IMG/VR virus record: IMGVR_UViG_3300033802_000250 | Source: a virus | Lineage: Duplodnaviria; Caudoviricetes | Length of the DNA stretch: 64,000 nt | Reading direction: 5' to 3' (one strand) | In this document: positions 1-64,000 of the stretch, one piece after another | Numbering within the stretch: the first letter of the stretch is position 1 | How the letters are laid out: each line of letters begins with the position of its first letter | Notes under the pieces: generated by a model | Seen by the model: the letters and a program-made list of their open reading frames with translations, nothing else | What the model was told of the DNA's origin: nothing | Database searches by the model: none | Translations under genes and position numbers: made by a program

Positions 1-36
1 CGTTTCGTAATCCAGTTCATGCAATGCAATAGCCAT
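1..36 (-). CDS. 5' part of a hypothetical protein (MAIALHELDYET...), truncated by the window edge
   Basis: ATG at 36 preceded by GAAAGGAGG RBS; open to position 1. Confidence 0.75.
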   Translation of the reverse strand, partial: MAIALHELDYET

Positions 37-117
37 CGGAATATCCTCCTTTCGTATCTCATCACATCCGCCCGGGACACCGGGCGTTTTGTGTTGTAGT
101 GACGTGAAAAGACATGA

Positions 118-139
118 GGGGCCGCCGAAGGCGGCCCCC
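118..139 (-). terminator. GC-rich hairpin just after the RNAP stop; probable terminator or stabiliser
   Basis: GGGGCCGCC-TTC-GGCGGCCCC followed by TCATGTCTTTTC on the minus strand. Confidence 0.6.
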
Positions 140-147
140 AATTGCGA

Positions 148-3100
148 TTACTGAGCGGCGCGTACACGCTCAACGTGGATGCGGCAAAGCTCATAGTGTG
201 CTACTTGCAGAATGAACGCCTGCATTTCTGCCGGAACATTCGCGCCATTGACAAGCGCGAACTGCTTGCCTTCCACCGCGCGGACATCGAAATCTTTCGA
301 TTCGCCGCGTTTGTTGATGAGCGTCACTTTCGCGCACACATTACCGACAGCGACACTGTCAGTTTGCTCTACCGTCACGCCGACGATTCCATACTTGGTC
401 GGATTCGTCTTGACGCTCCAGTAGTCGGCATTCCGATTCAGGCGATTCATGATCTCGACTTTGAACTTCGGAATGCCGAGCGACTCGATGTCGATCATTT
501 CCTCTTTCGCCTGCTTGCGCGACGCTTGATGCACTTCGTCATAGGATATATACTCGTCTGCATTGATGCGCTCGCGTTTGCGTTGCGGTTTCTCCTCTGC
601 CTCATCCAGCGTGCGGATGAACTGGCAATCCAGCGCGTAGAACGACGCTTCCTTCGGCGCTTGATTCGGGCGTCTCACAACCGCGTCCAGCTTGTCCACA
701 TTCACGACCTTCAGTTCGCACGGCAGATACGGAGCCAGCAAGGCTTTGTGCTGACGTGCGACCGAACCCATGCGGTGCTTACCGATGTACACCGCCGCGC
801 GGATTTCATCACCGTCATGCTGTTTGCGCACCGTGATGATACCATCGTTTGCCTTGAGGGCGGCCAGAACTTCCTTCGCGCTGAATCCATTCGCTTTGAA
901 ACCGTAGAAGTCGAACGGGATGTGCTTGTCTTCCGGGATCAGCCGGTCGATCTTGTTCAGCGTCGAGATAGAGCGGGACTTCACTTTCACATACAGATTG
1001 CCGTTCTTCTTGAACGTTTCGTACGTCCCGTTCGGCACCTTGCAACGCACCACATAACCTTCACCGACGGACTTGCATTGATGGAACTTCAGCTTCTCCG
1101 GCACATTGTCGATGTGACCATCGTAGTGCGCCAGACGCAACTTCGTTTTGTTGTCGCTGGAATGGCTCGCATTCAGGAGCAGACCTTCGTAGCAGACAAC
1201 CCACGGGAACGAAATCGCCTTGCCTTTCGAGCCGTTGTCATGGTACGCATGTTGGTATGCGGCGGCGGCGATGGACGCGATATCCGAATCAATCGAGAGA
1301 ACAGCACGCTGATACTTATCCACAATATGGTTGATATACTCGCGTTGCTGGTCTTCATCGAGATCCAGTTCGTTCATCCGCTCAAAGTCCTTGCGGTACA
1401 TCCGCTCCAGCGTAGCGACAATCGGCTTGATACGCTCGACTTCTTCGTAATCAGCGGCAGACGCGAACTCGAAGCTGAAATCACGAGTCGTGATGCTGGA
1501 CTCCACGGACTTGTAATACTTTTGTTCGAGGTACTTCTCGATGGCCGCGTGCAGTTTGCCGATTCGGCTGTACGACTGGAACGGTTTCGCGTCTTCGTTG
1601 CCTGCCTTGTAGGCTTTTTCGCTCCACGGATGCCACGACGGCGAGACGGTAATCTTGACGACATCCGGCACCGGCGGGAAGTAACCGGTTTTTGCGTAAT
1701 CAATCGCCCAACCCTGCATAAAGCGGAGAATTTTGACGATTACGTCGATGTCATCAGCGGTGAGTTTGCCCACGATGTCGCGGATATGATCGAGATGCAA
1801 TTGCTCCGCGAGATCCTTCCACGACGTACTCATATCAGTGACTTGACCGATGGTCGGTGCATCACTGATGATCGTTGCATAGTCGAACTCATAAATCGAC
1901 TCATCGCAGACTTTCTTCTTCTCGCCGTCGCCGCCTTTATCGTACAGCATCGGGAGGTTGGTGTACACCGCTTTGACGATGGTTTCATCATCGACAATGG
2001 CGATTCTGTCACCATCCGTATCTGCACCACCCATGCGCGGAAGCGTATCGTCGTAAGGATTGAACACCAACACGTCTTTGAACAGCCCGTGGAACTGTTC
2101 AACGTTGACGGTGTTAATCACAACAGCCTCACTCCGATGAATCAGCGGCGAGCGAAAACCAGCGTAGGTCTTCTCCAGACCGTTGAAGTAGTATTCGCCG
2201 GGGCCGAGCAACGATTTCTTGCCGAACATGCACAGCGGATCGGTGATGATGAACGGATTCGCGCCGGGCACCGCAATGCGGCCAGTACCCATGTCGCGGA
2301 TATACCGCTCTCTCATTTCACGAAGCGACCGCTGGATATACGGATCACGAATCAGATCCGGGTTCTCGTTCAGCATTTCGAGAATCTTCTGGATGCGGCC
2401 ACCGGCCTTCGTCATATTGTCTTCGTAGTCATCCGCATCGCAGGTGGTATCAAGGCACCCGAGGAATGCCTTCGCATGATCGGCGTCTACGAAGATCGTA
2501 TCGCGCACTTCGTCGATGCGTGCTTTTGCGTAGTCAATCGGGTTGGCGATCTTCGGATTGAGCGCCTGCCAATACTGATAACCCATGTAGATGCGACCAT
2601 TGGTGCGCGGCTTGCTCCAGAGGACAATCTCGATCTTCACACGGTTGTCTTCCACGAGATTACCGTACTGATCGTACGCATTCACTTCGTTCGTCGTGAA
2701 CTTCTGGTCGAAGTTTGCCTTCCACATCGAATCTGTGAACAGGACATCGGCGTCGAAGTCGTACACATGCTCATCTTCGCCCCAAAACTTCATGACCTTG
2801 CCGGAGCGGCGCACCGTCTCACCGTTGCAATCCTGCCGATACTCCGGCAGATTGTGCGGGAACACCACGAGGCCGCCTTTGGCGAATCCGAAGCGGATGA
2901 GCCAGAATTGCGGGATCTTCTCCCACAGCTTCGCGAACTTTACATTGACCGCAACCAGCACGCGAGGATCGGAATTGACCGCTAATTGCTCCAGCAGATA
3001 GTCGCGCTCTGCGTTGCTGATGAGGTAAAGCTCATGTGCCCATTTCACGGCTCGTGCGGGCAAGACCGTACCTTGCCCATCGAGAGGGTTGTAATCCTTC

Positions 3101-3765
3101 TCGAAGTCTTTGACGAAGACCAACTCCTGCGTATCCGGGTCATACATTTCCACGTCATGCTTCCGGGTGATGATGTAGTCTGGCAACACATCGAACGTGA
3201 TCGGCTCGTCCATCTCAATCGACGACGACTCGATCAGACCGAAGCGGGACTCCATCTTGGAGATGACTTCGTACTCCTCGAACTGCGCACCATACGAGCA
3301 ACGGTAACGAATCTCATGCGGATTGCCGCTGGTGAACAGCGCCTTGCCGGTGCGCGATTTGGCCGCCGAACGGGATACGCGGCGGAACAGCGTCTTTGTG
3401 CCGTCCGGGTGAATCATATAGAACCCGTGGCGAAGTGCCTTCTTGATCTTCATCTTGGATTTGCACTTCTTGAAGTCCACGACAACGAAGTTGCGAGCCG
3501 AGCGCACTTTCTCCACCTCAAGCTCGACCAGACCATTCTCGTCGCGGCGCAAACGACCGAATTCGTCGCGGGCCAAACGTACCTTGTCCTCCCACATGTC
3601 TTTGCATTCCTTGCGGAACACGCGGCACTCCGACACCAACACCTTGCACGAACGCTTCTCGTTGTTGTCGAAGTCGCGCTCATGGAAGACCAGTTCATTG
3701 CCGACCCACACCATTTCACGGTTGTACACCAGACCAACAAGGTATTGCTCACGTTTCTTTGCCAT
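148..3765 (-). CDS. YonO-like single-subunit two-barrel RNA polymerase (cellular RdRP-related family), 1205 aa
   Basis: Catalytic DxDGD in MGGADTDGDR, upstream RSP motif (FRSPLIHRSE) and AIDYAKTG matching RdRP/YonO conserved blocks; RBS GAAAGGA before ATG. Confidence 0.88.
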   Translation of the reverse strand: MAKKREQYLVGLVYNREMVWVGNELVFHERDFDNNEKRSCKVLVSECRVFRKECKDMWEDKVRLARDEFGRLRRDENGLVELEVEKVRSARNFVVVDFKKCKSKMKIKKALRHGFYMIHPDGTKTLFRRVSRSAAKSRTGKALFTSGNPHEIRYRCSYGAQFEEYEVISKMESRFGLIESSSIEMDEPITFDVLPDYIITRKHDVEMYDPDTQELVFVKDFEKDYNPLDGQGTVLPARAVKWAHELYLISNAERDYLLEQLAVNSDPRVLVAVNVKFAKLWEKIPQFWLIRFGFAKGGLVVFPHNLPEYRQDCNGETVRRSGKVMKFWGEDEHVYDFDADVLFTDSMWKANFDQKFTTNEVNAYDQYGNLVEDNRVKIEIVLWSKPRTNGRIYMGYQYWQALNPKIANPIDYAKARIDEVRDTIFVDADHAKAFLGCLDTTCDADDYEDNMTKAGGRIQKILEMLNENPDLIRDPYIQRSLREMRERYIRDMGTGRIAVPGANPFIITDPLCMFGKKSLLGPGEYYFNGLEKTYAGFRSPLIHRSEAVVINTVNVEQFHGLFKDVLVFNPYDDTLPRMGGADTDGDRIAIVDDETIVKAVYTNLPMLYDKGGDGEKKKVCDESIYEFDYATIISDAPTIGQVTDMSTSWKDLAEQLHLDHIRDIVGKLTADDIDVIVKILRFMQGWAIDYAKTGYFPPVPDVVKITVSPSWHPWSEKAYKAGNEDAKPFQSYSRIGKLHAAIEKYLEQKYYKSVESSITTRDFSFEFASAADYEEVERIKPIVATLERMYRKDFERMNELDLDEDQQREYINHIVDKYQRAVLSIDSDIASIAAAAYQHAYHDNGSKGKAISFPWVVCYEGLLLNASHSSDNKTKLRLAHYDGHIDNVPEKLKFHQCKSVGEGYVVRCKVPNGTYETFKKNGNLYVKVKSRSISTLNKIDRLIPEDKHIPFDFYGFKANGFSAKEVLAALKANDGIITVRKQHDGDEIRAAVYIGKHRMGSVARQHKALLAPYLPCELKVVNVDKLDAVVRRPNQAPKEASFYALDCQFIRTLDEAEEKPQRKRERINADEYISYDEVHQASRKQAKEEMIDIESLGIPKFKVEIMNRLNRNADYWSVKTNPTKYGIVGVTVEQTDSVAVGNVCAKVTLINKRGESKDFDVRAVEGKQFALVNGANVPAEMQAFILQVAHYELCRIHVERVRAAQ

Positions 3766-3810
3766 AGTTCAATTGCCATCCTTTCGATTTTGGGAATGTT
3801 GTTGAGAAAA

Positions 3811-3866
3811 GCATAATTTCGTAGCTCGACAGCGAATTTTCGCCGCCCGCATACGAAAGCATAATT
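3811..3866 (-). promoter_or_regulatory. Two copies of the AATTATGC motif upstream of the RNAP gene
   Basis: GCATAATT on + at 3811-3818 and 3859-3866; same 8-mer at 6719-6726 and 7876-7883. Confidence 0.45.
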
Positions 3867-3912
3867 CCAGCCTTCTCGCCGCATTTGCACCACATCGGCG
3901 GCGCGGGCCCAA

Positions 3913-4104
3913 CTAACCACACAACACCTTCGCAACACGTACAGCCTCTTTGTGATACATACCGGTGATCTGTCTATCCGACATACCTTCGTACCACGAC
4001 AGAGGATACTTGTTACCGTGCATCCTCATCAACGCATCAATGCGTATCTGAATCTGGATGTCACGCTCCTCATACGGCACATACACCTTCGTAGCCATCT
4101 CCAT
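3913..4104 (-). CDS. Small hypothetical protein (about 63 aa)
   Basis: RBS GGGAGGTG before ATG 4104; co-oriented with RNAP gene. Confidence 0.75.
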   Translation of the reverse strand: MEMATKVYVPYEERDIQIQIRIDALMRMHGNKYPLSWYEGMSDRQITGMYHKEAVRVAKVLCG

Positions 4105-4148
4105 GTTCACCTCCCTTCGTTACAATCTCAGCAATGTACGGATATATG

Positions 4149-4187
4149 AAAAAGCGACGAGAGATCACATCACAACCTCTCATCGCT
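4149..4187 (-). terminator. Intrinsic terminator closing RNA B, upstream of the RNAP gene pair
   Basis: 15-bp stem with G-U pairs AGCGATGAGAGGTTG/TGATCTCTCGTCGCT followed by a U-run. Confidence 0.7.
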
Positions 4188-4307
4188 CCTCCATCACCCG
4201 TATGTCGCCAACACTTATCAGAACCTCTCCGGTTCCTTCCCTCAACAACACCCATCGCGCCTTGTCGGGACACCGACAAGCGCGGTTCTTCGCGTTGTTG
4301 TACAGCC

Positions 4308-4340
4308 GGTACAACGTACCACAATTGGTACAACGTACCA
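4308..4340. repeat. Tandem 14-bp direct repeat GGTACAACGTACCA x2; each copy is a small hairpin
   Basis: Copies at 4308-4321 and 4327-4340, partial third copy TACAACG 4341-4347. Confidence 0.9.
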
Positions 4341-4722
4341 TACAACGAGTGCGAGCGGTACGCCGAGGGGTGCGGAACCGAGCGAGAGAGCGACAAAAGC
4401 GACGATTTGACTCCCAATCGCGCAACATCGCTAGGGAGCAACGTCGCATTGTACGCAAAATGCAACGATGCAAGCGCAAAAAGCACAAGTTTGTTGTCGA
4501 TTCGTTGCAAATGCAACACCTCCATATCCGCGCCCGTCTGCGCCGTCGTCGCAGGTACAATGACGACGATGCTGTTAGACGCCGTAGTGTCGTATGGAAT
4601 CGCCGACAGGCGGGATATGTGGGGCCGCCTCGCTCCGCTCGGCGGCGCATCCACACCTGCAACGTCACTACAACAAACATGCAGAATCATCTGCATCGTC
4701 ACCAAGCTCGCTACCACCCCGC

Positions 4723-5502
4723 TCACGCCTCCACCTTGTCGCCGTTGTACGCAATCCATGCGTCCCGGATCTCCAGTCCGCTCGGCTTGCGATCATATTC
4801 GGCGACAAAGCTGGCGGTGAACTGCTTCAACCATTCAGGATCAACAGTTCCCCGGCGGCGGTTCGATGCAGATGCATTTTCCATGCGTTGCTCACCAACC
4901 ACCTCTTGGTTCGCAAGCTTGGCTTTGCGTTGCAGAATCTTAATCGGCGCGGGCATTGCCTTGATGCGACCGAATGCCTTCACGATGCGTGCAATGTCAC
5001 CATGCACACCGTTGGTGTACTTCTTGAAGATCGTGATCAGCGTTGCGTACGATACAATGCGGTCGCCGCGCACCGACGAATACATATGCAGACAGAAGTC
5101 TTTCTTCGACCAGCCGACAATGACTGTATCCGTCATCGTCCGACCGTTGACGCGATAGACAACCTTGATGTTGTCTGCGGACACGAACTCGATGAGTTTC
5201 TTCGGCTTCGATTCCGATTTCGTTCCACCGTCCTCGGCGACGACAGCGTCGTCACCTGCGGGCGGTGCGTCACTGTCGGACGGCACAAAGAACGCATCCG
5301 CACCGTCAGCATTGGCATCGTTGTTGTTGTGGGGATTGCGCTCGCTCGCCTCCGGCTCGCTCGCGCTCGCTTGCAGATCACTCATGCTCATCTGTTGCTT
5401 CTTCATCTCAATCGCCTCCATCAGTTTTTGTTTGCTCATTTTGGAGTAGCCGATAACCCCGAGTTCCTTTGCGACCTGTTTCAGTTCTTGTACGGTTGCC
5501 AT
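4723..5502 (-). CDS. Rho-N-terminal (HEH) domain protein, 259 aa
   Basis: N-terminus TVQELKQVAKELGVIGYSKMSKQKLMEAI fits the Rho_N pattern; RBS GAAAGGATG before ATG 5502; low-complexity linker then unknown domain. Confidence 0.8.
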   Translation of the reverse strand: MATVQELKQVAKELGVIGYSKMSKQKLMEAIEMKKQQMSMSDLQASASEPEASERNPHNNNDANADGADAFFVPSDSDAPPAGDDAVVAEDGGTKSESKPKKLIEFVSADNIKVVYRVNGRTMTDTVIVGWSKKDFCLHMYSSVRGDRIVSYATLITIFKKYTNGVHGDIARIVKAFGRIKAMPAPIKILQRKAKLANQEVVGEQRMENASASNRRRGTVDPEWLKQFTASFVAEYDRKPSGLEIRDAWIAYNGDKVEA

Positions 5503-5529
5503 TGTACAATCATCCTTTCTGAAATTTGA

Positions 5530-6340
5530 TTTTGTGTGTTGAAGTCCCATCTAAATAGTGGGATGCGACCGGCCCCGGCTCCAAAGACTCGGCCCCGTTT
5601 TGAACCCCTGTTTTGCGCGGCGCGGAGGACACGCACCGGAGGGATCACCCGGCGTGATGCCAGCCATGTGCGACGGACGACTGAGACTCTTGTTCGTTGG
5701 TGTGACGCACAATGTTCGCTGTACCTCCCGTATTCAGAGTTAGCTTGGAGGTCTCATGGATTGCGACCAGCCTACGCTGATCCCATGATTCCCCCGTCGC
5801 CAATGCGAGTTAGTGAGAGGACAGGAACACAGTGGGTGCGGCGACTTATGCTACGTTATCCTGCCGCGCGAGTCTCACACACGGCAGGTGGTAGGCCCAA
5901 CCGACGTGACGACTCAACTACCACTGTGTAAGCGATGTTCAAGCAATGGCAGTACGAACTGGCTACACAGCGGTAGTCAGTCCATGCGATTGTTGCCATG
6001 TTGTCAACATCCTTTCTGTCACCAACTCGCACGAACCGATTCCCTCATAGCGCAATCTATGAGTGGGGTGGTTCATCCCCAGTGTACGGCCCCCAACTCC
6101 ACCGTACACAAACCCGAGTTAGGAGTAGGTCGCGTGGAGCATAATGCTCGACGGACGGCTTTCCGTTCTTCGCCATTTCCGCCTTCCGCCCGGGCTATTT
6201 ATGCGTTTCGACTCCGCTGACCGAACCCTCATGGTCTCCCTATTACTCGTGACAATGCACTAGATACGGGGAAACAGAGTCCGATCTCCGGCGGGCGTAT
6301 GCCCGATTTGTTTCGGCATCACCTCCTTTCAGGTGATGTC
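5530..6340 (-). ncRNA. Putative large structured RNA A (about 800 nt)
   Basis: Stems: 5805-5816/6019-6030 (12 bp, 1 G-U), 5917-5930/5964-5977 (14 bp, 1 G-U), 5860-5866/5882-5888, 5670-5676/5794-5800, 6044-6063, 6082-6109; minus-strand G-U bias; no credible long ORF. Confidence 0.65.
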
Positions 6341-6343
6341 GTG

Positions 6344-6682
6344 CTACATTGCCTTCAGTTGCTCAATCTTGATGGCGAGCATAACTTCAAGCTTCACCTG
6401 ATCAGCACCATCGCTGTTGAATTTGCCATTCACCTCAAAGAATGCAACTTCACTCTCGGCCTGCGGAATGACAAACTTCAGGATGCGTTCTACCTGCTGT
6501 TCCGGGAGCCCGAACTCCTCCATCATGATGAGACGGCATTCGGCAATGAAGCTTTCACAGATAGCGCGATAGCTTTGTGTGTCAACCCTGATGCCTTCTT
6601 GCACGACCTGTTTCGCCAAACGATGTGACAGCATAGTCGATATGCCAATCTCAAACATGCGTTTGCGAGCGTGCGAAAGCAC
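6344..6682 (-). CDS. Hypothetical protein (about 112 aa)
   Basis: RBS GAAAGGAGGTG before GTG 6682. Confidence 0.75.
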   Translation of the reverse strand: MLSHARKRMFEIGISTMLSHRLAKQVVQEGIRVDTQSYRAICESFIAECRLIMMEEFGLPEQQVERILKFVIPQAESEVAFFEVNGKFNSDGADQVKLEVMLAIKIEQLKAM

Positions 6683-6754
6683 CTGTATCACCTCCTTTCG
6701 CGGCCCGTGGGATTAGCCGCATAATTTCAACCCCGGATTCACCTCCTTCCGGGT

Positions 6755-6782
6755 AAAGAAAAGGAGGAGCCGAAGCCCCTCC
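6755..6782 (-). terminator. Intrinsic terminator
   Basis: GGAGGGGC-TTCG-GCTCCTCC followed by TTTTCTTT. Confidence 0.85.
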
Positions 6783-6791
6783 ATCTTCACA

Positions 6792-7841
6792 TCAGTTGTT
6801 GGTTGCCGGTTTATTCACCGTGAGGCCGTTGCCTGCGATGATGTTGCCGGTAGCACGGAGCGTGTTGGCCGTGACATCGACACCTTTGTCCAGCACGTTG
6901 CAGGTGATATCCACCGCTTTGTGCATGACATCTCTGACCGTTGCAACACCGGCATGACCGTAGCGTTCAACACCATCGGCCACGTTGAAGAAGAAGTCAG
7001 CGACATGCTCGCGGATCTTCGGATTCTTGTTCATTGCCGTGACCTTGTTGAAGGCTTTGTCATAAGCGGCCTTGGTTTCTGCAATAGCCTTTTGGTCGCC
7101 GCTCTTGATGGCTTGAGAATAGGCGTTGAAAGCCTCCTTCATTTCCTCATTGGCGGCGATGTACTCAGCCCGGATCTCCTCCGGCGTCGGCTCGTTGGTC
7201 TTCACGTCTTTCTTCACCTCCTTATCCTTCTTCTCCGCTTTCGGTTGGGACTTGGCGGCCAGTTGCTTGCGGAGGCTGTCGTTCTCCTCCTTGAGTTGCT
7301 CGATTGCGGCATGGAGCGGTTTGGTTGCTTCAGCGATGGCGGCGCGAAGCTCCTTGCTGAAGACATCCGGGGTCATCACGATCATCGGTTGCTCTCCTCC
7401 TTGTTGGTTTTGCTTGTTGGCTTTGGTGTTCTTGTTGTTCGCCATGTTGGCTCCTCCTTTATTGTTTTTGCCTGCCGCCGGAGTCTCACCAACGGCAGGT
7501 TTCGTAGCGGATTTCGACTTGCCTTGCGGTTTGTTTTGCTCAGCCGCTTTGGCGTACAGTTCGCGATACATCTTCTTCAGGACTTGGCGGCTCATCGTCA
7601 TGTCTGCCTTGCCACCGAGCTTGGTGATTTCCTCAACCAGCTTCTTGCGTTCGTTGTACACGCCTTTCATGCGGTCGTGAACCAGTTCGACATCAGCGCG
7701 TTTCGAGTTACCGTTGAACTTCTCCAGACCAGCCTCCTTTGCGAATGCGGCGACTTCGATGTTCATCTCGGTTGCCATTGCCGTGATGTTTGCGCGAAGC
7801 TCCTTCACCGATACTACTGCCTTCGTGTTGTTGTTTTGCAT
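6792..7841 (-). CDS. Lys/Ala-rich coiled-coil hypothetical protein (about 349 aa) with internal in-frame starts
   Basis: RBS GAAAGGAG before ATG 7841; internal AGGAGG plus ATG at 7445 and 7385. Confidence 0.8.
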   Translation of the reverse strand: MQNNNTKAVVSVKELRANITAMATEMNIEVAAFAKEAGLEKFNGNSKRADVELVHDRMKGVYNERKKLVEEITKLGGKADMTMSRQVLKKMYRELYAKAAEQNKPQGKSKSATKPAVGETPAAGKNNKGGANMANNKNTKANKQNQQGGEQPMIVMTPDVFSKELRAAIAEATKPLHAAIEQLKEENDSLRKQLAAKSQPKAEKKDKEVKKDVKTNEPTPEEIRAEYIAANEEMKEAFNAYSQAIKSGDQKAIAETKAAYDKAFNKVTAMNKNPKIREHVADFFFNVADGVERYGHAGVATVRDVMHKAVDITCNVLDKGVDVTANTLRATGNIIAGNGLTVNKPATNN

Positions 7842-7942
7842 ACTGCATTCTCCTTTCTGCGTACCATGCTCGCCAGCATAATTTTGAGTGTGCTGTTGGT
7901 TGGTTATCCACCTGCGCCACGGGGAGGCCAGCACATGCAGGC

Positions 7943-7976
7943 AAAGAAAAAGAGCCCAACTTAGTAGTTGAGCCCT
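7943..7976 (-). terminator. Intrinsic terminator overlapping the stop of 7961..8566
   Basis: GGGCTCAACT-ACTA-AGTTGGGCTC then TTTTTCTTT. Confidence 0.8.
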
Positions 7977-8566
7977 CGTTCTTTAGCATATTGCTTGAGG
8001 AGTCTGCCGAGCGTCATACCGGTCAGTTTCCGGCTGTGCAATGACAGCGTAGACCAGTTGCGGCGAACCTCATCTTGACCGATCATCGTGTAGATATTGT
8101 TCTTGTAACGATACCGGTCGAACTCATTGAATGCAATGCGCACCGGCGGCCATTCAGGATCTTTCTCTGCGTAGTGCCAGTTGATGCGGCCACCGGGAGT
8201 GTAGTACGGAGGATTCTCGATGTAGTCCGGTTCTTCCATCTCCACCTGCGGCATGGTGATTTCTTCCGTGACCGTGATCGTGCGTTGTACGGTTCCGCTG
8301 TTTCTGATCACTCTCATCACCTGACTACGCAGTTCGTTGTTTTCCTTCATCAACTCAGCAATGGCTTTACCTTGCTCTGCCACGATGTCCATCAGATACT
8401 CGATCTGATTCCGCATGGCGTACATCTCTGCGTTGTAAGCCGAGACCGTGGTGTTATGGTACTCGGTGCGGCTGTGGCGAGCGATGATCTCCATGTCACT
8501 AGCCATCTGAGCCCGGGTCAGGTTCCACTTGCGAAGACGGTTGTTGGTGTTCTTCATGCTACCCAT
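7961..8566 (-). CDS. Hypothetical protein with coiled coil, 201 aa
   Basis: RBS GGAGGT; translationally coupled to the upstream gene. Confidence 0.75.
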   Translation of the reverse strand: MGSMKNTNNRLRKWNLTRAQMASDMEIIARHSRTEYHNTTVSAYNAEMYAMRNQIEYLMDIVAEQGKAIAELMKENNELRSQVMRVIRNSGTVQRTITVTEEITMPQVEMEEPDYIENPPYYTPGGRINWHYAEKDPEWPPVRIAFNEFDRYRYKNNIYTMIGQDEVRRNWSTLSLHSRKLTGMTLGRLLKQYAKERGLNY

Positions 8567-8910
8567 CAGTTATTACCTCCATTGTCTTTATTCAATGCGT
8601 TTTGCAAGAAGAAGGCAAATACCTTTTCTTGGTTCTCGGTGCGTGCCGGACGACTGAGCGGCTTCTGCTTCTTCATCATCTCCTGCTGGCGGCGCTTCAT
8701 GAAGTCGGGAATGTCTACTCTGTGTACGGGATCAATCGGGGGAATCATGTCTACAACCTCCTCTTGGATCACGGGTTTGGTGATCGGCAGGTAATAGTCG
8801 CTTACGACACCATCCTTGGTGACTTGGAAGCGACGGTAATCGCCTTCTTCAAATACCCTTACACTGTCAAACGAAATGTTCTTCAGATCGTCTTGTGAGA
8901 TGATGTTCAT
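8566..8910 (-). CDS. Hypothetical protein, 114 aa
   Basis: RBS AGAGGAGG; ATGA overlap with upstream gene. Confidence 0.75.
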   Translation of the reverse strand: MNIISQDDLKNISFDSVRVFEEGDYRRFQVTKDGVVSDYYLPITKPVIQEEVVDMIPPIDPVHRVDIPDFMKRRQQEMMKKQKPLSRPARTENQEKVFAFFLQNALNKDNGGNN

Positions 8911-9116
8911 CGTGCATCCTCCTCTTTTTTGTTGAGTTGATCGGGTCTCAGACCAGAGAAGCGAATCAGTTCATTCGCCTTTCCATTGTGCAGGCAGACG
9001 ATACGGTATTGCCCATCTCCAAGATATTCGGAGTAGACAAACCCTTTCTGCTCACAGAATCCGAGGTACTCCAGAGTCTCCTTGTTCTTTAGAACTGCTC
9101 TGTAGTTAATACGCAT
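8907..9116 (-). CDS. Small hypothetical protein (about 69 aa)
   Basis: RBS AAGGAGGTG before ATG 9116. Confidence 0.7.
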   Translation of the reverse strand: MRINYRAVLKNKETLEYLGFCEQKGFVYSEYLGDGQYRIVCLHNGKANELIRFSGLRPDQLNKKEEDAR

Positions 9117-9585
9117 AGCCATCACCTCCTTCCAACATCCTGATTCTCTTGAGGCACAGATTTACGAGATGGTCTTGCCCAACTCTGCGCAGTTGATCCA
9201 TGCAGTAGATCAGCATGTCAATCAACAGTTCTTTGTATCCGAGTTGTACAGCGTAGTGATCGGCAACGTACTCGGCGTGTTCGCCAAACCAGAAGCCATT
9301 GCCAAGCGGAGTAACGACATGCCCGATTTCATGTGCAACAATCGCCTCGGCCCACTTGCTGTTGATGAAGCGATCCATGTCGTAGACAATGATGAGGTAG
9401 TCGTATTGACCGATAGCTCCCGGGCCAGCCTCAGCAACAACAGTCAGCAGAATCGGATCAATGTTGTACTGTTCAATCATCTCCTTTGTGAAGCCGGTAG
9501 CACCCAAGCAGTAGTCAGGCGATTCGTAGATTGCCAACCTCTTGTTGGTGCCAAACTTTGCAGAATTGATGTTCATAACTTTCAT
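9106..9585 (-). CDS. HEXXH zinc metallopeptidase-like protein (about 159 aa)
   Basis: AIVAHEIGH followed by EYVADHYA (gluzincin-type third ligand); RBS AAGGAGG before ATG 9585. Confidence 0.75.
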   Translation of the reverse strand: MKVMNINSAKFGTNKRLAIYESPDYCLGATGFTKEMIEQYNIDPILLTVVAEAGPGAIGQYDYLIIVYDMDRFINSKWAEAIVAHEIGHVVTPLGNGFWFGEHAEYVADHYAVQLGYKELLIDMLIYCMDQLRRVGQDHLVNLCLKRIRMLEGGDGYAY

Positions 9586-9784
9586 CTTGCATTCCTCCTT
9601 CTCGTGGTAGGTCACGACCCATTTCAGCAGGGGGTGGGGCATGAAACGGCAGATGGCCCCCTTGCAAAAAAGAGAGGTGGTACTGCGAGAAAATTTATAT
9701 ATTTTTCCGGCCTATAGGGCTTCCATTTCTTGCCAAAATATTTCTTGACGAAACTGCCGTATGGTCTATGAAGTTGGCAGATAT

Positions 9785-9795
9785 TATGATATAAT
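9785..9795 (+). promoter_or_regulatory. Extended -10 sigma-A-type promoter (TGnTATAAT) for the rightward arm
   Basis: TATGATATAAT about 38 nt before ATG 9833; same TATGATATAA at 12547-12556. Confidence 0.6.
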
Positions 9796-9832
9796 CTGTA
9801 ACAAAATTGAGAGAGAAGGAGGTAGAGCGAAG

Positions 9833-10561
9833 ATGGAATTACAGAAGCGCTTTATCGTAGAGGAAGCGGCAAAGGATCTTCAGGAGAAAGGGTTCCCTCT
9901 TACGTCGGATGACATCAAAGAGTTGGAACTGATCGCTGAAGATCTTCCGAAGACCAGAACGCTGACGGAAGCTTCGTCTCGTCTTGTTGACGCATTCCTG
10001 AACCGGAAGTTCCATCATGATGAAGACGAGAACGAAGAAGTCGGCGAGAATGAAGAACCGCAGGAATACAATACGGTGTACTTCACCGGTTTTGATTCCA
10101 AGATTGCTGTCAACGGGGTGTTGATCCCGGAAGTACAGGCGGTCGTATGGAACAAGAAGCTCATCAACTTCAACAAGGATGAGCGCGTGATCGGCGAACT
10201 CCGTTGTTTGGTGTTCTATGATGACAATCCTGACACTCTCAAAACGGAGAGTTCAATGGAGGAGGCGCTCGCGCAGGGCGGCGACACGACGCTGGTGATC
10301 ACATATGCCGACGAACTCGGCAATCAGGCCGTCGATATTTTTATCAATCCCGTATTCTTGGAAGTGCGCAATGAGATGAGCATTGATCAGATCACGCCGC
10401 TCGAAGCGTACGTGTTCAAAGCGGAAGATGTTTGGCGCGGGCGGATCCCGCCCGACATGAATGTATGGCTCGACATGGAGACGCTCAACAAAGCGGTGCT
10501 GTCGTTGCCTCAACGTACGTCGAAAAGCGGCGGGCAATTGTCAGAAATGACAAGCCTGTGA
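9833..10561 (+). CDS. Orphan tail-tube-fold paralog with acidic N-terminal extension (about 242 aa)
   Basis: FTGFDSKIAVNGVLIPEVQAVVW and LVITYADELGNQ...MSIDQ...YVFKAEDV align by eye with the tube protein at 47301 (FSGADLVVSFG...ELQQISW; VTLTFANEYGQ...VSVDS...YVARRI). Confidence 0.65.
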   Translation: MELQKRFIVEEAAKDLQEKGFPLTSDDIKELELIAEDLPKTRTLTEASSRLVDAFLNRKFHHDEDENEEVGENEEPQEYNTVYFTGFDSKIAVNGVLIPEVQAVVWNKKLINFNKDERVIGELRCLVFYDDNPDTLKTESSMEEALAQGGDTTLVITYADELGNQAVDIFINPVFLEVRNEMSIDQITPLEAYVFKAEDVWRGRIPPDMNVWLDMETLNKAVLSLPQRTSKSGGQLSEMTSL

Positions 10562-10573
10562 TATGCTGAAGGT

Positions 10574-10665
10574 GGATGTCATTGCTCTCCTAATTGGTTT
10601 GTGGATCATCTTTGGGGCGTGCGCGGTTGACCAAGCCTGACCGCCCGCCCCGCTCCCTTTTCTTT
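10574..10665 (+). ncRNA. Putative small RNA (about 90 nt) carrying an anti-Shine-Dalgarno segment
   Basis: TTGTCA(10538)-18-TATGCT(10562) promoter with TG extension, CATTGCTCTCCT at 10580-10591, GC hairpin 10614-10651 plus U-tract. Confidence 0.45.
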
Positions 10666-10706
10666 AGGGTAGCCAGCCCGTAACCCGCTCACAAGGCGGT
10701 GGGAGT

Positions 10707-11498
10707 TTGAAGTATCTTCAAAGCGCATACAACGGCAACCACGACGAGTTGATTATCAAGCCTCTCGGAGATCTGCACATCGGCGCTCCGAACTTCGATG
10801 AAAAGGTCTTTACCCGGGAGCTTGAGAAGATCGACAAGGAAAGGGATCGAACACGAATCATCCTGATGGGTGACTTGGCAGAAACCGCAACCAAAGAATC
10901 GGTCGGAGCGGGTGTCTACGAGCAGAGGGATATGGTGGATCAGCAAATCTACAAAGCCAAAAACCTGCTGTGGGACTTCCGCGATCTGATTGATTTGATC
11001 GTCACCGGCAATCATGAACAGCGCGTGTACAAGCAATCGGGCCACGACCCAATGCGGTATTTCGCGGAACTCATGGGGCTGGCCGACAAGTACGCTCGAT
11101 ATCAAGGCGTTGTCAAATACGCTTGGAACAAGCGTGCGTACGATGTTGCCGTGTGGCACGGCGCGGGCGGCGGTACAACCATCGGCGGCGCGATGAACAA
11201 ATTGCAGAAGATGCAAAACGTCGTTGTCGCAGATGTGTACCTGATGGGCCACGTACATAAACGGGCCGCCACCTTCGATGGTATTTACATAACCGATCAA
11301 CGCAACGGCAAGATCATTCAGAAGAAGCAAGCGTTTGTCATTACGGGTTCCGCCCTTGGTTATGAAGAAAGCTACGCCGAGGAGGCCGGGCTGAAGCCGT
11401 CGATCAAAGGATTTCCCTCGATCTATCTGGACGGTACATTCCAAGCGGCGGGCAATAGCAGGCAAGTCGTCAACAAAGATATTAGGGTCGAAATCTGA
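10707..11498 (+). CDS. Calcineurin-like metallophosphoesterase
   Basis: Motifs DLHIG, GDLAE, GNHE, WHG, GHVH. Confidence 0.88.
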   Translation: MKYLQSAYNGNHDELIIKPLGDLHIGAPNFDEKVFTRELEKIDKERDRTRIILMGDLAETATKESVGAGVYEQRDMVDQQIYKAKNLLWDFRDLIDLIVTGNHEQRVYKQSGHDPMRYFAELMGLADKYARYQGVVKYAWNKRAYDVAVWHGAGGGTTIGGAMNKLQKMQNVVVADVYLMGHVHKRAATFDGIYITDQRNGKIIQKKQAFVITGSALGYEESYAEEAGLKPSIKGFPSIYLDGTFQAAGNSRQVVNKDIRVEI

Positions 11499-11516
11499 TC
11501 CTTAACCGAGGGAGAG

Positions 11517-11753
11517 ATGACGATGCAACCAATTAGCGAACTCGAAAAGAGCAGACGCGCCCACTTGCTTCAGGAAGTCATTCTCGTTACTGAAGACGAG
11601 GAGGGCAAATCCAACGAGATTCGGCATGTGCGGCGGCCAGAGGTCAATAGCCCGCCCCCGCCGCGCAGGTCGAATACGAAACCCAAGTACAACAATAACC
11701 GGGCGAAGGTTCGCAGGAAGATGGCGGCCATATCCCGGAAGAAAAATAGATGA
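11517..11753 (+). CDS. Small basic hypothetical protein
   Basis: RBS GAGGGAG; Arg/Lys-rich C-terminus. Confidence 0.65.
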   Translation: MTMQPISELEKSRRAHLLQEVILVTEDEEGKSNEIRHVRRPEVNSPPPPRRSNTKPKYNNNRAKVRRKMAAISRKKNR

Positions 11754-11764
11754 GGTGATATCCG

Positions 11765-11971
11765 ATGGAAAAGCCGCTTGAAAACATTTTCCGATACCAT
11801 CCGCCGAAGGACGATCAGCCGAAACGCTACGAGACGATCCGTTCGCTCGGGCACGGCTTCGCGGAGGCGATTGAGAATCTCTGCCCGCCGAGCGCCGAGC
11901 GTGACGAGGCGATCAAGAAAATCCGGGAAGCTGTGATGTGGGCAAACGCATCTATCGCCTGCAACGAATGA
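11765..11971 (+). CDS. Acb2/Tad1-like helical-hairpin protein (candidate nucleotide-signal sponge)
   Basis: 68 aa, FRYHPP...CPPSAERDEAIKKIREAVMWANASIA resembles the Tad1-type C-terminal hairpin (SRE..A...EEA.MW.N). Confidence 0.65.
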   Translation: MEKPLENIFRYHPPKDDQPKRYETIRSLGHGFAEAIENLCPPSAERDEAIKKIREAVMWANASIACNE

Positions 11972-11980
11972 GGTGGCGAC

Positions 11981-12481
11981 ATGCTGGAGCCCGCCCTCAA
12001 ATATGAAAGCCAGCTTCAACAGCTTTTCTTGGATCGCTGGTACGATCCCAAATACATGTACTACAACAATTATTCGTGGCGCGATCAATTCAAGGTTGCG
12101 ACGAACAATTGGGAGTACATGGAGTTCGTCAGTACGCTCAACGGTGAAGTGATCGGATACTTCAACGCGAAGATCGACCGCGATTCATTGGTGGTGACGA
12201 ATATCGGAGCCGTCAACTTCTACGACATGAACTTTGTCTTCGCGAAAGACTTCGCCAAATTCCTGCGGAATCTGTTCGATGTCTTTAAGTTCCGCAAGAT
12301 CCGCTTCACCGTCAACGTCGGCAACCCCATTGAGCCGACATACGACAAGCTGGTGATTCGATACGGGGGCCGCATCGTCGGTATCTGGAAAGCTGAAGAC
12401 AAACTGATGGACGGCACTTATTCGGATCGCAAGCTGTACGAAATCATGCGCGAAGATTATCTCGCCGCGAAGAATCGGTGA
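11981..12481 (+). CDS. GNAT-family (RimJ/RimL-like) acetyltransferase
   Basis: GEVIGYF strand, FRKIRFTVNVGNP, C-terminal DGTYSDRKLYEIMREDY. Confidence 0.75.
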   Translation: MLEPALKYESQLQQLFLDRWYDPKYMYYNNYSWRDQFKVATNNWEYMEFVSTLNGEVIGYFNAKIDRDSLVVTNIGAVNFYDMNFVFAKDFAKFLRNLFDVFKFRKIRFTVNVGNPIEPTYDKLVIRYGGRIVGIWKAEDKLMDGTYSDRKLYEIMREDYLAAKNR

Positions 12482-12482
12482 T

Positions 12483-12527
12483 ACAAACCCTGTGGTTTTG
12501 GTTGACAAAACCGCAGGGTTTGTTTTT
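12483..12527 (+). terminator. Intrinsic terminator
   Basis: 17-bp inverted repeat ACAAACCCTGTGGTTTT/AAAACCGCAGGGTTTGT followed by TTTT. Confidence 0.8.
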
Positions 12528-12588
12528 GGTGAAAAATAGGACACACTATGATATAACTAAATTAGGATGTTCGCTAGGAGGGATTGCC

Positions 12589-12912
12589 ATGTCATTTGTC
12601 GATGACGTGCGGCGGCTCTCCCAAGAGGAAGGGTTATTCGATCACGAGATCGCAAAACAACTGAACACCTATCGCGTGAAAGTAACCCGGTGCCGCCAAA
12701 AGCACAACATTCCTCGTCCAAACCTAGCGAATCGAAAGGACAAACCCCACAGGTGCAAACGGTGCAAAGAAGTCCGACTCATCCGTCGAAGGGAGCGAGC
12801 GCAAGGGTATTGCCCCGAGTGCAGAGAAATCGCCCATCGGGAACTCCTTGAGCGCAAGCGAAAGTACATGAGAAAGTACATCAGCCAGAAGAAGGCAGGT
12901 GAATCCAAATGA
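12589..12912 (+). CDS. HTH plus zinc-ribbon putative DNA-binding protein (about 107 aa)
   Basis: DHEIAKQLNTYRVKVTRCR helix-turn-helix; CKRC...CPEC; RBS AGGAGG before ATG 12589. Confidence 0.7.
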   Translation: MSFVDDVRRLSQEEGLFDHEIAKQLNTYRVKVTRCRQKHNIPRPNLANRKDKPHRCKRCKEVRLIRRRERAQGYCPECREIAHRELLERKRKYMRKYISQKKAGESK

Positions 12913-13703
12913 GCGATCCGAAGGACGACATTCTCGAAGAAGACGACATCGAATGGGATATGTCGGATGACGAGGATGAAGTGCCGGATGATGAGGATGA
13001 GAATACCAATCTCCCGGTCGTCGTCGAAATGGATTCGATTCAACTGCCTGCGGCGTGGGCGAATACGTCGGCTCAAGTGGATCAGGTGCGCAAGCATCGC
13101 AAGATGTTCAATCTGCGGCACGGACTTTTCGTCAACGTGCCGATGGTCTGCAAGAACGACAAGTGCCCTCTGAAAGAGGTTTGCACGATTCATCCGTCAC
13201 AGCGCCCGACAGGCGAACGTTGTCCTATCGAGATCGCCGCAATTCTGGATCGGTTCGAGAAATACTGTACCGAACTCAATATTGGCGAGCATGACTACTT
13301 CGATCAATCACAAGTCAAAGACCTTGTCGATATCGAGATCAAACTCATGCGAGCCAACGGTCTGCTCGCTACATCGGCTGATTTCATCGAACAGGTTGTC
13401 GTCGGCATCGACGACAAAGGTAACGCCCATACCCGGCCAGAATTGCATATGGCGACGGTGTACGAGGAGAAACTCCTCGCCCGCAAGGCGAAAATCCTCA
13501 ATGATCTGAACTCGACTCGCCGTCTGCGCGAGAAAAATAAACAGGCGAACGACCCATCCTCGTTCGCCGCACAACTCATGCAGAAGGCGATGCGAGCTAG
13601 GATGAATATCATCCAAGTCGATGCTGATGTTGTCGATTCTGACAGTGGCGGCACATACGGCGTCGCAACTATTGAAGAAGGCGGTGAGGTAACAGATGCA
13701 TGA
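12909..13703 (+). CDS. Candidate terminase small subunit
   Basis: Upstream of TerL; Cys cluster C-x4-CP-x4-C...CPIE followed by helical region; positional inference. Confidence 0.4.
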   Translation: MSDPKDDILEEDDIEWDMSDDEDEVPDDEDENTNLPVVVEMDSIQLPAAWANTSAQVDQVRKHRKMFNLRHGLFVNVPMVCKNDKCPLKEVCTIHPSQRPTGERCPIEIAAILDRFEKYCTELNIGEHDYFDQSQVKDLVDIEIKLMRANGLLATSADFIEQVVVGIDDKGNAHTRPELHMATVYEEKLLARKAKILNDLNSTRRLREKNKQANDPSSFAAQLMQKAMRARMNIIQVDADVVDSDSGGTYGVATIEEGGEVTDA

Positions 13704-14286
13704 ACTGAAAACCATCGCCAGAACCATTGGTCAAAGAATCCGTTCCAATGGGGAGGCTATGGAGAACCATCTGTTCTTCGGTGCGCAGGCTACTCGCCAG
13801 CAGGTTTTTGCCGGTTTTGACGATCTCAGCAAGGCGAAAGGGGTTATCAAAACGGGGCGCAAACAGCATAAGGAGGTTCTTTCGGGTTTGGATCGGCAGA
13901 TTTCCGAACTGGAGAACCAACTGAGCCAGATGCGAAGCAAACCCGAAGACTACAACAAGCAACAATTTGAAGACCTGCAAAACCTGCTGAACGAACGCAG
14001 GGCCACCCGGGAAAGAAAGGTCAAGAACTTCAACGCGGGGATGGAAAAGCATTATCAGCAACGTGCCCAAGCACTCATGGATATCGGCGGAGGCGTGTGG
14101 GAGTGGGCGAGCGCCGGAGATTATGCTGGACAAGGACTCCGTCGCGCCGGTGTAATCGCAACCCGTATCGGGGCTCCCGCCGCTGGCTGGATGGGCGCGA
14201 ACATCGGCTTCCGCTATTTGCGCGGCGGCACCGCAACGCGCAATCCGAATGGCGAGCGTGACATTGCCGGAATCCCGCTGGTGTAA
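13696..14286 (+). CDS. Hypothetical protein, coiled coil plus Gly-rich C-terminus
   Basis: RBS GAGGT, coupled to upstream gene. Confidence 0.7.
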   Translation: MHELKTIARTIGQRIRSNGEAMENHLFFGAQATRQQVFAGFDDLSKAKGVIKTGRKQHKEVLSGLDRQISELENQLSQMRSKPEDYNKQQFEDLQNLLNERRATRERKVKNFNAGMEKHYQQRAQALMDIGGGVWEWASAGDYAGQGLRRAGVIATRIGAPAAGWMGANIGFRYLRGGTATRNPNGERDIAGIPLV

Positions 14287-14305
14287 GTAGGGAGGTGCGG
14301 ATGCA

Positions 14306-14980
14306 ATGCTGAACAACGTCATCAATTCGGCGCTCAAGGCCGGATGGGGCGGCGTCCGCAACGTGTACCGTGGTATCGTCGGAGACGTGCCGGGTGAAGG
14401 CGACGAAAGGCTTTCTCCGGCACGTCGCTTAGCCCGGGATATGCGGAAGCACGCATACGAGTTCGCCACAGGGTATCAATCTGAGTACGTCGATGGCAAA
14501 CTGGTATCCCAATTCGCCAGAAAGGGCGAGAAGGCGTACCGAAGCCGCGTTGGAGCCGCAATGGATTTGGTGCTTGGCGACATGGTTTTGGGTTCTCTTG
14601 GGCTTGCGCTTGGATGGGGCGTACGCAAGGGCGTCAAGCTTGGAGCCAAGGCTGTATCCGCATCGGCGCGTCCGGTAGGGCATCTGGCATACCAGACCTA
14701 CGGATTAGCCCGCGACTTTACGATTGGCGGCGGGCGGATGCTCTATAAGACCTCCAAAAATCCGATTGGTGCGACGGCGTTGTTTGTTGCGCCGATGGGA
14801 CTGGCGTTGGGCGGCCAATTGTTCGATGAAACCCAACACTATGCGGTTCGCAAAGGGCTTGCCGAATATACGGGAATGCAGGTAGACTCCATCCCGGCGG
14901 CCATCACGGGATCGCCGCATGTTGTGGATAACTTCGGAGCCGATGGCAACTTGGTGTTTGCCATGCACAATCTGAGGTGA
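14306..14980 (+). CDS. Gly/Ala-rich hypothetical protein with hydrophobic segments
   Basis: RBS GGGAGGTG; LVLGDMVLGSLGLALGWGV. Confidence 0.7.
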   Translation: MLNNVINSALKAGWGGVRNVYRGIVGDVPGEGDERLSPARRLARDMRKHAYEFATGYQSEYVDGKLVSQFARKGEKAYRSRVGAAMDLVLGDMVLGSLGLALGWGVRKGVKLGAKAVSASARPVGHLAYQTYGLARDFTIGGGRMLYKTSKNPIGATALFVAPMGLALGGQLFDETQHYAVRKGLAEYTGMQVDSIPAAITGSPHVVDNFGADGNLVFAMHNLR

Positions 14981-14986
14981 TGAACG

Positions 14987-15478
14987 ATGGCGACAATCCG
15001 TGGATTGCTGAATCGCAGAGGGAAATCGAAAATCGCACAGAAACTCGGCGCGTTGAACGTTGCCGGTGCAGGTATCGACGTGTTCACCACATATGCTTTT
15101 GAGCGGGCCGATGGTGCGGGCAAGATGGAGGCCGCCGCCAAAGGCGTCATCACCGGGGCGGGCTGGTTGCTCGCCGAACCGCTGATGTGGGGTCTTACCA
15201 TCGCAGGCGGTATCGGCTCCTTGACGGAGATGGCGGTGGAGCAATCCCGTAGCGTCAAGCGCCAGTACGAAAACATTGAGCGCCAAGCCTATCAGGACGT
15301 AGGCCGGGAAGACATGAGGATGTTTCACAGCGGCGAACGCTATGGTACGCTCGGCGGAACCTTCGTAGACAACGAGCAGGCGGCAACGCTTCGTCAGCGT
15401 CAGATGAGTCTTCTGCGCCAACACCGTATGGCGACAGAAACAATCTTGGGGAGTGAAGCCCGACAGCTTCACAGGTGA
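14987..15478 (+). CDS. Gly/Ala-rich hypothetical protein with hydrophobic segment
   Basis: RBS GAGGTG; GVITGAGWLLAEPLMWGLTIAGGIG. Confidence 0.7.
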   Translation: MATIRGLLNRRGKSKIAQKLGALNVAGAGIDVFTTYAFERADGAGKMEAAAKGVITGAGWLLAEPLMWGLTIAGGIGSLTEMAVEQSRSVKRQYENIERQAYQDVGREDMRMFHSGERYGTLGGTFVDNEQAATLRQRQMSLLRQHRMATETILGSEARQLHR

Positions 15479-15483
15479 GATAG

Positions 15484-15885
15484 ATGGCTGAGATCAGATC
15501 GAACGACGACTCCTCTCGATTGGGACTGTATGCAGGGATTCTTGGCACAGGCTTTGCCGCTGGAGCCGCGTTTGCTGTCAGAAATGACCCGATGTATGAC
15601 GATCTGAAGCGGGCCCGGGGGCAGAAGGTTCCGAAACGTAATCAGCCGTGGCGCAAAGAATACATGCCGCATGTAATGGACTCAACAGAGTACGGGCTGT
15701 ATGATCTGGCTCAGCGCAAAGGCGATTACTCGACCGCATTGAAGATGGAACGGAAAGCCGAGAAAGCTTTCCTGCGAATGTCCGAAGACGAGCAGATGGC
15801 CGTCATCAACAACTTCAAAAAGCTAAGTGGTGAGTCCGGTTCGTTTATCAGTCGAATGTTCCGCCGGGCTCCCAAAAAGCTGTAA
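15484..15885 (+). CDS. Hypothetical protein with N-terminal hydrophobic segment
   Basis: LGLYAGILGTGFAAGAAFAV; RBS AGGTGA. Confidence 0.7.
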   Translation: MAEIRSNDDSSRLGLYAGILGTGFAAGAAFAVRNDPMYDDLKRARGQKVPKRNQPWRKEYMPHVMDSTEYGLYDLAQRKGDYSTALKMERKAEKAFLRMSEDEQMAVINNFKKLSGESGSFISRMFRRAPKKL

Positions 15886-15894
15886 GGTGATGCT

Positions 15895-17814
15895 ATGAAT
15901 ATTACTGCGCAACCCCACTATGATGCTCTCCGGCCCGAGGAGCGACAGCGCTGGAGCAAGGAGTGGCAGGAACTCTACGATAAAACGCAGGACTGGTGGA
16001 AGAAGAATACCCAACCGGGAGTAACGTTTACCGAAGAAGAACTGCACTACCTCACTCTGCTCCAGCAACCGAAATTTTGGGCCGCTGAGACCTTAAAGTG
16101 GATTGCCCGGGATTATCAAGAGCAGATCCTTCAAGAGATGGCGACCGCAAAGCGCGTTGTTCTGCGCCTTGGTCGCCGTCTTGGTAAAACGGAGACAATG
16201 TGTGTCATCATCCTTTGGCACGCATTTACCCAACCCAACAAAGGCCCAAACAACCAGTACGACATCCTGATCATCGCTCCTTACGAGGAGCAAGTGGATT
16301 TGATCTTCAAGCGGCTCAAGCAATTGATTGATGCATCCGGGCACAATATTTCACCGTCTCGCGACATTGAACACCACATCGAGCTTCCGAACGGCTCGGT
16401 CATCCACGGTCTGACGGCGGGCTCCAAATCCGGCACCGGCGCGGCGAATACGCGGGGTCAACGCGCGGATCTCATCATCCTCGACGAAGTGGATTACATG
16501 AGCGAAGCCGACATCACCAACATCATGAACATCCGAAACGAAGCACCGGAGCGTATCAAGATGATCGTCGCTTCGACGCCGAGCGGTCGCCGCGAGTCGT
16601 ATTACAAATGGTGTACGGAAGCTACGGTGTCGTACACCTACGACGAAGAAGCTACGCAAAGAGAAGGCCGTGTGATGTACAAGCGCAATGTCCGCCCATA
16701 CCGGATCAATGCCGACGGAACGTACAAGCTCAATCCGCAGGGCGACAAGATCCGGGAAGGCAACGGTTGGACGCACATTCACGCGCCGTCCACGGTAAAC
16801 CCGGAACTGCTGAAGATCAACCCGGATACTGGCCTGACGTACTTAGAAGAACTACGCCTCGACCTTACGGAAATACGCTATGTGCAAGAAGTTATGGCGG
16901 AGTTCGGCGAAAGTATATCGGGTGTTTTCCTCAAGAAACACATCGACTTCGCGGTACAAGAAGGTCGAGATCTCGGGATTACATACGTGACCCGAAACTT
17001 CGAGCGCCAAGGGCCGCGTATTCTCGGGGTAGACTGGGATAAACGCAAAGCCGATACCAATATGGTTGGCATGGAGTGGAACCGGAAACTCAACCGCTTC
17101 ATTCCGTTTTACCGGAAGGCTATTCCGAGAGGCGATTTCACTTACCAAAACGCTGTCGAAGCCATCAAGAAAGCAGACGAGGAGTTCAACTTCGACTACA
17201 TTATCTGCGACGCCGGTCACGGCGAGAACCAGATCGAGCAATTGCGCAAATGGTATGCGGAAAATCGCCATATGGGTAATCCGAAGAAAATCGTCCGCTT
17301 GAACCTGTCGGAGAAGATTACGATCTACGATCCGATCACCAGAAAAGCGGAGAAGCAACACATCAAGCCGTTCATGGTCAACAATGCCGTGTACATGTTC
17401 GAGCGCGGCATGGTTGCTCTGAATCCGCACGACAAGGAAACGATCACACAGTTCGAGAGCTATGAAGTCAAATCGTGGAGTGTGGACGGGCGGCCAACGT
17501 ACACGGACGAAAACGAACACATCCTCGACTGTATCGTGTTTTGCCTCTTTGGTTTCGTCAAATACTTCGATGATGTGTTGAAGGTAACGAAGGCGGCAAC
17601 CATCCACCTGCTGTCGAAACCGCTGGATCGTATGATGACACCGCACCCGAACCGGGAGATGCGGCAAGAAGATGTCGTTGAAAAGCGTAAGCAGGCGTTC
17701 ATCGCCGCCGCGCTTGGAATCCCGGTCAAGAAGCAACAGACAAAACGCCAAATGAGCCGGACTTCCTTTATGGGCCGCCGCTCGATGGGAATACCGTCAC
17801 GGAAGATGTTTTAA
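15895..17814 (+). CDS. terL: Terminase large subunit
   Basis: Q-motif (RDYQ), Walker A GRRLGKT, Walker B IILDEVD, ASTP coupling motif, nuclease GVDWD. Confidence 0.93.
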   Translation: MNITAQPHYDALRPEERQRWSKEWQELYDKTQDWWKKNTQPGVTFTEEELHYLTLLQQPKFWAAETLKWIARDYQEQILQEMATAKRVVLRLGRRLGKTETMCVIILWHAFTQPNKGPNNQYDILIIAPYEEQVDLIFKRLKQLIDASGHNISPSRDIEHHIELPNGSVIHGLTAGSKSGTGAANTRGQRADLIILDEVDYMSEADITNIMNIRNEAPERIKMIVASTPSGRRESYYKWCTEATVSYTYDEEATQREGRVMYKRNVRPYRINADGTYKLNPQGDKIREGNGWTHIHAPSTVNPELLKINPDTGLTYLEELRLDLTEIRYVQEVMAEFGESISGVFLKKHIDFAVQEGRDLGITYVTRNFERQGPRILGVDWDKRKADTNMVGMEWNRKLNRFIPFYRKAIPRGDFTYQNAVEAIKKADEEFNFDYIICDAGHGENQIEQLRKWYAENRHMGNPKKIVRLNLSEKITIYDPITRKAEKQHIKPFMVNNAVYMFERGMVALNPHDKETITQFESYEVKSWSVDGRPTYTDENEHILDCIVFCLFGFVKYFDDVLKVTKAATIHLLSKPLDRMMTPHPNREMRQEDVVEKRKQAFIAAALGIPVKKQQTKRQMSRTSFMGRRSMGIPSRKMF

Positions 17815-17826
17815 GGAGGGGTTATC

Positions 17827-18990
17827 GTGAAGCCTTGGGAACGAGAAGTGCTTGAATACCGCCCACGCATCGGGATGACCCCGACGATCCTGTCTGAAGT
17901 GATCGGCAAGCCATCGGAGGCGGTCTTCAAACCGTCCGTCATAGCTCAGCGCTCGGCGGAATTGCTTGCAACCGACATTGTGGACAATCTGTTCGCCACC
18001 CTGTCGCGGGCAAACGACATCCTCACGACGCTCGACAAATGTCTGAAGCATGATTCAACGTACAATACTTACCGTCAGGCTAAGGATACCGGCGACACTC
18101 TCGAAGCAGAACGCATCCATCTGGAGAATGTTGCCGACATCAATGGCAAACCGCAAATGGATGTATTGCCGCTGATTGAAGACCTGTATGATGAAATGCA
18201 GGTATTCGTCGATTTCATCAACGATGAATTGTTCGACGGCAAGGCCAATTTTGACGATACCGCCAAGCTTCGCGAGGAGGAAGAAAAAGCGGTCAATACG
18301 CTATTCATCTACGAAGCCAACGGGCAAGCCGTCAACTACGATAAGGTGACATCCCGCCTGAAGGTCATCGCGGCGCTGATGGATCGCGCAGGATACTACC
18401 AGTCCATTGTCGATCAGGCCGATGAGTACCTGAAGCTCAAGGCCAAAGACTATGTTGCGGACGATGTAGAGGGTCTGTTATACTATCTCTCCAACGTCAA
18501 GCCGGGACACCTCGATGCGCTGAAAGAGACGCTTGCGGTCAGCTTCCGGGAGAACGCATCGCACTCTGTCAACATGTTCACGCAGTTGAAACGTGCCGGA
18601 GAAGCTGATGTGAGAAAAGTTCTGGATACCAACCTGTCGGCGGTCAGAAAAAAGTTTCATGATGTATATGAGACTTTACGCCCATATATTGAAGATGATA
18701 CGATGAATAATGTAGGGGCGCACCACCTCAAACAAGCCATCAGCATAGGTGCCCAACGGATTTCGGATGCGTTTGATGGTGTTGTGGTCGAACATGTATC
18801 GAACTCCACGCTGAACACCAATCAGATGCAATCCCTATTTGCGTTTCTGAAGGAAAAGCGCAAAGCGCAATCCTTCTATCAACTGGTCAATCTGTTCCAA
18901 GATGAATTTGATCCTGTCGATCTCGACAGAGAGATTCAGCGATTCATCAAACAATACAGGTTGAAAACACCGGGTACATACTGCGGGTAG
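17827..18990 (+). CDS. Hypothetical helical protein, 387 aa
   Basis: RBS AAGGAGG, GTG start. Confidence 0.75.
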   Translation: MKPWEREVLEYRPRIGMTPTILSEVIGKPSEAVFKPSVIAQRSAELLATDIVDNLFATLSRANDILTTLDKCLKHDSTYNTYRQAKDTGDTLEAERIHLENVADINGKPQMDVLPLIEDLYDEMQVFVDFINDELFDGKANFDDTAKLREEEEKAVNTLFIYEANGQAVNYDKVTSRLKVIAALMDRAGYYQSIVDQADEYLKLKAKDYVADDVEGLLYYLSNVKPGHLDALKETLAVSFRENASHSVNMFTQLKRAGEADVRKVLDTNLSAVRKKFHDVYETLRPYIEDDTMNNVGAHHLKQAISIGAQRISDAFDGVVVEHVSNSTLNTNQMQSLFAFLKEKRKAQSFYQLVNLFQDEFDPVDLDREIQRFIKQYRLKTPGTYCG

Positions 18991-19066
18991 AACGTGTCAT
19001 AAATGACATGCTTCTATACAGGAGCTAACCGGCTCCTTACTTTCCCTGCACAAAGGGTGATGCAAT

Positions 19067-20557
19067 ATGGCGTTCAACAAAGCCCGTGGCTCTCAAATCC
19101 AAGCTGGTGCAATCACGAACGCTCACATCGCGGAAGGCGCGGCGATTGACGAATCCAAGCTGTCCATCGACTGGTCGGCCCGCACGCAACAGATCCTCGC
19201 ATCCCGCACGGTCATTGATTTCGTGCAGGTCAACGGCAAGGCTGTTCCGGGGAACTCGGGAAGCATCACGGTTACGTCGAACATCTCGGCACCGGTTGCC
19301 GACAGCGACGATGATCGCGGCGCGGTCGTACAGAGCGGCAAGAACCTTGTCATCATCCGGGATTCGGTGACTGGTGAACCGCTTCGCGGCGAAGCCAACA
19401 AAGAGGTTTACGGGAAGCTGACCCATGATGGCTCGGACTACATCCTGACGTTCTACACGAAGGACGGCAACGGCGACGAGGTGACGCATACCATTGCCGA
19501 TGCGACGACCATCGACTTCCAGTTCCCGCAACGTTTTGATCTCGCGACGGTGAGTGAAACCTTTGCGGCCAACGAGAAGTTCGTTGACGGCGCGGCAGAT
19601 GTATCCACCCGTCTCGACATCGAGCAAATCGCGAAGGATGTCTTCGGCGCTGGATACTCGCTTGACAAAGACGGCCAAGCGAATCGTGCGAAGTCGATTG
19701 CGGACGAACTCGTCGATGAAACGTCCGGTGTGGTCAACACGACCGTTCGCGCCAAAAACGTGATCGACGAAGTCGTAGCCGCTCGCGGCGGCCAAGTGTC
19801 GCTGGATGCTCGTCTCATCGCCATCGAAAGCGGCGTCTCTGACAACGCATCGGACATCTCGGATATCCAAAGCGAGATCGCGAGCGCTCGCGGAAGCTCC
19901 GCGTCGCTGGCGGATGAACTGGCGCGGATTGAAAATGCGGCGTCGAACTCCAACGACGAAGTCGTCGGGGCACGTACGTCTGCGATCACCGGCGCACACG
20001 CTTCGTTGGCAGATCGCATCGGGGCGGCAGAAACCCGCTACGAAGCGGTGAAGGATGAAGTCGAAGCGGCTCGCGGCGGATCGGAGGATCTGGCCGAAGA
20101 ACTGGCTCGCATCGAAGGCAAAGCAGACGATGCGCAATCCGATGCGAACGATGCGCTGGCTGAACTGCAAACGGCCCGCAATGGCAAGGAAAATCTGAAT
20201 GCCGAGCTTGAAGCGATTCGCCAATCGGTTGCAGATGAAGCATCGGCTCGCGAAGGTGCCGATACGGCGCTTGGCAACCGGGTGACGGCGCTTGAAGCAA
20301 AGGATCACGAACACTTCGCTGAAGACAAGCAAGTGCAATCCGGCGATCCGCTGATCGGAACGTCGAACTACACGCTTCAGTCCGGTACGTTCGTTGCGGG
20401 CAACAAGAGTCTGCAAGTGTACGTCAACGGCTTCCTGCAAATGGTCGGCGTACATTACACTGAAGTCACCGACGGCAACGGTAACGGTGTAGGCGTGAGC
20501 TTCGCGCCGGAACTGATCGTCGAAGGTGACGTTCTGCAATTCCGTTGGCATAAGTAA
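19067..20557 (+). CDS. Virion fibre/whisker-like protein with E-x-x-x-ARG coiled-coil repeats
   Basis: Five EVxxARG...SLxxxL repeats; C-terminal LQVYVNG...YTE beta domain. Confidence 0.7.
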   Translation: MAFNKARGSQIQAGAITNAHIAEGAAIDESKLSIDWSARTQQILASRTVIDFVQVNGKAVPGNSGSITVTSNISAPVADSDDDRGAVVQSGKNLVIIRDSVTGEPLRGEANKEVYGKLTHDGSDYILTFYTKDGNGDEVTHTIADATTIDFQFPQRFDLATVSETFAANEKFVDGAADVSTRLDIEQIAKDVFGAGYSLDKDGQANRAKSIADELVDETSGVVNTTVRAKNVIDEVVAARGGQVSLDARLIAIESGVSDNASDISDIQSEIASARGSSASLADELARIENAASNSNDEVVGARTSAITGAHASLADRIGAAETRYEAVKDEVEAARGGSEDLAEELARIEGKADDAQSDANDALAELQTARNGKENLNAELEAIRQSVADEASAREGADTALGNRVTALEAKDHEHFAEDKQVQSGDPLIGTSNYTLQSGTFVAGNKSLQVYVNGFLQMVGVHYTEVTDGNGNGVGVSFAPELIVEGDVLQFRWHK

Positions 20558-20566
20558 TGCCAATGC

Positions 20567-20604
20567 AAATAGGTCTGTCCGCAAGTGCGGATGGGCCTAT
20601 TTTT
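20567..20604 (+). terminator. Intrinsic terminator
   Basis: AAATAGGTCTGTCCGC...GCGGATGGGCCTATTT followed by T-run. Confidence 0.8.
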
Positions 20605-20710
20605 AGTTGCAAATCTTGTAAACGCCATTGTATAGTGTTTTGTAGAGGGGATTGTCAGCATTGACATTGTCGATTGTTGCATCCTACTATCGCAGAAAGG
20701 GGGAGCCCGA

Positions 20711-20920
20711 TTGAAGTACAATGAGCCTATTGATTTCAACGCACCAAGGGTGAAACCTGCGGAGCAGGATATCAAAATCAAATGTCGCTACTGTGATCTG
20801 AGAGATATCTGCAAACGTCGTGCGGTGAAAGAGCAATACGAAAACGCGGGCTGGATTACCCGTTGTCGTATCACGCCGAACCGCCCCGGCAAGAAACGCA
20901 AGGCAAAAAAGAGGAAGTGA
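20711..20920 (+). CDS. Small Cys-containing basic protein with its own sigma-A-like promoter
   Basis: CRYC...C; TTG start with RBS GAAAGGGGGAG; TTGACA(20661)-18-TACTAT(20685). Confidence 0.65.
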   Translation: MKYNEPIDFNAPRVKPAEQDIKIKCRYCDLRDICKRRAVKEQYENAGWITRCRITPNRPGKKRKAKKRK

Positions 20921-21037
20921 CGACAACGCTGTCGGCGCTTCCGCCGATCTGCGAAACTATTGTAATGCCCTAGTACATATTGTAATATTTCTTTAGGGGC
21001 TACATTGTAGGCTTTGTCGTCAACCGAGGGTGGTGAT

Positions 21038-21988
21038 ATGATGTACGACGACTTCAACATCAAAGAGTGGTTGATCCCGGTCAACGAGTGGACAAGGCCC
21101 GGTAGGAAGATTACTCCGAAAGGGCTCGTCATTCACTGGACGGGAAACATCAATCGCGGCGCGAATGCGAAAGCAAACGCAAACTTCTTCCACAATCGGA
21201 CTGGCTCCTACGGTTCGGCTCATTACACTCTCGATTGTGACATCATCTATCGTGTCATTCCCGAGAATGAAATGGCCTACCACGTTGGCGCGAAGAAGTA
21301 TTATACGACGAAGTTTGGGTCGTATCCAAACAATGCACTTATCGGTTTGGAGATTTGCGTCAACATGGATACGAATTGGGAGAAGACGTACGACAACGCG
21401 GTTCGGTTCGCGGCGGCGATTTGTCGGAAGTATGGATGGAAGGATCCGTGGGCGGTGCTGGTGCGGCACTACGACGTGACGCGCAAAGATTGTCCGCTGA
21501 TGTGGACGCCGTTCATCAACGACAAAGCGCATGTACGTAACTCCGTTATGTCGATGCTCAAGAGGGGCAAGAACGAAACGGCAGAGCAATACGAAGCACG
21601 CATCCAAGAAGGCATCCAATGGGTGTACAGCATGAAGGCGAACGGCAAGCTCGGCGACGAAGGCTGGAAGCAATTCGTGCAAGATGTGTGCGACGCCATG
21701 AACGGAGTCTACAAGAAACCCGCTCCTGCACCCATTGAAGAAAGGGTGGTGTACCACATGAGCAAATACTTTGCCGATTTGGGCGGCCATTGGGCAGAGA
21801 AGATTCTCGACGACATGCACGAGAAGAAACTCCCGTCCGGCGGCAGGCTGTTTGAGGGTTCCATCGACAAAAACGGCAAGCTGGTCGCCCGCCCGAACGA
21901 CTTCGCAACTCGCGCTGAATTGGCCGTGATGGTTTCGCGCGGCATCGAGTACGCGATTGCCGAGGTTAAGAAAGAATTGGGCAGGTAA
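21038..21988 (+). CDS. Endolysin: N-acetylmuramoyl-L-alanine amidase (Amidase_2) with C-terminal SLH domain
   Basis: VIHWTG, SAHY, AYHVG, IGLEIC, RHYDVTRKDCP; FADLGGHWA...RPNDFATRAEL. Confidence 0.9.
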   Translation: MMYDDFNIKEWLIPVNEWTRPGRKITPKGLVIHWTGNINRGANAKANANFFHNRTGSYGSAHYTLDCDIIYRVIPENEMAYHVGAKKYYTTKFGSYPNNALIGLEICVNMDTNWEKTYDNAVRFAAAICRKYGWKDPWAVLVRHYDVTRKDCPLMWTPFINDKAHVRNSVMSMLKRGKNETAEQYEARIQEGIQWVYSMKANGKLGDEGWKQFVQDVCDAMNGVYKKPAPAPIEERVVYHMSKYFADLGGHWAEKILDDMHEKKLPSGGRLFEGSIDKNGKLVARPNDFATRAELAVMVSRGIEYAIAEVKKELGR

Positions 21989-22004
21989 GGTGGTGATACA
22001 AAAC

Positions 22005-22304
22005 ATGCCTGTATTCGCTGATCTTCAAAACCTCCTGCTGATGATGCTGTTCCTCGCGTTTCTGACGGAGACGGTCGTCGAAATGATCAAACGATACCTC
22101 GTGCGGACGAAACCGTATGAAGAAATCGTCGAACTGATTTCGCTGGTCGTCGCGGTCTTTTTCGCGCTGGTATTCCGGGTCAGCCTGTTTGCGCCGGAAA
22201 ACAACCCGGTCATCTTTTGGGTGGGAGTGGTCATCTGCGGCCTCGTAGTCTCCCGTGGCGGGAACTATGTTCACAACTGGCTCGATAAACTGCCCAAGAA
22301 GTAA
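22005..22304 (+). CDS. Holin (three hydrophobic segments)
   Basis: Follows endolysin; about 99 aa; C-terminal GLVVSRGGNYVHNWL. Confidence 0.8.
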   Translation: MPVFADLQNLLLMMLFLAFLTETVVEMIKRYLVRTKPYEEIVELISLVVAVFFALVFRVSLFAPENNPVIFWVGVVICGLVVSRGGNYVHNWLDKLPKK

Positions 22305-22444
22305 TCTTGTTGACGTGAAGCCGAGGACGGACATCAAACCTCTGAGGTGAGGGTGGTGGTGTCGTGAAGGTGAGGTAGTGGGAGCGGGGGCCAACTCCGG
22401 CCCCTAATCAGTAGGCTTTGCGGATACATATTGGAGGTCGTCAA

Positions 22445-24424
22445 ATGGCTAGAGGAATCTGGACGCGCGGCAGATGGAGCCAACTCATGAAGATCTGGTT
22501 TGGTTCAGACGGTGAGGATGAGCAAACATCTGTCGTCGTAGATGAATCGGCGATCAAACTTGACGAGGCTCCAAGCGCTTCTTCATCCCCGAGTGGTGGC
22601 GGGAAACCGAAACGGGATCCCAAGATGTCCATCGTCAAGAAGATTGGGTTGGCCCTTTTGGGCGGCGGTGGTAGCGGCAGTCGGGATTTCGAGCCGCCGG
22701 AGTTCAATTTTGAGGACATCACCAACGCCTACAACACGGAATCGTATGTACGCCAAGCGATTGACAAATACATCGAAATGATGTTCAAGGCTGGATGGGG
22801 ATTCGTCGGCAAGAACCCCAACGCTGTCGAATACGTGCGGATGCGGTTCAAGCTGATGGCGGAAGCCACTCAAATCCCAACCAACCAGTTGTTCGTTGAA
22901 ATCGCTGAGGATATCGTCAAATACTCCAACGTCGTCATCGCGAAGAAACGCGAGGATGATCCGGCGATTTTCGCCGGTTTGCCGGTTGTTGGCGTTGGAG
23001 AGTTGGCACCGATTGCCGGTTATTTTCCGCTGAATATTACGACCATGTCCGTCCAGCGTGACCGGTTCGGCACTATCAAGCGGTGGCAACAGGAGGTAGA
23101 CGGTCAGGACAAACCCGTCACCTACAAACCGGACGATATTGTACATATCTACTACAAACGTGAAAAGGGTCGCGCCTTCGGCACGCCGTTCTTGCTTCCG
23201 GCACTTGACGACATCCGGGCTCTCAGGCAGATGGAAGAAAGTGTTCTTCGTCTTGTCTATCGCAACCTACATCCGCTATGGCATATCAAAGTTGGTATCG
23301 CCGAGCCGGAGCTTGGCGCAGAGGACGCGGAAGTCGATGCGGTGCGCAACGAAGTCGAGAATATGGACGTGGAAGGTGGTCTTGTTACCAACGAGCGAGT
23401 TGAGGTCAAATCCATCGCTTCAAACCAAATCATTGATGCAAAGGATTACCTCAAGTATTTCGAGCAACGTGTATTCACGGCTCTTGGCGTTTCCGAACTG
23501 ATGATGGGGCGCGGCAATACCGCAAACCGCAGTACGGGCGACAATTTGTCAGGCGAGTTCATCGACCGTGTGAAGGCGTTTCAACGTATCCTTGAAACCT
23601 TCATTGACGATTTCATGATCCGTGAGATTTTGATGGAAGGCGGATATGATCCGGTATTGAACCCGGACGACATGGTCAACTTCACCTTCTACGAAATCGA
23701 CATGGATTCGCAGATCAAGAAGGAAAATCAAGCGGTGTTCCTGTACGAGCATAACGCCATCACGGAAGACGAAATGCGTCAACTGATCGGACGTGATCCG
23801 ATTGAAGACGGTGAACAACGAAGCCGGATGCACCTGCAACTTGTCACGATTGCGACGCTTGAAGCAGAGGCCGCGCTCGGAGGAGCGGCGGGCGGCTCGG
23901 CGAGCACCGATCAAGACAAGAAGAAAGCGGCGACGGACAATAAGACCAAGCCCGCCAACCAACATGGGGTTAAATCATCTCCGAAGAAAACGACGAACTC
24001 AATTGAAGTGCGTTATCTGAAAGAGATGTTTAACGAATATTCAATGCTGAGTGATGCTGTCAAAACCTTGGTGATTCGTTACCACAAGGAGGGCGGCACA
24101 GCCCACCTTCGGACAATTGCTGGTGCGGTCGCCCATACGGAAGGACGGTTCTTGGAGATCACCGAACAGATGCTTGGCGAGAACATCGCGCAGGCGTTCC
24201 GGGTTCCGTACAAACGGATGCTGATGGATATCCGTCAGAAAATCGCGGACGCCATTGACATGTATGGTGTAGAGGCGGCATCGCATTCTACGGAAATCGC
24301 AGAGACGGTGTTCGATATCTTCAAGGATCGGCTCGGGGCCATCGCAACAAAGGCATTGGACACATACGCCAAGGAGAAGGAGGTGGAAGGCAATGAAGAA
24401 GCGTCTGGAGCAACGAATCGTTAA
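22445..24424 (+). CDS. Portal protein
   Basis: Precedes protease and MCP; DIVHIYY...FGTPFLLPALDDI, ALGVSELMMG, ITEDEMRQLIG portal-like blocks. Confidence 0.85.
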   Translation: MARGIWTRGRWSQLMKIWFGSDGEDEQTSVVVDESAIKLDEAPSASSSPSGGGKPKRDPKMSIVKKIGLALLGGGGSGSRDFEPPEFNFEDITNAYNTESYVRQAIDKYIEMMFKAGWGFVGKNPNAVEYVRMRFKLMAEATQIPTNQLFVEIAEDIVKYSNVVIAKKREDDPAIFAGLPVVGVGELAPIAGYFPLNITTMSVQRDRFGTIKRWQQEVDGQDKPVTYKPDDIVHIYYKREKGRAFGTPFLLPALDDIRALRQMEESVLRLVYRNLHPLWHIKVGIAEPELGAEDAEVDAVRNEVENMDVEGGLVTNERVEVKSIASNQIIDAKDYLKYFEQRVFTALGVSELMMGRGNTANRSTGDNLSGEFIDRVKAFQRILETFIDDFMIREILMEGGYDPVLNPDDMVNFTFYEIDMDSQIKKENQAVFLYEHNAITEDEMRQLIGRDPIEDGEQRSRMHLQLVTIATLEAEAALGGAAGGSASTDQDKKKAATDNKTKPANQHGVKSSPKKTTNSIEVRYLKEMFNEYSMLSDAVKTLVIRYHKEGGTAHLRTIAGAVAHTEGRFLEITEQMLGENIAQAFRVPYKRMLMDIRQKIADAIDMYGVEAASHSTEIAETVFDIFKDRLGAIATKALDTYAKEKEVEGNEEASGATNR

Positions 24425-25931
24425 AGGCGAGCCGATCAAACTCATTCAACGCTTGGAGATGCGCTTTGCTGAGGGCGAACTTCGTGAAAGCCTAAAGCAG
24501 AAAAATGAGGGCATCAAGTTGAAGGAAAGCGCGGGCGGCAACGGTAAGCGCAAGCTGATCGTAACCGTCGAAGGCATCCATACCGGAATGACGAAGAACT
24601 TGACGTTCTATCCCGGGGAGACGCTGGAAGCGAGCGTACCAACATGGACGAGCCCTCACAAAAAGCCCATCTTGAAGAACCATAACGAGTATTCCGAACC
24701 TTTGGGTCGTATCATACATGCGGAATACGTGGAATCCACGCTGACGGCGGGCAAATTCACCGTCCGCATGAAGCTGGAGATCACCGATCAGGAAGCCATC
24801 GACAAGGTACTCGATGGACGATATCTCACCCTATCTGTCGGCGGTTCGGCGAATAAGGTGGTATGCAGTACGTGCGGCAAGAACCTCGTATCCGAAGGCT
24901 TCTGCGGTCACTGGAGAGGCAAAAAGTACGAGGGCAAATCCGAGCCGACCCACTGGATTATCGGGGAGTACACGGGTGACGAAATCTCGTTCGTCAATAT
25001 GCCTGCCGATGTGTACTCTCAAGTAATCGCGGCAGAACTGGTGACAGGGGAAGGAGGCGATGGTGTGAAAAAAGCCAAGAACAAGAAGCAGGACAAACCC
25101 GGCGAAACGTCGGAGAAGCAAGGCAAAAAACTCGGCGAAATGTCGGACATCGACTTGGTCGGTCAACTGACCGAGGACGATCATGAAGACGATGAGCAAG
25201 AGGACTTCGAGGACGACATCGAAGAAAGCGCCGACGATGATGACTCCGACGACGAAGAAGACGCTGGCGGCGATGACGGCGGCGATGAAGACAACGCTGA
25301 CGACGCCGGTGACAACAGCGCCGACGGAGGCGAAGGTGGCGAGGACGGAGATGATTCCGGCGACGATGAATCGCTCGAAGAAAAAGTCAAACGCCTTGAA
25401 GCTCTGATCGCTGAGAAGGATGAGACAATCGGCTCTCTGACGGCTCGTGCCGAGCAGGCGGAAGCGCAAAACGCAACGCTGACGGCACAGTTGTCTGAAG
25501 CAAATACAACGATCCAAGACCTGCAAGGCCAATTGCAGGAGGCTCAACAAAACCTTGCTTCCGCAGAGGAAGAACGGAATACCTTCCAAGAGCAAAACCT
25601 CAGACTCGCTCGATTCAGCAAGAAGCTGTTGGCTGAGCGGGTGGTAGACCTTCGGATCATGCAGGGCAAGGACAAAGCGGAAGACCGTGAGTCTCTGCTG
25701 GAAAGCTGGATGCAATCGACCCCCAAGGTGCTTGAATCGACCATCCAAGACCTGCTGAAAAGCGGTCAACGTCAAGTCAAGCGAGTAACCTCCCCGGGCC
25801 TCGCCGTAGGCGAAGACGTGGAAGGTGGCGACGGTGACATCACCGAATCCACGGCTAAAAAGCCGAACAAAGCTCCGACTATGGCTGACCTCGAAGAAAC
25901 GATGGTCAGAACCATGAGTCAGCGGGTGTAA
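24393..25931 (+). CDS. Prohead protease fused to acidic linker and coiled-coil scaffold
   Basis: KPILKNHN, LSVG, EISFVNMPAD (HK97/herpes-type protease motifs) with CxxC insert; D/E-rich tract; coiled coil. Confidence 0.85.
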   Translation: MKKRLEQRIVKGEPIKLIQRLEMRFAEGELRESLKQKNEGIKLKESAGGNGKRKLIVTVEGIHTGMTKNLTFYPGETLEASVPTWTSPHKKPILKNHNEYSEPLGRIIHAEYVESTLTAGKFTVRMKLEITDQEAIDKVLDGRYLTLSVGGSANKVVCSTCGKNLVSEGFCGHWRGKKYEGKSEPTHWIIGEYTGDEISFVNMPADVYSQVIAAELVTGEGGDGVKKAKNKKQDKPGETSEKQGKKLGEMSDIDLVGQLTEDDHEDDEQEDFEDDIEESADDDDSDDEEDAGGDDGGDEDNADDAGDNSADGGEGGEDGDDSGDDESLEEKVKRLEALIAEKDETIGSLTARAEQAEAQNATLTAQLSEANTTIQDLQGQLQEAQQNLASAEEERNTFQEQNLRLARFSKKLLAERVVDLRIMQGKDKAEDRESLLESWMQSTPKVLESTIQDLLKSGQRQVKRVTSPGLAVGEDVEGGDGDITESTAKKPNKAPTMADLEETMVRTMSQRV

Positions 25932-25950
25932 TCAAAGGAGGAATAGCAAG

Positions 25951-27045
25951 ATGGCTATTTTTGAAGCAAGTGCAAGACGCAAGCCGGGCACGCGCTCCAA
26001 CACCGCGCTTGTCAAGTCCGGCGGCATGTCGCCCGCCGGACAGTGGATTACGGATCCGAACCTGCCGATCCGATTCTTCTACGATTACGGCGGCCCGGGC
26101 CAGAAGGAAGTCGTCGTACCGAAAGGCTATCTCGTCGGCGTTGCGCCGCAACGCTACAAGGACGATGCGCTCGGCTTCTACAAGAACGCCCTGACCATCG
26201 CAACTGACACGATCCGTCCGTTCGGCGTCGCGCCGTACAACTTCACCAAGCATTGGGAAGACTTCTTGGACGGCAATCAACCCTCCGTCATTACGCGCGA
26301 CTACATCGAACTGCCGTGGTTCCCGAACAAGGACGATGCGGCGGCTCACAAATGGGGCGCGGTCAACGGCCCGCTTGCGCCGAACGATCTCGTGACGTGG
26401 AGCCGCGATCCGGCTACGTTCGGCCAATTCATCAAGTGGGATCCGGCGGCTGGTCACAGCCCGGCAGACATCATCGGCCAAGTCGGCGAGATCGAAGACG
26501 ATCAGGAAATCTACGGCTGGCTGAAATGGGTTATGTGGGATGAGGCGGCTCGCCGTCAAGACCAAGACGGCCCGGTCAACAAGTCCGGCTACTCGGCTCC
26601 GACCGACGGCGGCTATCCGTTCGACCCTGAGTACAAACGCCTCGGCAAGACCGGCGAGAACGGCTACTTCAGCCAATACTATACCACGCCGAACGACGCA
26701 TCCGGCATTCCGGGCCTCACGGACGGTCGCCAACGCGCAGAAACGGTACACAGCATGGATTACGTTATCCAAGCTGGAACCGCCGCCAATACGGTTGTTC
26801 AGTTCAACCTCGGCAAGAAGAACATCATCAACGGCTCGACGGTCGTGCTGATCGACGGTGTCGAACCTCCGGCGAATAGCTGGACTATCGACCTGACGAA
26901 CGGCATCGTCAGCTACACGGTTCCGTCCAACGTGGGCGCAAACCAAAACGTGAACATCAAGTTCCGTTGCGAGTTCTTCGGCACTCCGGCTCATCTGGAC
27001 TTCAAGGGCGTCCGGGCGGCTGTACGGATTCTGCTGAAGTTCTAA
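25951..27045 (+). CDS. Head structural/decoration protein
   Basis: Between scaffold and MCP, strong RBS and codon bias. Confidence 0.6.
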   Translation: MAIFEASARRKPGTRSNTALVKSGGMSPAGQWITDPNLPIRFFYDYGGPGQKEVVVPKGYLVGVAPQRYKDDALGFYKNALTIATDTIRPFGVAPYNFTKHWEDFLDGNQPSVITRDYIELPWFPNKDDAAAHKWGAVNGPLAPNDLVTWSRDPATFGQFIKWDPAAGHSPADIIGQVGEIEDDQEIYGWLKWVMWDEAARRQDQDGPVNKSGYSAPTDGGYPFDPEYKRLGKTGENGYFSQYYTTPNDASGIPGLTDGRQRAETVHSMDYVIQAGTAANTVVQFNLGKKNIINGSTVVLIDGVEPPANSWTIDLTNGIVSYTVPSNVGANQNVNIKFRCEFFGTPAHLDFKGVRAAVRILLKF

Positions 27046-27118
27046 TCTGCGGGGGCTAACCAGCCCCCTATCATTCCAGACAATCTCAGCGATGTCCTTA
27101 AAGGAGGATACATAAATC

Positions 27119-28270
27119 ATGAAGATGGATCCGAAAAAGCTCCAAGAGTCGCTCCGCAGGAAGCTGGAGAATGGGCAACAACTGTCCGAAGCCGAAATCA
27201 GAATGCTCGAACTGAACGAGCAGGAACAGCAATTGATGGAGGACTTCAAGAAAATGATGGAGGGCGAACTCGTTGAGAACACGGTCAAGCTCTCCGAGTT
27301 CTTGGCGACTCCGTCGGCTCAAGTGCTGATCCCCCGGGTCGTCATCGGCACGATGCGCGAAGCGGCAGAGCCGCTCTACATCGGCACGAAGATGCTGACG
27401 AAGATCCGGCTGAAATCCGGTCAATCCATGATCTTCCCGTCCATCGGCCCGATGAGAGCGCATGACGTTGCCGAAGGTCAGGAAATTCCGCAAGAAACCA
27501 TCGACTGGCAAACCCACGAAACGCCGGAGATTCGGGTCGGCAAAGTGGGCCTGCGTCTCCAGTTCACCGAGGAAATGGTGAGCGACAGTCAATGGGATAT
27601 CATCGCGATGATGATCAAGCAAGCGGGTCGCGCAATGGCGCGTCACAAGGAGCAAAAATGCTTCAACCAGTTCCGCAAGCACGGCCATACGGTCTTCGAC
27701 AACGCTCTGCGTGCGACGACGCCGGAAGCCGGTACGACCGGGCTGGACGCCAACGGCAACTACAACGACACGTTTTCGGCGGAGGACTTCCTCGACCTCA
27801 TCATTGCGGTCATGGCGAACGAATATACGCCGACCGACATCCTGATGCACCCGCTGGTGTGGACGGTCTTCGCGAAGAACGAACTGACCGGCTCGCTGTT
27901 GGCTTCGCCGTACACCAACTATCCGGTAAAAGGCCAACCGACGACGCTGAAGCTCGGCCCGGATTCCATCCAAGGCCGTATCCCGTTCAGCTTCAACGTG
28001 CAACTGAGCCCGTTCATCCCGCTGGACAAGAAGAACCGTCGCTTCGACCTGTACTGCGTAGACCGCAACAACATCGGCGTACTGCTGGTGAAGGACGACA
28101 TCAAGACGGACGAGTTCAACGATCCGTCGCGTGACATCCGCAACATCAAGATGATCGAGCGCTACGGCATCGGCATCCTGAACGAAGGCAAAGCCATCGC
28201 CGTCGCAAAGAACATCTCGATGGACAAGTCGTACCCCGACACCCCGGTCTACAAGGTGCGTAGCGTCTAA
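27119..28270 (+). CDS. Major capsid protein (HK97 fold)
   Basis: VAEGQEIP, KVGLRLQFTEEMVSDS, ILMHPLVW, ERYGIGIL; strong RBS. Confidence 0.9.
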   Translation: MKMDPKKLQESLRRKLENGQQLSEAEIRMLELNEQEQQLMEDFKKMMEGELVENTVKLSEFLATPSAQVLIPRVVIGTMREAAEPLYIGTKMLTKIRLKSGQSMIFPSIGPMRAHDVAEGQEIPQETIDWQTHETPEIRVGKVGLRLQFTEEMVSDSQWDIIAMMIKQAGRAMARHKEQKCFNQFRKHGHTVFDNALRATTPEAGTTGLDANGNYNDTFSAEDFLDLIIAVMANEYTPTDILMHPLVWTVFAKNELTGSLLASPYTNYPVKGQPTTLKLGPDSIQGRIPFSFNVQLSPFIPLDKKNRRFDLYCVDRNNIGVLLVKDDIKTDEFNDPSRDIRNIKMIERYGIGILNEGKAIAVAKNISMDKSYPDTPVYKVRSV

Positions 28271-28295
28271 TCATTGATCGAGGAGGATTCCGAGT

Positions 28296-28946
28296 ATGGA
28301 AGCACAAGTAGTTCGACACCTGATTGCTTTGGGGAAAGGCTATAATGGCTTCTTCTGCCCGGAATCCCGCTTTCACCTGATGGGAGGGATGAAGCCGCAG
28401 GATTACTATCCTGTGGGCATCCCTCTTTCTAAAGCTGTGAAAGTCGGGCTTCGGACAGGGACGCTGGTCGATGTGAACGGCACCATCGACCCGAACGAGT
28501 ACATGAACGGCCCCGACACCATGCGCCGGGTCGTTACCGTCCAGCCGGTGAATGCCGCCGCCATTGTACAGGCCGCTCAAATCCAATCCGCACAGGTCAA
28601 AGCCGATGAGGGCGCAAAGAAAGATGGCGGCGACGGCGGCAAAACCGATGAGAACGCAAAGAAAGAGGGCGGCGACGGCGGCCAAGTGGTTGATGAAGGC
28701 GGATCCAATGACCAAAGCACCCAAAGCGACAGCGATCAGAACGATACGCCGCAAAGCGGCAACGAACTGAGCCTCGAATCGGAAGGGCTGACGGAGGAGC
28801 AAATCGACAACGCCAGCCGGAAATTCCTGCTGGAGTACATCGAAAAGCACCAAATCAGCAAGGAGACGCTCGGCCTTAACAGCCGCTCCGACGCTGAAGA
28901 AGTGAAAAACGCTCTGAAGATCCACTTCGGATACAAGGCCGTTTAA
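28296..28946 (+). CDS. Head-associated hypothetical protein with a 42-nt tandem duplication
   Basis: DEGAKKDGGDGG/DENAKKEGGDGG at about 28603-28686. Confidence 0.7.
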   Translation: MEAQVVRHLIALGKGYNGFFCPESRFHLMGGMKPQDYYPVGIPLSKAVKVGLRTGTLVDVNGTIDPNEYMNGPDTMRRVVTVQPVNAAAIVQAAQIQSAQVKADEGAKKDGGDGGKTDENAKKEGGDGGQVVDEGGSNDQSTQSDSDQNDTPQSGNELSLESEGLTEEQIDNASRKFLLEYIEKHQISKETLGLNSRSDAEEVKNALKIHFGYKAV

Positions 28947-28968
28947 TCAAGCATAGTGGGGTGATGGT

Positions 28969-29946
28969 ATGGCTAGAGAACCTGTGGTTCTTGAAACATC
29001 ACCGGGCAACTATGCGACCGAAGTGGCGACGACAGCCTCCATTACGGTTACATTCAATATCGACTTGGACAGTCGCTACATCCAAGATTACGTCTACCTG
29101 ACCGATGCTCGCGGAGTTCACATAGATTCGCGCATCGTGTACAAGCGCAAAACCATCACCGTAACACCTTTGAATCCGCTGGATCCCGGGAAAACGTACC
29201 AGCTTTTCGTCATCGGGGATTCCGATCTGACGGATAACAAGGCTAATGGTATCCGAAGCATCGTTGGCGATCCTATGCCCGGGAACTTCATTCTCACCTT
29301 CACCACTGACGGTGAAGTAGCAATCGAACCGCCAACTTTGACCTTGCCGGGATACGGCTCCGTCATGCGGCAGAATCCCATTTTTGCGTGGGAACCCGTG
29401 GACGGAGCGGTCGGCTACAACATTCGCATCTCGAAATCCAACCGGTTTGACGTTCTGGTGTTTCCTGAAAACCCGGATCAAGTCTATACCGAAACGGAAA
29501 TCGAGCCTGCGATCATATGGGACGAAGGCATTCACTATTGGTCGGTACGAGCCATCCGTGAAGATGGAGTCAAAAGTGAATGGAGCGACATCGGGCAATT
29601 CAACATCAACATGTTGGAGCCGGGCAAGATCTCGGAAGAAGATGCTCCTCCAGTGGATGTTCTTTACGAAACAGATCCGTCGCTCGAACTCATCGAGGTG
29701 TTTCCGAGAGACGAGTTTGCTGGTGTACCGACCAACGTGAAATCCATTTACTTCAGGGTGATCGGTGAGGTAGACGTTTCCCTCATAGATGTGGACTCGT
29801 TCCGAGTGATTGGATCGCATGTCACAGGTGACTATAACGCCGAATCACACGGCGAAGTGAAAGGCACAGTTTCCATCGCGCCTGCGGGCGACGGCACGAC
29901 ATACATCATCTTCACGCCGGAGATTCCGCCCGCACCTTCTGTATAG
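28969..29946 (+). CDS. Ig-like plus FN3-like virion protein
   Basis: TSPGNYATEV...ITVTFN...TVTPLNPLDPGKTYQL Ig-like; FAWEPVDGAVGYNI...YWSVRA...SEWS FN3-like. Confidence 0.8.
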   Translation: MAREPVVLETSPGNYATEVATTASITVTFNIDLDSRYIQDYVYLTDARGVHIDSRIVYKRKTITVTPLNPLDPGKTYQLFVIGDSDLTDNKANGIRSIVGDPMPGNFILTFTTDGEVAIEPPTLTLPGYGSVMRQNPIFAWEPVDGAVGYNIRISKSNRFDVLVFPENPDQVYTETEIEPAIIWDEGIHYWSVRAIREDGVKSEWSDIGQFNINMLEPGKISEEDAPPVDVLYETDPSLELIEVFPRDEFAGVPTNVKSIYFRVIGEVDVSLIDVDSFRVIGSHVTGDYNAESHGEVKGTVSIAPAGDGTTYIIFTPEIPPAPSV

Positions 29947-29959
29947 GCAGGTGAGGTAA

Positions 29960-30394
29960 ATGGCAGTTCAACAAAACTATTCCGTCGGCGGTGTGCTTGA
30001 CGAGATCAAGAAAATCAACTGGCCTGCCCACTTGTTCCCAAGATTCGAGGAGCCCTTTCTCAAGGGCTTTCAAATACATGTACCTGCTGTACCGGGTTTG
30101 TACACGGTGGAATACGATTGTGAGACCGATATGGAGTTGATCAATGTATCGCTCGCTTGCTCCGGGTATAAGGACGGCGATTATTGGGAGGTTATCTCCA
30201 TTCGGCCCGGCCAACCGGATCGAAAAATCGTCGAAACAATGCCGACACGGGAGCTTGCCGAGTCGATCAATATGGGAAACGTGTTGTACATCGTACACCG
30301 GCTTCCCGCAGGCTCCAAAATCCGCTTCGAGTTCAACAACGTATCAGGTACAAGCAAAATCGTTTGGCCTAGCCTGCGATTTCTGACACCCTAA
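29960..30394 (+). CDS. Putative virion structural protein
   Basis: RBS GAGGT; beta-rich; in structural operon. Confidence 0.65.
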   Translation: MAVQQNYSVGGVLDEIKKINWPAHLFPRFEEPFLKGFQIHVPAVPGLYTVEYDCETDMELINVSLACSGYKDGDYWEVISIRPGQPDRKIVETMPTRELAESINMGNVLYIVHRLPAGSKIRFEFNNVSGTSKIVWPSLRFLTP

Positions 30395-30411
30395 TGTAAG
30401 GAGTGAACCCA

Positions 30412-33336
30412 ATGTCTGTAAAACGCGCGAAGTGGATTGAAGGCATCACACAGTCCAAACGGATCCTTCGTGACATTGCAGAGATCGTCACGACGGCGAT
30501 CCGGGACGAAAACGGTGTCGTTCCCGAGGAGAACTGGCAACTGGTTTTCCCTCGCCCGTTTGCTGAACTTCCCGTGACTCGCGCAATGCTGATCCGGGAC
30601 GAGAACAACAGCAAGAAGTACATTCCGGTGAAAAACCACACGGAACACCTCGTACTGACGGGAACAACGGGGGCGGCCCTGAAAGAAAACGCGGTGCTGG
30701 AACAAAGCATTGTGGTGAAAAGCGAAGACGGCGCAACGACCTATGAACCGGACACGGACTATACATACGTTGCCGGAAGCAATTCCATCGCCCGCACGGC
30801 GAACAGCGCAATCCCGTCCGGCGCAACGGTACTGGTTGAGTACGGCACGCTTTTCCACAAAATTCTGCAATCTGTTCCGGTGCTGGTGGAGCGCAAGCTG
30901 ACGCTGAACGAGCCGGATCGTGTGATTCCGTCCAACGACTATCAGATCGTGGACTACGTTTCCGGGAAGATCAAATTCAACACGGATCCTCCGCAGGATG
31001 CGATGTACTTCGCTCTGAGCTATACGGAACGGAAAAGCACGTTCGAGTACGAGGAGAAAGAGAAAGTCCAACTGGAGCTTGATCCGCTGGACGGCCTTGG
31101 CCGCACGTTTTTGGTTCCGGGTGCGCACGGCGAGATCATGCAATGGGAGGATTATCGCACGATTTCCTCGGCTCCGGCAGGCGGCCTGATCGCAACCGGC
31201 GAAGTCGGATATACGCTCGACCCGATTGACAAGGCGGTCATCTTCGATATTGCTCCGACGCTTCGCCCGGACGACCGATTGCTGTTGACGGTCGAAATTT
31301 ATGACGACCCGACCTTCACGACGAGCCGCCGGTGGTCGCGTCTGGAACTGATCAAGGACGCGAACGACCCCGACGGCAAGACTTACAAAGTCACCGGAAG
31401 CTTCCAGAAGTTCAATGAAGGCAAGGCGCACTTCGTCGAAATGTACACGAAGAACACCGAGCCGATTCTGTACAAGCATCTGGACGCGAACAACGCGGGG
31501 TTCTCAGAGATCGACCCGAGCGAATACACGGTAGACTTCAACAACCCGGCGATCACGCTCAAGGAAGATACGCCGGATCAACTGTTTATCACCTGCATCG
31601 CTCGCGGCGAAGACGACATCAATGAAGGGCTGAAGAAGATTACCGACCGTATCGTCATCAAAACGGTGACGACGCCGGAAAACACCGACCAGCCGCCGGT
31701 TATCGGTGATCAATACGGAGCCAAGGATACGGCGACCTCGCTGGAGATGTACGTCGAGATCGTGAAGCCGCCGAAGCTCATCAACCCGGAAACGGGTCTG
31801 GAGCGATACACGACGATCCTCGGCAATCAAGTGGAGACCCAAGACAACAACCACTTCATCCAAATTCGGATGTTCGACAAGTGGGATGACGAGAAGCAAA
31901 CCTTTGTGGAGCCGACGTATGACTCGCAAGGTAACGTCATCGACAAAGGCGCGTACGTCTCCGATTGGGCCAAGTACGCTTGGTTCAAGGACTGGAAGGA
32001 GTCCTTGGTTGACGAACTCGATGCCGACCCCGGTTCTGCGGATGTTACCGACGGCATCATCCTTCATGAAGTCATCACGAACGGCATGAGCGACGAGTTC
32101 CCGGTTCAATTCTGGATCTCGACGAACAACAACCGGATTGCGATGATTCTGATGGGCGACCCGACGCTGGATCAGGATAACTTCCTGACTTCCTTCGCGT
32201 ACATCGGACGCATCCATCCGTTCTACGACAGCAAGTGCGTCGTCAAACGCGACAGTCAAGGCAACATTCTGCTGGACGCGAACGGCGAGCCGGTGCTGGA
32301 AGAACAGCGCACCTACTTCGAGAACGACGTGAGCGGCAACTTCGCTCTTACGACGGGGTCTTCGACGATTCCGGCGGCTATCGGGGTTCCGCCGAAAGGC
32401 CAGCCGATCATGCAGAGCGTCGAAGTGATCACCGACTCAAACGGAATCGTGCCGGGCGACCTGTACGACTTCACGGCGTACTCGTACATCGTCACGTATC
32501 TGACGGACGGTGGCGAGTCCAGACCGAGCCGGATTGACGCCGGACGTTTGGTGGTCAACAAAGGACTCGTGATTCCGACGAACACCACACCGACGAAAGG
32601 TATCTCGCTGAAGGTGAGCTTCGTGCTTCCTGAAGAAGCGACGGGGTACAAGATCTATCGTTATCACGAAGCGAGCAAAACCAACTTCACTCCGGCGGAC
32701 GCGGCGAACTACGGTCTGTACAAGCTGGTCGCAACGGTGGAACGCTTGGGTCGCGAGCGGGAGATTACCTTCGTCGATGACGGTGTATCTCTGCCGATGG
32801 ACAACAACGGAACGCTCATCCCGAACATGTCCAACTCGTTCTACAGCAAGTACACCTCGGCGGTTCCGACGGCTCGTTCCTTCAAGTCCGTAACCCGCGA
32901 CCAATACACCGGTGCGATTCTGGACGTGAAGTTCACGAATAAGTGGGGTGCCGAAACGGCTACCGGCGTCAACGATATCATGATGTTCCAGACCCGCTCC
33001 GGCCTGAAATATCAGCGCCACCAAGCGGCGTTCATTACGACGGAACAATTCATGCGGAAGGAGAAGTCCGGCCAATCCCGCTGGACGGGCAAATTCCACC
33101 TGTCGCCGATCTACGTCGAACACAGCTACGACAAACAACGCGGCTGGCTCGACGGCGTCATGGCGGTGGACGACAGCGGCATCGAGCATCTCGACGAACT
33201 GATTGTGGACAAGGACACGCCGACGGAGGAAGTGTACAAGTTCTTCCGCATCAACGCTCCGTTCAGCTTCCTCAACAACTCGCCGAACTATGCGTACGGG
33301 GTGGCAATCATCAAGTCCTCGCAAAAATGGCAATAA
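30412..33336 (+). CDS. Large virion structural protein (about 974 aa)
   Basis: RBS AAGGAG before ATG 30412; beta-rich multi-domain, FN3-like YSYIVTY...GES segment. Confidence 0.7.
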   Translation: MSVKRAKWIEGITQSKRILRDIAEIVTTAIRDENGVVPEENWQLVFPRPFAELPVTRAMLIRDENNSKKYIPVKNHTEHLVLTGTTGAALKENAVLEQSIVVKSEDGATTYEPDTDYTYVAGSNSIARTANSAIPSGATVLVEYGTLFHKILQSVPVLVERKLTLNEPDRVIPSNDYQIVDYVSGKIKFNTDPPQDAMYFALSYTERKSTFEYEEKEKVQLELDPLDGLGRTFLVPGAHGEIMQWEDYRTISSAPAGGLIATGEVGYTLDPIDKAVIFDIAPTLRPDDRLLLTVEIYDDPTFTTSRRWSRLELIKDANDPDGKTYKVTGSFQKFNEGKAHFVEMYTKNTEPILYKHLDANNAGFSEIDPSEYTVDFNNPAITLKEDTPDQLFITCIARGEDDINEGLKKITDRIVIKTVTTPENTDQPPVIGDQYGAKDTATSLEMYVEIVKPPKLINPETGLERYTTILGNQVETQDNNHFIQIRMFDKWDDEKQTFVEPTYDSQGNVIDKGAYVSDWAKYAWFKDWKESLVDELDADPGSADVTDGIILHEVITNGMSDEFPVQFWISTNNNRIAMILMGDPTLDQDNFLTSFAYIGRIHPFYDSKCVVKRDSQGNILLDANGEPVLEEQRTYFENDVSGNFALTTGSSTIPAAIGVPPKGQPIMQSVEVITDSNGIVPGDLYDFTAYSYIVTYLTDGGESRPSRIDAGRLVVNKGLVIPTNTTPTKGISLKVSFVLPEEATGYKIYRYHEASKTNFTPADAANYGLYKLVATVERLGREREITFVDDGVSLPMDNNGTLIPNMSNSFYSKYTSAVPTARSFKSVTRDQYTGAILDVKFTNKWGAETATGVNDIMMFQTRSGLKYQRHQAAFITTEQFMRKEKSGQSRWTGKFHLSPIYVEHSYDKQRGWLDGVMAVDDSGIEHLDELIVDKDTPTEEVYKFFRINAPFSFLNNSPNYAYGVAIIKSSQKWQ

Positions 33337-33362
33337 ACTCGCGGTGAAGGGGTGAAAAGAGA

Positions 33363-36300
33363 ATGCAGAATACGTTCAGTTTCTCATTCTTGTTTTCGCC
33401 CCCTAATCCCCGGCATGACGGATGGATAGGGCAGAGCTTTGCTTTGTCCTATCTTAATTCTGAGCCGGGAAACAGTTATCTGTTCCGATACAAGCCATAC
33501 TTCGTCGGTGACAGCCGGATCAATCGAGATGTGAAGTTGGCTGATTCGGTAGGTAGAGCCGGGGGCGAAGTTGAACACCACGTATTATCGGCAAGAGAAG
33601 CAAGCTATGGAGGGTACGTTTCGGAAGACGTACAGTACGCGATTGTCCGCAAGCGTCTGGACGCATTATTCAGGCGCGATTTCGCAAAGGCTCTGCGGGA
33701 ACGGGCGGCCAGCATTCTGAAGTGGCTCCCCGAAGGTTCAAGATCTCCGTTATCTGCCGAGGAGTTGCGGTTGCGTTTGCTGGAGCAGGCCGGACAAGAG
33801 GCTCAGGCCGCGAATCAACATTCATTCAGCGACCGCCGGTACGATCAGGACAGTCTGATTCTTGACGAGATGTTGATAGGCTACATCGAGAAGATCAGAC
33901 AAGGCGTTACGCTTCGAGACTTGATAGCGGAGCGGCGATTCGATGTTCTGCGCGATGCCTTTATAACCATCCCGTATGAGTTTGCGGACAAATATCTCAT
34001 CGCATTTACGCCCCGGGAGACATTGGCTTCTCGGAAGCCGGTGCCGGATCCTATCGGGATTCGTTTACATACACACGAACTGGCTTTTCGGCCATATGAA
34101 CATGATACGGTCGAAGTTGAGAAGATCGTTGGTGACAAGATCATCCCCGGTGTGATTGTTTATCCTCCGACCTTGTTCGGGAACGAGCCGGACAATATCG
34201 GGATTATTCAAGAGGCAACCCTCGGGAATCGTATCAACGTTTACGATACGGTGTTGCCGGAAGTTCTTTTTGGCTCCCCGGAAGACAAGTATGGGATCGG
34301 AATAACCTCATTGCGATTCGGCGACATCCCTGTTGATACCGCTATCCACTTGAAGGATCGGTCTTTCGACCGGCACTTCAATAAGGAGACTGTAATTGAT
34401 CGTATTACAGTTGATATCGTCAAGGACATCAGCAAGGAAGTCCGTGTTGACACTGAGGTATCAAAAGCCGATATTCGGAAAAGTGGAGATGCTCGCATCG
34501 ACTGGCTGATGGTGACGCCATACGGATCCGGCGTACACGAAGCACGACTCGATGAAAGCAACGAAAAACGCGGCGACTACTTCGGGTCGGACGCTTATGT
34601 GGAATGGGTAAAGTCCTTTTTCGATGGGCCAGACATTCATGCGCAACCCGCATGGATTGTGCAAAGAGTTGTCCGAGGAGAACCGGAGTCCTATAACGCC
34701 GGTATAACACAAGACCGCGTGATGCTGGATGGCAAGGACACCATCAATCACTCGCGCTATGATTACGACCATGTGCGCGTAGAGGTCATTCCGATGGAAG
34801 CCAGACCGGAATGGAGCAACATCGTTCGCGCAGATTTTCTGGAGGAAGATGCGCAGACAAAGCTCTACCCGTTCGAGATGATTCGGGCCGAACTGCTCCT
34901 TCTGAATGCGCGGACACATGATCCCAACTTCATCATCCAAGGAAGCCTATCGTCGAAGAATGTCCGGTTCGATTTTATCGACCACAGGATGACCTTGCTT
35001 CCGCACGATGCGACAGAGTTTACGGATCTGAGCGTCAGGGTGGAAAAGGTTCAAACTGTAGCGTGGATTATCGACGCTATCAGGCGGCTGGATAAGCTGT
35101 CAAAAGCGATGCTGATCGTAGAGAACCGCCACCTGCTGGATAAACTCCCCGACCAAAGCCTCAAGGTTATTCGGGACATATGGGCTCATTATCAAGACAA
35201 GTCTATGGACGCAATTATTCTGAATGGCGACATATCCCGGAAGGCCGAGAAGGAGTCTTTGGTACGATCTGTCATGGCGCAACAGCTTTTTGCCGTGGGT
35301 GTAGATCTTGACGCTATCCTGATGAACATGATTCAAGCGGAGCGGCTTGATATCGAAGGCATCATTCACGAGCATCCACAATTTGGCGATCACCATAATG
35401 CGCTTTCAGAGGCACAGGTGTTTGATCCGGCGATTCTTGCACATCAAAAGGATGCGTTGGATGAGGCGATTAAGCAACGGCAAAAAGTTGCTGACAGAGA
35501 GGAACTTTACGGTATTATCCAGAAGCTCATCAACGCCAGCAACGAGATGAAGCTGGATCGTCCGGGGTACATCCCGAAGGAAACGTACATGCTGGTCGGC
35601 GACCTTTCCGAATGGGAAGATATCTGGAACCGGTATTCGCCGGGCGTAGATGTTCTGGACGTGCCGGATTCCGACTACGATTACAGCAGGCTTGCCAACC
35701 AAGTGTACGACCCGGAGACCGGGGTGCCGTTTCATCCGATTGGGCCGACGAACCAACCGGACGTGAAGGTAAAAATTCCGCTCCACCATCCGGTGCCCAA
35801 CTTTGCAGAGATCGGTATTGGCGAAGCTGTTGTGGATAACTACATCCTGATGGATGTTATTCTCGCGGTAGAATCTCTGAAGAACCGAAACAAGCTTCGC
35901 TTCGCCGGGATGCCCGCAGAAAAGACCATGCGTGAACTACTCTCCAAGTTGTATGCATGGATCCAGCAAGCGGCCCCGGGGGTTTTCGAGTATGAGCGAA
36001 CATTCCGCTTTGTGCGCTGGTATGCGGAAGCTGTTGTCACCAAGCTCAGCGAGCATATTCTTCAGCGCGTGTACAATCCGTGGATCTCAAAGATTCATGA
36101 GAACGGCGACTTGGGGATTCCGTACACTTCGACCGGGTGGCGGTATATCCCAAACGCTTCTATCCTTCAGACGAGTGATACGTCGGCCAGCTTGTCGTTC
36201 ACCAAGGAGAACTACATCGACGGACGTGTAACGATAAGAGGGTACTTTGATAATCCTCGCGGAGAAGGTAAAATGGAAGTGAAAGTGGATGGAGACGTTA

Positions 36301-36605
36301 TGGCCTCCCTTGAGACAAGTGATAATGGGGTGTTCACGCTGACGTTCGACGTTCCGCAAGGGCATCACAATTATGACATTGTCTTTAATGGAGCGTCAGG
36401 CCGCATCTCCTTGTCCAGCATGGAGATCACCGGATGCGTCTTTGTAAGTGCAACGACCATTGCGGACGACTCCAATACCAATGGGTTGAAAGCCTGCACT
36501 ACGCTGATGCAAATGCTGTTGTACTACTTCGACAAGCATCACGGCGACAAGAAGATCAAAGGTACGATGGCGATCAAACAGCGTAAAGTATGGCAACAAA
36601 CATAA
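33363..36605 (+). CDS. Large putative virion protein, 1080 aa
   Basis: RBS GAAGGGGTG; C-terminal beta-sandwich-like region. Confidence 0.65.
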   Translation: MQNTFSFSFLFSPPNPRHDGWIGQSFALSYLNSEPGNSYLFRYKPYFVGDSRINRDVKLADSVGRAGGEVEHHVLSAREASYGGYVSEDVQYAIVRKRLDALFRRDFAKALRERAASILKWLPEGSRSPLSAEELRLRLLEQAGQEAQAANQHSFSDRRYDQDSLILDEMLIGYIEKIRQGVTLRDLIAERRFDVLRDAFITIPYEFADKYLIAFTPRETLASRKPVPDPIGIRLHTHELAFRPYEHDTVEVEKIVGDKIIPGVIVYPPTLFGNEPDNIGIIQEATLGNRINVYDTVLPEVLFGSPEDKYGIGITSLRFGDIPVDTAIHLKDRSFDRHFNKETVIDRITVDIVKDISKEVRVDTEVSKADIRKSGDARIDWLMVTPYGSGVHEARLDESNEKRGDYFGSDAYVEWVKSFFDGPDIHAQPAWIVQRVVRGEPESYNAGITQDRVMLDGKDTINHSRYDYDHVRVEVIPMEARPEWSNIVRADFLEEDAQTKLYPFEMIRAELLLLNARTHDPNFIIQGSLSSKNVRFDFIDHRMTLLPHDATEFTDLSVRVEKVQTVAWIIDAIRRLDKLSKAMLIVENRHLLDKLPDQSLKVIRDIWAHYQDKSMDAIILNGDISRKAEKESLVRSVMAQQLFAVGVDLDAILMNMIQAERLDIEGIIHEHPQFGDHHNALSEAQVFDPAILAHQKDALDEAIKQRQKVADREELYGIIQKLINASNEMKLDRPGYIPKETYMLVGDLSEWEDIWNRYSPGVDVLDVPDSDYDYSRLANQVYDPETGVPFHPIGPTNQPDVKVKIPLHHPVPNFAEIGIGEAVVDNYILMDVILAVESLKNRNKLRFAGMPAEKTMRELLSKLYAWIQQAAPGVFEYERTFRFVRWYAEAVVTKLSEHILQRVYNPWISKIHENGDLGIPYTSTGWRYIPNASILQTSDTSASLSFTKENYIDGRVTIRGYFDNPRGEGKMEVKVDGDVMASLETSDNGVFTLTFDVPQGHHNYDIVFNGASGRISLSSMEITGCVFVSATTIADDSNTNGLKACTTLMQMLLYYFDKHHGDKKIKGTMAIKQRKVWQQT

Positions 36606-36628
36606 GCCAATGAAGGAGGAATCTCCAC

Positions 36629-37027
36629 ATGTCTCTGGTCAAGTACCAAGTTGAGCGTCGCCCGATTGGCGATGACGGCCATGTGTATCGCGGTCTCGGT
36701 TCCGGCGACTACATCACCATCAAAACACATCACAATGCTCCGCTCGGCAACATTGAAGTCATTACCGGCGACGCCCGGACACTGGCGGCAAAACTGCTTG
36801 GGCCCAAGGATTCGCTTCCGCCTCTGATCGTTACTCAGGGTGACAACAAGTGCGAAGCGAAGACTCACTTCCGCGAAGTGACTGGCGAACCGTGGCTTGT
36901 CCACTCGACGCATTTCTCCATCGAGTCGGCGCTGGAGTCTGCGGCTCCGCTGGCGGCGGCCATCGGTGCCGAAAACGTACGCATCGTACAAGTGCTGTCC
37001 CACACGACCATATTCAAGCTTCAATAA
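36629..37027 (+). CDS. Hypothetical virion-region protein
   Basis: RBS AAGGAGG. Confidence 0.7.
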   Translation: MSLVKYQVERRPIGDDGHVYRGLGSGDYITIKTHHNAPLGNIEVITGDARTLAAKLLGPKDSLPPLIVTQGDNKCEAKTHFREVTGEPWLVHSTHFSIESALESAAPLAAAIGAENVRIVQVLSHTTIFKLQ

Positions 37028-37048
37028 TGCTGAAGCGGGGGATGTATC

Positions 37049-38164
37049 TTGTCACTGTTAAATCGAATTTCCAGCGGGCTCGTCTTTAGAGACACCTTTG
37101 ATTCGCCCGAACTCAATTCGATGTGGCAGATATCACCCTCTGATGACCGTCGATACAGTTTGACAGAGAGGCCGGGAGTTCTTCGCCTGAAACACGGTGA
37201 TCCCGATCTCTTTTGTCTAATGACCAGCCCTCAATTTGACTATGTGTTCGAGGTCGATACGGACTACCAGCCGATCCGGGCGTCTGACCAAGGCGGCATT
37301 GTCGTATATCGGGATAAAGACACCCGGATCGAACTGCTGGAATATTACGATCCGCAAGTCGGCGCTTCCAAAGGATACAACCGTCTACGGATGGTGAAAA
37401 AGTCCGAACTATATGCCGGATACGGAAGCGACGACAACGGCAAGACATGGGAACTCATCGGCACCACGTTCTTGTCGTCTCCCAAAATCGGCATCGTACT
37501 TCACGGGATTCAGGAATCCCAATCCGATACGCTCGACGTATTGGAGGTGCGGATGTATCGAGACACGACAATACAGGTCGGCAATTTGCAAGAAGGCTTG
37601 AAGGTCAAACTGCTCGATGGTGCAGGGGTGTTGATTAAAGAAGCCACTTGCGAAAAAGATCGGGATCACGTCAAGCTCGATGTCTTCAATTGCAATTTCC
37701 CGCTGACCGGAAAACTGCAATTGCTCGACCCCACCGGACTCATCCTCGCCGAGACGGATGTAATCAACGATCTGTGGGGTGGCGATGTGTTCTGGTACGG
37801 CATCCATCTGGATTTGGAGATCGACGGCGTGCTTCTCCGCGAAGACCGTGAGTTCTTCCTCGGCAATATGGAGAACGGTATCATCGAGAAGAAAGCCTAT
37901 GTGGTAAACAACCACGATATCCCGATCCCGAACGTGCGCATCAGCGTGCAGGCTTTTGCCGAATATCAAGGTTGGGAATGGGTAGACATCGCTCAAGACC
38001 TGTTCGGCCAGCCAAGCATCTACAAGGACACCTATTTCATCGGTACGATGCAACCGGGAGATCGTGTTCCGTTCTGGATGAAGGTTACGAAGCGGGCAGG
38101 CTCGCAGATGGTCAGCCTCAGCGATTATAAGTTCCGTATTCTGTTTGAAAGCGGGGTGACATGA
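37049..38164 (+). CDS. Concanavalin-A/lectin-like domain virion protein
   Basis: FDSPELNSMW...YSLTERPGVLRL...DQGGI...YGSDDNGKTW resembles the lectin-like domain at the C-terminus of GH43 xylosidases. Confidence 0.65.
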   Translation: MSLLNRISSGLVFRDTFDSPELNSMWQISPSDDRRYSLTERPGVLRLKHGDPDLFCLMTSPQFDYVFEVDTDYQPIRASDQGGIVVYRDKDTRIELLEYYDPQVGASKGYNRLRMVKKSELYAGYGSDDNGKTWELIGTTFLSSPKIGIVLHGIQESQSDTLDVLEVRMYRDTTIQVGNLQEGLKVKLLDGAGVLIKEATCEKDRDHVKLDVFNCNFPLTGKLQLLDPTGLILAETDVINDLWGGDVFWYGIHLDLEIDGVLLREDREFFLGNMENGIIEKKAYVVNNHDIPIPNVRISVQAFAEYQGWEWVDIAQDLFGQPSIYKDTYFIGTMQPGDRVPFWMKVTKRAGSQMVSLSDYKFRILFESGVT

Positions 38165-40930
38165 GTGGCGCTGAAATTCGTTCAAGTCGGGCTTACCGGA
38201 GGCGGCGCTGGCGGCGGAGGCACCTATGACCACAATCTGCTGGTCAACCGTGGATTGCCGGATCAGCATACCATCGAATCCATCACCGGACTTCGTCAAG
38301 CGCTCGACCGAAAATACGAAAAGCCATTCAGCGGCATCCCGAAAAGCGATCTGGCTTTCCCGGTGGCGACGATGACTGATCTGGATTCGCTTCGTCGCAC
38401 CGACCTTGCGGACTTGCGGAATCAGATCAACGCCGTCACCGAGGAAGTACAGGAAGCACGCGGCGGCCTAAACCGGTTGAAGGAATACATCGACACAAAA
38501 GTCTCCCGCTCCGAATGGTCGGGCGGCGGAGGCTCTGGCGGCGGACACGTCGATTCTCAAATCGGCTATCCACTGTATCAGGAGATCAAGCCGCAGGAGG
38601 GCCAGACGCTTATCGCGCTCAACAAGGAGTACCGGATGGGCACTCGTCAGCTTGAAGTGTACCTCAACGGTATCCGCATGGTTCAAAACGATGACTACGT
38701 TGAGGTCGATCCGACACATATCGAGTTCCAGTACCCACTGGAATCCGATGATTTGGTCGTCTGTCAAGTGCGTGCGGTCATCAATTCCGGACTCCACGAG
38801 GAGTATTACGCAACAGCGGGACAAACCCGCTTTCGTCTGCAAAGTCCCTACGGCATCCACCAAAACATCCTTCAGGTATATCGAAACGGCGTTCTTCAGC
38901 GAAAAGGCCGCGACTATCTGGAGATCGACAATATCACGGTGGACTTCGTCGTTCCGCTGGAGGAGCAGGACTTTATCACATTCATCCAGCCGGGCGCAAC
39001 TGATCCGCTGGCCGGAACTGTCATGCAATCAGAAATTGGCCGGGTGAAGGTGAACCTCGGATACACTACCATGATGCTTCACGACGCGGTGGGCACACCG
39101 GAGACCGACTATATGGATATGTACATCGACACCTTCATCACGGACAACAACATCGACAAGACCAAATCGTTCGCATACGACTATGTGAACAAGTCCATTC
39201 AGGTCTGCGATATTAACCGGTCACTGACGGCGTACGAAGATTTCGCTGGCGGAACGGTTGTTAACACCGACATCGAAACCTTCCCGGGCCGGATTGTTCT
39301 AAGGAATATGCCGGGCGGCGGCGACCGCAACAGCTTCCAGACACATCAGGTGTTTGCGAGCGGCACAATCATCACCGACACGCTCATTGTTCGCAATCAG
39401 TTCAGGGATGTATTCCGTTGCCATGTCCGACAGAACGGGATGGATCACGAACTTGTTGTCGGCGTAACACCGTTTGGCGGCATAGAAGCGACCATCTCGG
39501 TAGAAACGATTTCCGGCATCATTCAAGACTTGAACGGAGTGTTCGATTCACAGGGGCGCTTGCATCTGGCGTACACGGCGGAAGCAAATGGACGCTCAAA
39601 AATCGCGTATGTTATAATAAATCGTGACGCAACCGTGTCAACTTTGCAGGTTGCCAGCGATGAAAACTACGACGCAAAAACGCCGGATATCGACATCGGG
39701 CCGGACGACAAAATCCACGTCGTCTTTGTCTCAAAGCGTGTCCATACTAGCTATTTCAACGTGGATTATGTCATCATTGACAAAGACCTGAATCGGTCGG
39801 CGTACAAGAACATCACCACGTATAGCGCTTATGGTGCAGAAAATCCGCGCATTGCGGTCGGGTCGGACGGCAAGGCCCGCATCGTCTATGAATCCATCGA
39901 ATACGATGGTCAGACGAAAAACATCAAGTTCGTGGTTGTCAACAACCTGTTCCAAGAGTTCGAGGCGTATATTACGACATCCACGAGCTTTGACAACATC
40001 ATGCCGGATATCGACATTGACGCAAACAACACGTCCAAGATCGTATGGCGCTCGCGGCGACTGGATGCAAACTTTGGCCTCGATTACTGCTCGGTCAGCC
40101 AAGGCAACATCATATCGAGCGTGAAGATGGTCGCCAGCGGCCTGATCTGCTCCAGACCGCGTATTCAAACGGATTACGAAGGGATTTCACACGTCGTCTT
40201 TTCTGCCAACTATATTCGTTCCGATACGGATAACATCTGCTACTCAATGGTGTATGCGGATGATTCGGTGGATCAATTCATCAGCATCGCTGAGGCTTAC
40301 GGCGTACAGATGACAAATCCGAAAATCCATGTGTACGGAGACGAAATCCGGGTGGCCTTCCTCGGCGATGTGACCGGCTACGAACAGGTCAAAAGCCTGA
40401 GTAACTACACCGGACTCGGTGTATTCGATATGGTCTTTGACTCGATAACGCCGGACACGCAATGGCTGAGCATCCAAGCGCAGGTGGTTCTGCCTAATGC
40501 CAATACATCTGCGGTCGTCGAATACCGCATCAGCAACGACGGCATCGGCTGGACGGACTGGCAGAACATTGCGGCGCTTGCGCCGGAGAAAGTATCGGGT
40601 CGATACCTGCATCTGCGGGCCAGCCTGACTTCGACGGACTCCGCCAGCACGCCGGAGATCGAGAGCTTTGACGTGGTGTATCGGCCTTCGTTCATTGAAG
40701 TTCAATCCGTTCCCAAAGCATCGAACAAGGATGTGGATTCGATTATTCCTATCGGACGTTATGAAGGCGATGTGATCTTCTACGTTTCCCGGGACGGCGG
40801 AACCACATTCCAAGAAACGTTCGTCAACACGGCGGCGGATCTTACAGGCTCGCCAGCGGGACGCGATGTGGTGATTAAAGCCCGCATTGCCGACGGCTCC
40901 AAGCTCGATGCGTGGGGAGCCTTGTGGTAG
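38165..40930 (+). CDS. Putative fibre/receptor-binding protein with beta-propeller repeats
   Basis: Repeats PDIDIGPDDKIHVVF / PRIAVGSDGKARIVY / PDIDIDANNTSKIVW; two VYxNG modules; HTIESITGL. Confidence 0.7.
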   Translation: MALKFVQVGLTGGGAGGGGTYDHNLLVNRGLPDQHTIESITGLRQALDRKYEKPFSGIPKSDLAFPVATMTDLDSLRRTDLADLRNQINAVTEEVQEARGGLNRLKEYIDTKVSRSEWSGGGGSGGGHVDSQIGYPLYQEIKPQEGQTLIALNKEYRMGTRQLEVYLNGIRMVQNDDYVEVDPTHIEFQYPLESDDLVVCQVRAVINSGLHEEYYATAGQTRFRLQSPYGIHQNILQVYRNGVLQRKGRDYLEIDNITVDFVVPLEEQDFITFIQPGATDPLAGTVMQSEIGRVKVNLGYTTMMLHDAVGTPETDYMDMYIDTFITDNNIDKTKSFAYDYVNKSIQVCDINRSLTAYEDFAGGTVVNTDIETFPGRIVLRNMPGGGDRNSFQTHQVFASGTIITDTLIVRNQFRDVFRCHVRQNGMDHELVVGVTPFGGIEATISVETISGIIQDLNGVFDSQGRLHLAYTAEANGRSKIAYVIINRDATVSTLQVASDENYDAKTPDIDIGPDDKIHVVFVSKRVHTSYFNVDYVIIDKDLNRSAYKNITTYSAYGAENPRIAVGSDGKARIVYESIEYDGQTKNIKFVVVNNLFQEFEAYITTSTSFDNIMPDIDIDANNTSKIVWRSRRLDANFGLDYCSVSQGNIISSVKMVASGLICSRPRIQTDYEGISHVVFSANYIRSDTDNICYSMVYADDSVDQFISIAEAYGVQMTNPKIHVYGDEIRVAFLGDVTGYEQVKSLSNYTGLGVFDMVFDSITPDTQWLSIQAQVVLPNANTSAVVEYRISNDGIGWTDWQNIAALAPEKVSGRYLHLRASLTSTDSASTPEIESFDVVYRPSFIEVQSVPKASNKDVDSIIPIGRYEGDVIFYVSRDGGTTFQETFVNTAADLTGSPAGRDVVIKARIADGSKLDAWGALW

Positions 40931-40940
40931 GTGAGTTGAA

Positions 40941-41312
40941 GTGAACAAAACAGTCAAAATGCTTCGCGACGGGCTGTTGTACAAACTGCACATCGCCATC
41001 AGCGATCCGATCATGGTTCCGGCGGGCGAAGAAAGATACCACTTCGTTCAGCTTCCGTTCAGCAAGATAAATATCCAATCCCTTGAGGTGAACTGCAACA
41101 AGCAAACGCGCTTTGCTGTTGAGTTCTTCGAGGACACGACGCTGACGGATTCGCAATACAACAGCGGCGAAGTATCGGGCCGCCTGCTCGATGTGCTGAG
41201 TTACAGCTACGTCGATAAAGAAGAAACCGACAAGCTCCATCTGCTGATTCGCAATCTGGATGTGGTGGATGCAACGTACACCGTCGAAGTTCGCGGATTT
41301 CAACTCAAGTAA
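40941..41312 (+). CDS. Hypothetical virion-region protein
   Basis: Co-oriented, GTG start with RBS. Confidence 0.65.
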   Translation: MNKTVKMLRDGLLYKLHIAISDPIMVPAGEERYHFVQLPFSKINIQSLEVNCNKQTRFAVEFFEDTTLTDSQYNSGEVSGRLLDVLSYSYVDKEETDKLHLLIRNLDVVDATYTVEVRGFQLK

Positions 41313-41324
41313 GGAGGGGTGAGG

Positions 41325-42152
41325 ATGGCAAAGTTTTCTCCGATGGATGTTCATATCCCAACCGACGGGCAAACCGTCATCAACCTGAATCACCCCTACG
41401 TGATGGGCTCCGGCGAACTTGTAGTGTATCTGAACGGGATGGTTGCGGTACTCGGTGAAGACTACGACGAAACCGACAACACCACGATTACCTTCCGGTT
41501 CCAACTTTCCAGCCAAGATGTCGTCATCACCCAACATCTCGTCTACTACGACGACAAAGCCGTCAAGGTGATTACCGACGACAAACAAAGCCTCTTTCAT
41601 CGCTACGGAATTGAGGAGCGGCTGAAGAAGAACCAGAAGTATACCGTCACATTCAATTACGGCCAGCAAGAGATGGGCTTTACGTTCTACACCCGCATGG
41701 AGCCGCTGTATTCGACGGTGGAAACCATCCGTGGCGATCTCGGCGTTTTCATCAGTACAATCACTGATTTTCAGATCATGTATTTGATCCACGAAAACAG
41801 CAAGATTGCCGAACAGGAATTTGCCACCGAGCTTGAGGACAACAACGGCGAGCCGACCTTCGCCATGCGGCAATGGGTTCGCTACCGCACCGAACTCGAT
41901 CTTGTGCTTCAGCTTTACATGCATCAGATGGGTCGGAGCGGAAGCGACCATATGATCCTTGGTCAGCTTGAAATCGAGCGCCGAAGCAATCTCGGCGATT
42001 ACGAGCCGCTGATGAAGGAACTGAAGGCGAAGCTGATGAAGTATCAACGTAGAGGGTCTCCGGTGAGAACAGCGGTCAAGGGAGGATCTACCTATCCTCT
42101 CAACGCACCCCGTCGTGACTTCAATGTTACGATTGGAGGTGCGGAAGGATAA
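41325..42152 (+). CDS. Putative head-tail adaptor with N-terminal VYxNG module
   Basis: LVVYLNG...DYDE module then PLYSTVETIR helical domain; position before neck and sheath genes. Confidence 0.5.
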   Translation: MAKFSPMDVHIPTDGQTVINLNHPYVMGSGELVVYLNGMVAVLGEDYDETDNTTITFRFQLSSQDVVITQHLVYYDDKAVKVITDDKQSLFHRYGIEERLKKNQKYTVTFNYGQQEMGFTFYTRMEPLYSTVETIRGDLGVFISTITDFQIMYLIHENSKIAEQEFATELEDNNGEPTFAMRQWVRYRTELDLVLQLYMHQMGRSGSDHMILGQLEIERRSNLGDYEPLMKELKAKLMKYQRRGSPVRTAVKGGSTYPLNAPRRDFNVTIGGAEG

Positions 42153-42784
42153 TGGACTTGCGGCGTGAGTTTGATCGCATCATTGACCATTACGGCCACT
42201 ATGTTCTGCTCCAGCGCACCAGTCGCCAAGTGCGGTGTATCTGCTGGAACGAAAAGTATCAAGAGTCGTCCGTCGAACAATACAAGCGGCTTACGAAATA
42301 CGAGGGAGAACTTTCCGGCTGTCCGCGCTGTCTCGGCAAAGGCTGGATCAGCCGGATCGAACGTCACAAGGTACGCCGTGACAATGCAAGCCAGATCATT
42401 TCTCTGCCACAACTCACGAAGCAGATGGATATCGGTCAGGTTGCATCCGAGGCCCGTGTGTTTTACATGCGGTTTGACTCCCATCCGAAGAAAGGCGACA
42501 TTATCTTCGAGGTGGGATGGCGCGGCCACAAGCCGACGCATATCATCCAATGCTACGAGATTCAGGCGGCTGAAGATCTGCGTGCCGGGCCGACCGGCGA
42601 AATCTATCGTACCATTGATTACCGGCCAAACCCTCTCTCCGGTCAACGTCAGCCGCACAATCCTGCGGGCGGGCGAGTGGAGTTCTATCAGGTGACGACA
42701 AAGGAGATCACGATTGCCACGAACATTCGTGACATTGTCATCCGTAGGCTCGGGCCCGTTGCGAACTATGAGTTCATTCATTAG
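42152..42784 (+). CDS. Putative head-closure/neck protein with zinc finger
   Basis: CIC...CPRCLGKG; position. Confidence 0.5.
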   Translation: MDLRREFDRIIDHYGHYVLLQRTSRQVRCICWNEKYQESSVEQYKRLTKYEGELSGCPRCLGKGWISRIERHKVRRDNASQIISLPQLTKQMDIGQVASEARVFYMRFDSHPKKGDIIFEVGWRGHKPTHIIQCYEIQAAEDLRAGPTGEIYRTIDYRPNPLSGQRQPHNPAGGRVEFYQVTTKEITIATNIRDIVIRRLGPVANYEFIH

Positions 42785-42793
42785 GGGGTGTGA

Positions 42794-44371
42794 ATGTTGA
42801 ATCGCTACGACTTCATACTTCCGGGTGAACAAAGGCCAGCGGGGATTGGCGAAAACCTGTACATCTTGGGTACGAGCGAAGACGGCCCTATCATGCAACC
42901 AATGCGCATCAACGACCCGCAACACGCCGCTCGCGTCTTCGGCGATAGGCTGAAAGGAACTCTTGTGCGGGCGTTTGAACAAGCGTATGATATAAATAGC
43001 AACATTCCAATTTATTTGATGCGCATCACAGGAAAATCTGCTAAATTGAAGATAGCGGGGTTTGTTGACGGTGAATACGTAGATCTGATCAATCTGAGAA
43101 TGATCTACGGCGGCTCGAAGTACAATGATGTTGTTGTCAGAGTTGAACACCGCGAAACGACCGGGGAGACGGTGCTTGCCTTCGATTTCGGAGACTACAA
43201 CGTTTCCTATGCGCTGAACGAACACATGGATATCGACCACCTCATCAAGCACATCAATGAAGACGCGCGGGCCAACATCCATCACATCTTTGCAACAACG
43301 GAATACGGCCACCTGCCGACCGAAATCGTCACCGCTTCCTATACGGATTCGTGGCAGTTTACGGGCGGCGAAGACGGCGTTGATGCTACGCGGGACGAGT
43401 TGTATATCGCATGTGACGAAGCGCTCACCCTGCTTCTCGGCAGGCCCATCGACGTTATCGTTCTCGCAGGAATGTATGTCGATGATGTGCATCCGGTTGC
43501 GTTCTATGGACAAGCCGTCTATGGGAACGCGATGTACGCCTCCAACGAAGACTTTCTTCAATTGGTGGATACGATGGACAACAATCGCTTCGTGTCGTAC
43601 CACGAGCGGTTGATTGATTTCTGCCGAGACCAAATGAAGTTGGGCTACATGTCGCATGGTGTCATCGGGCTCCGGCCTCTGAAGACGGTGCCGGACACCA
43701 TCGAACATGATGACTCATACATAGTCCGCTTGGTTCAGGCCACGATTTTCCGGGATCGGTACGGGCTTATGGAGTTCCGTAACGGCCAGTGGTCGGACAA
43801 GGGGCATTACATCAGCGTGGCTGGCTTTGAACCTATCTTCCGGCAGGGCACTCCACAGGAGTATTACGACAACGGTGCAGTTGCGTATGCCGCTCTGCTC
43901 GCCGGACATTACGACACCACGACGAACGTCAAGATTCCGATTCAGGCTCTCCGTTATGAGCTATCGGAAGATACGATGGGGCAATTGGCGACGCTTGGTG
44001 TTGTAACCGTCCGAAACAGTGTGCGGAATGGGTACGTCGTTACAAGCGGGGTAACGGCGGCTCATTGGGAGAGTGAACTGCACGATGTCGCGAACATGAG
44101 GATGTCACAATTGACAATCGCCAACATGAACGACATCGTTCAGACCATTTATGAGTCTGACATTGCTCCAGAGGTGCGCCGCTTGTTCACGGAGAAACTT
44201 GTGAAGGAGCGGCTGGAGGAATTGGCAAGACTCGGCGTGCTGGTGAATTACGACTACCGCATTCTGTTCGATCCGAAGAACGACTACGGTACAATCGCCC
44301 TCACGCTTCAAACCAAGTACACTGTCGAAGGCATTTCAACGTCAGCCGAAATCGGATACGCGGAGGTGTAA
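42794..44371 (+). CDS. Tail sheath paralog 1 (short, 525 aa)
   Basis: LPG, ILGTSEDGPIMQPMRI, YLMRITGK, YGGSKYN, FTGGEDG shared with the 45078 sheath. Confidence 0.8.
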   Translation: MLNRYDFILPGEQRPAGIGENLYILGTSEDGPIMQPMRINDPQHAARVFGDRLKGTLVRAFEQAYDINSNIPIYLMRITGKSAKLKIAGFVDGEYVDLINLRMIYGGSKYNDVVVRVEHRETTGETVLAFDFGDYNVSYALNEHMDIDHLIKHINEDARANIHHIFATTEYGHLPTEIVTASYTDSWQFTGGEDGVDATRDELYIACDEALTLLLGRPIDVIVLAGMYVDDVHPVAFYGQAVYGNAMYASNEDFLQLVDTMDNNRFVSYHERLIDFCRDQMKLGYMSHGVIGLRPLKTVPDTIEHDDSYIVRLVQATIFRDRYGLMEFRNGQWSDKGHYISVAGFEPIFRQGTPQEYYDNGAVAYAALLAGHYDTTTNVKIPIQALRYELSEDTMGQLATLGVVTVRNSVRNGYVVTSGVTAAHWESELHDVANMRMSQLTIANMNDIVQTIYESDIAPEVRRLFTEKLVKERLEELARLGVLVNYDYRILFDPKNDYGTIALTLQTKYTVEGISTSAEIGYAEV

Positions 44372-44375
44372 TGTC

Positions 44376-45062
44376 ATGAGTCCACCAAACTCCACAAGAG
44401 GGATGCTTTTGGCGAGCGGGTCGATGGATTTCGACGAATTCACCGACAAGATGAACGAACTCTTAAAGCTTGCTTGGGGAGAGGATTGGGGGAGGTTTGT
44501 CCAACGGGAACCCGTTGGCAACACGCCCGAAGGCATTGACCTATCCCGCCACGGGATTATCGCCTTCGATACATACGAAAGAGTCCGATCCAAATCACAC
44601 GTTTCCCTGAAGCCGATCCTGTACGACAAAAAAGTCCCGGATCCGAACAACCCGAATCGTTTCCTTGAACTTTCGCGGCAATGGTTTGATCTCACGGTTG
44701 ACTTCTACATCTATTCGCAATTCAATCGTGAAGCCCGAATCCTTATGGAAGATTTCGAGGATTTCTTGCTGACCTATGAAAGTCACATTAAGAACCTCGG
44801 CCTGTCTGAAATCATCTTCCTTGCGGAACTCCAACCAACAGTAGTAACGATGTGGGGGCAAGAGCTTCCAAGCAGGCACTTGCGCTACCTCGTTCGCATA
44901 GAGCGGATCCGAATCAACCGCTCCAATAACAAGCTCCAAAGAATTGACACCGATGCATCATTGCAGGGCGATCCCGAAGATAGGGACGTTGAGTCGTTTC
45001 TTCTTCGGCAGAGTCAAGCGATGAGAGAAGCATATGGTGATCTAATTCGTCGCGACGAATAA
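44376..45062 (+). CDS. Putative tail terminator/completion protein
   Basis: Between the two sheath genes; positional inference. Confidence 0.45.
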   Translation: MSPPNSTRGMLLASGSMDFDEFTDKMNELLKLAWGEDWGRFVQREPVGNTPEGIDLSRHGIIAFDTYERVRSKSHVSLKPILYDKKVPDPNNPNRFLELSRQWFDLTVDFYIYSQFNREARILMEDFEDFLLTYESHIKNLGLSEIIFLAELQPTVVTMWGQELPSRHLRYLVRIERIRINRSNNKLQRIDTDASLQGDPEDRDVESFLLRQSQAMREAYGDLIRRDE

Positions 45063-45077
45063 AGGAGGCTCGTCGAA

Positions 45078-47240
45078 ATGGCACAAATGCAAAATGAGTA
45101 TGCGTCTCTGCCGGGTCACTTTACGCAGTTCAAAGACTCTGACCGCAGGCTGAGGGAAGACCCCCTTGCAAGTACCACGGAATCGGTGCTGTTGCTCGGG
45201 ACGGCGACTGACGGCCCCGTGATGCAACCGGTTCGGGTCACTCCGCAAACGGCGGCTCAAATCTTCGGGAAAATGACGCACCCGAACGGCGTCGCAAACG
45301 GCGCAACGTTGCTCCAAAAATTTGAGGAAGTGTGGAACGCGGGATGCCGCGACGTGCGCCTGATGCGCGTTACCGGCAAGCCTTCGGCGCTGAGCCTGAA
45401 GGGCGGCTCCTACACCCAAGTTACGGAGCAAATCCAACAAGACCAACTCGGTCTGTCCCAAGGCAACAATGCTGTGACGTTCACCCTGCCGCACGGCGGC
45501 ATCGACACCTCGACCGTTGTCGTCAAGGCCAACGGCATCCAACTGGCATCTACCGTGTACACGGTGGACGGCGGCGTGATGGCCGATCCGACGGCATCTC
45601 CGGCGGTATCGGAGGTCAAAGGCACGCTGTCGCTGGATGCTGATGTTACGGACATGAAGGCCGACATCACCATTTCGTACGAGTACACGTACCTCGACGA
45701 AGAAGGCAACGTGCAAACCGCCGAAGTGGTGGACAACAGCACCGACGCCAACGGCAATCCGATGATCGCCAACGGCGCGGACAAGGTGTTCACGCTGTCC
45801 AAGGTGCCGAAAAGCGGCCTGAAGCTGTATGCTGACGGCGCAGAAGTGACGGACACCACCGTTTACACCGTCGATGCGGCCAACAAGACGGTTACGGTTC
45901 ACAACACCGTGAAGATCAAGCTCGGCCAGCTTCTCGAAGCAAGCTACAGCCACGATGTCACGACCGTTGTGAATCCGACCATCGAACTCGAATCCTTCTA
46001 CGGCGGTAACATCTACAACGAACTCAAGGCGAAAGTGGAGTCCGAGAACGGCATCGTGACGATCACGATCACCAAGCCGGAGTCCAAGAAGGCGCTGATG
46101 AGCGAGCCGCCGATGGTCTTCAAATCGACGGACTATCCGAGCTTCCAACTGATGGTGAATGCCATCAACACGCATCCGCTGAACAACCAAGTGGTGCGGG
46201 CTTCGACGAAGTACCCGGATCGCAACACCAACACGCTCGAAGTGAAGCCGGAAACCTACTTCTCCGGCGGCGACGACGAACTGTTCATCTCCAAAGAGGA
46301 AATGTACAAGCGTCTCGGCGGCGAGCGCGACAGCGAAGGCTACATCGTCAAGCAGGGGGCATACCAAATCCTTGAGAACTACCAAGTGGACTACGTGATT
46401 CCGCTTGGCGTGTACGCCGACGACAAGCTGATCGGCAAGTACGACAACTTCGCTTACCAGCTTGCTCTGGCCTGCGGCGTCATGTCGCTGTACGGGCGCG
46501 TGACCCACGGCTTCATCGCAACTTCGTCTCCGCAAGGCACGACCCTGCAAGAGATCGAAGAACATGTGCAAAAGCTGTTGGAGAACGTGCCGCAAACGCT
46601 GTACATGCGCGACCGCTTCGGCAACGAAATCAAGGACGGCGAAGGCAACCGAATCGACCTTGGGCAGTTCATCTCGATTCTGGCTGGCCCGGACATCGTC
46701 GTCGGCAACACTCGCTTGGGTGCCATCGCAACTCAAGGCACGGCGGCATACGGCGGCTTTGTATCGCAACTGCCGATCCGTTCGGCTCCGACGAACAAAG
46801 TCATCCCGAACGCACTCGGTCTGCGCTACGAGTATTCGGCAAGCCAGCTTGATCGCCTGACCAAAGCACGGATGGTGACGTTCCGTCTGAAGAACAATGG
46901 CGGCGGTGTCGCGGTCGTTGATTCCATGACGTACGCCCACTCCGGCTCCGATTACACTCGTCAATCGACGGTACGGATCGTCAAGGCGGCGGTCAACACG
47001 ATCAAGGAAGTCGCGGATCCGTTCATCGGTGAACCGAACGACACGGCGAGCCGGAATGCCCTGACGGCGGCCATCAGCAAGCGTCTGGATCGTATGCAAG
47101 AGAACGGCGAACTCTTGGGCTACGACTTCCAAATCGTTGCTACGCCGCAGATGGAACTCATCGGTGAAGCGCAAATCGAACTGAGCCTGCAAGCTCCGAA
47201 CGAATTGCGTCAACTGACGACCATCGTGAGCCTGTCCTAA
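45078..47240 (+). CDS. Major tail sheath protein
   Basis: LPG start, LLGTATDGP, FSGGDD, PFIGEPN, C-terminal APNELRQL; strong codon bias. Confidence 0.88.
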   Translation: MAQMQNEYASLPGHFTQFKDSDRRLREDPLASTTESVLLLGTATDGPVMQPVRVTPQTAAQIFGKMTHPNGVANGATLLQKFEEVWNAGCRDVRLMRVTGKPSALSLKGGSYTQVTEQIQQDQLGLSQGNNAVTFTLPHGGIDTSTVVVKANGIQLASTVYTVDGGVMADPTASPAVSEVKGTLSLDADVTDMKADITISYEYTYLDEEGNVQTAEVVDNSTDANGNPMIANGADKVFTLSKVPKSGLKLYADGAEVTDTTVYTVDAANKTVTVHNTVKIKLGQLLEASYSHDVTTVVNPTIELESFYGGNIYNELKAKVESENGIVTITITKPESKKALMSEPPMVFKSTDYPSFQLMVNAINTHPLNNQVVRASTKYPDRNTNTLEVKPETYFSGGDDELFISKEEMYKRLGGERDSEGYIVKQGAYQILENYQVDYVIPLGVYADDKLIGKYDNFAYQLALACGVMSLYGRVTHGFIATSSPQGTTLQEIEEHVQKLLENVPQTLYMRDRFGNEIKDGEGNRIDLGQFISILAGPDIVVGNTRLGAIATQGTAAYGGFVSQLPIRSAPTNKVIPNALGLRYEYSASQLDRLTKARMVTFRLKNNGGGVAVVDSMTYAHSGSDYTRQSTVRIVKAAVNTIKEVADPFIGEPNDTASRNALTAAISKRLDRMQENGELLGYDFQIVATPQMELIGEAQIELSLQAPNELRQLTTIVSLS

Positions 47241-47300
47241 TCCGCCCGGGGGAGGCAACCACCTCCCCTCCATACACCTCAGTAGAGGAGGAATTATGCT

Positions 47301-48068
47301 ATGGCATCTACGTTCGCACAAACGTACACCAGCTTCTCCGGTGCGGACTTGGTCGTCAGCTTCGGCCCGAAGACCATCGGAGAGCTTCAGCAAATTTCTT
47401 GGGGTATCAAGCGGGAAAAAGCGCCGGTCTTCACGCTCGGTTCTCCTGACCCGCGTTCGTTCTCGCGCGGCAAGCGCGGCATCGGCGGTTCGCTGGTGTT
47501 CGCCCAATTCAACCGCGACGCGCTGATCGAGGAACTGGTCAAGGACTCCAACGTGTGGCAAAACATCGCGCCGGTCGCGATGTTCAGCGCGAAGGGCAAC
47601 ATCGCGAATCGCGGCATGGAGTTCTTCCAAGACGCGCTGAAAATGGCTTCGTGGAACACGTCGTCCAGCGCGAACCAGCAAATGCTGGATCAAGGTTACG
47701 GCTTCCAAGGCCAAAATGCGATCAGCCCGCTGACCATCGACACCGCGTCCGACGGAAGCGGCACCCAAATCCGCGTCCCGCACGGCTTCGGCGTCATCAA
47801 GGCAAACAACATCATGTATGCCGACATGATCCCGCCGTTCGACGTGACGCTGACCTTCGCAAACGAATACGGTCAAGCGGCGTTCCAGAAAATCTACGAT
47901 CTGGACATTCTGGACGAGTCCAGCGGCGTGTCGGTTGACAGCATCGTCATGGAGCGCCAAATGAGCTACGTGGCTCGCCGGATCTCCCCGCTGATGGAAG
48001 GCATCTACGCCCGCGAAAGCGGCGGCACGATGTACGGTGTCGATGTCCAAGGCAACCGCATCCAGTAA
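47301..48068 (+). CDS. Major tail tube protein
   Basis: Directly after sheath; SFSGAD...REKAPVFTLG...SRGKRGIGGSLVF...PPFDVTLTFANEYG; followed by terminator. Confidence 0.8.
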   Translation: MASTFAQTYTSFSGADLVVSFGPKTIGELQQISWGIKREKAPVFTLGSPDPRSFSRGKRGIGGSLVFAQFNRDALIEELVKDSNVWQNIAPVAMFSAKGNIANRGMEFFQDALKMASWNTSSSANQQMLDQGYGFQGQNAISPLTIDTASDGSGTQIRVPHGFGVIKANNIMYADMIPPFDVTLTFANEYGQAAFQKIYDLDILDESSGVSVDSIVMERQMSYVARRISPLMEGIYARESGGTMYGVDVQGNRIQ

Positions 48069-48082
48069 GCCACAAACACATG

Positions 48083-48109
48083 AGCCCGGCGGCGTAACGC
48101 CGGGCTTTT
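48083..48109 (+). terminator. Intrinsic terminator after tail tube
   Basis: AGCCCGGCG-GCGTAA-CGCCGGGCT-TTT. Confidence 0.8.
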
Positions 48110-48130
48110 ATGCTACCGAGGTGATATTCG

Positions 48131-50593
48131 ATGGCGGACGGACAATATGAAAAGTTCACCAAGTTCTCGGAGTTTGTCAATCAGCTTGCCTATCTAAAGA
48201 AGTTGAGTAAAGACAATCCGTCTCCCGAATTGCTGGCTTGGATTACGAACGAAGCCAAAGATCTTCGCTTTCATGCGGTGATGAAGGGTTTCGATCTGGA
48301 ACTGCTCGAAACCGAGTCGTTCAAGAAAAACGGCTGGACGATGACGGATGAGGATCGAAAGAACTTCGAGCAATACAAGCTTCCTTACGATTACGTCAAG
48401 GAGCTTGCCGAATTGAAAAAACAATACAACGATCCGCGCTCCGACAAGGATGAACTCCACAAGCGGGCCCAAATGATCCGTGTCCGCGCGGCGGTAGACG
48501 GTGTCGATCTCCGGCAGGTTGAGGAATGGGCGACATGGATAGCGAAAGGAACCAAACCGTCCGCCGCAGAAATCGACGCGGCTGTGAAGGACTACATCGC
48601 CGAAGTCGAATATACGGCAAAGCTGATTCCGAACTCGCAAAGGTGGCAACAGGCCGAGGAGGATTATAAGGCGGGCAAAATCTCCAAAGAGGAGAAGGAT
48701 CGGATTCAGGCTCAGGCGCATCAGGCCAGCCAAAATATCCGGGCTGAGGCGCTCTCCAAAGGCGTCAACCTGTGGGAGATGGAGAAACTTCTGACCCGCG
48801 TGGTGAAGGGTCGGGAGTGGGGCAAAGAGGATTATGAGATCGCCAAAAGCTACATCGACAAGCTTTATGAAGCGGCGGGTCTCATGCCTAAGAGTCCTTC
48901 CAAACAGACGGTGGACACACATATCCCTTACAAGCGTCAGCCGAGTTACAAATCGCCGTTTGGCGAAACGTACTCCGGCACGGATATGGTAGTGTTCTTC
49001 GCCTTTCCGGGATTCCGTCCCATTGAGATCGGCACGGCGACCACCGTCAGTATCACTACGTATCGTGAAAAGAAACAGATTCGCACCATTGGCCGAATTG
49101 GCGCTCGCGGGTTTACCAAAGGGCCGAGAACGGTATCCGGCAAAATCATCTTCACTGTGATCCGCGAACACATCGTAGAAAGGCTCCGTCGGGAAATCCC
49201 TTATCTGCGTGAACATAAAACGTTGCTGATGGATGAATTGCCGCCGTTCGATATTCTGATCAGCTTCGGTAACGAATACGGCAACAGCGCATTTTTGGTC
49301 ATCAACGGTGTGACCACGGTTGATGAGCAGAAGACGATGTCTATCGAGGAAATGTTTACGGAAACCATCTTCACTTATCTGGCTCGCGACTATCAGCCGC
49401 TTCGCGCCATTGAGGCCGACCCGGATCTGCCGTATGATCCGCTGGATTGGTACAGCACCGTATTCCGTGACAAAGGAAGCGAACTGGTTGGCAAGTTTCA
49501 GCTTGACGATTTGATTCTGAGCGAATACGCCGATAGCTTCGCCAAAGCATTGCCTACGCTGAAGCAAAACGAAACGTGGACGCAAATGTCGGTGCAGGAC
49601 ATCATCAAGAACTACTATCAATCGCTGACACCGATAGAACATCTCGATCCGATGCAACCGCTGAGTCGTAAAATCTTCGTACAAGTGCTGACGAAAGAAG
49701 GCGAACTCGTCAGGTCTGGTAATCTGAAGCTGGAATTCAACAACAGCGCCTACAACGATCCGAGTTATCCGTGGGAGACCGGCCCGACGATTTCCCAATG
49801 GGCGATCAATGATTTGGATTTCGATGTTTCGCTGATCAAGCACTCCAGCGGATACGCTCCCGGCTTGCTGGTGATTCCCGATCATCTTGGCGCGGGCGAA
49901 GGATTCACCGTAACCTACTCCGGGTATGATACGACGGATTGGCACTACAAGCCCGCTACGATCAAAGGCGTTGTACATGACGGCGAACATACTTATGTGC
50001 AGGTCATCTGTGAGAAGGTTGCGGATGACACCGTTCGTATGATCTATCTGCCTGACGATCTTGATCCTTATAATCTGGAGAACTTCTCGTACGAAGGAGT
50101 CAACAAAATACCGGCGCTCAGCACGCTGACAAGCGACAACTTCAAGCGTCAGGTGCAGAAATCGGCGGACGGCGTCCATTGGATAAACCTTTATTGCTCC
50201 AAAGGGCCGAATCCGTATCCGAATGCGGAAATCCAATTGACGTGGAAGTTGGAGCCAAAATTCATGCCCGGGGGAACTACATATGAGAAGTTTGACCGAA
50301 TCACCGGTGGTAAGGCTAACTACGACAAATCTCTGCTGACGAGTCTGCCGGGGTTGCAGGCCAAATACAACAGCACGTATTATACAATCAAGAGCAATCA
50401 ATATGGAAGCGCCGCAATCCGAATCAAAGACTTGGTGTTCTGGAAAGACCAGTTGAATCCGGGCAAATACGTTTACTACGAAGATTTGCCGAAAGACGTG
50501 TTGCTCTACATCTACGCCAAGATCAAGAGCGGCAACGACTACAAAACCGTCACCTGTCTTGTCCGTAAGGTAGACAACGCAAACGACGTGTAA
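48131..50593 (+). CDS. Multi-domain tail protein with central tube-fold domain, 820 aa
   Basis: YSGTD...REKKQIRTIG...TKGPRTVSGKIIF...LPPFDILISFGNEYG matches the tube; helical N-terminus. Confidence 0.75.
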   Translation: MADGQYEKFTKFSEFVNQLAYLKKLSKDNPSPELLAWITNEAKDLRFHAVMKGFDLELLETESFKKNGWTMTDEDRKNFEQYKLPYDYVKELAELKKQYNDPRSDKDELHKRAQMIRVRAAVDGVDLRQVEEWATWIAKGTKPSAAEIDAAVKDYIAEVEYTAKLIPNSQRWQQAEEDYKAGKISKEEKDRIQAQAHQASQNIRAEALSKGVNLWEMEKLLTRVVKGREWGKEDYEIAKSYIDKLYEAAGLMPKSPSKQTVDTHIPYKRQPSYKSPFGETYSGTDMVVFFAFPGFRPIEIGTATTVSITTYREKKQIRTIGRIGARGFTKGPRTVSGKIIFTVIREHIVERLRREIPYLREHKTLLMDELPPFDILISFGNEYGNSAFLVINGVTTVDEQKTMSIEEMFTETIFTYLARDYQPLRAIEADPDLPYDPLDWYSTVFRDKGSELVGKFQLDDLILSEYADSFAKALPTLKQNETWTQMSVQDIIKNYYQSLTPIEHLDPMQPLSRKIFVQVLTKEGELVRSGNLKLEFNNSAYNDPSYPWETGPTISQWAINDLDFDVSLIKHSSGYAPGLLVIPDHLGAGEGFTVTYSGYDTTDWHYKPATIKGVVHDGEHTYVQVICEKVADDTVRMIYLPDDLDPYNLENFSYEGVNKIPALSTLTSDNFKRQVQKSADGVHWINLYCSKGPNPYPNAEIQLTWKLEPKFMPGGTTYEKFDRITGGKANYDKSLLTSLPGLQAKYNSTYYTIKSNQYGSAAIRIKDLVFWKDQLNPGKYVYYEDLPKDVLLYIYAKIKSGNDYKTVTCLVRKVDNANDV

Positions 50594-50606
50594 GGAGAGA
50601 GCGAGC

Positions 50607-51695
50607 ATGGCGATCAAAGAACCGCTTGGTGTGCGATATACGAAAACCCGGGTCAACTACCAACTGTTTCCCGAGGAGTTCTTCGCTTCGTCCGACGTGT
50701 CGATTTATTTCAATGATGTGTGGGTGGACGACATCTCCGGGTTTCAGTTTGAACTCACCGAGATGGTGAAGCCGGTTTACGGGTACGCCTCCAAGACATG
50801 GGACTACATCATGCGCGGCAAACGCATGATTCGCGGCACCTTCCGTATTGCCTTCCGGGAGGCGGGATATCTGTTTACGATCTTCGACCACATCGGGCAG
50901 TTGGTGGGCCGTGACGGTAAAAACGTGGCCCCGGCTATCGCCTATGCTTTGCAGGGTCAACAACCGCCCAAATGGTACGGCCAAGCCAAACAACGGATCG
51001 AAGATATCCTCCGATACTGGCATGAGGAAAAAGATCTGCCCATAACCGGCGTAACAGAGACCCTCATTCCACCGTGGCCGGAAAACGTTCTGAAGCGGGG
51101 GATGACCGGCAACAGTGTACGTATCCTTCAGCAATGGCTGACGTATGAGGGGTACTACAATGGGCCGATCAACGGAATCTTCGATGAGGCGACGGAAAAC
51201 GCCGTCAAAACCAAACAGCGCCGTCGGGGTGAACCGCAGGATGGTATCGTCGGAGCCGCCATCAAGCGGGATTACTCCAAGAAGGAGTACAAATCCGCCA
51301 CAACACCGGCGGCCCTCGCGAAAGATGCCAATGGATGGGCAGAGCCCCGTATGGTACAATATGAAATGGAAATATGGGGAAGACCGTTCGTACAAGGCGC
51401 GGAAGACGTTCGCAAGCACGAATCGTTCTTCTGGCGCGGACGCACAACGGATGTCAACGGCCTGCATACGCAAGGTCTGATGCAAAAAGGCATTGACATC
51501 TACATCAACTACGGCCCCCTGCCGGAGTTTGTTCAGGCCAAGATGCAGAAGATTACGGAGGAGGTCGCCAGCTTCAATACGACCGTGCGGGCGATTCGCA
51601 ACGTACAACTTACCAATCTCGGCCAGATCATCGACTCCCGGACAGGGGAACCGATTGAAGAAGTCTACGAGTTTATTGCGCAGGATCTTGATTAA
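50607..51695 (+). CDS. Tube-fold tail protein with inserted peptidoglycan-binding domain
   Basis: KPVYGYAS...RGKRMIRGTF tube-like; LKRGMTGNSVRILQQWL...GIFDEATENAVK...DGIVG is PG_binding_1-like. Confidence 0.75.
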   Translation: MAIKEPLGVRYTKTRVNYQLFPEEFFASSDVSIYFNDVWVDDISGFQFELTEMVKPVYGYASKTWDYIMRGKRMIRGTFRIAFREAGYLFTIFDHIGQLVGRDGKNVAPAIAYALQGQQPPKWYGQAKQRIEDILRYWHEEKDLPITGVTETLIPPWPENVLKRGMTGNSVRILQQWLTYEGYYNGPINGIFDEATENAVKTKQRRRGEPQDGIVGAAIKRDYSKKEYKSATTPAALAKDANGWAEPRMVQYEMEIWGRPFVQGAEDVRKHESFFWRGRTTDVNGLHTQGLMQKGIDIYINYGPLPEFVQAKMQKITEEVASFNTTVRAIRNVQLTNLGQIIDSRTGEPIEEVYEFIAQDLD

Positions 51696-51729
51696 GTCAA
51701 TTCTGACAATGTAAGAGAGGGGAATCGGT

Positions 51730-52440
51730 ATGTCGTTTCTTCCACCGAAAGACAAAATGAACGAAGGAGCCGGAAAGCGCCCGGATGGCCGCTATAAACG
51801 TCGGGATGAACTGGAGCAACAAGGGGAAGACGAAGCTCAAAATCTCGACAACCACACCCTGCGGGTCGGCGGATTCGGGCCGCCACAATATGGCGAAGAA
51901 TCGCAATCGCAACGGCGACCGACGTATGACGAAGAACAGCTTCGTCGCGCATACCAAAACTTCTCCGACGAAGAAACCGAAGGCGATGAGGATCTGATCG
52001 GCGACGAAGACGACGAGGAGGATTACGATGAGGGCGACGAGTACCTCGATGATGTTGCGCCTCAATCCCTCCGTCAACCGGGCGGCGCGTTTTTGCAGGA
52101 TGAACCTCTGTTCCCGGGCGGGCCGATGGTCTCTGAAGTCAACTCGTGGAAAAAGCAGTTTGAAGTCGATGGACACGTCATCATGATGTCCGACGACATC
52201 GGCGGAGAAACGTTCATCTGGCGCACGCTGAGCCGGACGGAATACCGGGAGATCATGAATCTGCCGAACACCGATCCGCTTCAACGCGAAGAAATCATCT
52301 GCGAAATTTGCGTCTTGTTCCCGTACAACTACAAGTTCGATACGATGGCAAGCCGCAAGGCCGGAATCCCGGCGGTACTCGCGGAGCAAATTCTGCACGA
52401 ATCAGGATTCAAGAAACCGTCACCTCCGATCAGATTGTAG
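51730..52440 (+). CDS. Putative tail assembly chaperone 1
   Basis: Position before tape-measure-like genes; FIWRTLSRTEY...CVLFP...LAEQILHESGF. Confidence 0.55.
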   Translation: MSFLPPKDKMNEGAGKRPDGRYKRRDELEQQGEDEAQNLDNHTLRVGGFGPPQYGEESQSQRRPTYDEEQLRRAYQNFSDEETEGDEDLIGDEDDEEDYDEGDEYLDDVAPQSLRQPGGAFLQDEPLFPGGPMVSEVNSWKKQFEVDGHVIMMSDDIGGETFIWRTLSRTEYREIMNLPNTDPLQREEIICEICVLFPYNYKFDTMASRKAGIPAVLAEQILHESGFKKPSPPIRL

Positions 52441-52450
52441 GTGATGCTCG

Positions 52451-53263
52451 GTGGATCAAGAAGAACTGGAGAGAATGCTTCTTCGGTTCCGCAACCAGTA
52501 CGGTGAAGTCTATGTCACAGCCATTGGTGATGTGGAATTTGTCTTCCGGGCTTTGACACCGAAAGAGCATCGGGAGATCGCCGAGTTCGCGGAAAATGAA
52601 GACGACGCATTCGAGCGCATCTGTAATACCGCCGTGCTGTGGCCCAAGATCGACTTTACCCGGGGCCGCGCGTATTGGCCTACGATGCTGGCCCCGCAAA
52701 TCCTTGAGGAATCCGGCTTCGGCGGAAACTACAAAGAGATCCAGTTGCTTGAGATCTTTCGTGAGCAACTGAAAGGCTTTGATAAACAAGCCGAAATCCT
52801 CATCGCCACGGCGTTTCCTCAATACCGCTTTGAGGAGATTGAGACGTGGACGAAGGAAAAGCTGATCAAAATGGCTGTCGCCGCAGAATGGCAATTGCGT
52901 TATCTGCGCGGACTGAAAGACTTTGAATTGATCCCGACTGTCCAGCAGGAGCCGGATGTTGATGGCGAAGTTCAGGAAGAACAACCGTTTGACATCATGG
53001 AGAAGGCTTGGGAACTCAGGCGCAGGGGCCAAGATCCGCTCTTTGTGCTTCGTGATTTGATCCAGAAGCCAAAGCCTCCATTCGTCGAGCGCCCGATCAT
53101 CGGCGGCAACCAACAGATCGACACGATCATTGGCGGTATCGACGCATGGAAAAAGGAGGTTCTCCCTCGTGGCAGATACGACATTATACAAAAACAGGTA
53201 CAGGAAGTATCTCGAAGACGACGCAGACACGTATCTCGGCGAAAAGACGCCGACCAGCACTAA
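52451..53263 (+). CDS. Putative tail assembly chaperone 2 (paralog of chaperone 1)
   Basis: FVFRALTPKEH...AVLWP...LAPQILEESGF aligns with the upstream protein. Confidence 0.55.
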   Translation: MDQEELERMLLRFRNQYGEVYVTAIGDVEFVFRALTPKEHREIAEFAENEDDAFERICNTAVLWPKIDFTRGRAYWPTMLAPQILEESGFGGNYKEIQLLEIFREQLKGFDKQAEILIATAFPQYRFEEIETWTKEKLIKMAVAAEWQLRYLRGLKDFELIPTVQQEPDVDGEVQEEQPFDIMEKAWELRRRGQDPLFVLRDLIQKPKPPFVERPIIGGNQQIDTIIGGIDAWKKEVLPRGRYDIIQKQVQEVSRRRRRHVSRRKDADQH

Positions 53264-56200
53264 GTTCATCATGGGAGGAGTTGCCGCCGTGGGCCTAGCC
53301 TTCGGCGGCCTTCACGCATTTAACAGCGGTATGCTCCGTGACATCATGCATTCGACCATCCTGCGTGCCGGACGCTATCGCCGTGGCCGCGTAACGGCAC
53401 TCAATCAGTCACTCCGCCGGTGGTCTGAAGATGACGGGTGGACTGGACTCAGTCAAGCGCTGAAGGATGCAATCAAGGGCAATCTCAACTCCGCAAAAAC
53501 CAATATGAACCGGTTTATCGAAACGATGGGCCGGGCGCGAAATTACGCGGAGGATGGCCTGATTGAACATCAGCGCCGGATGGAAAGGATCATGAACAGC
53601 CAACTCGTTGATAAGGAGTACGAGGCGTTCCGCCTGCATTCCAACTACAATGAGATTCTGCGACAAATGCGCGAGCAGGGCATTGACGAGGGAAGCAGAG
53701 CATACCGCTTTGCGGCAGAGCGGATGAGAGACTTCCGCGTGAAGTACACGACGCTCGATGACAAGTGGGAAGCATTGCAGATGCATCGCACCGGATTCCG
53801 TCATGCGACGATCAACGATTTGATTAGGGCAGGCGAACTCAGCCTCGATGAGCCGTGGGTCAAAGAAGGTATGGAGCTTTTCCGGCAGGCAACCGGCAAA
53901 GCGGAAAACTTCCTCACCAGTCGCGCCGACCGGAATATCCTGATCGACATGGACGGCAATATCGCCGATCTGCGCGATTTCCGCAAAACGTTTGTCGGCT
54001 TTATCGAAAGCATTACAACCGACTTCACGATTCCGCTGATCAAAATCAACCCGCTTCGGATGTTCTATCTGGATCTGTTCTTCAGAACCGAGGACAAGCC
54101 GTTCTTCTATCTGGCAAAGCCGTCGCATCGCAATCCAATTGTAACCGGCCACAATGGGGCGGCCAACACGCCGCTGTTCTTTGTGGACGGTAAGGTGTAC
54201 GACATGTTGCCAGCGGATAGCGATCTGCCGAAACAAGTTGCCCAAGGTGTCTTTTTGGCGGACGCCCGGCGTGGGCCGGTGGCTCGGCTTTTGCGGAATA
54301 TGTCGGGCATCAGTATCTCGAAATTCAACAGACCGGAAGCCAACGCGCCATTTTGGGTGCGGGCTCGATACAACCTTCAATCATTCTTGGGACTCGGCCA
54401 GCAGGATGAGCCGGGCGGCAAGTTCGACTTCTTCGATATGACCAGTTGGGGTCAGTCGTTCATGAACTTCTTCACGAAGCGTCTCCAGATGACAAAGTAT
54501 CAAGTGCGGGATGATTATCTGTCCGATGCGTTCGGCGAAGGTGCGCAGTACATCTTCTTCCACAAGCCGAAATCGTGGAATGAATACGACAACATCAAGG
54601 ATTTCTTGGGGCAATTGACGGCGGGCCGAAAGGATTTGACGAAGGTTACAGTAGCATCGCTGTTCCCATACGGTTTTGTGGAGCGCCTTAACGCAACGCT
54701 CAATCAAGTCTATCTCGGACTTCCGAACTCCGATTTGGGAAGCGCGTTCGATATCTTTAAGAACCTGATGCTCAAACGCATCATGCCGATTTGGGCAGGA
54801 TACGAACTGTTTCAGTACGTCAACTACGAATCGGAGAATTTTACCGGAGAGCAATTCAGCGACCGGTTTGCAAAGATGTACGCCCATACCTCTGTCGAGA
54901 TCGCACGTTTGCGGGATAAGCTCGGGATTACCGAATGGGCAAAAGGCGTATCGCCGCTACTTGTTGGTGGCGAACAGATTACGGAGTTCCCGGTTATTGG
55001 CCGGTTCTTTGACTGGAACGACAGCGAAGAAGAAACGAAGGAGTATTGGGAATCCGGCATGGATCCGGTTCGCAAAGGACGTTGGTGGCCGCTTGGCAAT
55101 ACGCCATACACGGGCGGCAAGATCGACTACTTCCAACCGAACTGGGTTCGCCGCGTGCTGGCGGATGCTAAGTTCAGCGACACGATGTATGGTAGCCGGG
55201 ACGAATACTTCGCCCATAGCTGGATGCCGACGCCACGATATCCGCTGGCACCGATTCGGCACTTCTTCACGGATCCGTATCATTGGGAGGAGAAGCATTA
55301 CTACGACCGTCCGTATCCGGTGACAGGCGGTATCCCGGAACTGGAGGAGTTTCCGCTCATCGGCCCGGTTCTCAATTCGACGGTCGGCGCGATCCTGAAA
55401 CCGCAACGCCGGATGCACATGGAGTATTGGGAAGGCCAACCGGAGGATTTGCAGGAGGCTGTTCCGGTTGCCAGCTTCGCGCCGGTTACGCCGGAGCTTC
55501 AGCGGGACTTTGTAATGGGAACCGGAATGTTTGGAGCCGCCGGAGGTGGAACAGGGCCTACGGTATCCATTCCGGCATCGACCATGCAAGCTGTCCAGCC
55601 GGTCATGGCGGCATATGTTACGGCCAGCGGACAGGTTCAACTGATTTCGACAGACGACCAAGAAAACATCCAGTACGCCCGACAAATCATGCAGGATCGC
55701 TCTCCGCTTTATACCGGACGCTTCCGGCAGGAGAACCTTCCGCAACCCGGAGATGTGCCGGATGATTCGATCCCGGTATTTCCGGGTGCATTGTCGCAAG
55801 TTGTTGGCAACCTGCACTATAACGTTTCGGAAATGGGCGGCTTCTACGGCTTCATGGGTACGTCGGTCACGGGCGAACTGTTCGATGATCGTCCCGTGTT
55901 GCAATCGTCGTCTGAAATCTCGTCGTACACCCGTGCGTTTTGGGATATGGACATTGGCGGTTACGGCGGCGACGCGAACGAAATCTTCCGGCGTTTCCTG
56001 CCAAAAGAACGCAGGCTGAATGAAGTGAACCCGATTCGCAACCGGATGCCGGACTGGCTCCCGGGGCAGGATTACTTCATCGACTTCCAGCGTGGCGATC
56101 CTTACGTCAAGATCAAGAAGGGTGAAATCCGCTTGCCGGGCGAAGCCTACGAGCGGATGTACAACATCGACACCGACAAAATGCTCCGCATGGAGATCGG

Positions 56201-58823
56201 CGCGTCGTTTATCGGGTACGACCCGCAAACAATCCGCGAACACATGCTGTACATGGATGCCGTCAAAGAAGAATCCTTCAAGCGCAAGCTGGATTTCGGT
56301 ACGGACTGGCACAAGGCGTGGGAGAAGCAAATGGCCGAATCCGGCATTGCGATCAGCATGGAGGGTTATGTTAAGGACGAAAGAGCAGGGATCAGCGGAT
56401 TCTATGACCTGTATGGCGATCACGAGAAGATCCTCGACTACCTGTTTGCGAATGCGGCGGAGTTCACCTATTTTGGCCCGACCTATGTTCCCGATCCGTC
56501 CGGGCAAGGCTTGCAACCGGACGAGAACCTCGGCGGCTTCTACTACGAAGGAAGCGTCATAGACTTGACCGATGAGGAGTCCCGGGAGCAGTTCAAAGAG
56601 TTCGCGTTGACACAAGGCCAATACGCGCTGATTGACCCGAAAACGCGGAGCCCGTGGGAATGGGAAAACGGGACGGTGCATTTCGAGAACATTCAGCAGG
56701 TCAACTTCTATGCGCAACATATGCAGACGCCAATCAACTATCTGATTCATGTGGATCGGGAAAACCCGGATCGCGGCTTCAAAGTATATGCCTTTGGCGC
56801 GAACCCGGAACTGTATGACTACAGTGTCGCAAAGGTCGAAGCGGTACGGGAGGGAATACGACAGGATATTGAATCGGGCAGACTGTCGCGCGGCGACCTA
56901 TACCGCCCGATTGACCGATACCGGATTCTCGCCGATGTTGCGCCGTATTCGCAGGAGTTCCGCAACCTGAAGTCTCAGCTTGCGATGATGGATCTGACGG
57001 AGGAGGAACAGGAGGAAATCCGGCGCATCAACGAAATGGTGTCGCAACGCAAACAGCGTCTTCGGCTGTATCCGTACCGGTTCACAACGGCCAATCTGGA
57101 GAACGCATTCGTCACGGTAGATCAGGTGATCGACAGCAATACGTTCACAACTCTGGAGTTCCCGGACAATCCCATTCGGCTGGCTGGACTCAGGGTGCCC
57201 GTCGGTCAAGACGATCCGGTGGCGCAACAAGCGCGTGAAGTGATTGACTCTGTTATCAAGCCGGGCAAGCGTTTGCGGATTGCTATCGACGCCGACGAAC
57301 TAAACCGCGTGAAGGATGACACCTACCAAACAATTCAGGCCGTGGTGTACGACCGCAAAGATCGCAATCTGAACTACTACCTGATTCAGCAGGGGCTCGC
57401 CAAGGAGAAAGAGGAGGATTATTCTCCTGCGGCGGTACACGCCCGCTTCACGCCTCGGGAGATCGCGTTCGGATCATTATGGGAACGGTTTGCCCATATG
57501 GATACGATCATCCACACGAAGTTCCTTCAAGTGCGCTCGCCGCTGGAAAGCTACGAGCGGCGGGAAGTCTACGGCAAGGACTGGCAGGAATGGACAGATC
57601 CTATTGCCGACTACCTGATTCCGGCAATCCAGAACGCGATGGTTCACCATCCGATTTTTGCAATTGCCGGGGGCGCATTCATCGGTGCCGCTTTCGGTTC
57701 TTTGAAGTCTGGTGACATCGGATATACCGGCGAGCGTATCGTCGCCCGGTATGGAAAGATCGTCGGCGGCGTACTCGGCGCATCGGTAATGGGTACGGCG
57801 GTCATGTACCGGATGTTGTACGAGGAGATTAACAACGAGGCATGGATTCCGAAGCGTCGGAGAAAAGAAAGGGAAACAGAAGAATACTTCGATATCCTGA
57901 AGTATATCAAGTACAACAAGCTGTTCGAGGAATACGCAAAAGCCGCCAAGGAACAAGAAGGCTTTGATGTCAAAGCGTACATCGAGCAGGAGAGCCGGGA
58001 AGGCCAACTGCGAGAACAGCGTGTGAAGGATCTCGAAGACATCAAGCGGCTAATCTATCGCTCGCGACAAAATCAATGGCCGGAAATCCAAGAACGACTT
58101 CGTGAATTGGGCATTGATGCAGAAGACCGCGAATCCGCCATGAAGGAAATCAACCGGGAGCTTGCGGCGCTGAAACAGCACCGGGAGATCCGTCCGGTGA
58201 CGCCGCTTGCGGCACGCGCGATTCTGTACCATCAGGCCGCCAGCAAGACCATGTATGGCTACAAGCCGGGTGATCCGGTCGCCAACGTGCTTGCCGCTCT
58301 GCCGAAAAAGGAGCGGGATTACCTCGTTCCGTTTATCGAAGCGCCGGAGGAAGAACGCCAGCGCATTCTGGATGTCGTTCCAAGCTATGTACGCCGTGTT
58401 CTGCAATCGGCGTGGGGGCTTCCGGTGGATGAGAAGATCAGCTTGCAGAAATACTTCGAGTCGCATCCGCTCCCCGGCCCGGGATGGGAAGGCTGGCGCG
58501 AGAATGTCTCCATCGACGACATCAAGGTGAAGTTTGTGGATCGCGTCGGTCTCGACCCGTCCGAGTTCGACATCTGGCCGCAAGACAAACAACGGGCCGA
58601 GATGGTCGATGCTCCGGTTCCGAACGTCTTCGGCGGATGGGAGACCGCCAGCAGTTACGCTGAAAAGATTCGCGGTATTTTGCAGGGAGCGGGACTGGAC
58701 GAGATTGAAGTTGACATCGTAGAATCAAATAGAGAAGGTATTCAGGTCGATATGGACATCCGCAAGGATCGCCGCGAGGAGTTCAAGCGACTGGTGAATA
58801 CGCAGGGGCAGTACGTTATCTAA
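53169..58823 (+). CDS. Giant tape-measure-position protein with PD-(D/E)XK and SNase-like domains (about 1884 aa)
   Basis: RBS AAAAGGAGGT before GTG 53169; GTDWH...SGFYD...IDPKT...QVNFY; VIDSNT...IRLAG...NLNYYLIQQGLA; hydrophobic segments. Confidence 0.7.
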   Translation: MADTTLYKNRYRKYLEDDADTYLGEKTPTSTKFIMGGVAAVGLAFGGLHAFNSGMLRDIMHSTILRAGRYRRGRVTALNQSLRRWSEDDGWTGLSQALKDAIKGNLNSAKTNMNRFIETMGRARNYAEDGLIEHQRRMERIMNSQLVDKEYEAFRLHSNYNEILRQMREQGIDEGSRAYRFAAERMRDFRVKYTTLDDKWEALQMHRTGFRHATINDLIRAGELSLDEPWVKEGMELFRQATGKAENFLTSRADRNILIDMDGNIADLRDFRKTFVGFIESITTDFTIPLIKINPLRMFYLDLFFRTEDKPFFYLAKPSHRNPIVTGHNGAANTPLFFVDGKVYDMLPADSDLPKQVAQGVFLADARRGPVARLLRNMSGISISKFNRPEANAPFWVRARYNLQSFLGLGQQDEPGGKFDFFDMTSWGQSFMNFFTKRLQMTKYQVRDDYLSDAFGEGAQYIFFHKPKSWNEYDNIKDFLGQLTAGRKDLTKVTVASLFPYGFVERLNATLNQVYLGLPNSDLGSAFDIFKNLMLKRIMPIWAGYELFQYVNYESENFTGEQFSDRFAKMYAHTSVEIARLRDKLGITEWAKGVSPLLVGGEQITEFPVIGRFFDWNDSEEETKEYWESGMDPVRKGRWWPLGNTPYTGGKIDYFQPNWVRRVLADAKFSDTMYGSRDEYFAHSWMPTPRYPLAPIRHFFTDPYHWEEKHYYDRPYPVTGGIPELEEFPLIGPVLNSTVGAILKPQRRMHMEYWEGQPEDLQEAVPVASFAPVTPELQRDFVMGTGMFGAAGGGTGPTVSIPASTMQAVQPVMAAYVTASGQVQLISTDDQENIQYARQIMQDRSPLYTGRFRQENLPQPGDVPDDSIPVFPGALSQVVGNLHYNVSEMGGFYGFMGTSVTGELFDDRPVLQSSSEISSYTRAFWDMDIGGYGGDANEIFRRFLPKERRLNEVNPIRNRMPDWLPGQDYFIDFQRGDPYVKIKKGEIRLPGEAYERMYNIDTDKMLRMEIGASFIGYDPQTIREHMLYMDAVKEESFKRKLDFGTDWHKAWEKQMAESGIAISMEGYVKDERAGISGFYDLYGDHEKILDYLFANAAEFTYFGPTYVPDPSGQGLQPDENLGGFYYEGSVIDLTDEESREQFKEFALTQGQYALIDPKTRSPWEWENGTVHFENIQQVNFYAQHMQTPINYLIHVDRENPDRGFKVYAFGANPELYDYSVAKVEAVREGIRQDIESGRLSRGDLYRPIDRYRILADVAPYSQEFRNLKSQLAMMDLTEEEQEEIRRINEMVSQRKQRLRLYPYRFTTANLENAFVTVDQVIDSNTFTTLEFPDNPIRLAGLRVPVGQDDPVAQQAREVIDSVIKPGKRLRIAIDADELNRVKDDTYQTIQAVVYDRKDRNLNYYLIQQGLAKEKEEDYSPAAVHARFTPREIAFGSLWERFAHMDTIIHTKFLQVRSPLESYERREVYGKDWQEWTDPIADYLIPAIQNAMVHHPIFAIAGGAFIGAAFGSLKSGDIGYTGERIVARYGKIVGGVLGASVMGTAVMYRMLYEEINNEAWIPKRRRKERETEEYFDILKYIKYNKLFEEYAKAAKEQEGFDVKAYIEQESREGQLREQRVKDLEDIKRLIYRSRQNQWPEIQERLRELGIDAEDRESAMKEINRELAALKQHREIRPVTPLAARAILYHQAASKTMYGYKPGDPVANVLAALPKKERDYLVPFIEAPEEERQRILDVVPSYVRRVLQSAWGLPVDEKISLQKYFESHPLPGPGWEGWRENVSIDDIKVKFVDRVGLDPSEFDIWPQDKQRAEMVDAPVPNVFGGWETASSYAEKIRGILQGAGLDEIEVDIVESNREGIQVDMDIRKDRREEFKRLVNTQGQYVI

Positions 58824-58850
58824 GGAGTTCGGCAACGGACTCCTTTTCTT
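58822..58850 (+). terminator. Intrinsic terminator between the two giant genes
   Basis: AAGGAGTTCG-GCAA-CGGACTCCTT then TTCTT. Confidence 0.75.
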
Positions 58851-58862
58851 GAATGAGGAGGG

Positions 58863-61800
58863 ATGATGATGGAGCGGGTTCTGAAAGGTACTCGGGAAGA
58901 TGCCGAAAGGGTGTTTGCGAAAAAATACCTTGAGGTCATCGAAAACATTGTTAAGCACCGCGTCGAGGCCGCCAGATTGACAGGTATGGAAATCCACCAT
59001 ATTGCCGTGGCGGTCGCCCGCTATCATACATACGTCACGACCGGCTACAACATTATGGAAGTGCGGTTTGGTGGTTCCGGCGACCGGTACTACGATATGC
59101 GCATCGGGCTGTTTCTCAACGAAGCAAAGCGGCAGGGTACGGTCACGCCAAGACTTCGCCAGTTGGTTTCCAAGATATCCACAACCGTTTCTTCCGCACC
59201 GGACATGATGCACAGCTATTCGATGGCGGCCAACATCAAAACCCTGTTGCGGCAAGTGCCGTCCGAGGTGCTGAAACGGGAGATTATCAACACCGGTCAA
59301 CAACCTGTGGATAAAGAGATCTCCTATCTGAGCAAAAAGCTGTTTGGATGGAAAGGCGATCCGCGCTTTGCTTCGCTGGAGATCGGCAAAATGCCGGATG
59401 TCAACATGGCGGAACTGCGAAAACTGGAGAGCAGAACGTTCAAATCAAGCAAAGCGAGGCAGAAGTTTGAAAGTCTGCTCGGCCAAGTTTTCGTGATGGC
59501 TGAAAATCAGCGCAAGAGCGAACAAAAGCTGATTAAACCTCAAGGCCGCAATCCCCGTGAGTTTCCGCCGAAAACCGAAAAGGAAATCATTGACCAGATG
59601 GTGAGATCCTTCGAGCGACACGATCCACCGGACAATCCATTTCGATACGAAAACATGGGATCGGAGCTTGCGGAGTGGCGGAAAACGGGGTACATGGACG
59701 CCGAGCATCAACACGAGTGGATCAGGGAAATCCTGAACCGGTATTCGAGCGACGCCTACGATTCGGAGCCGCTTGTCCGTGACGGCATTGTGATCAGAGA
59801 CCGGATGTCCGGTGTCGCCATTTCCCATTACAAGCCGCCGTCCGGCGTGCTTCAGGGATCGGTGCCGTTCTTTACGGCAGAGGAGAAGTTTTTTCAGGCG
59901 ATTCAGCAAAGCCAGCTTTTTATGGATCCGGCGTACTTCCACGGCGTCTTTGAGAACATCCAAGGGCCGGACGATTTCCGGGCTCGCGTGCTGACCGCGA
60001 AGGAAATTGCAGATCGCTACATCATCAATACCAAGAAAGACCGGCTGGAACTGCGGGCAATCCGGGATATTCTGTCGGAGGCGCGGCGCAATGGGTCGAT
60101 GCTTTACCAGATCTCTCAAAGCGCAAAATACGCGGATACTGATGTATCGAAATTCCTTCGTGAGAATGTCCTGAAGAAGAATCAGAAAGCCCCGGAACAC
60201 GTCCTGCAAGCAATGAGCTTGTTTGTCCGCCAAAAGCTGTTCAATCCGTTGCCGCTGACAGGAACCGAGCATCGCAAGATCGGCACGTTTTCTCAGGCCA
60301 TCAACCGCTTCCTGTACCAAATGGATATCGCCGACGATATGGAGATGGCGCGTCAAGCAGAGTATCTGAAGCCGTTGGCGGTATATCGCAACTTCCGCAA
60401 AGGCTACTACGAGATGATCGACGCGCTGTATGGCACACTCCGGGAAACCAGCATCGACGCCAAGACGTGGATGGATTTTTGGCGCGGCGAAATTCTGACA
60501 AAGGAAGGATACAAGAAGGTTCCCAATACGGACGGCTTACTGGATCGGCACGAATTGGAGTCGTTGTACAAGTTCACGCATTTGGATCCGGGCAACCGGG
60601 ATCTGGTTGATCGGATCGCCGCCAGCTTCGAGGAGCGCGAGGTTGCCGAATCTGCACATCTGATGATTCAGCGCAGAATCGCTGGGGACTTCACGACCGT
60701 TGATGATGCGGCAAGCGGCAGGATGGCTTCTGCGCTGATTGACACAATTCGGCGTCATCAGCATACGCTGGAGACCGCAGACAACTATTCGGCCTTTGTG
60801 GATCAACTGTATGAGCGTCTGCCAAAAGGAAGACAAGATGCTTTTGCTGGTTTGACCAAAGACGGCCTCCGGGCGATGCTCGCCTCCTACAATCTTGAGG
60901 AGAAGTTCGCCAAGAAGGAAACCCGGGCCGAAGCTATCCATGCTCTGCCTGCGGAGATCGAAGCGAGAAGAAAGAGCGGGACATACACGACCTATACCGC
61001 AAACACGACGGTCTCAGACAGCAATCTGCCGATGTGGCGTGAAGCGCAATACAACAAATGGGAAGTGACGCTTCCGAATACGTATGGCCGCCACACCATT
61101 GAATCCATTGATGGCGGCATCGTAAAACTGCGGGTACGCGGTGCGATGGCGGATCAAGTGCGCGTGAGTCTGCCGGAGGATATCGACTTCGAGAAACTCA
61201 AGCAGATGATCCTCGCGTACAACGAACGCATGGCTGATCGTGAATTGGGCAAGCAGTTCGACTTCACCCCGGTCGAGCGCAAGCTGGAAAACAGCGTTGT
61301 TGAAGTCCGCTACAAGATTGATTGGGTTAATGAAGATCTTGCGGAAACGGATCAACAATTGTACGACCGGTTGCGCAAAATCGAGGATGCGTTGCGCCGG
61401 GAAGCGCCGCATCTGGACGAGATTCAAACGACGCAAATCCGGCTGTCGAACCTGCTTGAACCATATCACAAGTTCATGACGCGCTCGGACGAAGTCAATC
61501 GTGAGAATGTCAGTGTTGTCGCCCGGTCATTCATGCCGAACAAGCTATATAAGTACATTCGCGATACGATGCCTTACATGATCGAGGAGGGCCAAGGCGA
61601 CAAACTGGCAAGCCAGATTTACATGGCGTTGGTTGAATCAGTACGAGGCATTGGTCACGGCGCGACGATTGACCTGACGGACGAAGGCTTCATCAAGCGT
61701 TGGCAAGACATGAGGATGACCCAAGAGCAAATCGACGAGAACCTGAAGTATTTGCGGCCTCTTGGTTTGCGAGATCGCTTGGATGAGTTCATGCTCGACA

Positions 61801-64000
61801 TCTTCCAGCGTAAGATGAAGGAGCAATACTTCAACAAATACGGATCCACCCGGGCCCAACGCGACGGAGCCGTCCGGGCTGTCCTCAAAGATGTGTTCTA
61901 CAAGCTGAGCGAAATGTACGAGAATACGCGGGATAAGCGCTTCGAGCCGACGCCTGCAAACATCGAAGGGTATCTGCGTACGGCTCGCCAGCACCTCCGG
62001 CTTTTCCCGTTTTACGAGGAGGCAACCAGACTCAGCGAAGAACAGATCAAGGACATCATGCTGTCGCGGGAATGGGAAAGCGTACGACCGGCGTCGCTTG
62101 AGGATTACATGGTCAAAAGCCTCGACGACTATGAGGATGAATTCAGGGCGCACGGCGTCGTATCGCTCGACACCAACCGCGAGATCGTCACGGTAGATGA
62201 TCTGAACACGATTGACGAGTTCATGCGGGAGCGGAAGCGCGTTGCGGTTTCCGTTGAGAACCAGCGCAATCCGCTGGATATTCTGGAACAACATTTCAAA
62301 ACCGCGTCCCGGGCGCTAAGCGATCTGGAAATGACCGGAATGAATATGCTGGAGTTTATGTACGACTTCGTGCAAGCCGACGATCCAACGGTCAAATACA
62401 TTCCGGGCAAGGTGTTCATTGACAACGAGTGGAAGGAAGCCGAAATTACGCGCGGTACGCGCGGCGACATCATCGCTGTATTGCAAGACACGAACGAGAT
62501 CGTTCCGATTTTGCGTTCGGAAGCAGATGCGATTCGCTACCGCCGCGCAGACCAGTATGAGCCGCAACGGGCATTCGGTAAACAGATGGTCGAGCAAACG
62601 CACGCCAGTGGCGGCGTTCGCCGGGTAGCACTCGGCGATTACCAAAATATCCAGCGCAAAGGTGCGGGCTATCTGACGCAGGCCGACCCGTCGGATACGT
62701 TCGATTTGGTGAAAGACGTTCTGGCCGGTAAGCGGCGGGGCGTATATCTCGACATGGAAACCACTGGACTTGCCGATTCCACGATTCCTTCGCATCTCAT
62801 CCAGCCGCTCGAAATCTTCATGCGGCGTGCGGAGTGGAACCCGGAAGCGGGCGATTGGTATCGTGTAAACGGAGAAATCGGCTACCGTGTGATGGATGAT
62901 GTCACAACAGACGCTCTGCACATGATTATCACGCCGACCCGTGAAGTGAGAGAATATGCGCAACAGATTATGGATAATCCGAACTTCTACTTCACGATGG
63001 TTGAGAACGTGACCGGCGCAGACGGGGTTGTTCGGCAGGTACAAAAACAGTACAACGTCATGGACGTTTTGCGAATGCGTGCAGACGACAAGAACTGGCG
63101 CAGATACTCTGATTTCATGAAACGTGTCATGATGCAGGAGAACGGCGTCGAACTTGCCGGTCAGATCGCACGCATGGTGGATGAGTTGTATTTCCTGCGG
63201 AACATCGCTAAATACTCCGGCAACGAAGTAACCTTTGCGCAACACATTGGCCGCCTCGACAGCGAAATGGATCCGGCACACTTCGAGCGGTATTTCACGG
63301 AACTGAAAGCCGACGTGGCCGCCGCGTTGCGCAACTTCGAGGAAAACCCGGAGACCGGAAACATCCGTCTGCTGGATGTTATGAAGCGCATGGATCCAAA
63401 CGTCGATCTCGACAACGTTATGGTATTCAGCGGCGATGACCCTTCGTCATGGACGTGGGCGTTTGAACAGTGGAGAGATTTCGTCCGCAACGACGTAATC
63501 ATCGGGCAAAACGTATCAGAGGCCGACATCGCCAAATCCTACGAGATGCTCAACCGGGCGATGAGCGGATACGGAGATGAAATTCTCAAGCACGCCGATG
63601 CAATTGCCGACATTCTGGAGAACCAGCGGCAAGAGTTGGTTTCCGAATGGGCTCCTTTGTTTACGAACAACAGGTTTATTCTCGGCACCGAGCCAGCCGT
63701 TGTGGAATACTACCGCAACAAGCCCGGTATCATTCCGACCAGCCAGCGGGTTTTTATCGACGGCGAAAAAGTCGCAGGCGAACCGATTCCGACCAAAATC
63801 CGGGAGCGGGTGCCGGAGGTGGAGGTGGAATACCTCCGTCAAAGCGGCCAACTGCAACAACTGATCGACCAAGGCGATATTATTGAAACCCGCCGGGGTT
63901 ATACGCCGGATGAGATCGTCGCCAATGCTATCGAGAGCTTCCGTCCGCATTACGAAGAACGAGAGCAACTTCGGATGCGCGGCGAAGAAGTCCGGGATAC
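58863..64000 (+). CDS. Giant protein (more than 1712 aa, runs off window) containing a DEDD/DnaQ-like 3'-5' exonuclease domain; absent from the ORF track
   Basis: RBS GAGGAGGG then ATGATGATG; frame spot-checked open at 60000, 61020, 62040, 63960; in-frame YLDMETTGL (D at 62751) and DVIIGQNVSEADI (63492). Confidence 0.8.
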   Translation, partial: MMMERVLKGTREDAERVFAKKYLEVIENIVKHRVEAARLTGMEIHHIAVAVARYHTYVTTGYNIMEVRFGGSGDRYYDMRIGLFLNEAKRQGTVTPRLRQLVSKISTTVSSAPDMMHSYSMAANIKTLLRQVPSEVLKREIINTGQQPVDKEISYLSKKLFGWKGDPRFASLEIGKMPDVNMAELRKLESRTFKSSKARQKFESLLGQVFVMAENQRKSEQKLIKPQGRNPREFPPKTEKEIIDQMVRSFERHDPPDNPFRYENMGSELAEWRKTGYMDAEHQHEWIREILNRYSSDAYDSEPLVRDGIVIRDRMSGVAISHYKPPSGVLQGSVPFFTAEEKFFQAIQQSQLFMDPAYFHGVFENIQGPDDFRARVLTAKEIADRYIINTKKDRLELRAIRDILSEARRNGSMLYQISQSAKYADTDVSKFLRENVLKKNQKAPEHVLQAMSLFVRQKLFNPLPLTGTEHRKIGTFSQAINRFLYQMDIADDMEMARQAEYLKPLAVYRNFRKGYYEMIDALYGTLRETSIDAKTWMDFWRGEILTKEGYKKVPNTDGLLDRHELESLYKFTHLDPGNRDLVDRIAASFEEREVAESAHLMIQRRIAGDFTTVDDAASGRMASALIDTIRRHQHTLETADNYSAFVDQLYERLPKGRQDAFAGLTKDGLRAMLASYNLEEKFAKKETRAEAIHALPAEIEARRKSGTYTTYTANTTVSDSNLPMWREAQYNKWEVTLPNTYGRHTIESIDGGIVKLRVRGAMADQVRVSLPEDIDFEKLKQMILAYNERMADRELGKQFDFTPVERKLENSVVEVRYKIDWVNEDLAETDQQLYDRLRKIEDALRREAPHLDEIQTTQIRLSNLLEPYHKFMTRSDEVNRENVSVVARSFMPNKLYKYIRDTMPYMIEEGQGDKLASQIYMALVESVRGIGHGATIDLTDEGFIKRWQDMRMTQEQIDENLKYLRPLGLRDRLDEFMLDIFQRKMKEQYFNKYGSTRAQRDGAVRAVLKDVFYKLSEMYENTRDKRFEPTPANIEGYLRTARQHLRLFPFYEEATRLSEEQIKDIMLSREWESVRPASLEDYMVKSLDDYEDEFRAHGVVSLDTNREIVTVDDLNTIDEFMRERKRVAVSVENQRNPLDILEQHFKTASRALSDLEMTGMNMLEFMYDFVQADDPTVKYIPGKVFIDNEWKEAEITRGTRGDIIAVLQDTNEIVPILRSEADAIRYRRADQYEPQRAFGKQMVEQTHASGGVRRVALGDYQNIQRKGAGYLTQADPSDTFDLVKDVLAGKRRGVYLDMETTGLADSTIPSHLIQPLEIFMRRAEWNPEAGDWYRVNGEIGYRVMDDVTTDALHMIITPTREVREYAQQIMDNPNFYFTMVENVTGADGVVRQVQKQYNVMDVLRMRADDKNWRRYSDFMKRVMMQENGVELAGQIARMVDELYFLRNIAKYSGNEVTFAQHIGRLDSEMDPAHFERYFTELKADVAAALRNFEENPETGNIRLLDVMKRMDPNVDLDNVMVFSGDDPSSWTWAFEQWRDFVRNDVIIGQNVSEADIAKSYEMLNRAMSGYGDEILKHADAIADILENQRQELVSEWAPLFTNNRFILGTEPAVVEYYRNKPGIIPTSQRVFIDGEKVAGEPIPTKIRERVPEVEVEYLRQSGQLQQLIDQGDIIETRRGYTPDEIVANAIESFRPHYEEREQLRMRGEEVRD

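What the first reader, a model, noticed from the sequence alone, without database searches (positions are those of the whole stretch)
148..6340. Candidate new module: RdRP/YonO-like polymerase preceded by two large structured RNAs flanking a Rho-N protein
Seen: minus-strand order is RNA A (about 800 nt), Rho-N protein, RNA B (about 560 nt), terminator, 63-aa gene, 1205-aa DxDGD polymerase. About 1.4 kb of an otherwise tightly packed genome is non-coding and densely base-paired on the coding strand. Known: SPbeta YonO is a DNA-dependent RNAP homologous to eukaryotic RNAi RdRPs; Rho-N/HEH domains bind nucleic acid; cis RNAs such as HK022 put and Bacillus EAR make RNAP terminator-resistant. Inference: the RNAs and Rho-N protein form a ribonucleoprotein that gates read-through into the polymerase gene, or serve as cofactor, decoy or template of the enzyme. 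I know of no described YonO-associated large RNA.
Basis: partly seen in the sequence, partly recalled or inferred. Interest (0 to 1): 0.9.

Follow-up and report, generated by a model that had tools for sequence, protein, structure and literature searches.

The report
Phage genome-end signal plus leader RNA
The two folded non-coding stretches are separate things: one is very likely where this giant phage's DNA molecule ends (the inner edge of its long terminal repeat), and the other is an undescribed structured RNA that probably switches translation of the next gene; neither looks like a dedicated partner of the RNA polymerase.

Summary
The layout is real and conserved in 14 relatives of Bacillus phage 0305phi8-36, but it is not one ribonucleoprotein module. 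'RNA B' (4105-4722) straddles the spot where the 6.5-kb terminal repeat of 0305phi8-36 ends (homologous position 4374-4376); close strains switch from 99% to about 73% identity exactly there. It carries fixed-sequence motifs: an invariant hairpin whose loop always reads GNA or GNNA on the template strand (14/14; the stable DNA mini-hairpin type) and tandem palindromic boxes, whose half-site also flanks the other repeat end (about 9677). Its covariation is weak. It is best read as a DNA end signal, placed like the T5 injection-stop region. 'RNA A' (5503-6343) is a covarying structured RNA with no Rfam match, with pseudoknots, two small ORFs and one pyrimidine strand able to pair with either of two ribosome-binding sites: probably a translational leader of the Rho-N gene (gp101 family). 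Two relatives lack it, and it does not track the Rho-N domain. The claimed terminator is not conserved, and other YonO-like loci lack all of this. No expression data. The scan had not noted this before.

The parts
148..3765 (-). Single-chain two-barrel (YonO/RdRP-like) RNA polymerase, orthologue of 0305phi8-36 gp99
   Evidence: 43% identity over 99% of length; PF05183; DxDGD invariant in 26 sequences
3913..4104 (-). 63-aa gene, gp100-like, conserved between gap B and the polymerase
   Evidence: tblastn hits in 9 related loci; weak match to gp100
4105..4722 (.). Gap B: palindrome-rich non-coding region straddling the inner edge of the terminal repeat
4113..4152 (-). Bipartite conserved motif (AT-rich block, 16-nt spacer, TTGTWAC), one strong copy per locus; possible promoter or protein site for gp100 and the polymerase gene
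   Evidence: 11 loci give seeds; the matrix also finds L033 and L038, which were not seeds
4307..4340 (.). Two tandem 15-bp imperfect palindromic boxes, 4 nt apart, just outside the predicted end
   Evidence: central dyad in 12 of 15 family loci, 0.28 expected per 64 kb
4374..4376 (.). Predicted virion DNA end J (inner edge of the terminal repeat)
   Evidence: homologous to 0305phi8-36 position 212470; identity to L002 drops here; strain differences cluster at 4340-4373
4384..4418 (-). Conserved GGG-hairpin followed by a pyrimidine tract ending 8-10 nt before J
   Evidence: 11 loci
4601..4614 (+). Invariant hairpin, stem CGCC/GGCG, loop GNA or GNNA on the + (template) strand: DNA mini-hairpin type
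   Evidence: 14/14 loci that cover it; only the two repeat copies in the whole 0305phi8-36 genome; loop rule from PMC13037366
4723..5502 (-). gp101-family protein: N-terminal Rho-N/HEH domain, acidic linker, beta-sheet domain, helical hairpin; last gene of the terminal repeat
   Evidence: (phrog_36578)
5503..6343 (-). Gap A: large structured RNA, probably the translational leader of gp101
5551..5712 (-). Second small ORF (TTG, 53 codons), peptide not conserved, stops 48 nt before gp101
   Evidence: equivalent ORFs start with ATG in relatives
5724..5729 (-). Second ribosome-binding site, 92-107 nt after the switch strand in 10/10 loci
5817..5824 (-). Pyrimidine switch strand, able to pair with either ribosome-binding site
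5860..5888 (-). Hairpin whose loop is complementary (8 bp) to 5690-5682: long-range pseudoknot; stem covaries with L003
5856..5999 (-). First small ORF (47 codons) behind a purine-rich site at 6020-6010
   Evidence: ATG 7-11 nt behind the equivalent site in 9 of 11 loci
6082..6130 (-). Predicted H-type pseudoknot; stem with two compensatory changes in L003
   Evidence: crossing helix seen by eye
6319..6330 (-). Very strong 16S-complementary run without a well-spaced start codon; possible 5' stabiliser (STAB-SD-like)
   Evidence: -17.2 kcal/mol; role is inference from my own knowledge of Bacillus mRNA decay
9632..9647 (-). Near-invariant 16-mer just inside the other repeat end
   Evidence: 11/11 loci that cover it
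9677..9677 (.). Predicted outer end E of the terminal repeat (repeat about 5.3 kb), directly after a half-site of the palindromic box
   Evidence: aligns with the last base of the 0305phi8-36 record

Best explanation
The window is the junction region of a 0305phi8-36-like jumbo phage with a long direct terminal repeat (about 4374-9677). Gap B is the DNA signal region at the inner edge of that repeat. Shown: its position, its fixed-sequence motifs and the mosaic break. Inferred: the packaging machinery recognises the palindromic boxes that lie outside both repeat ends and cuts at J, and the template-strand mini-hairpin is read on single-stranded or extruded DNA by a primase or RNA polymerase when the repeat is duplicated or packaging starts. 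Gap A is a separate, dispensable cis-acting RNA leader of gp101. Shown: covarying helices and pseudoknots, constant spacing, two small ORFs with unconserved peptides. Inferred: one pyrimidine strand pairs with site 1 or with site 2; a ribosome on the first ORF frees the strand to hide site 2, and without it site 2 opens and translation runs up to gp101. The polymerase gene sits there because it is the first large gene after the early repeat.
For: Repeat edge of 0305phi8-36 lies inside the homologous gap (fixed ends, PMC3357382); terminase 67% identical. Both ends map by sequence. Window and L002 are 95-100% identical from about 5930 to exactly 4374, then 69-75%; other strains diverge at 4340-4373. 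Hairpin stem never varies while loop length does, always G..A on the + strand, as in DNA mini-hairpins at primase sites and N4 promoters. Doubly changed pairs stay Watson-Crick in 17/20 cases in A, 4/10 in B. Pseudoknot loop and partner match natively better than in any other of 5040 permutations. First ORF stops within -4 to +11 nt of the kink-turn hairpin in 7 relatives. Gap A absent in L033 and L038.
Against: The ends of this phage were not measured; J and E rest on homology. Some gap B hairpins show compensatory changes and G-U pairs on the sense strand, so it may also act as RNA; the G-T versus A-C strand tests were uninformative. The counts are small and taken in both directions. Pseudoknot loops were picked by eye before the swap test. 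Covariation of switch strand with site 2 is not significant (p 0.13). A model from the other subgroups finds L003 weakly (19 bits, E 0.09) and misses the window, so one family for all gap A RNAs rests on layout, not on score.
Confidence: 0.6

Rival explanations
1. Gap B is an injection-stop signal: the terminal repeat enters first, entry pauses at gap B until early proteins such as gp101 are made, then the polymerase gene and the rest follow, as in T5. Compatible with the best explanation.
For: T5 iss lies in a 1662-bp palindrome-rich non-coding region straddling the inner repeat edge (10.1101/866236); the end carrying these genes was proposed to enter first (PMC2147016); gp101 lies next to gap B in all loci.
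Against: No DnaA-box array: none in the window, 9 in 8.1 kb across the family versus 2.6 expected; no A1 or A2 match among the repeat genes scanned; the cut site alone explains the position.
Confidence: 0.25
2. Gap A is a stand-alone large non-coding RNA (ROOL/GOLLD-like, or a ribosome decoy with several 16S-complementary sites), released by processing, with the small ORFs incidental.
For: About 600-850 nt, several pseudoknots and kink-turns; strong 16S-complementary run at the 5' edge; lytic phages of Gram-positive hosts make abundant long RNAs of unknown role (PMC9241854).
Against: Always about 290-330 nt from switch strand to gp101 start; start codons correctly spaced behind both purine sites; no terminator after it; no tRNA nearby; no Rfam match.
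Confidence: 0.25
3. One reading: both regions are RNAs that bind the Rho-N protein and gate read-through into the polymerase gene, or act as its cofactor or template.
For: Fixed order in the family; Rho-N/HEH fold confirmed; sense-strand G-U hairpins in outer gap B.
Against: Terminator not conserved; gap A and Rho-N domain do not co-occur strictly; absent at other YonO-like loci; the polymerase gene of 0305phi8-36 was judged monocistronic; at one genome end gap B is cut in half.
Confidence: 0.08
4. Gap A is a self-splicing intron or self-cleaving ribozyme, or a relic of one.
For: Present in some relatives and absent in others; a hammerhead sits elsewhere in the repeat of L007.
Against: Interrupts no reading frame; no Rfam intron or ribozyme hit even at E 5-10; HDV-like and pistol cores could not be fitted by eye.
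Confidence: 0.07

Closest known systems
Bacillus phage 0305phi8-36 terminal repeat and orf99-orf107 region
   Same: Same gene order, polymerase 43%, terminase 67%, both repeat ends and both gaps present
   Different: The two papers read describe no motif at the ends and no RNA in the repeat; its gp101 has lost most of the Rho-N domain; repeat 6.5 kb versus about 5.3 kb predicted here
T5 injection-stop region (10.1101/866236)
   Same: Large palindrome-rich non-coding region straddling the inner edge of a long terminal repeat of pre-early genes
   Different: No DnaA-box array, no A1/A2; two-step entry unknown; followed by a phage RNA polymerase gene
DNA mini-hairpins at G4 and ssiA primase sites and N4 promoters; Streptomyces telomere palindromes (PMC13037366, PMC5449611)
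   Same: C-G closed GNA or GNNA loop on a short GC stem, near a DNA end or an initiation site
   Different: Recognising protein unknown; lies 170-310 nt inside the end of a double-stranded phage genome
T7/T3 concatemer-junction processing (own knowledge)
   Same: Phage RNA polymerase gene next to the repeat; hairpin plus pyrimidine tract just before the cut could be a pause site
   Different: Two-barrel enzyme, repeat about 30 times longer, no T7-type promoter; pausing untested
IncI1/IncB repY-repZ leader (PMC8053102)
   Same: Leader ORF, pseudoknot and ribosome-site occlusion upstream of the controlled gene
   Different: Two leader ORFs, a kink-turn in relatives, no antisense RNA found, controlled gene is not a Rep initiator, no sequence relation
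SPbeta YonO (PMC5467207)
   Same: Single-chain two-barrel polymerase with DxDGD
   Different: Only 23% identity over about 235 residues; 1205 aa; different neighbourhood

Membership tests
YonO-like two-barrel RNA polymerase | DxDGD motif and RdRP-like double-barrel region | tested here: met
YonO-like two-barrel RNA polymerase | DNA-dependent transcription of phage genes | not testable with these tools
   shown for YonO only
0305phi8-36-like jumbo phages | Full-length gp99 and terminase orthologues, synteny of gp100-gp107 | tested here: met
Long direct terminal repeat boundary | Sequence homologous to the annotated ends of a fixed-end relative | tested here: met
Long direct terminal repeat boundary | Physical DNA ends or doubled read depth in this phage | not testable with these tools
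   only contigs available
T5 injection-stop signal | Palindrome-rich non-coding region straddling the inner repeat edge | tested here: met
T5 injection-stop signal | Ordered array of 8 DnaA boxes | tested here: not met
T5 injection-stop signal | Two-step DNA entry needing early proteins | not testable with these tools
   needs infection experiments
DNA mini-hairpin | GNA or GNNA loop closed by two G-C pairs (GC-GC or CC-GG) | tested here: met
   14/14 on the + strand
put/EAR processive antiterminators | Conserved terminator downstream that must be read through | tested here: not met
put/EAR processive antiterminators | Match to a described RNA model | tested here: not met
GOLLD/ROOL/OLE large RNAs | Match to the Rfam models | tested here: not met
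GOLLD/ROOL/OLE large RNAs | Abundant discrete transcript | not testable with these tools
   no RNA run could be laid
repY-repZ type leader-pseudoknot switch | Leader ORF, pseudoknot and occluded ribosome-binding site | tested here: inconclusive
   all three predicted and partly covarying; coupling untested
repY-repZ type leader-pseudoknot switch | Antisense RNA against the pseudoknot loop | tested here: inconclusive
   no sigma-70-like promoter in gap A on either strand
repY-repZ type leader-pseudoknot switch | Controlled gene is a plasmid replication initiator | tested here: not met
   gp101 matches no Rep family
Group I/II introns and small ribozymes | Catalytic core model match, interrupted gene | tested here: not met

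The most novel reading that the evidence does not exclude
The phage's own two-barrel polymerase recognises the template-strand DNA mini-hairpin in gap B, as N4 polymerase does its hairpin promoters, makes a 170-310 nt RNA that pauses at the hairpin and pyrimidine tract 8-10 nt before J, and so marks or primes the terminal-repeat end; gap A times the supply of gp101 through a two-ORF ribosome relay.
Probability: 0.2. Interest if true: 0.85.

Novelty: new variant of a known kind. Interest (0 to 1): 0.58.

Why it matters
How kilobase-long terminal repeats (T5, SPO1 type) are regenerated and cut, and what YonO-like polymerases recognise, are open questions (the YonO promoter was left undetermined in PMC5467207). 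Comparison across this family now gives a short list of invariant end motifs that can be mutated in a phage that grows in the laboratory (0305phi8-36). Gap A adds a candidate RNA class absent from Rfam, with an unusual layout of two ribosome-binding sites competing for one strand. The family is small (about 25 polymerase clusters), which limits general reach.

Tried and rejected
No whole genome held. No RNA holder listed, so nothing on expression. Contig depth rises above about 4370 in two runs, but contig depth is no copy number and was not used. Rfam: nothing at gathering score; a GA-cis partial hit (22.8 bits versus 34.7) rejected. No tRNA or tmRNA. The 229-codon frame over gap B has no family match and no consistent equivalent. 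IMG/VR, metagenome and GTDB scans added only 0305phi8-36, L033 and distant loci. The end 16-mer in viral contigs gave unrelated hits. G-T versus A-C counts did not tell the strand. gp101 fold searches gave only the Rho N-domain (Z 5.4, rmsd 2.1, 41 residues); the other domains had no clear match, Atlas blank. Model R1 had only 5 pairs and missed the window. A candidate polymerase promoter (TTATGC-containing repeat before the gene) is shared by only part of the family. HDV-like, pistol, T-box, SAM-I, cobalamin and RNase P readings were considered from memory and did not fit. One search was an irrelevant comparison; some searches were input errors. Look-ups in earlier findings gave nothing that bears on this.
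Full report
Identity. The 1205-aa gene is a two-barrel polymerase (PF05183; DxDGD invariant), 43% identical over its length to gp99 of Bacillus phage 0305phi8-36 and only 23% to SPbeta YonO over a part. The terminase is 67% identical to that of 0305phi8-36. About 25 full-length relatives exist, many on contigs of about 210 kb. I fetched 14 distinct loci. All that reach far enough keep the order gp101 family gene, gap B, small gene or genes, polymerase. Gap A lies before gp101 in 11 of them and is absent in L033 and L038.

Observation. Coordinates are right. Gap B folds far better than shuffles and than control windows; gap A moderately. Gap B folds on both strands and as DNA. Gap A holds two small ORFs behind purine-rich sites. 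The claimed terminator is a weak hit whose T run is missing in the nearest relative and most others.

Gap B is the terminal-repeat edge. In 0305phi8-36, which has fixed ends and a 6479-bp repeat, the inner edge of the repeat falls inside this gap, 8 nt after a conserved hairpin and pyrimidine tract. The equivalent place in the window is 4374-4376. Independently, the window and L002 are 95-100% identical from about 5930 to exactly 4374 and 69-75% beyond, and strains in other metagenomes differ in a cluster at 4340-4373, one with a loose end at 4370. A genome end is a natural exchange point (inference). The other end maps to 9677, between a box half-site and a near-invariant 16-mer found in 11 of 11 loci. 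The repeat is thus about 5.3 kb and ends just after gp101.

The conserved parts of gap B look like DNA signals. A 4-bp GC stem is unchanged in 14 of 14 loci while its loop varies in length and middle but always reads G..A on the template strand. It occurs only in the two repeat copies of the whole 0305phi8-36 genome. This is the loop rule of extra-stable DNA mini-hairpins, whose RNA versions are much weaker, and which occur at primase sites and N4 promoters and, as GNA loops, in Streptomyces telomeres. Tandem palindromic boxes lie just outside J in 12 of 15 loci, and the same half-site flanks the other end. Covariation is weak (4 of 10 double changes stay paired), though some outer hairpins are kept by compensatory changes with sense-strand G-U pairs, so an RNA role is not excluded. 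The T5 injection-stop region has the same placement, but the DnaA-box array is missing.

Gap A is a structured RNA. Double changes keep pairing in 17 of 20 cases (counted in both directions); 47 of 216 consensus pairs in the window's subgroup of three sequences change on both sides. In seven relatives a hairpin loop, most with a kink-turn pattern seen by eye, pairs with a downstream strand, and the native pairing is the best of 5040 permutations (loops chosen by eye). The window has an analogous 8-bp loop pairing shared with L003. All ten distinct copies have a pyrimidine strand whose best downstream partner is a ribosome-binding site 92-107 nt later, followed by a short ORF that stops before gp101 or fuses with it. 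In most copies its upstream partner is a purine-rich site with a start codon 7-11 nt behind it, and in seven relatives that first ORF stops at the pseudoknot hairpin. The peptides are not conserved. The strand lies about 290-330 nt from the gp101 start throughout. No Rfam family matches. Limits: covariation of the strand with site 2 is not significant (p 0.13), and a model from the other subgroups finds L003 weakly and misses the window.

Mechanism, inferred. Site 1 and site 2 compete for one strand. A ribosome on the first ORF leaves the strand free to hide site 2; otherwise site 2 opens and ribosomes are delivered next to gp101. This works like the leader-peptide and pseudoknot control of IncI1/IncB repZ but is not a member of that system. 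I put a cis leader at about 0.6 and a free RNA at about 0.25.

Against one ribonucleoprotein module. The Rho-N domain is real and present in most gp101 proteins, but it is strong in the two phages without gap A and degenerate in two with it. Seventeen distant YonO-like loci lack gp101 and the hairpin. The 0305phi8-36 polymerase gene was judged monocistronic, and a conserved motif in outer gap B may be its promoter.

Verdict. Real features, wrong framing. The polymerase and the repeat are known from 0305phi8-36; in the papers and libraries searched I found no description of the end motifs or of the gap A RNA. The most interesting open reading is that the polymerase itself uses the mini-hairpin to mark or prime the genome end (about 0.2). 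Interest 0.58.

Noticed in passing
L007:5129-5201 (+): Type II hammerhead ribozyme above the Rfam cut-off (43.3 bits) between two genes of the terminal repeat of a relative.
   Followed up: no
L033 (NZ_CP186007.1): A 206-kb 'plasmid' of Paenibacillus sp. EC2-1 carries this polymerase, gp101 and both end signals: probably a family member kept as a circular element; it lacks gap A.
   Followed up: partly
window 9087-9589: The first gene of the repeat (178 aa, weak metalloprotease-like hits) is replaced by another allele in several strains, with the same borders.
   Followed up: no
window 7883, 6726, 3866, 3818 (-): An 8-nt motif with a TTATGC core recurs upstream of three early genes, twice before the polymerase gene; shared by L002, L003, L004, L006, L043. 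Candidate promoter or operator.
   Followed up: partly
L008:6700-6870 (+): Five copies of a 20-nt repeat in outer gap B of 0305phi8-36, with a sixth before the polymerase gene.
   Followed up: no
L003:14484 (+): Second copy of the gap B mini-hairpin with its AT-rich flank downstream of the polymerase gene; a similar copy at L006:7641.
   Followed up: no
window 5545-5551 (-): A 7-nt motif (consensus CACTAAT) sits about 45-55 nt before the gp101 start in nearly all gap A copies; role unexplained.
   Followed up: partly
window 20540-21030 (+): Folds better than shuffles (z -4.1), mostly from two strong hairpins after a gene, one terminator-like; holds small ORFs.
   Followed up: yes
L002, L003, L004, L038 downstream of the polymerase: NADAR fused to RNase H, and YspA/YAcAr and Macro genes nearby in relatives: an ADP-ribose counter-defence cluster in the early region.
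   Followed up: no

Follow-up and report, generated by a model that had tools for sequence, protein, structure and literature searches.

Comparative analysis indicates that an 840-nt gap free of open reading frames (ORFs) within a leftward operon of a jumbo phage (positions 5504-6343, minus strand), here called RNA A, is a real, conserved and large structured RNA of a family that is not represented in Rfam. The window, by which we mean the whole stretch of 64,000 nucleotides that was analysed, comes from a phage of ~205 kb that is related to Bacillus phage 0305phi8-36. Five lineages align along the whole of RNA A and share a covarying consensus of 248 base pairs, and the proposal of an earlier note, made from the letters of the window, that an ornate structured RNA of ~800 nt lies at this place is borne out, on the minus strand and with covariation across the five lineages. 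We consider it probable, at about 0.6 and with the structural core included, that RNA A represents a new family of large (~800 nt), multi-domain and stable non-coding phage RNAs that would be made early in infection and act through their fold.

RNA A lies in a leftward gene block that runs from about 9642 down to 148. Its 5' edge falls just past the stop codon of a 112/115-aa gene with no assigned function (6344-6691, minus strand), the first gene of the unit after a terminator-like hairpin at 6782-6763, and its 3' edge coincides with the ribosome-binding site (RBS) of the gene for a gp101-like protein (259 aa; 4723-5502, minus strand; Pfam Rho_N), which always adjoins the RNA gap. A second non-coding stretch and a 65-aa gene follow, and then the gene for a single-subunit RNA polymerase of the YonO/RdRP family (1205 aa; 148-3765, minus strand; PF05183), which begins ~1.7 kb downstream of RNA A and is the marker that ties all of the relatives together. 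The hairpin at 6782-6763 and a second terminator-like minus-strand hairpin at 4173-4154 bracket a unit made up of the small gene, RNA A and the gp101-like gene; no terminator-like or sigma-70-like site was found adjoining RNA A itself. It is unlikely that RNA A is spliced out, since the genes on either side are complete, each with its own stop, RBS and start codon.

PHROGs and Pfam assign no function to the neighbours of RNA A beyond Rho_N and RdRP. The gp101-like protein comprises an N-terminal HeH/Rho_N segment, a disordered linker and a conserved C-terminal domain that is modelled with confidence, for which there is no clear match in the PDB and nothing from Foldseek at E<=0.001. The best VIA-align match is an SsgA-like protein (Z 5.5), and the N-terminal domain of Rho matches the HeH part with a Z of 4.8. 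These structural comparisons have no bearing, either way, on RNA binding.

Relatives of RNA A were located through the upstream and downstream proteins, on contigs from unrelated metagenome samples. What we term the type-1 fold rests on five lineages (the window, L016, L001, L002/L005 and L023), of which effectively four are independent; two further contigs, L003 and L004, represent the same phage as the window. L016, which came from a pattern scan, is 98.7% identical to RNA A, and L001 is 90% identical to the window in the gap. L002 and L005 form one lineage, 72% identical to the window RNA. The most distant lineage, L023, was reached through a polymerase of 64% identity, and gives an nhmmer match with an E-value of 3.7e-47. 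The gap is alignable from end to end in all five, with long invariant blocks set between variable stretches. Between the window and L002/L005 the RNA retains 72% nucleotide identity and the upstream protein 72% amino-acid identity, and the gp101 homologue of the L005 contig (P0005) is 58% identical to that of the window by BLASTP and 72% in a MAFFT alignment; judged by these sequences, RNA A is more conserved than its neighbour genes.

The BLASTN search of phage DNA that had been suggested as a check gave no match to RNA A among GenBank phages, nor among PLSDB plasmids, and in IMG/VR, queries built from the flanking proteins, from the polymerase and its alignments, and from a DNA pattern recovered 0305phi8-36 alone. 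A pattern scan of metagenomes gave 11 matches, of which L016 is a true relative and the other ten are due to chance. Among GTDB genomes, the polymerase alignment picked out a single record, the plasmid of Paenibacillus sp. EC2-1.

The fold of RNA A is conserved by compensatory change. RNAalifold predicts 215 pairs from the five lineages, 53 of them with compensatory double changes, and the named consensus contains 248 pairs in 39 helices, with 91.4% of cells paired. Both sides have changed in 62 of the 248 pairs, against 26.5 ± 3.3 in column shuffles, none of 500 of which reaches the observed value, and sliding the 3' partners by 1-3 columns leaves only 5-11 doubly changed pairs; counts of this kind, taken from five sequences, are strong indications and carry no formal probability. 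RNA A has in this respect the multi-domain structure, kept by compensatory change, that marks large ornate RNAs. Single-sequence folding gives z-scores of -3.2 and -3.4 on the two strands and does not tell them apart. The alignment, however, contains invariant G-U or U-G pairs in the minus sense, for example at columns 135:189, 343:354, 410:474 and 593:603, and we take the minus strand, that of the genes, as the RNA sense because these pairs would be A-C on the other strand.

Several domains can be followed through the lineages, all of them given here on the minus strand and in the 5' to 3' direction. A three-tier stem near the 5' end (helices 5-7, 6214-6291) has 26 pairs, 11 of which have changed on both sides, and is 88-100% paired. 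This stem and helices 27-31 match the G-U-rich stems that had been predicted at 6220-6285 and 5670-5800, and both are rich in compensatory changes. Helix 12 (6137-6149) is the GAGCAUUAUGCUC hairpin, which contains the word CATTATGC; L023 has a longer hairpin in its stead, with a compensated base GGUC...GACC. We considered CATTATGC at 6139 as a promoter and rejected it, since it makes up both stem and loop of a hairpin that covaries, and behaves as RNA structure.

A cluster of four hairpins follows (helices 13-16, 6044-6130), 88-100% paired and with compensatory changes, made up of the CCUAAC-loop hairpin (6112-6130), the GUGUACGG hairpin (helix 14, 6082-6109), the UGGGG hairpin (6064-6081) and the CUCAUAG hairpin (6044-6063). 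A covariance model of the cluster, R1, recovers it in L016 and L023. The hairpin at 6082-6109 had been singled out from the window sequence, and as helix 14 it proves to be a 9-bp stem that is always paired (100%), three of its pairs being compensated. Its loop had also been proposed to pair with 6116-6125 as a partial pseudoknot or switch; here the 10-bp pairing is perfect in the window and is not conserved, but a shorter 4-bp loop-loop contact, which joins the loop of the CCUAAC hairpin to the beginning of the 6082-6109 loop, does covary, as CUCC/GGAG (window and L001), UCCC/GGGA (L002/L005) and AGCC/GGUU (L023).

Further towards the 3' end, the CCUGCCG hairpin (helix 25, 5860-5888) carries an invariant loop, GUGUGAGACUCG, on a stem of 12 pairs that is 100% paired, with two pairs compensated; its counterpart in L007, as judged by eye, has a stem of different sequence and a similar loop. 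The long helix S3:S4 (helices 27-28, 5707-5835), which is supported by covariation, encloses an inner hairpin at 5743-5797 (helix 31) that is 100% paired, with five of its seven pairs compensated. The 3' domain (helices 36-39, 5541-5646) consists of a hairpin with the conserved loop GUGAUCCCU (5603-5646) and a 3' module of the form GGGG..AGUCUU-N20-CACUAUU (5541-5596).

The central part of RNA A appears to have two coherent, mutually exclusive folds, both of which are maintained. The earlier note had claimed that helices compete here, and we find two mutually exclusive sets, X:A against X:B and S1:S2 against S2:S3, each of them kept lineage by lineage. Segment X (6012-6030) is a strand shared by two competing helices, which either pairs with partner A (5982-5992) in the inner section of helix 17 or joins partner B (5805-5825) in a 12-bp helix, and both partners track X by lineage. 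The 12-bp helix predicted at 5805-5816/6019-6030 is real in the window (-22.5 kcal/mol). In L002/L005 both of its strands are entirely different, and still complementary (-23.2 and -18.6 kcal/mol). It is weaker in L023 (-10.3 kcal/mol) and L001 (-7.8 kcal/mol), and strands combined across lineages, one from the window and one from the L002 lineage, also pair more weakly, at -9.7 to -12.1 kcal/mol.

The second set centres on S1:S2 (helices 19-20, 5916-5978), which closes a variable loop and has a predicted energy of -25 to -27 kcal/mol in all lineages. The 14-bp helix proposed at 5917-5930/5964-5977 is found in all five, in a more irregular form in L023, and the only differences among the other four are G-U pairs that become A-U and C-G pairs that become U-G. 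Two alternative partners had been suggested for 5917-5930. Pairing with 5827-5835 (S2:S3) is available in every lineage, a G-C pair having become A-U in L023, whereas pairing with 5888-5894 is confined to the window and L001 lineages. The two sets combine coherently, X:B enclosing S2:S3 and X:A going with S1:S2 and S3:S4. An internal duplication that keeps S1 like S3, and A like B, could mimic part of this pattern.

The head of RNA A carries a Shine-Dalgarno-like element, GAAAGGAGGUGAU (6318-6330, minus strand), for which there is no usable start codon. It is invariant in the window, L001, L002/L005, L016 and L007, and GAGAGGAGGG or GAAAGGAGGG occupies the corresponding position in 0305phi8-36, L025 and L026; the alignment shows no conservation of the word in L023. 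Genes of these phages ordinarily have GAAAGGAGGUGA as their RBS, and GAAAGGAGGUGAU likewise serves neighbouring genes as an RBS, the start codon coming 8-9 nt after GGAGG. In the head of RNA A the sole AUG comes 2 nt after GGAGG. A small ORF behind the element was considered and rejected, as indels shift its frame and make it longer or shorter from one lineage to the next, with 3 codons in L007, 19 in the window and about 40 in L002.

Shine-Dalgarno complementarity without a start codon at a working distance is a property of STAB-SD elements, such as that of the Bacillus thuringiensis cry3A mRNA, in which a bound 30S subunit blocks RNase J1 (PMC4113751). Both that element and the 5' word of RNA A are perfect Shine-Dalgarno words at the head of an RNA, with no translation start. 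By analogy, the 5' word may be a candidate STAB-SD-like stabiliser, a suggestion that is weakened by its absence from L023 and by inconsistent pairings: its predicted partner differs between two RNAalifold runs, and the word may be buried and not ribosome-bound. A stabiliser of this kind would, moreover, account for only the first 13 nt of RNA A.

Searches of Rfam agree with the earlier impression that RNA A belongs to no recognisable family. With cmscan, the 4,227 families of Rfam 15, which should include GOLLD and ROOL (presumably RF01998 and RF03087), gave no match at the gathering score in the whole window, and none in the loci of the relatives L001, L007 and L019. At E<=10, region 5300-6600 returned only junk, namely COG3943 (15 bits, against the 71.8 needed) and Six3os1. 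No riboswitch, intron, RNase P, tmRNA, 6S, OLE, HEARO or raiA from Rfam 15 matches RNA A.

The kind of RNA that RNA A most resembles is that of GOLLD, ROOL and OLE (PMC12286853). GOLLD forms RNA-only assemblies (PMC12286853) and ROOL forms nanocages (PMC12286853, PMC12515178). GOLLD shares with RNA A a length of ~800 nt, many helices, an occurrence in Bacillota phages and an unsettled function, but RNA A gives no Rfam match to it even at E<=10. There is also a difference in setting: GOLLD usually adjoins tRNA genes, whereas RNA A would lie in an early terminal-repeat operon and ARAGORN finds no tRNA or tmRNA in the 64-kb window. ROOL, too, is a large ornate RNA, often found in the DNA of Bacillota phages or prophages; at about 580 nt it is shorter than RNA A (about 800 nt), its helices are unrelated and Rfam gives no match. 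The phi29 pRNA, also a structured RNA encoded by a phage near the genome end, is expressed early and acts as a multimer on a protein machine; it is, however, much smaller (~174 nt) and comes from small phages whose DNA is protein-primed. No similarity between it and RNA A was detected, and a packaging role for RNA A would be speculation.

The phage family gives RNA A a constant setting. The polymerase of the window is 42.8% identical to ORF099 of 0305phi8-36 over 99% of its length, and about 50 relatives of it were found, many on contigs of about 205-215 kb; one of these polymerases is encoded in a complete 206.5-kb 'plasmid' record of Paenibacillus sp. EC2-1. The order in 0305phi8-36 (NC_009760) is ORF102, a 735-nt gap, ORF101, the inner terminal-repeat boundary, ORF100 and ORF099. 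ORF101 is homologous to the gp101-like gene of the window (35% identity, E 5e-30), and the gap between ORF102R and ORF101R lies inside the annotated right terminal repeat of 6,479 bp. By synteny, RNA A would also lie inside a terminal repeat, about 0.8-1.4 kb from its inner boundary, and would be present in two copies per packaged genome. Hardies et al. proposed which end of the 0305phi8-36 genome enters the cell first (PMC2147016), and it is from this end that the gene block of RNA A is transcribed inward. The papers on 0305phi8-36 discuss non-coding gaps as promoter sites and describe no RNA (PMC2147016), and a 2026 preprint on non-coding sequence space makes no mention of jumbo, 0305 or terminal repeat.

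A gap of about 470-1090 nt lies directly upstream of the gp101 homologue in every relative examined. Homologues of gp101 flank it in 11 lineages, and the gene on its upstream side differs among lineages. Comparison of gene order shows RNA A in a fixed place, between a lineage-variable upstream gene and the gp101 homologue, in a block that ends at the polymerase gene.

The sequences of these gaps fall into types. Type 2 comprises 0305phi8-36, L025 and L026, which are 60-65% identical among themselves and have a covarying fold of their own, with 128 pairs of which 33 are compensated. The gap of 0305phi8-36 thus has the same place and neighbours as RNA A, a similar size and, with its two metagenomic relatives, its own covarying fold, but its middle is not alignable with RNA A and the type-1 models miss it. 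Model R1 found nothing in L007, L019, L020, L024 or L025 with filters off, and model R2, built on the 3' module of type 1 only, misses the 3' modules of L007, L019, L025 and L026, so that neither model detects types 2 and 3. The class to which the Paenibacillus host belongs, sampled with 151 genomes, gave no R1 match either, a result of little weight since no positive-control genome exists.

With R1 and R2 missing the other types, homology between types rests on motifs and weak profile matches. A 5' word, GA(A/G)AGGAGG(G/U), is common to the types and is present as GAGAGGAGG in the ORF102-ORF101 gap of 0305phi8-36. A cross-type 3' module, GG..A(G/C)(U/C)C(U/C)(U/G)-N18-24-C(A/U)CUA(A/U)U, is found a single time in each lineage, in a matching relative position; this motif, a pattern derived post hoc from these very sequences, recurs in L023, L007, 0305phi8-36, L025 and L026, with no other occurrence in 439 kb. 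0305phi8-36 shares the two elements with RNA A in the forms GA(G/A)AGGAGG and AGUCUK-N20-CACUAAU. L007 bridges the types, weakly, its 5' end matching the type-1 profile with an E-value of 0.12 and its 3' module the type-2 profile with an E-value of 0.19, and L024 and L027 have motifs in common by eye only. We regard it as likely that the types represent a single fast-evolving RNA family.

In the reading that we favour, RNA A would be co-transcribed with both of its neighbours, and early in infection if the published hypothesis for 0305phi8-36, that this end enters first, holds. It would then accumulate as a stable species, whose ends, processing and abundance we infer, with the 5' Shine-Dalgarno word binding a 30S subunit and blocking 5'-to-3' decay by RNase J1 in the manner of a STAB-SD. 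Its centre would adopt either a first fold, with X:A together with S1:S2 and S3:S4, or a second, in which a long-range X:B helix encloses S2:S3, and the two conserved folds would make it a switchable scaffold. RNA A would encode nothing and would act by its tertiary fold, either by engaging a partner from the phage or the host or by assembling with itself. The gp101-like HeH protein is the obvious candidate partner, because it is constantly adjacent to RNA A.

The main rival to a stable, free-standing RNA, possible but on balance unlikely, is a cis-acting intercistronic leader, in which RNA A would stay in the operon mRNA and control its downstream neighbours. The fold switch could control the gp101-like gene at the level of translation or stability; alternatively, it could carry the polymerase past the terminator at 4173-4154 and into the phage RNA polymerase gene, in a put-like or riboswitch-like manner. 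A position directly upstream of the gp101 homologue in all lineages, and a 3' end that runs into the downstream RBS, are what such a leader would have; the conserved, mutually exclusive helices are a hallmark of riboswitches, and the lack of a promoter-like or terminator-like site belonging to RNA A fits a leader just as well. Known riboswitches, leaders and antitermination RNAs are, however, generally several times smaller than RNA A, with its 800 nt and about 35 helices. As to an expression platform, the 3' end has no terminator, no conserved pairing was found to hide the downstream RBS, and the only helices that touch this end, helices 1-2, are weak ones of 3-4 bp. Rfam, finally, yields no riboswitch or leader here.

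A function as DNA, whether as a replication origin, a recognition region for packaging or for the terminal repeat, or single-stranded hairpins near the genome end, we judge improbable. The location in the terminal repeat by synteny, about 0.8-1.4 kb from the inner boundary, would suit such an element, as would the similar fold z-scores of the two strands, and G-T wobble pairs can also form in single-stranded DNA. Origins and pac sites would nevertheless be expected to contain repeats, AT-rich tracts or protein-binding iterons, whereas the ~250 nested pairs of RNA A, its helices with strands up to ~220 nt apart, its kissing loop and its alternative folds seem to us characteristic of RNA. The wobble pairs, moreover, lie on the same strand as the surrounding genes, and the region opens with the RBS word of the phage in the sense orientation.

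The conserved thing in RNA A is a nucleotide sequence and not a protein. There is no conserved ORF in 5504-6343 under code 11, or with TAG read as Q or TGA as W, and RNA A has both the size (840 nt, against a threshold of >500 nt) and the lack of coding potential that are typical of large ornate RNAs. A decayed or unconventionally decoded gene is very improbable: stop-to-stop open stretches do reach 143 aa, as expected at 55% GC, and one of them gives a 97-aa match of 39% identity between the window and L002, but a selected frame would be expected to retain more than 39% amino-acid identity at 72% nucleotide identity, neither reassignment of TAG nor of TGA opens a frame, the relatives differ by many indels of 1-2 nt, some of which break the frame between close relatives, and a comparison in six frames turns up nothing but short matches, spread over all frames, which hop from frame to frame between lineages.

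A bolder and rather doubtful extension of the favoured reading is that a single ancient giant RNA, with conserved ends and a fast-evolving middle, is present in the terminal repeats of all 0305phi8-36-like jumbo phages, where it would be among the first transcripts and would act as a bistable machine. If this is true, the bistable RNA might work together with the gp101 HeH protein, either at the ends of the genome or on DNA entering the cell, or, alternatively, might form an RNA-only assembly by which a component of the host is taken over or shielded; its function would be one without a described counterpart, and could be tested in a cultured phage.

To our knowledge, bacteria and phages have yielded only a handful of RNAs longer than 500 nt whose folds are complex and conserved, and for none of them is the function settled. 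RNA A would lengthen this very short list of giant ornate RNAs, which consists of GOLLD, ROOL, OLE and a few others. Its usefulness would lie in its fixed setting, in a presumably early terminal-repeat operon upstream of a phage gene for a YonO-type RNA polymerase, in its conserved alternative folds, and in the same-place counterpart found in 0305phi8-36, a cultured and genetically tractable phage of Bacillus thuringiensis. Because that counterpart sits in a cultured phage, expression, structure and knock-out phenotypes are directly testable, and the Paenibacillus 'plasmid' record of the same phage family may offer a second laboratory host.

In RNA A, the structured non-coding RNA upstream of the gp101-like gene, the hairpin at window 5603-5646 (minus strand) has a conserved loop, GUGAUCCCU, that is complementary to GGGAUCA (window 5757-5763, minus strand), a stem segment of the inner hairpin (helices 30-31) of the same RNA. 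The loop also includes the palindrome GAUC. A further tertiary or intermolecular contact could form here.

In the lineage of the related locus L023, the gap (the non-coding stretch upstream of the gp101 homologue) extends to 1093 nt, and its first ∼280 nt (L023:4273-4554) do not align with RNA A. This segment may represent an additional 5′ domain or a small gene; three tiny ORFs are called within the non-aligning 5′ part by one gene caller in the related contig L022.

A ribosome-binding consensus of unusual length, GAAAGGAGGTGA, is repeated across this phage group, with sites at window 6699 and 6330 (minus strand) and at many gene starts in the related loci. Presumably, 12-13 nt of it are complementary to the 3′ end of the usual 16S rRNA.

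The gp101-like protein (window 4723-5502, minus strand) begins with an HeH/Rho_N head, which an acidic and disordered linker connects to a C-terminal α/β domain; this last domain is conserved and bears the motifs NGVHGDxARIVKA and GTVDPEWL. Fold comparison with the PDB gave nothing convincing. Apart from RNA A there is a second non-coding stretch, window 4149-4715, with a terminator-like hairpin at 4173-4154 on the minus strand. By synteny, this stretch is the counterpart of the place between ORF101 and ORF100 of 0305phi8-36 where the terminal repeat has its inner boundary.

Adjoining the early region, the rightward block carries a 68-aa gene matching Acb2/Tad1-hairpin in Pfam, an anti-CBASS/Thoeris sponge family (about window 11765-11971, plus strand, placed from L003:2712-2918 of the same phage). 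In four loci from three phage lineages, the polymerase is followed a few genes later by a gene with a Pfam match to RNase H and a weak or faint one to NADAR-DarT1 (L001:15306-16226, L003:15334-16257, L023:13015-13956 and L024:14465-15742).

One relative, L020, is the complete 206.5 kb record NZ_CP186007.1, 'plasmid pla' of the cultured Paenibacillus sp. EC2-1. Its YonO-like polymerase (L020:8001-11615; 1204 aa) is 43% identical to that of the window, the gene order is similar, and the gap lies at L020:6734-7336. The record looks like a 0305phi8-36-like jumbo phage kept or assembled as a plasmid, which would make it a possible laboratory system.
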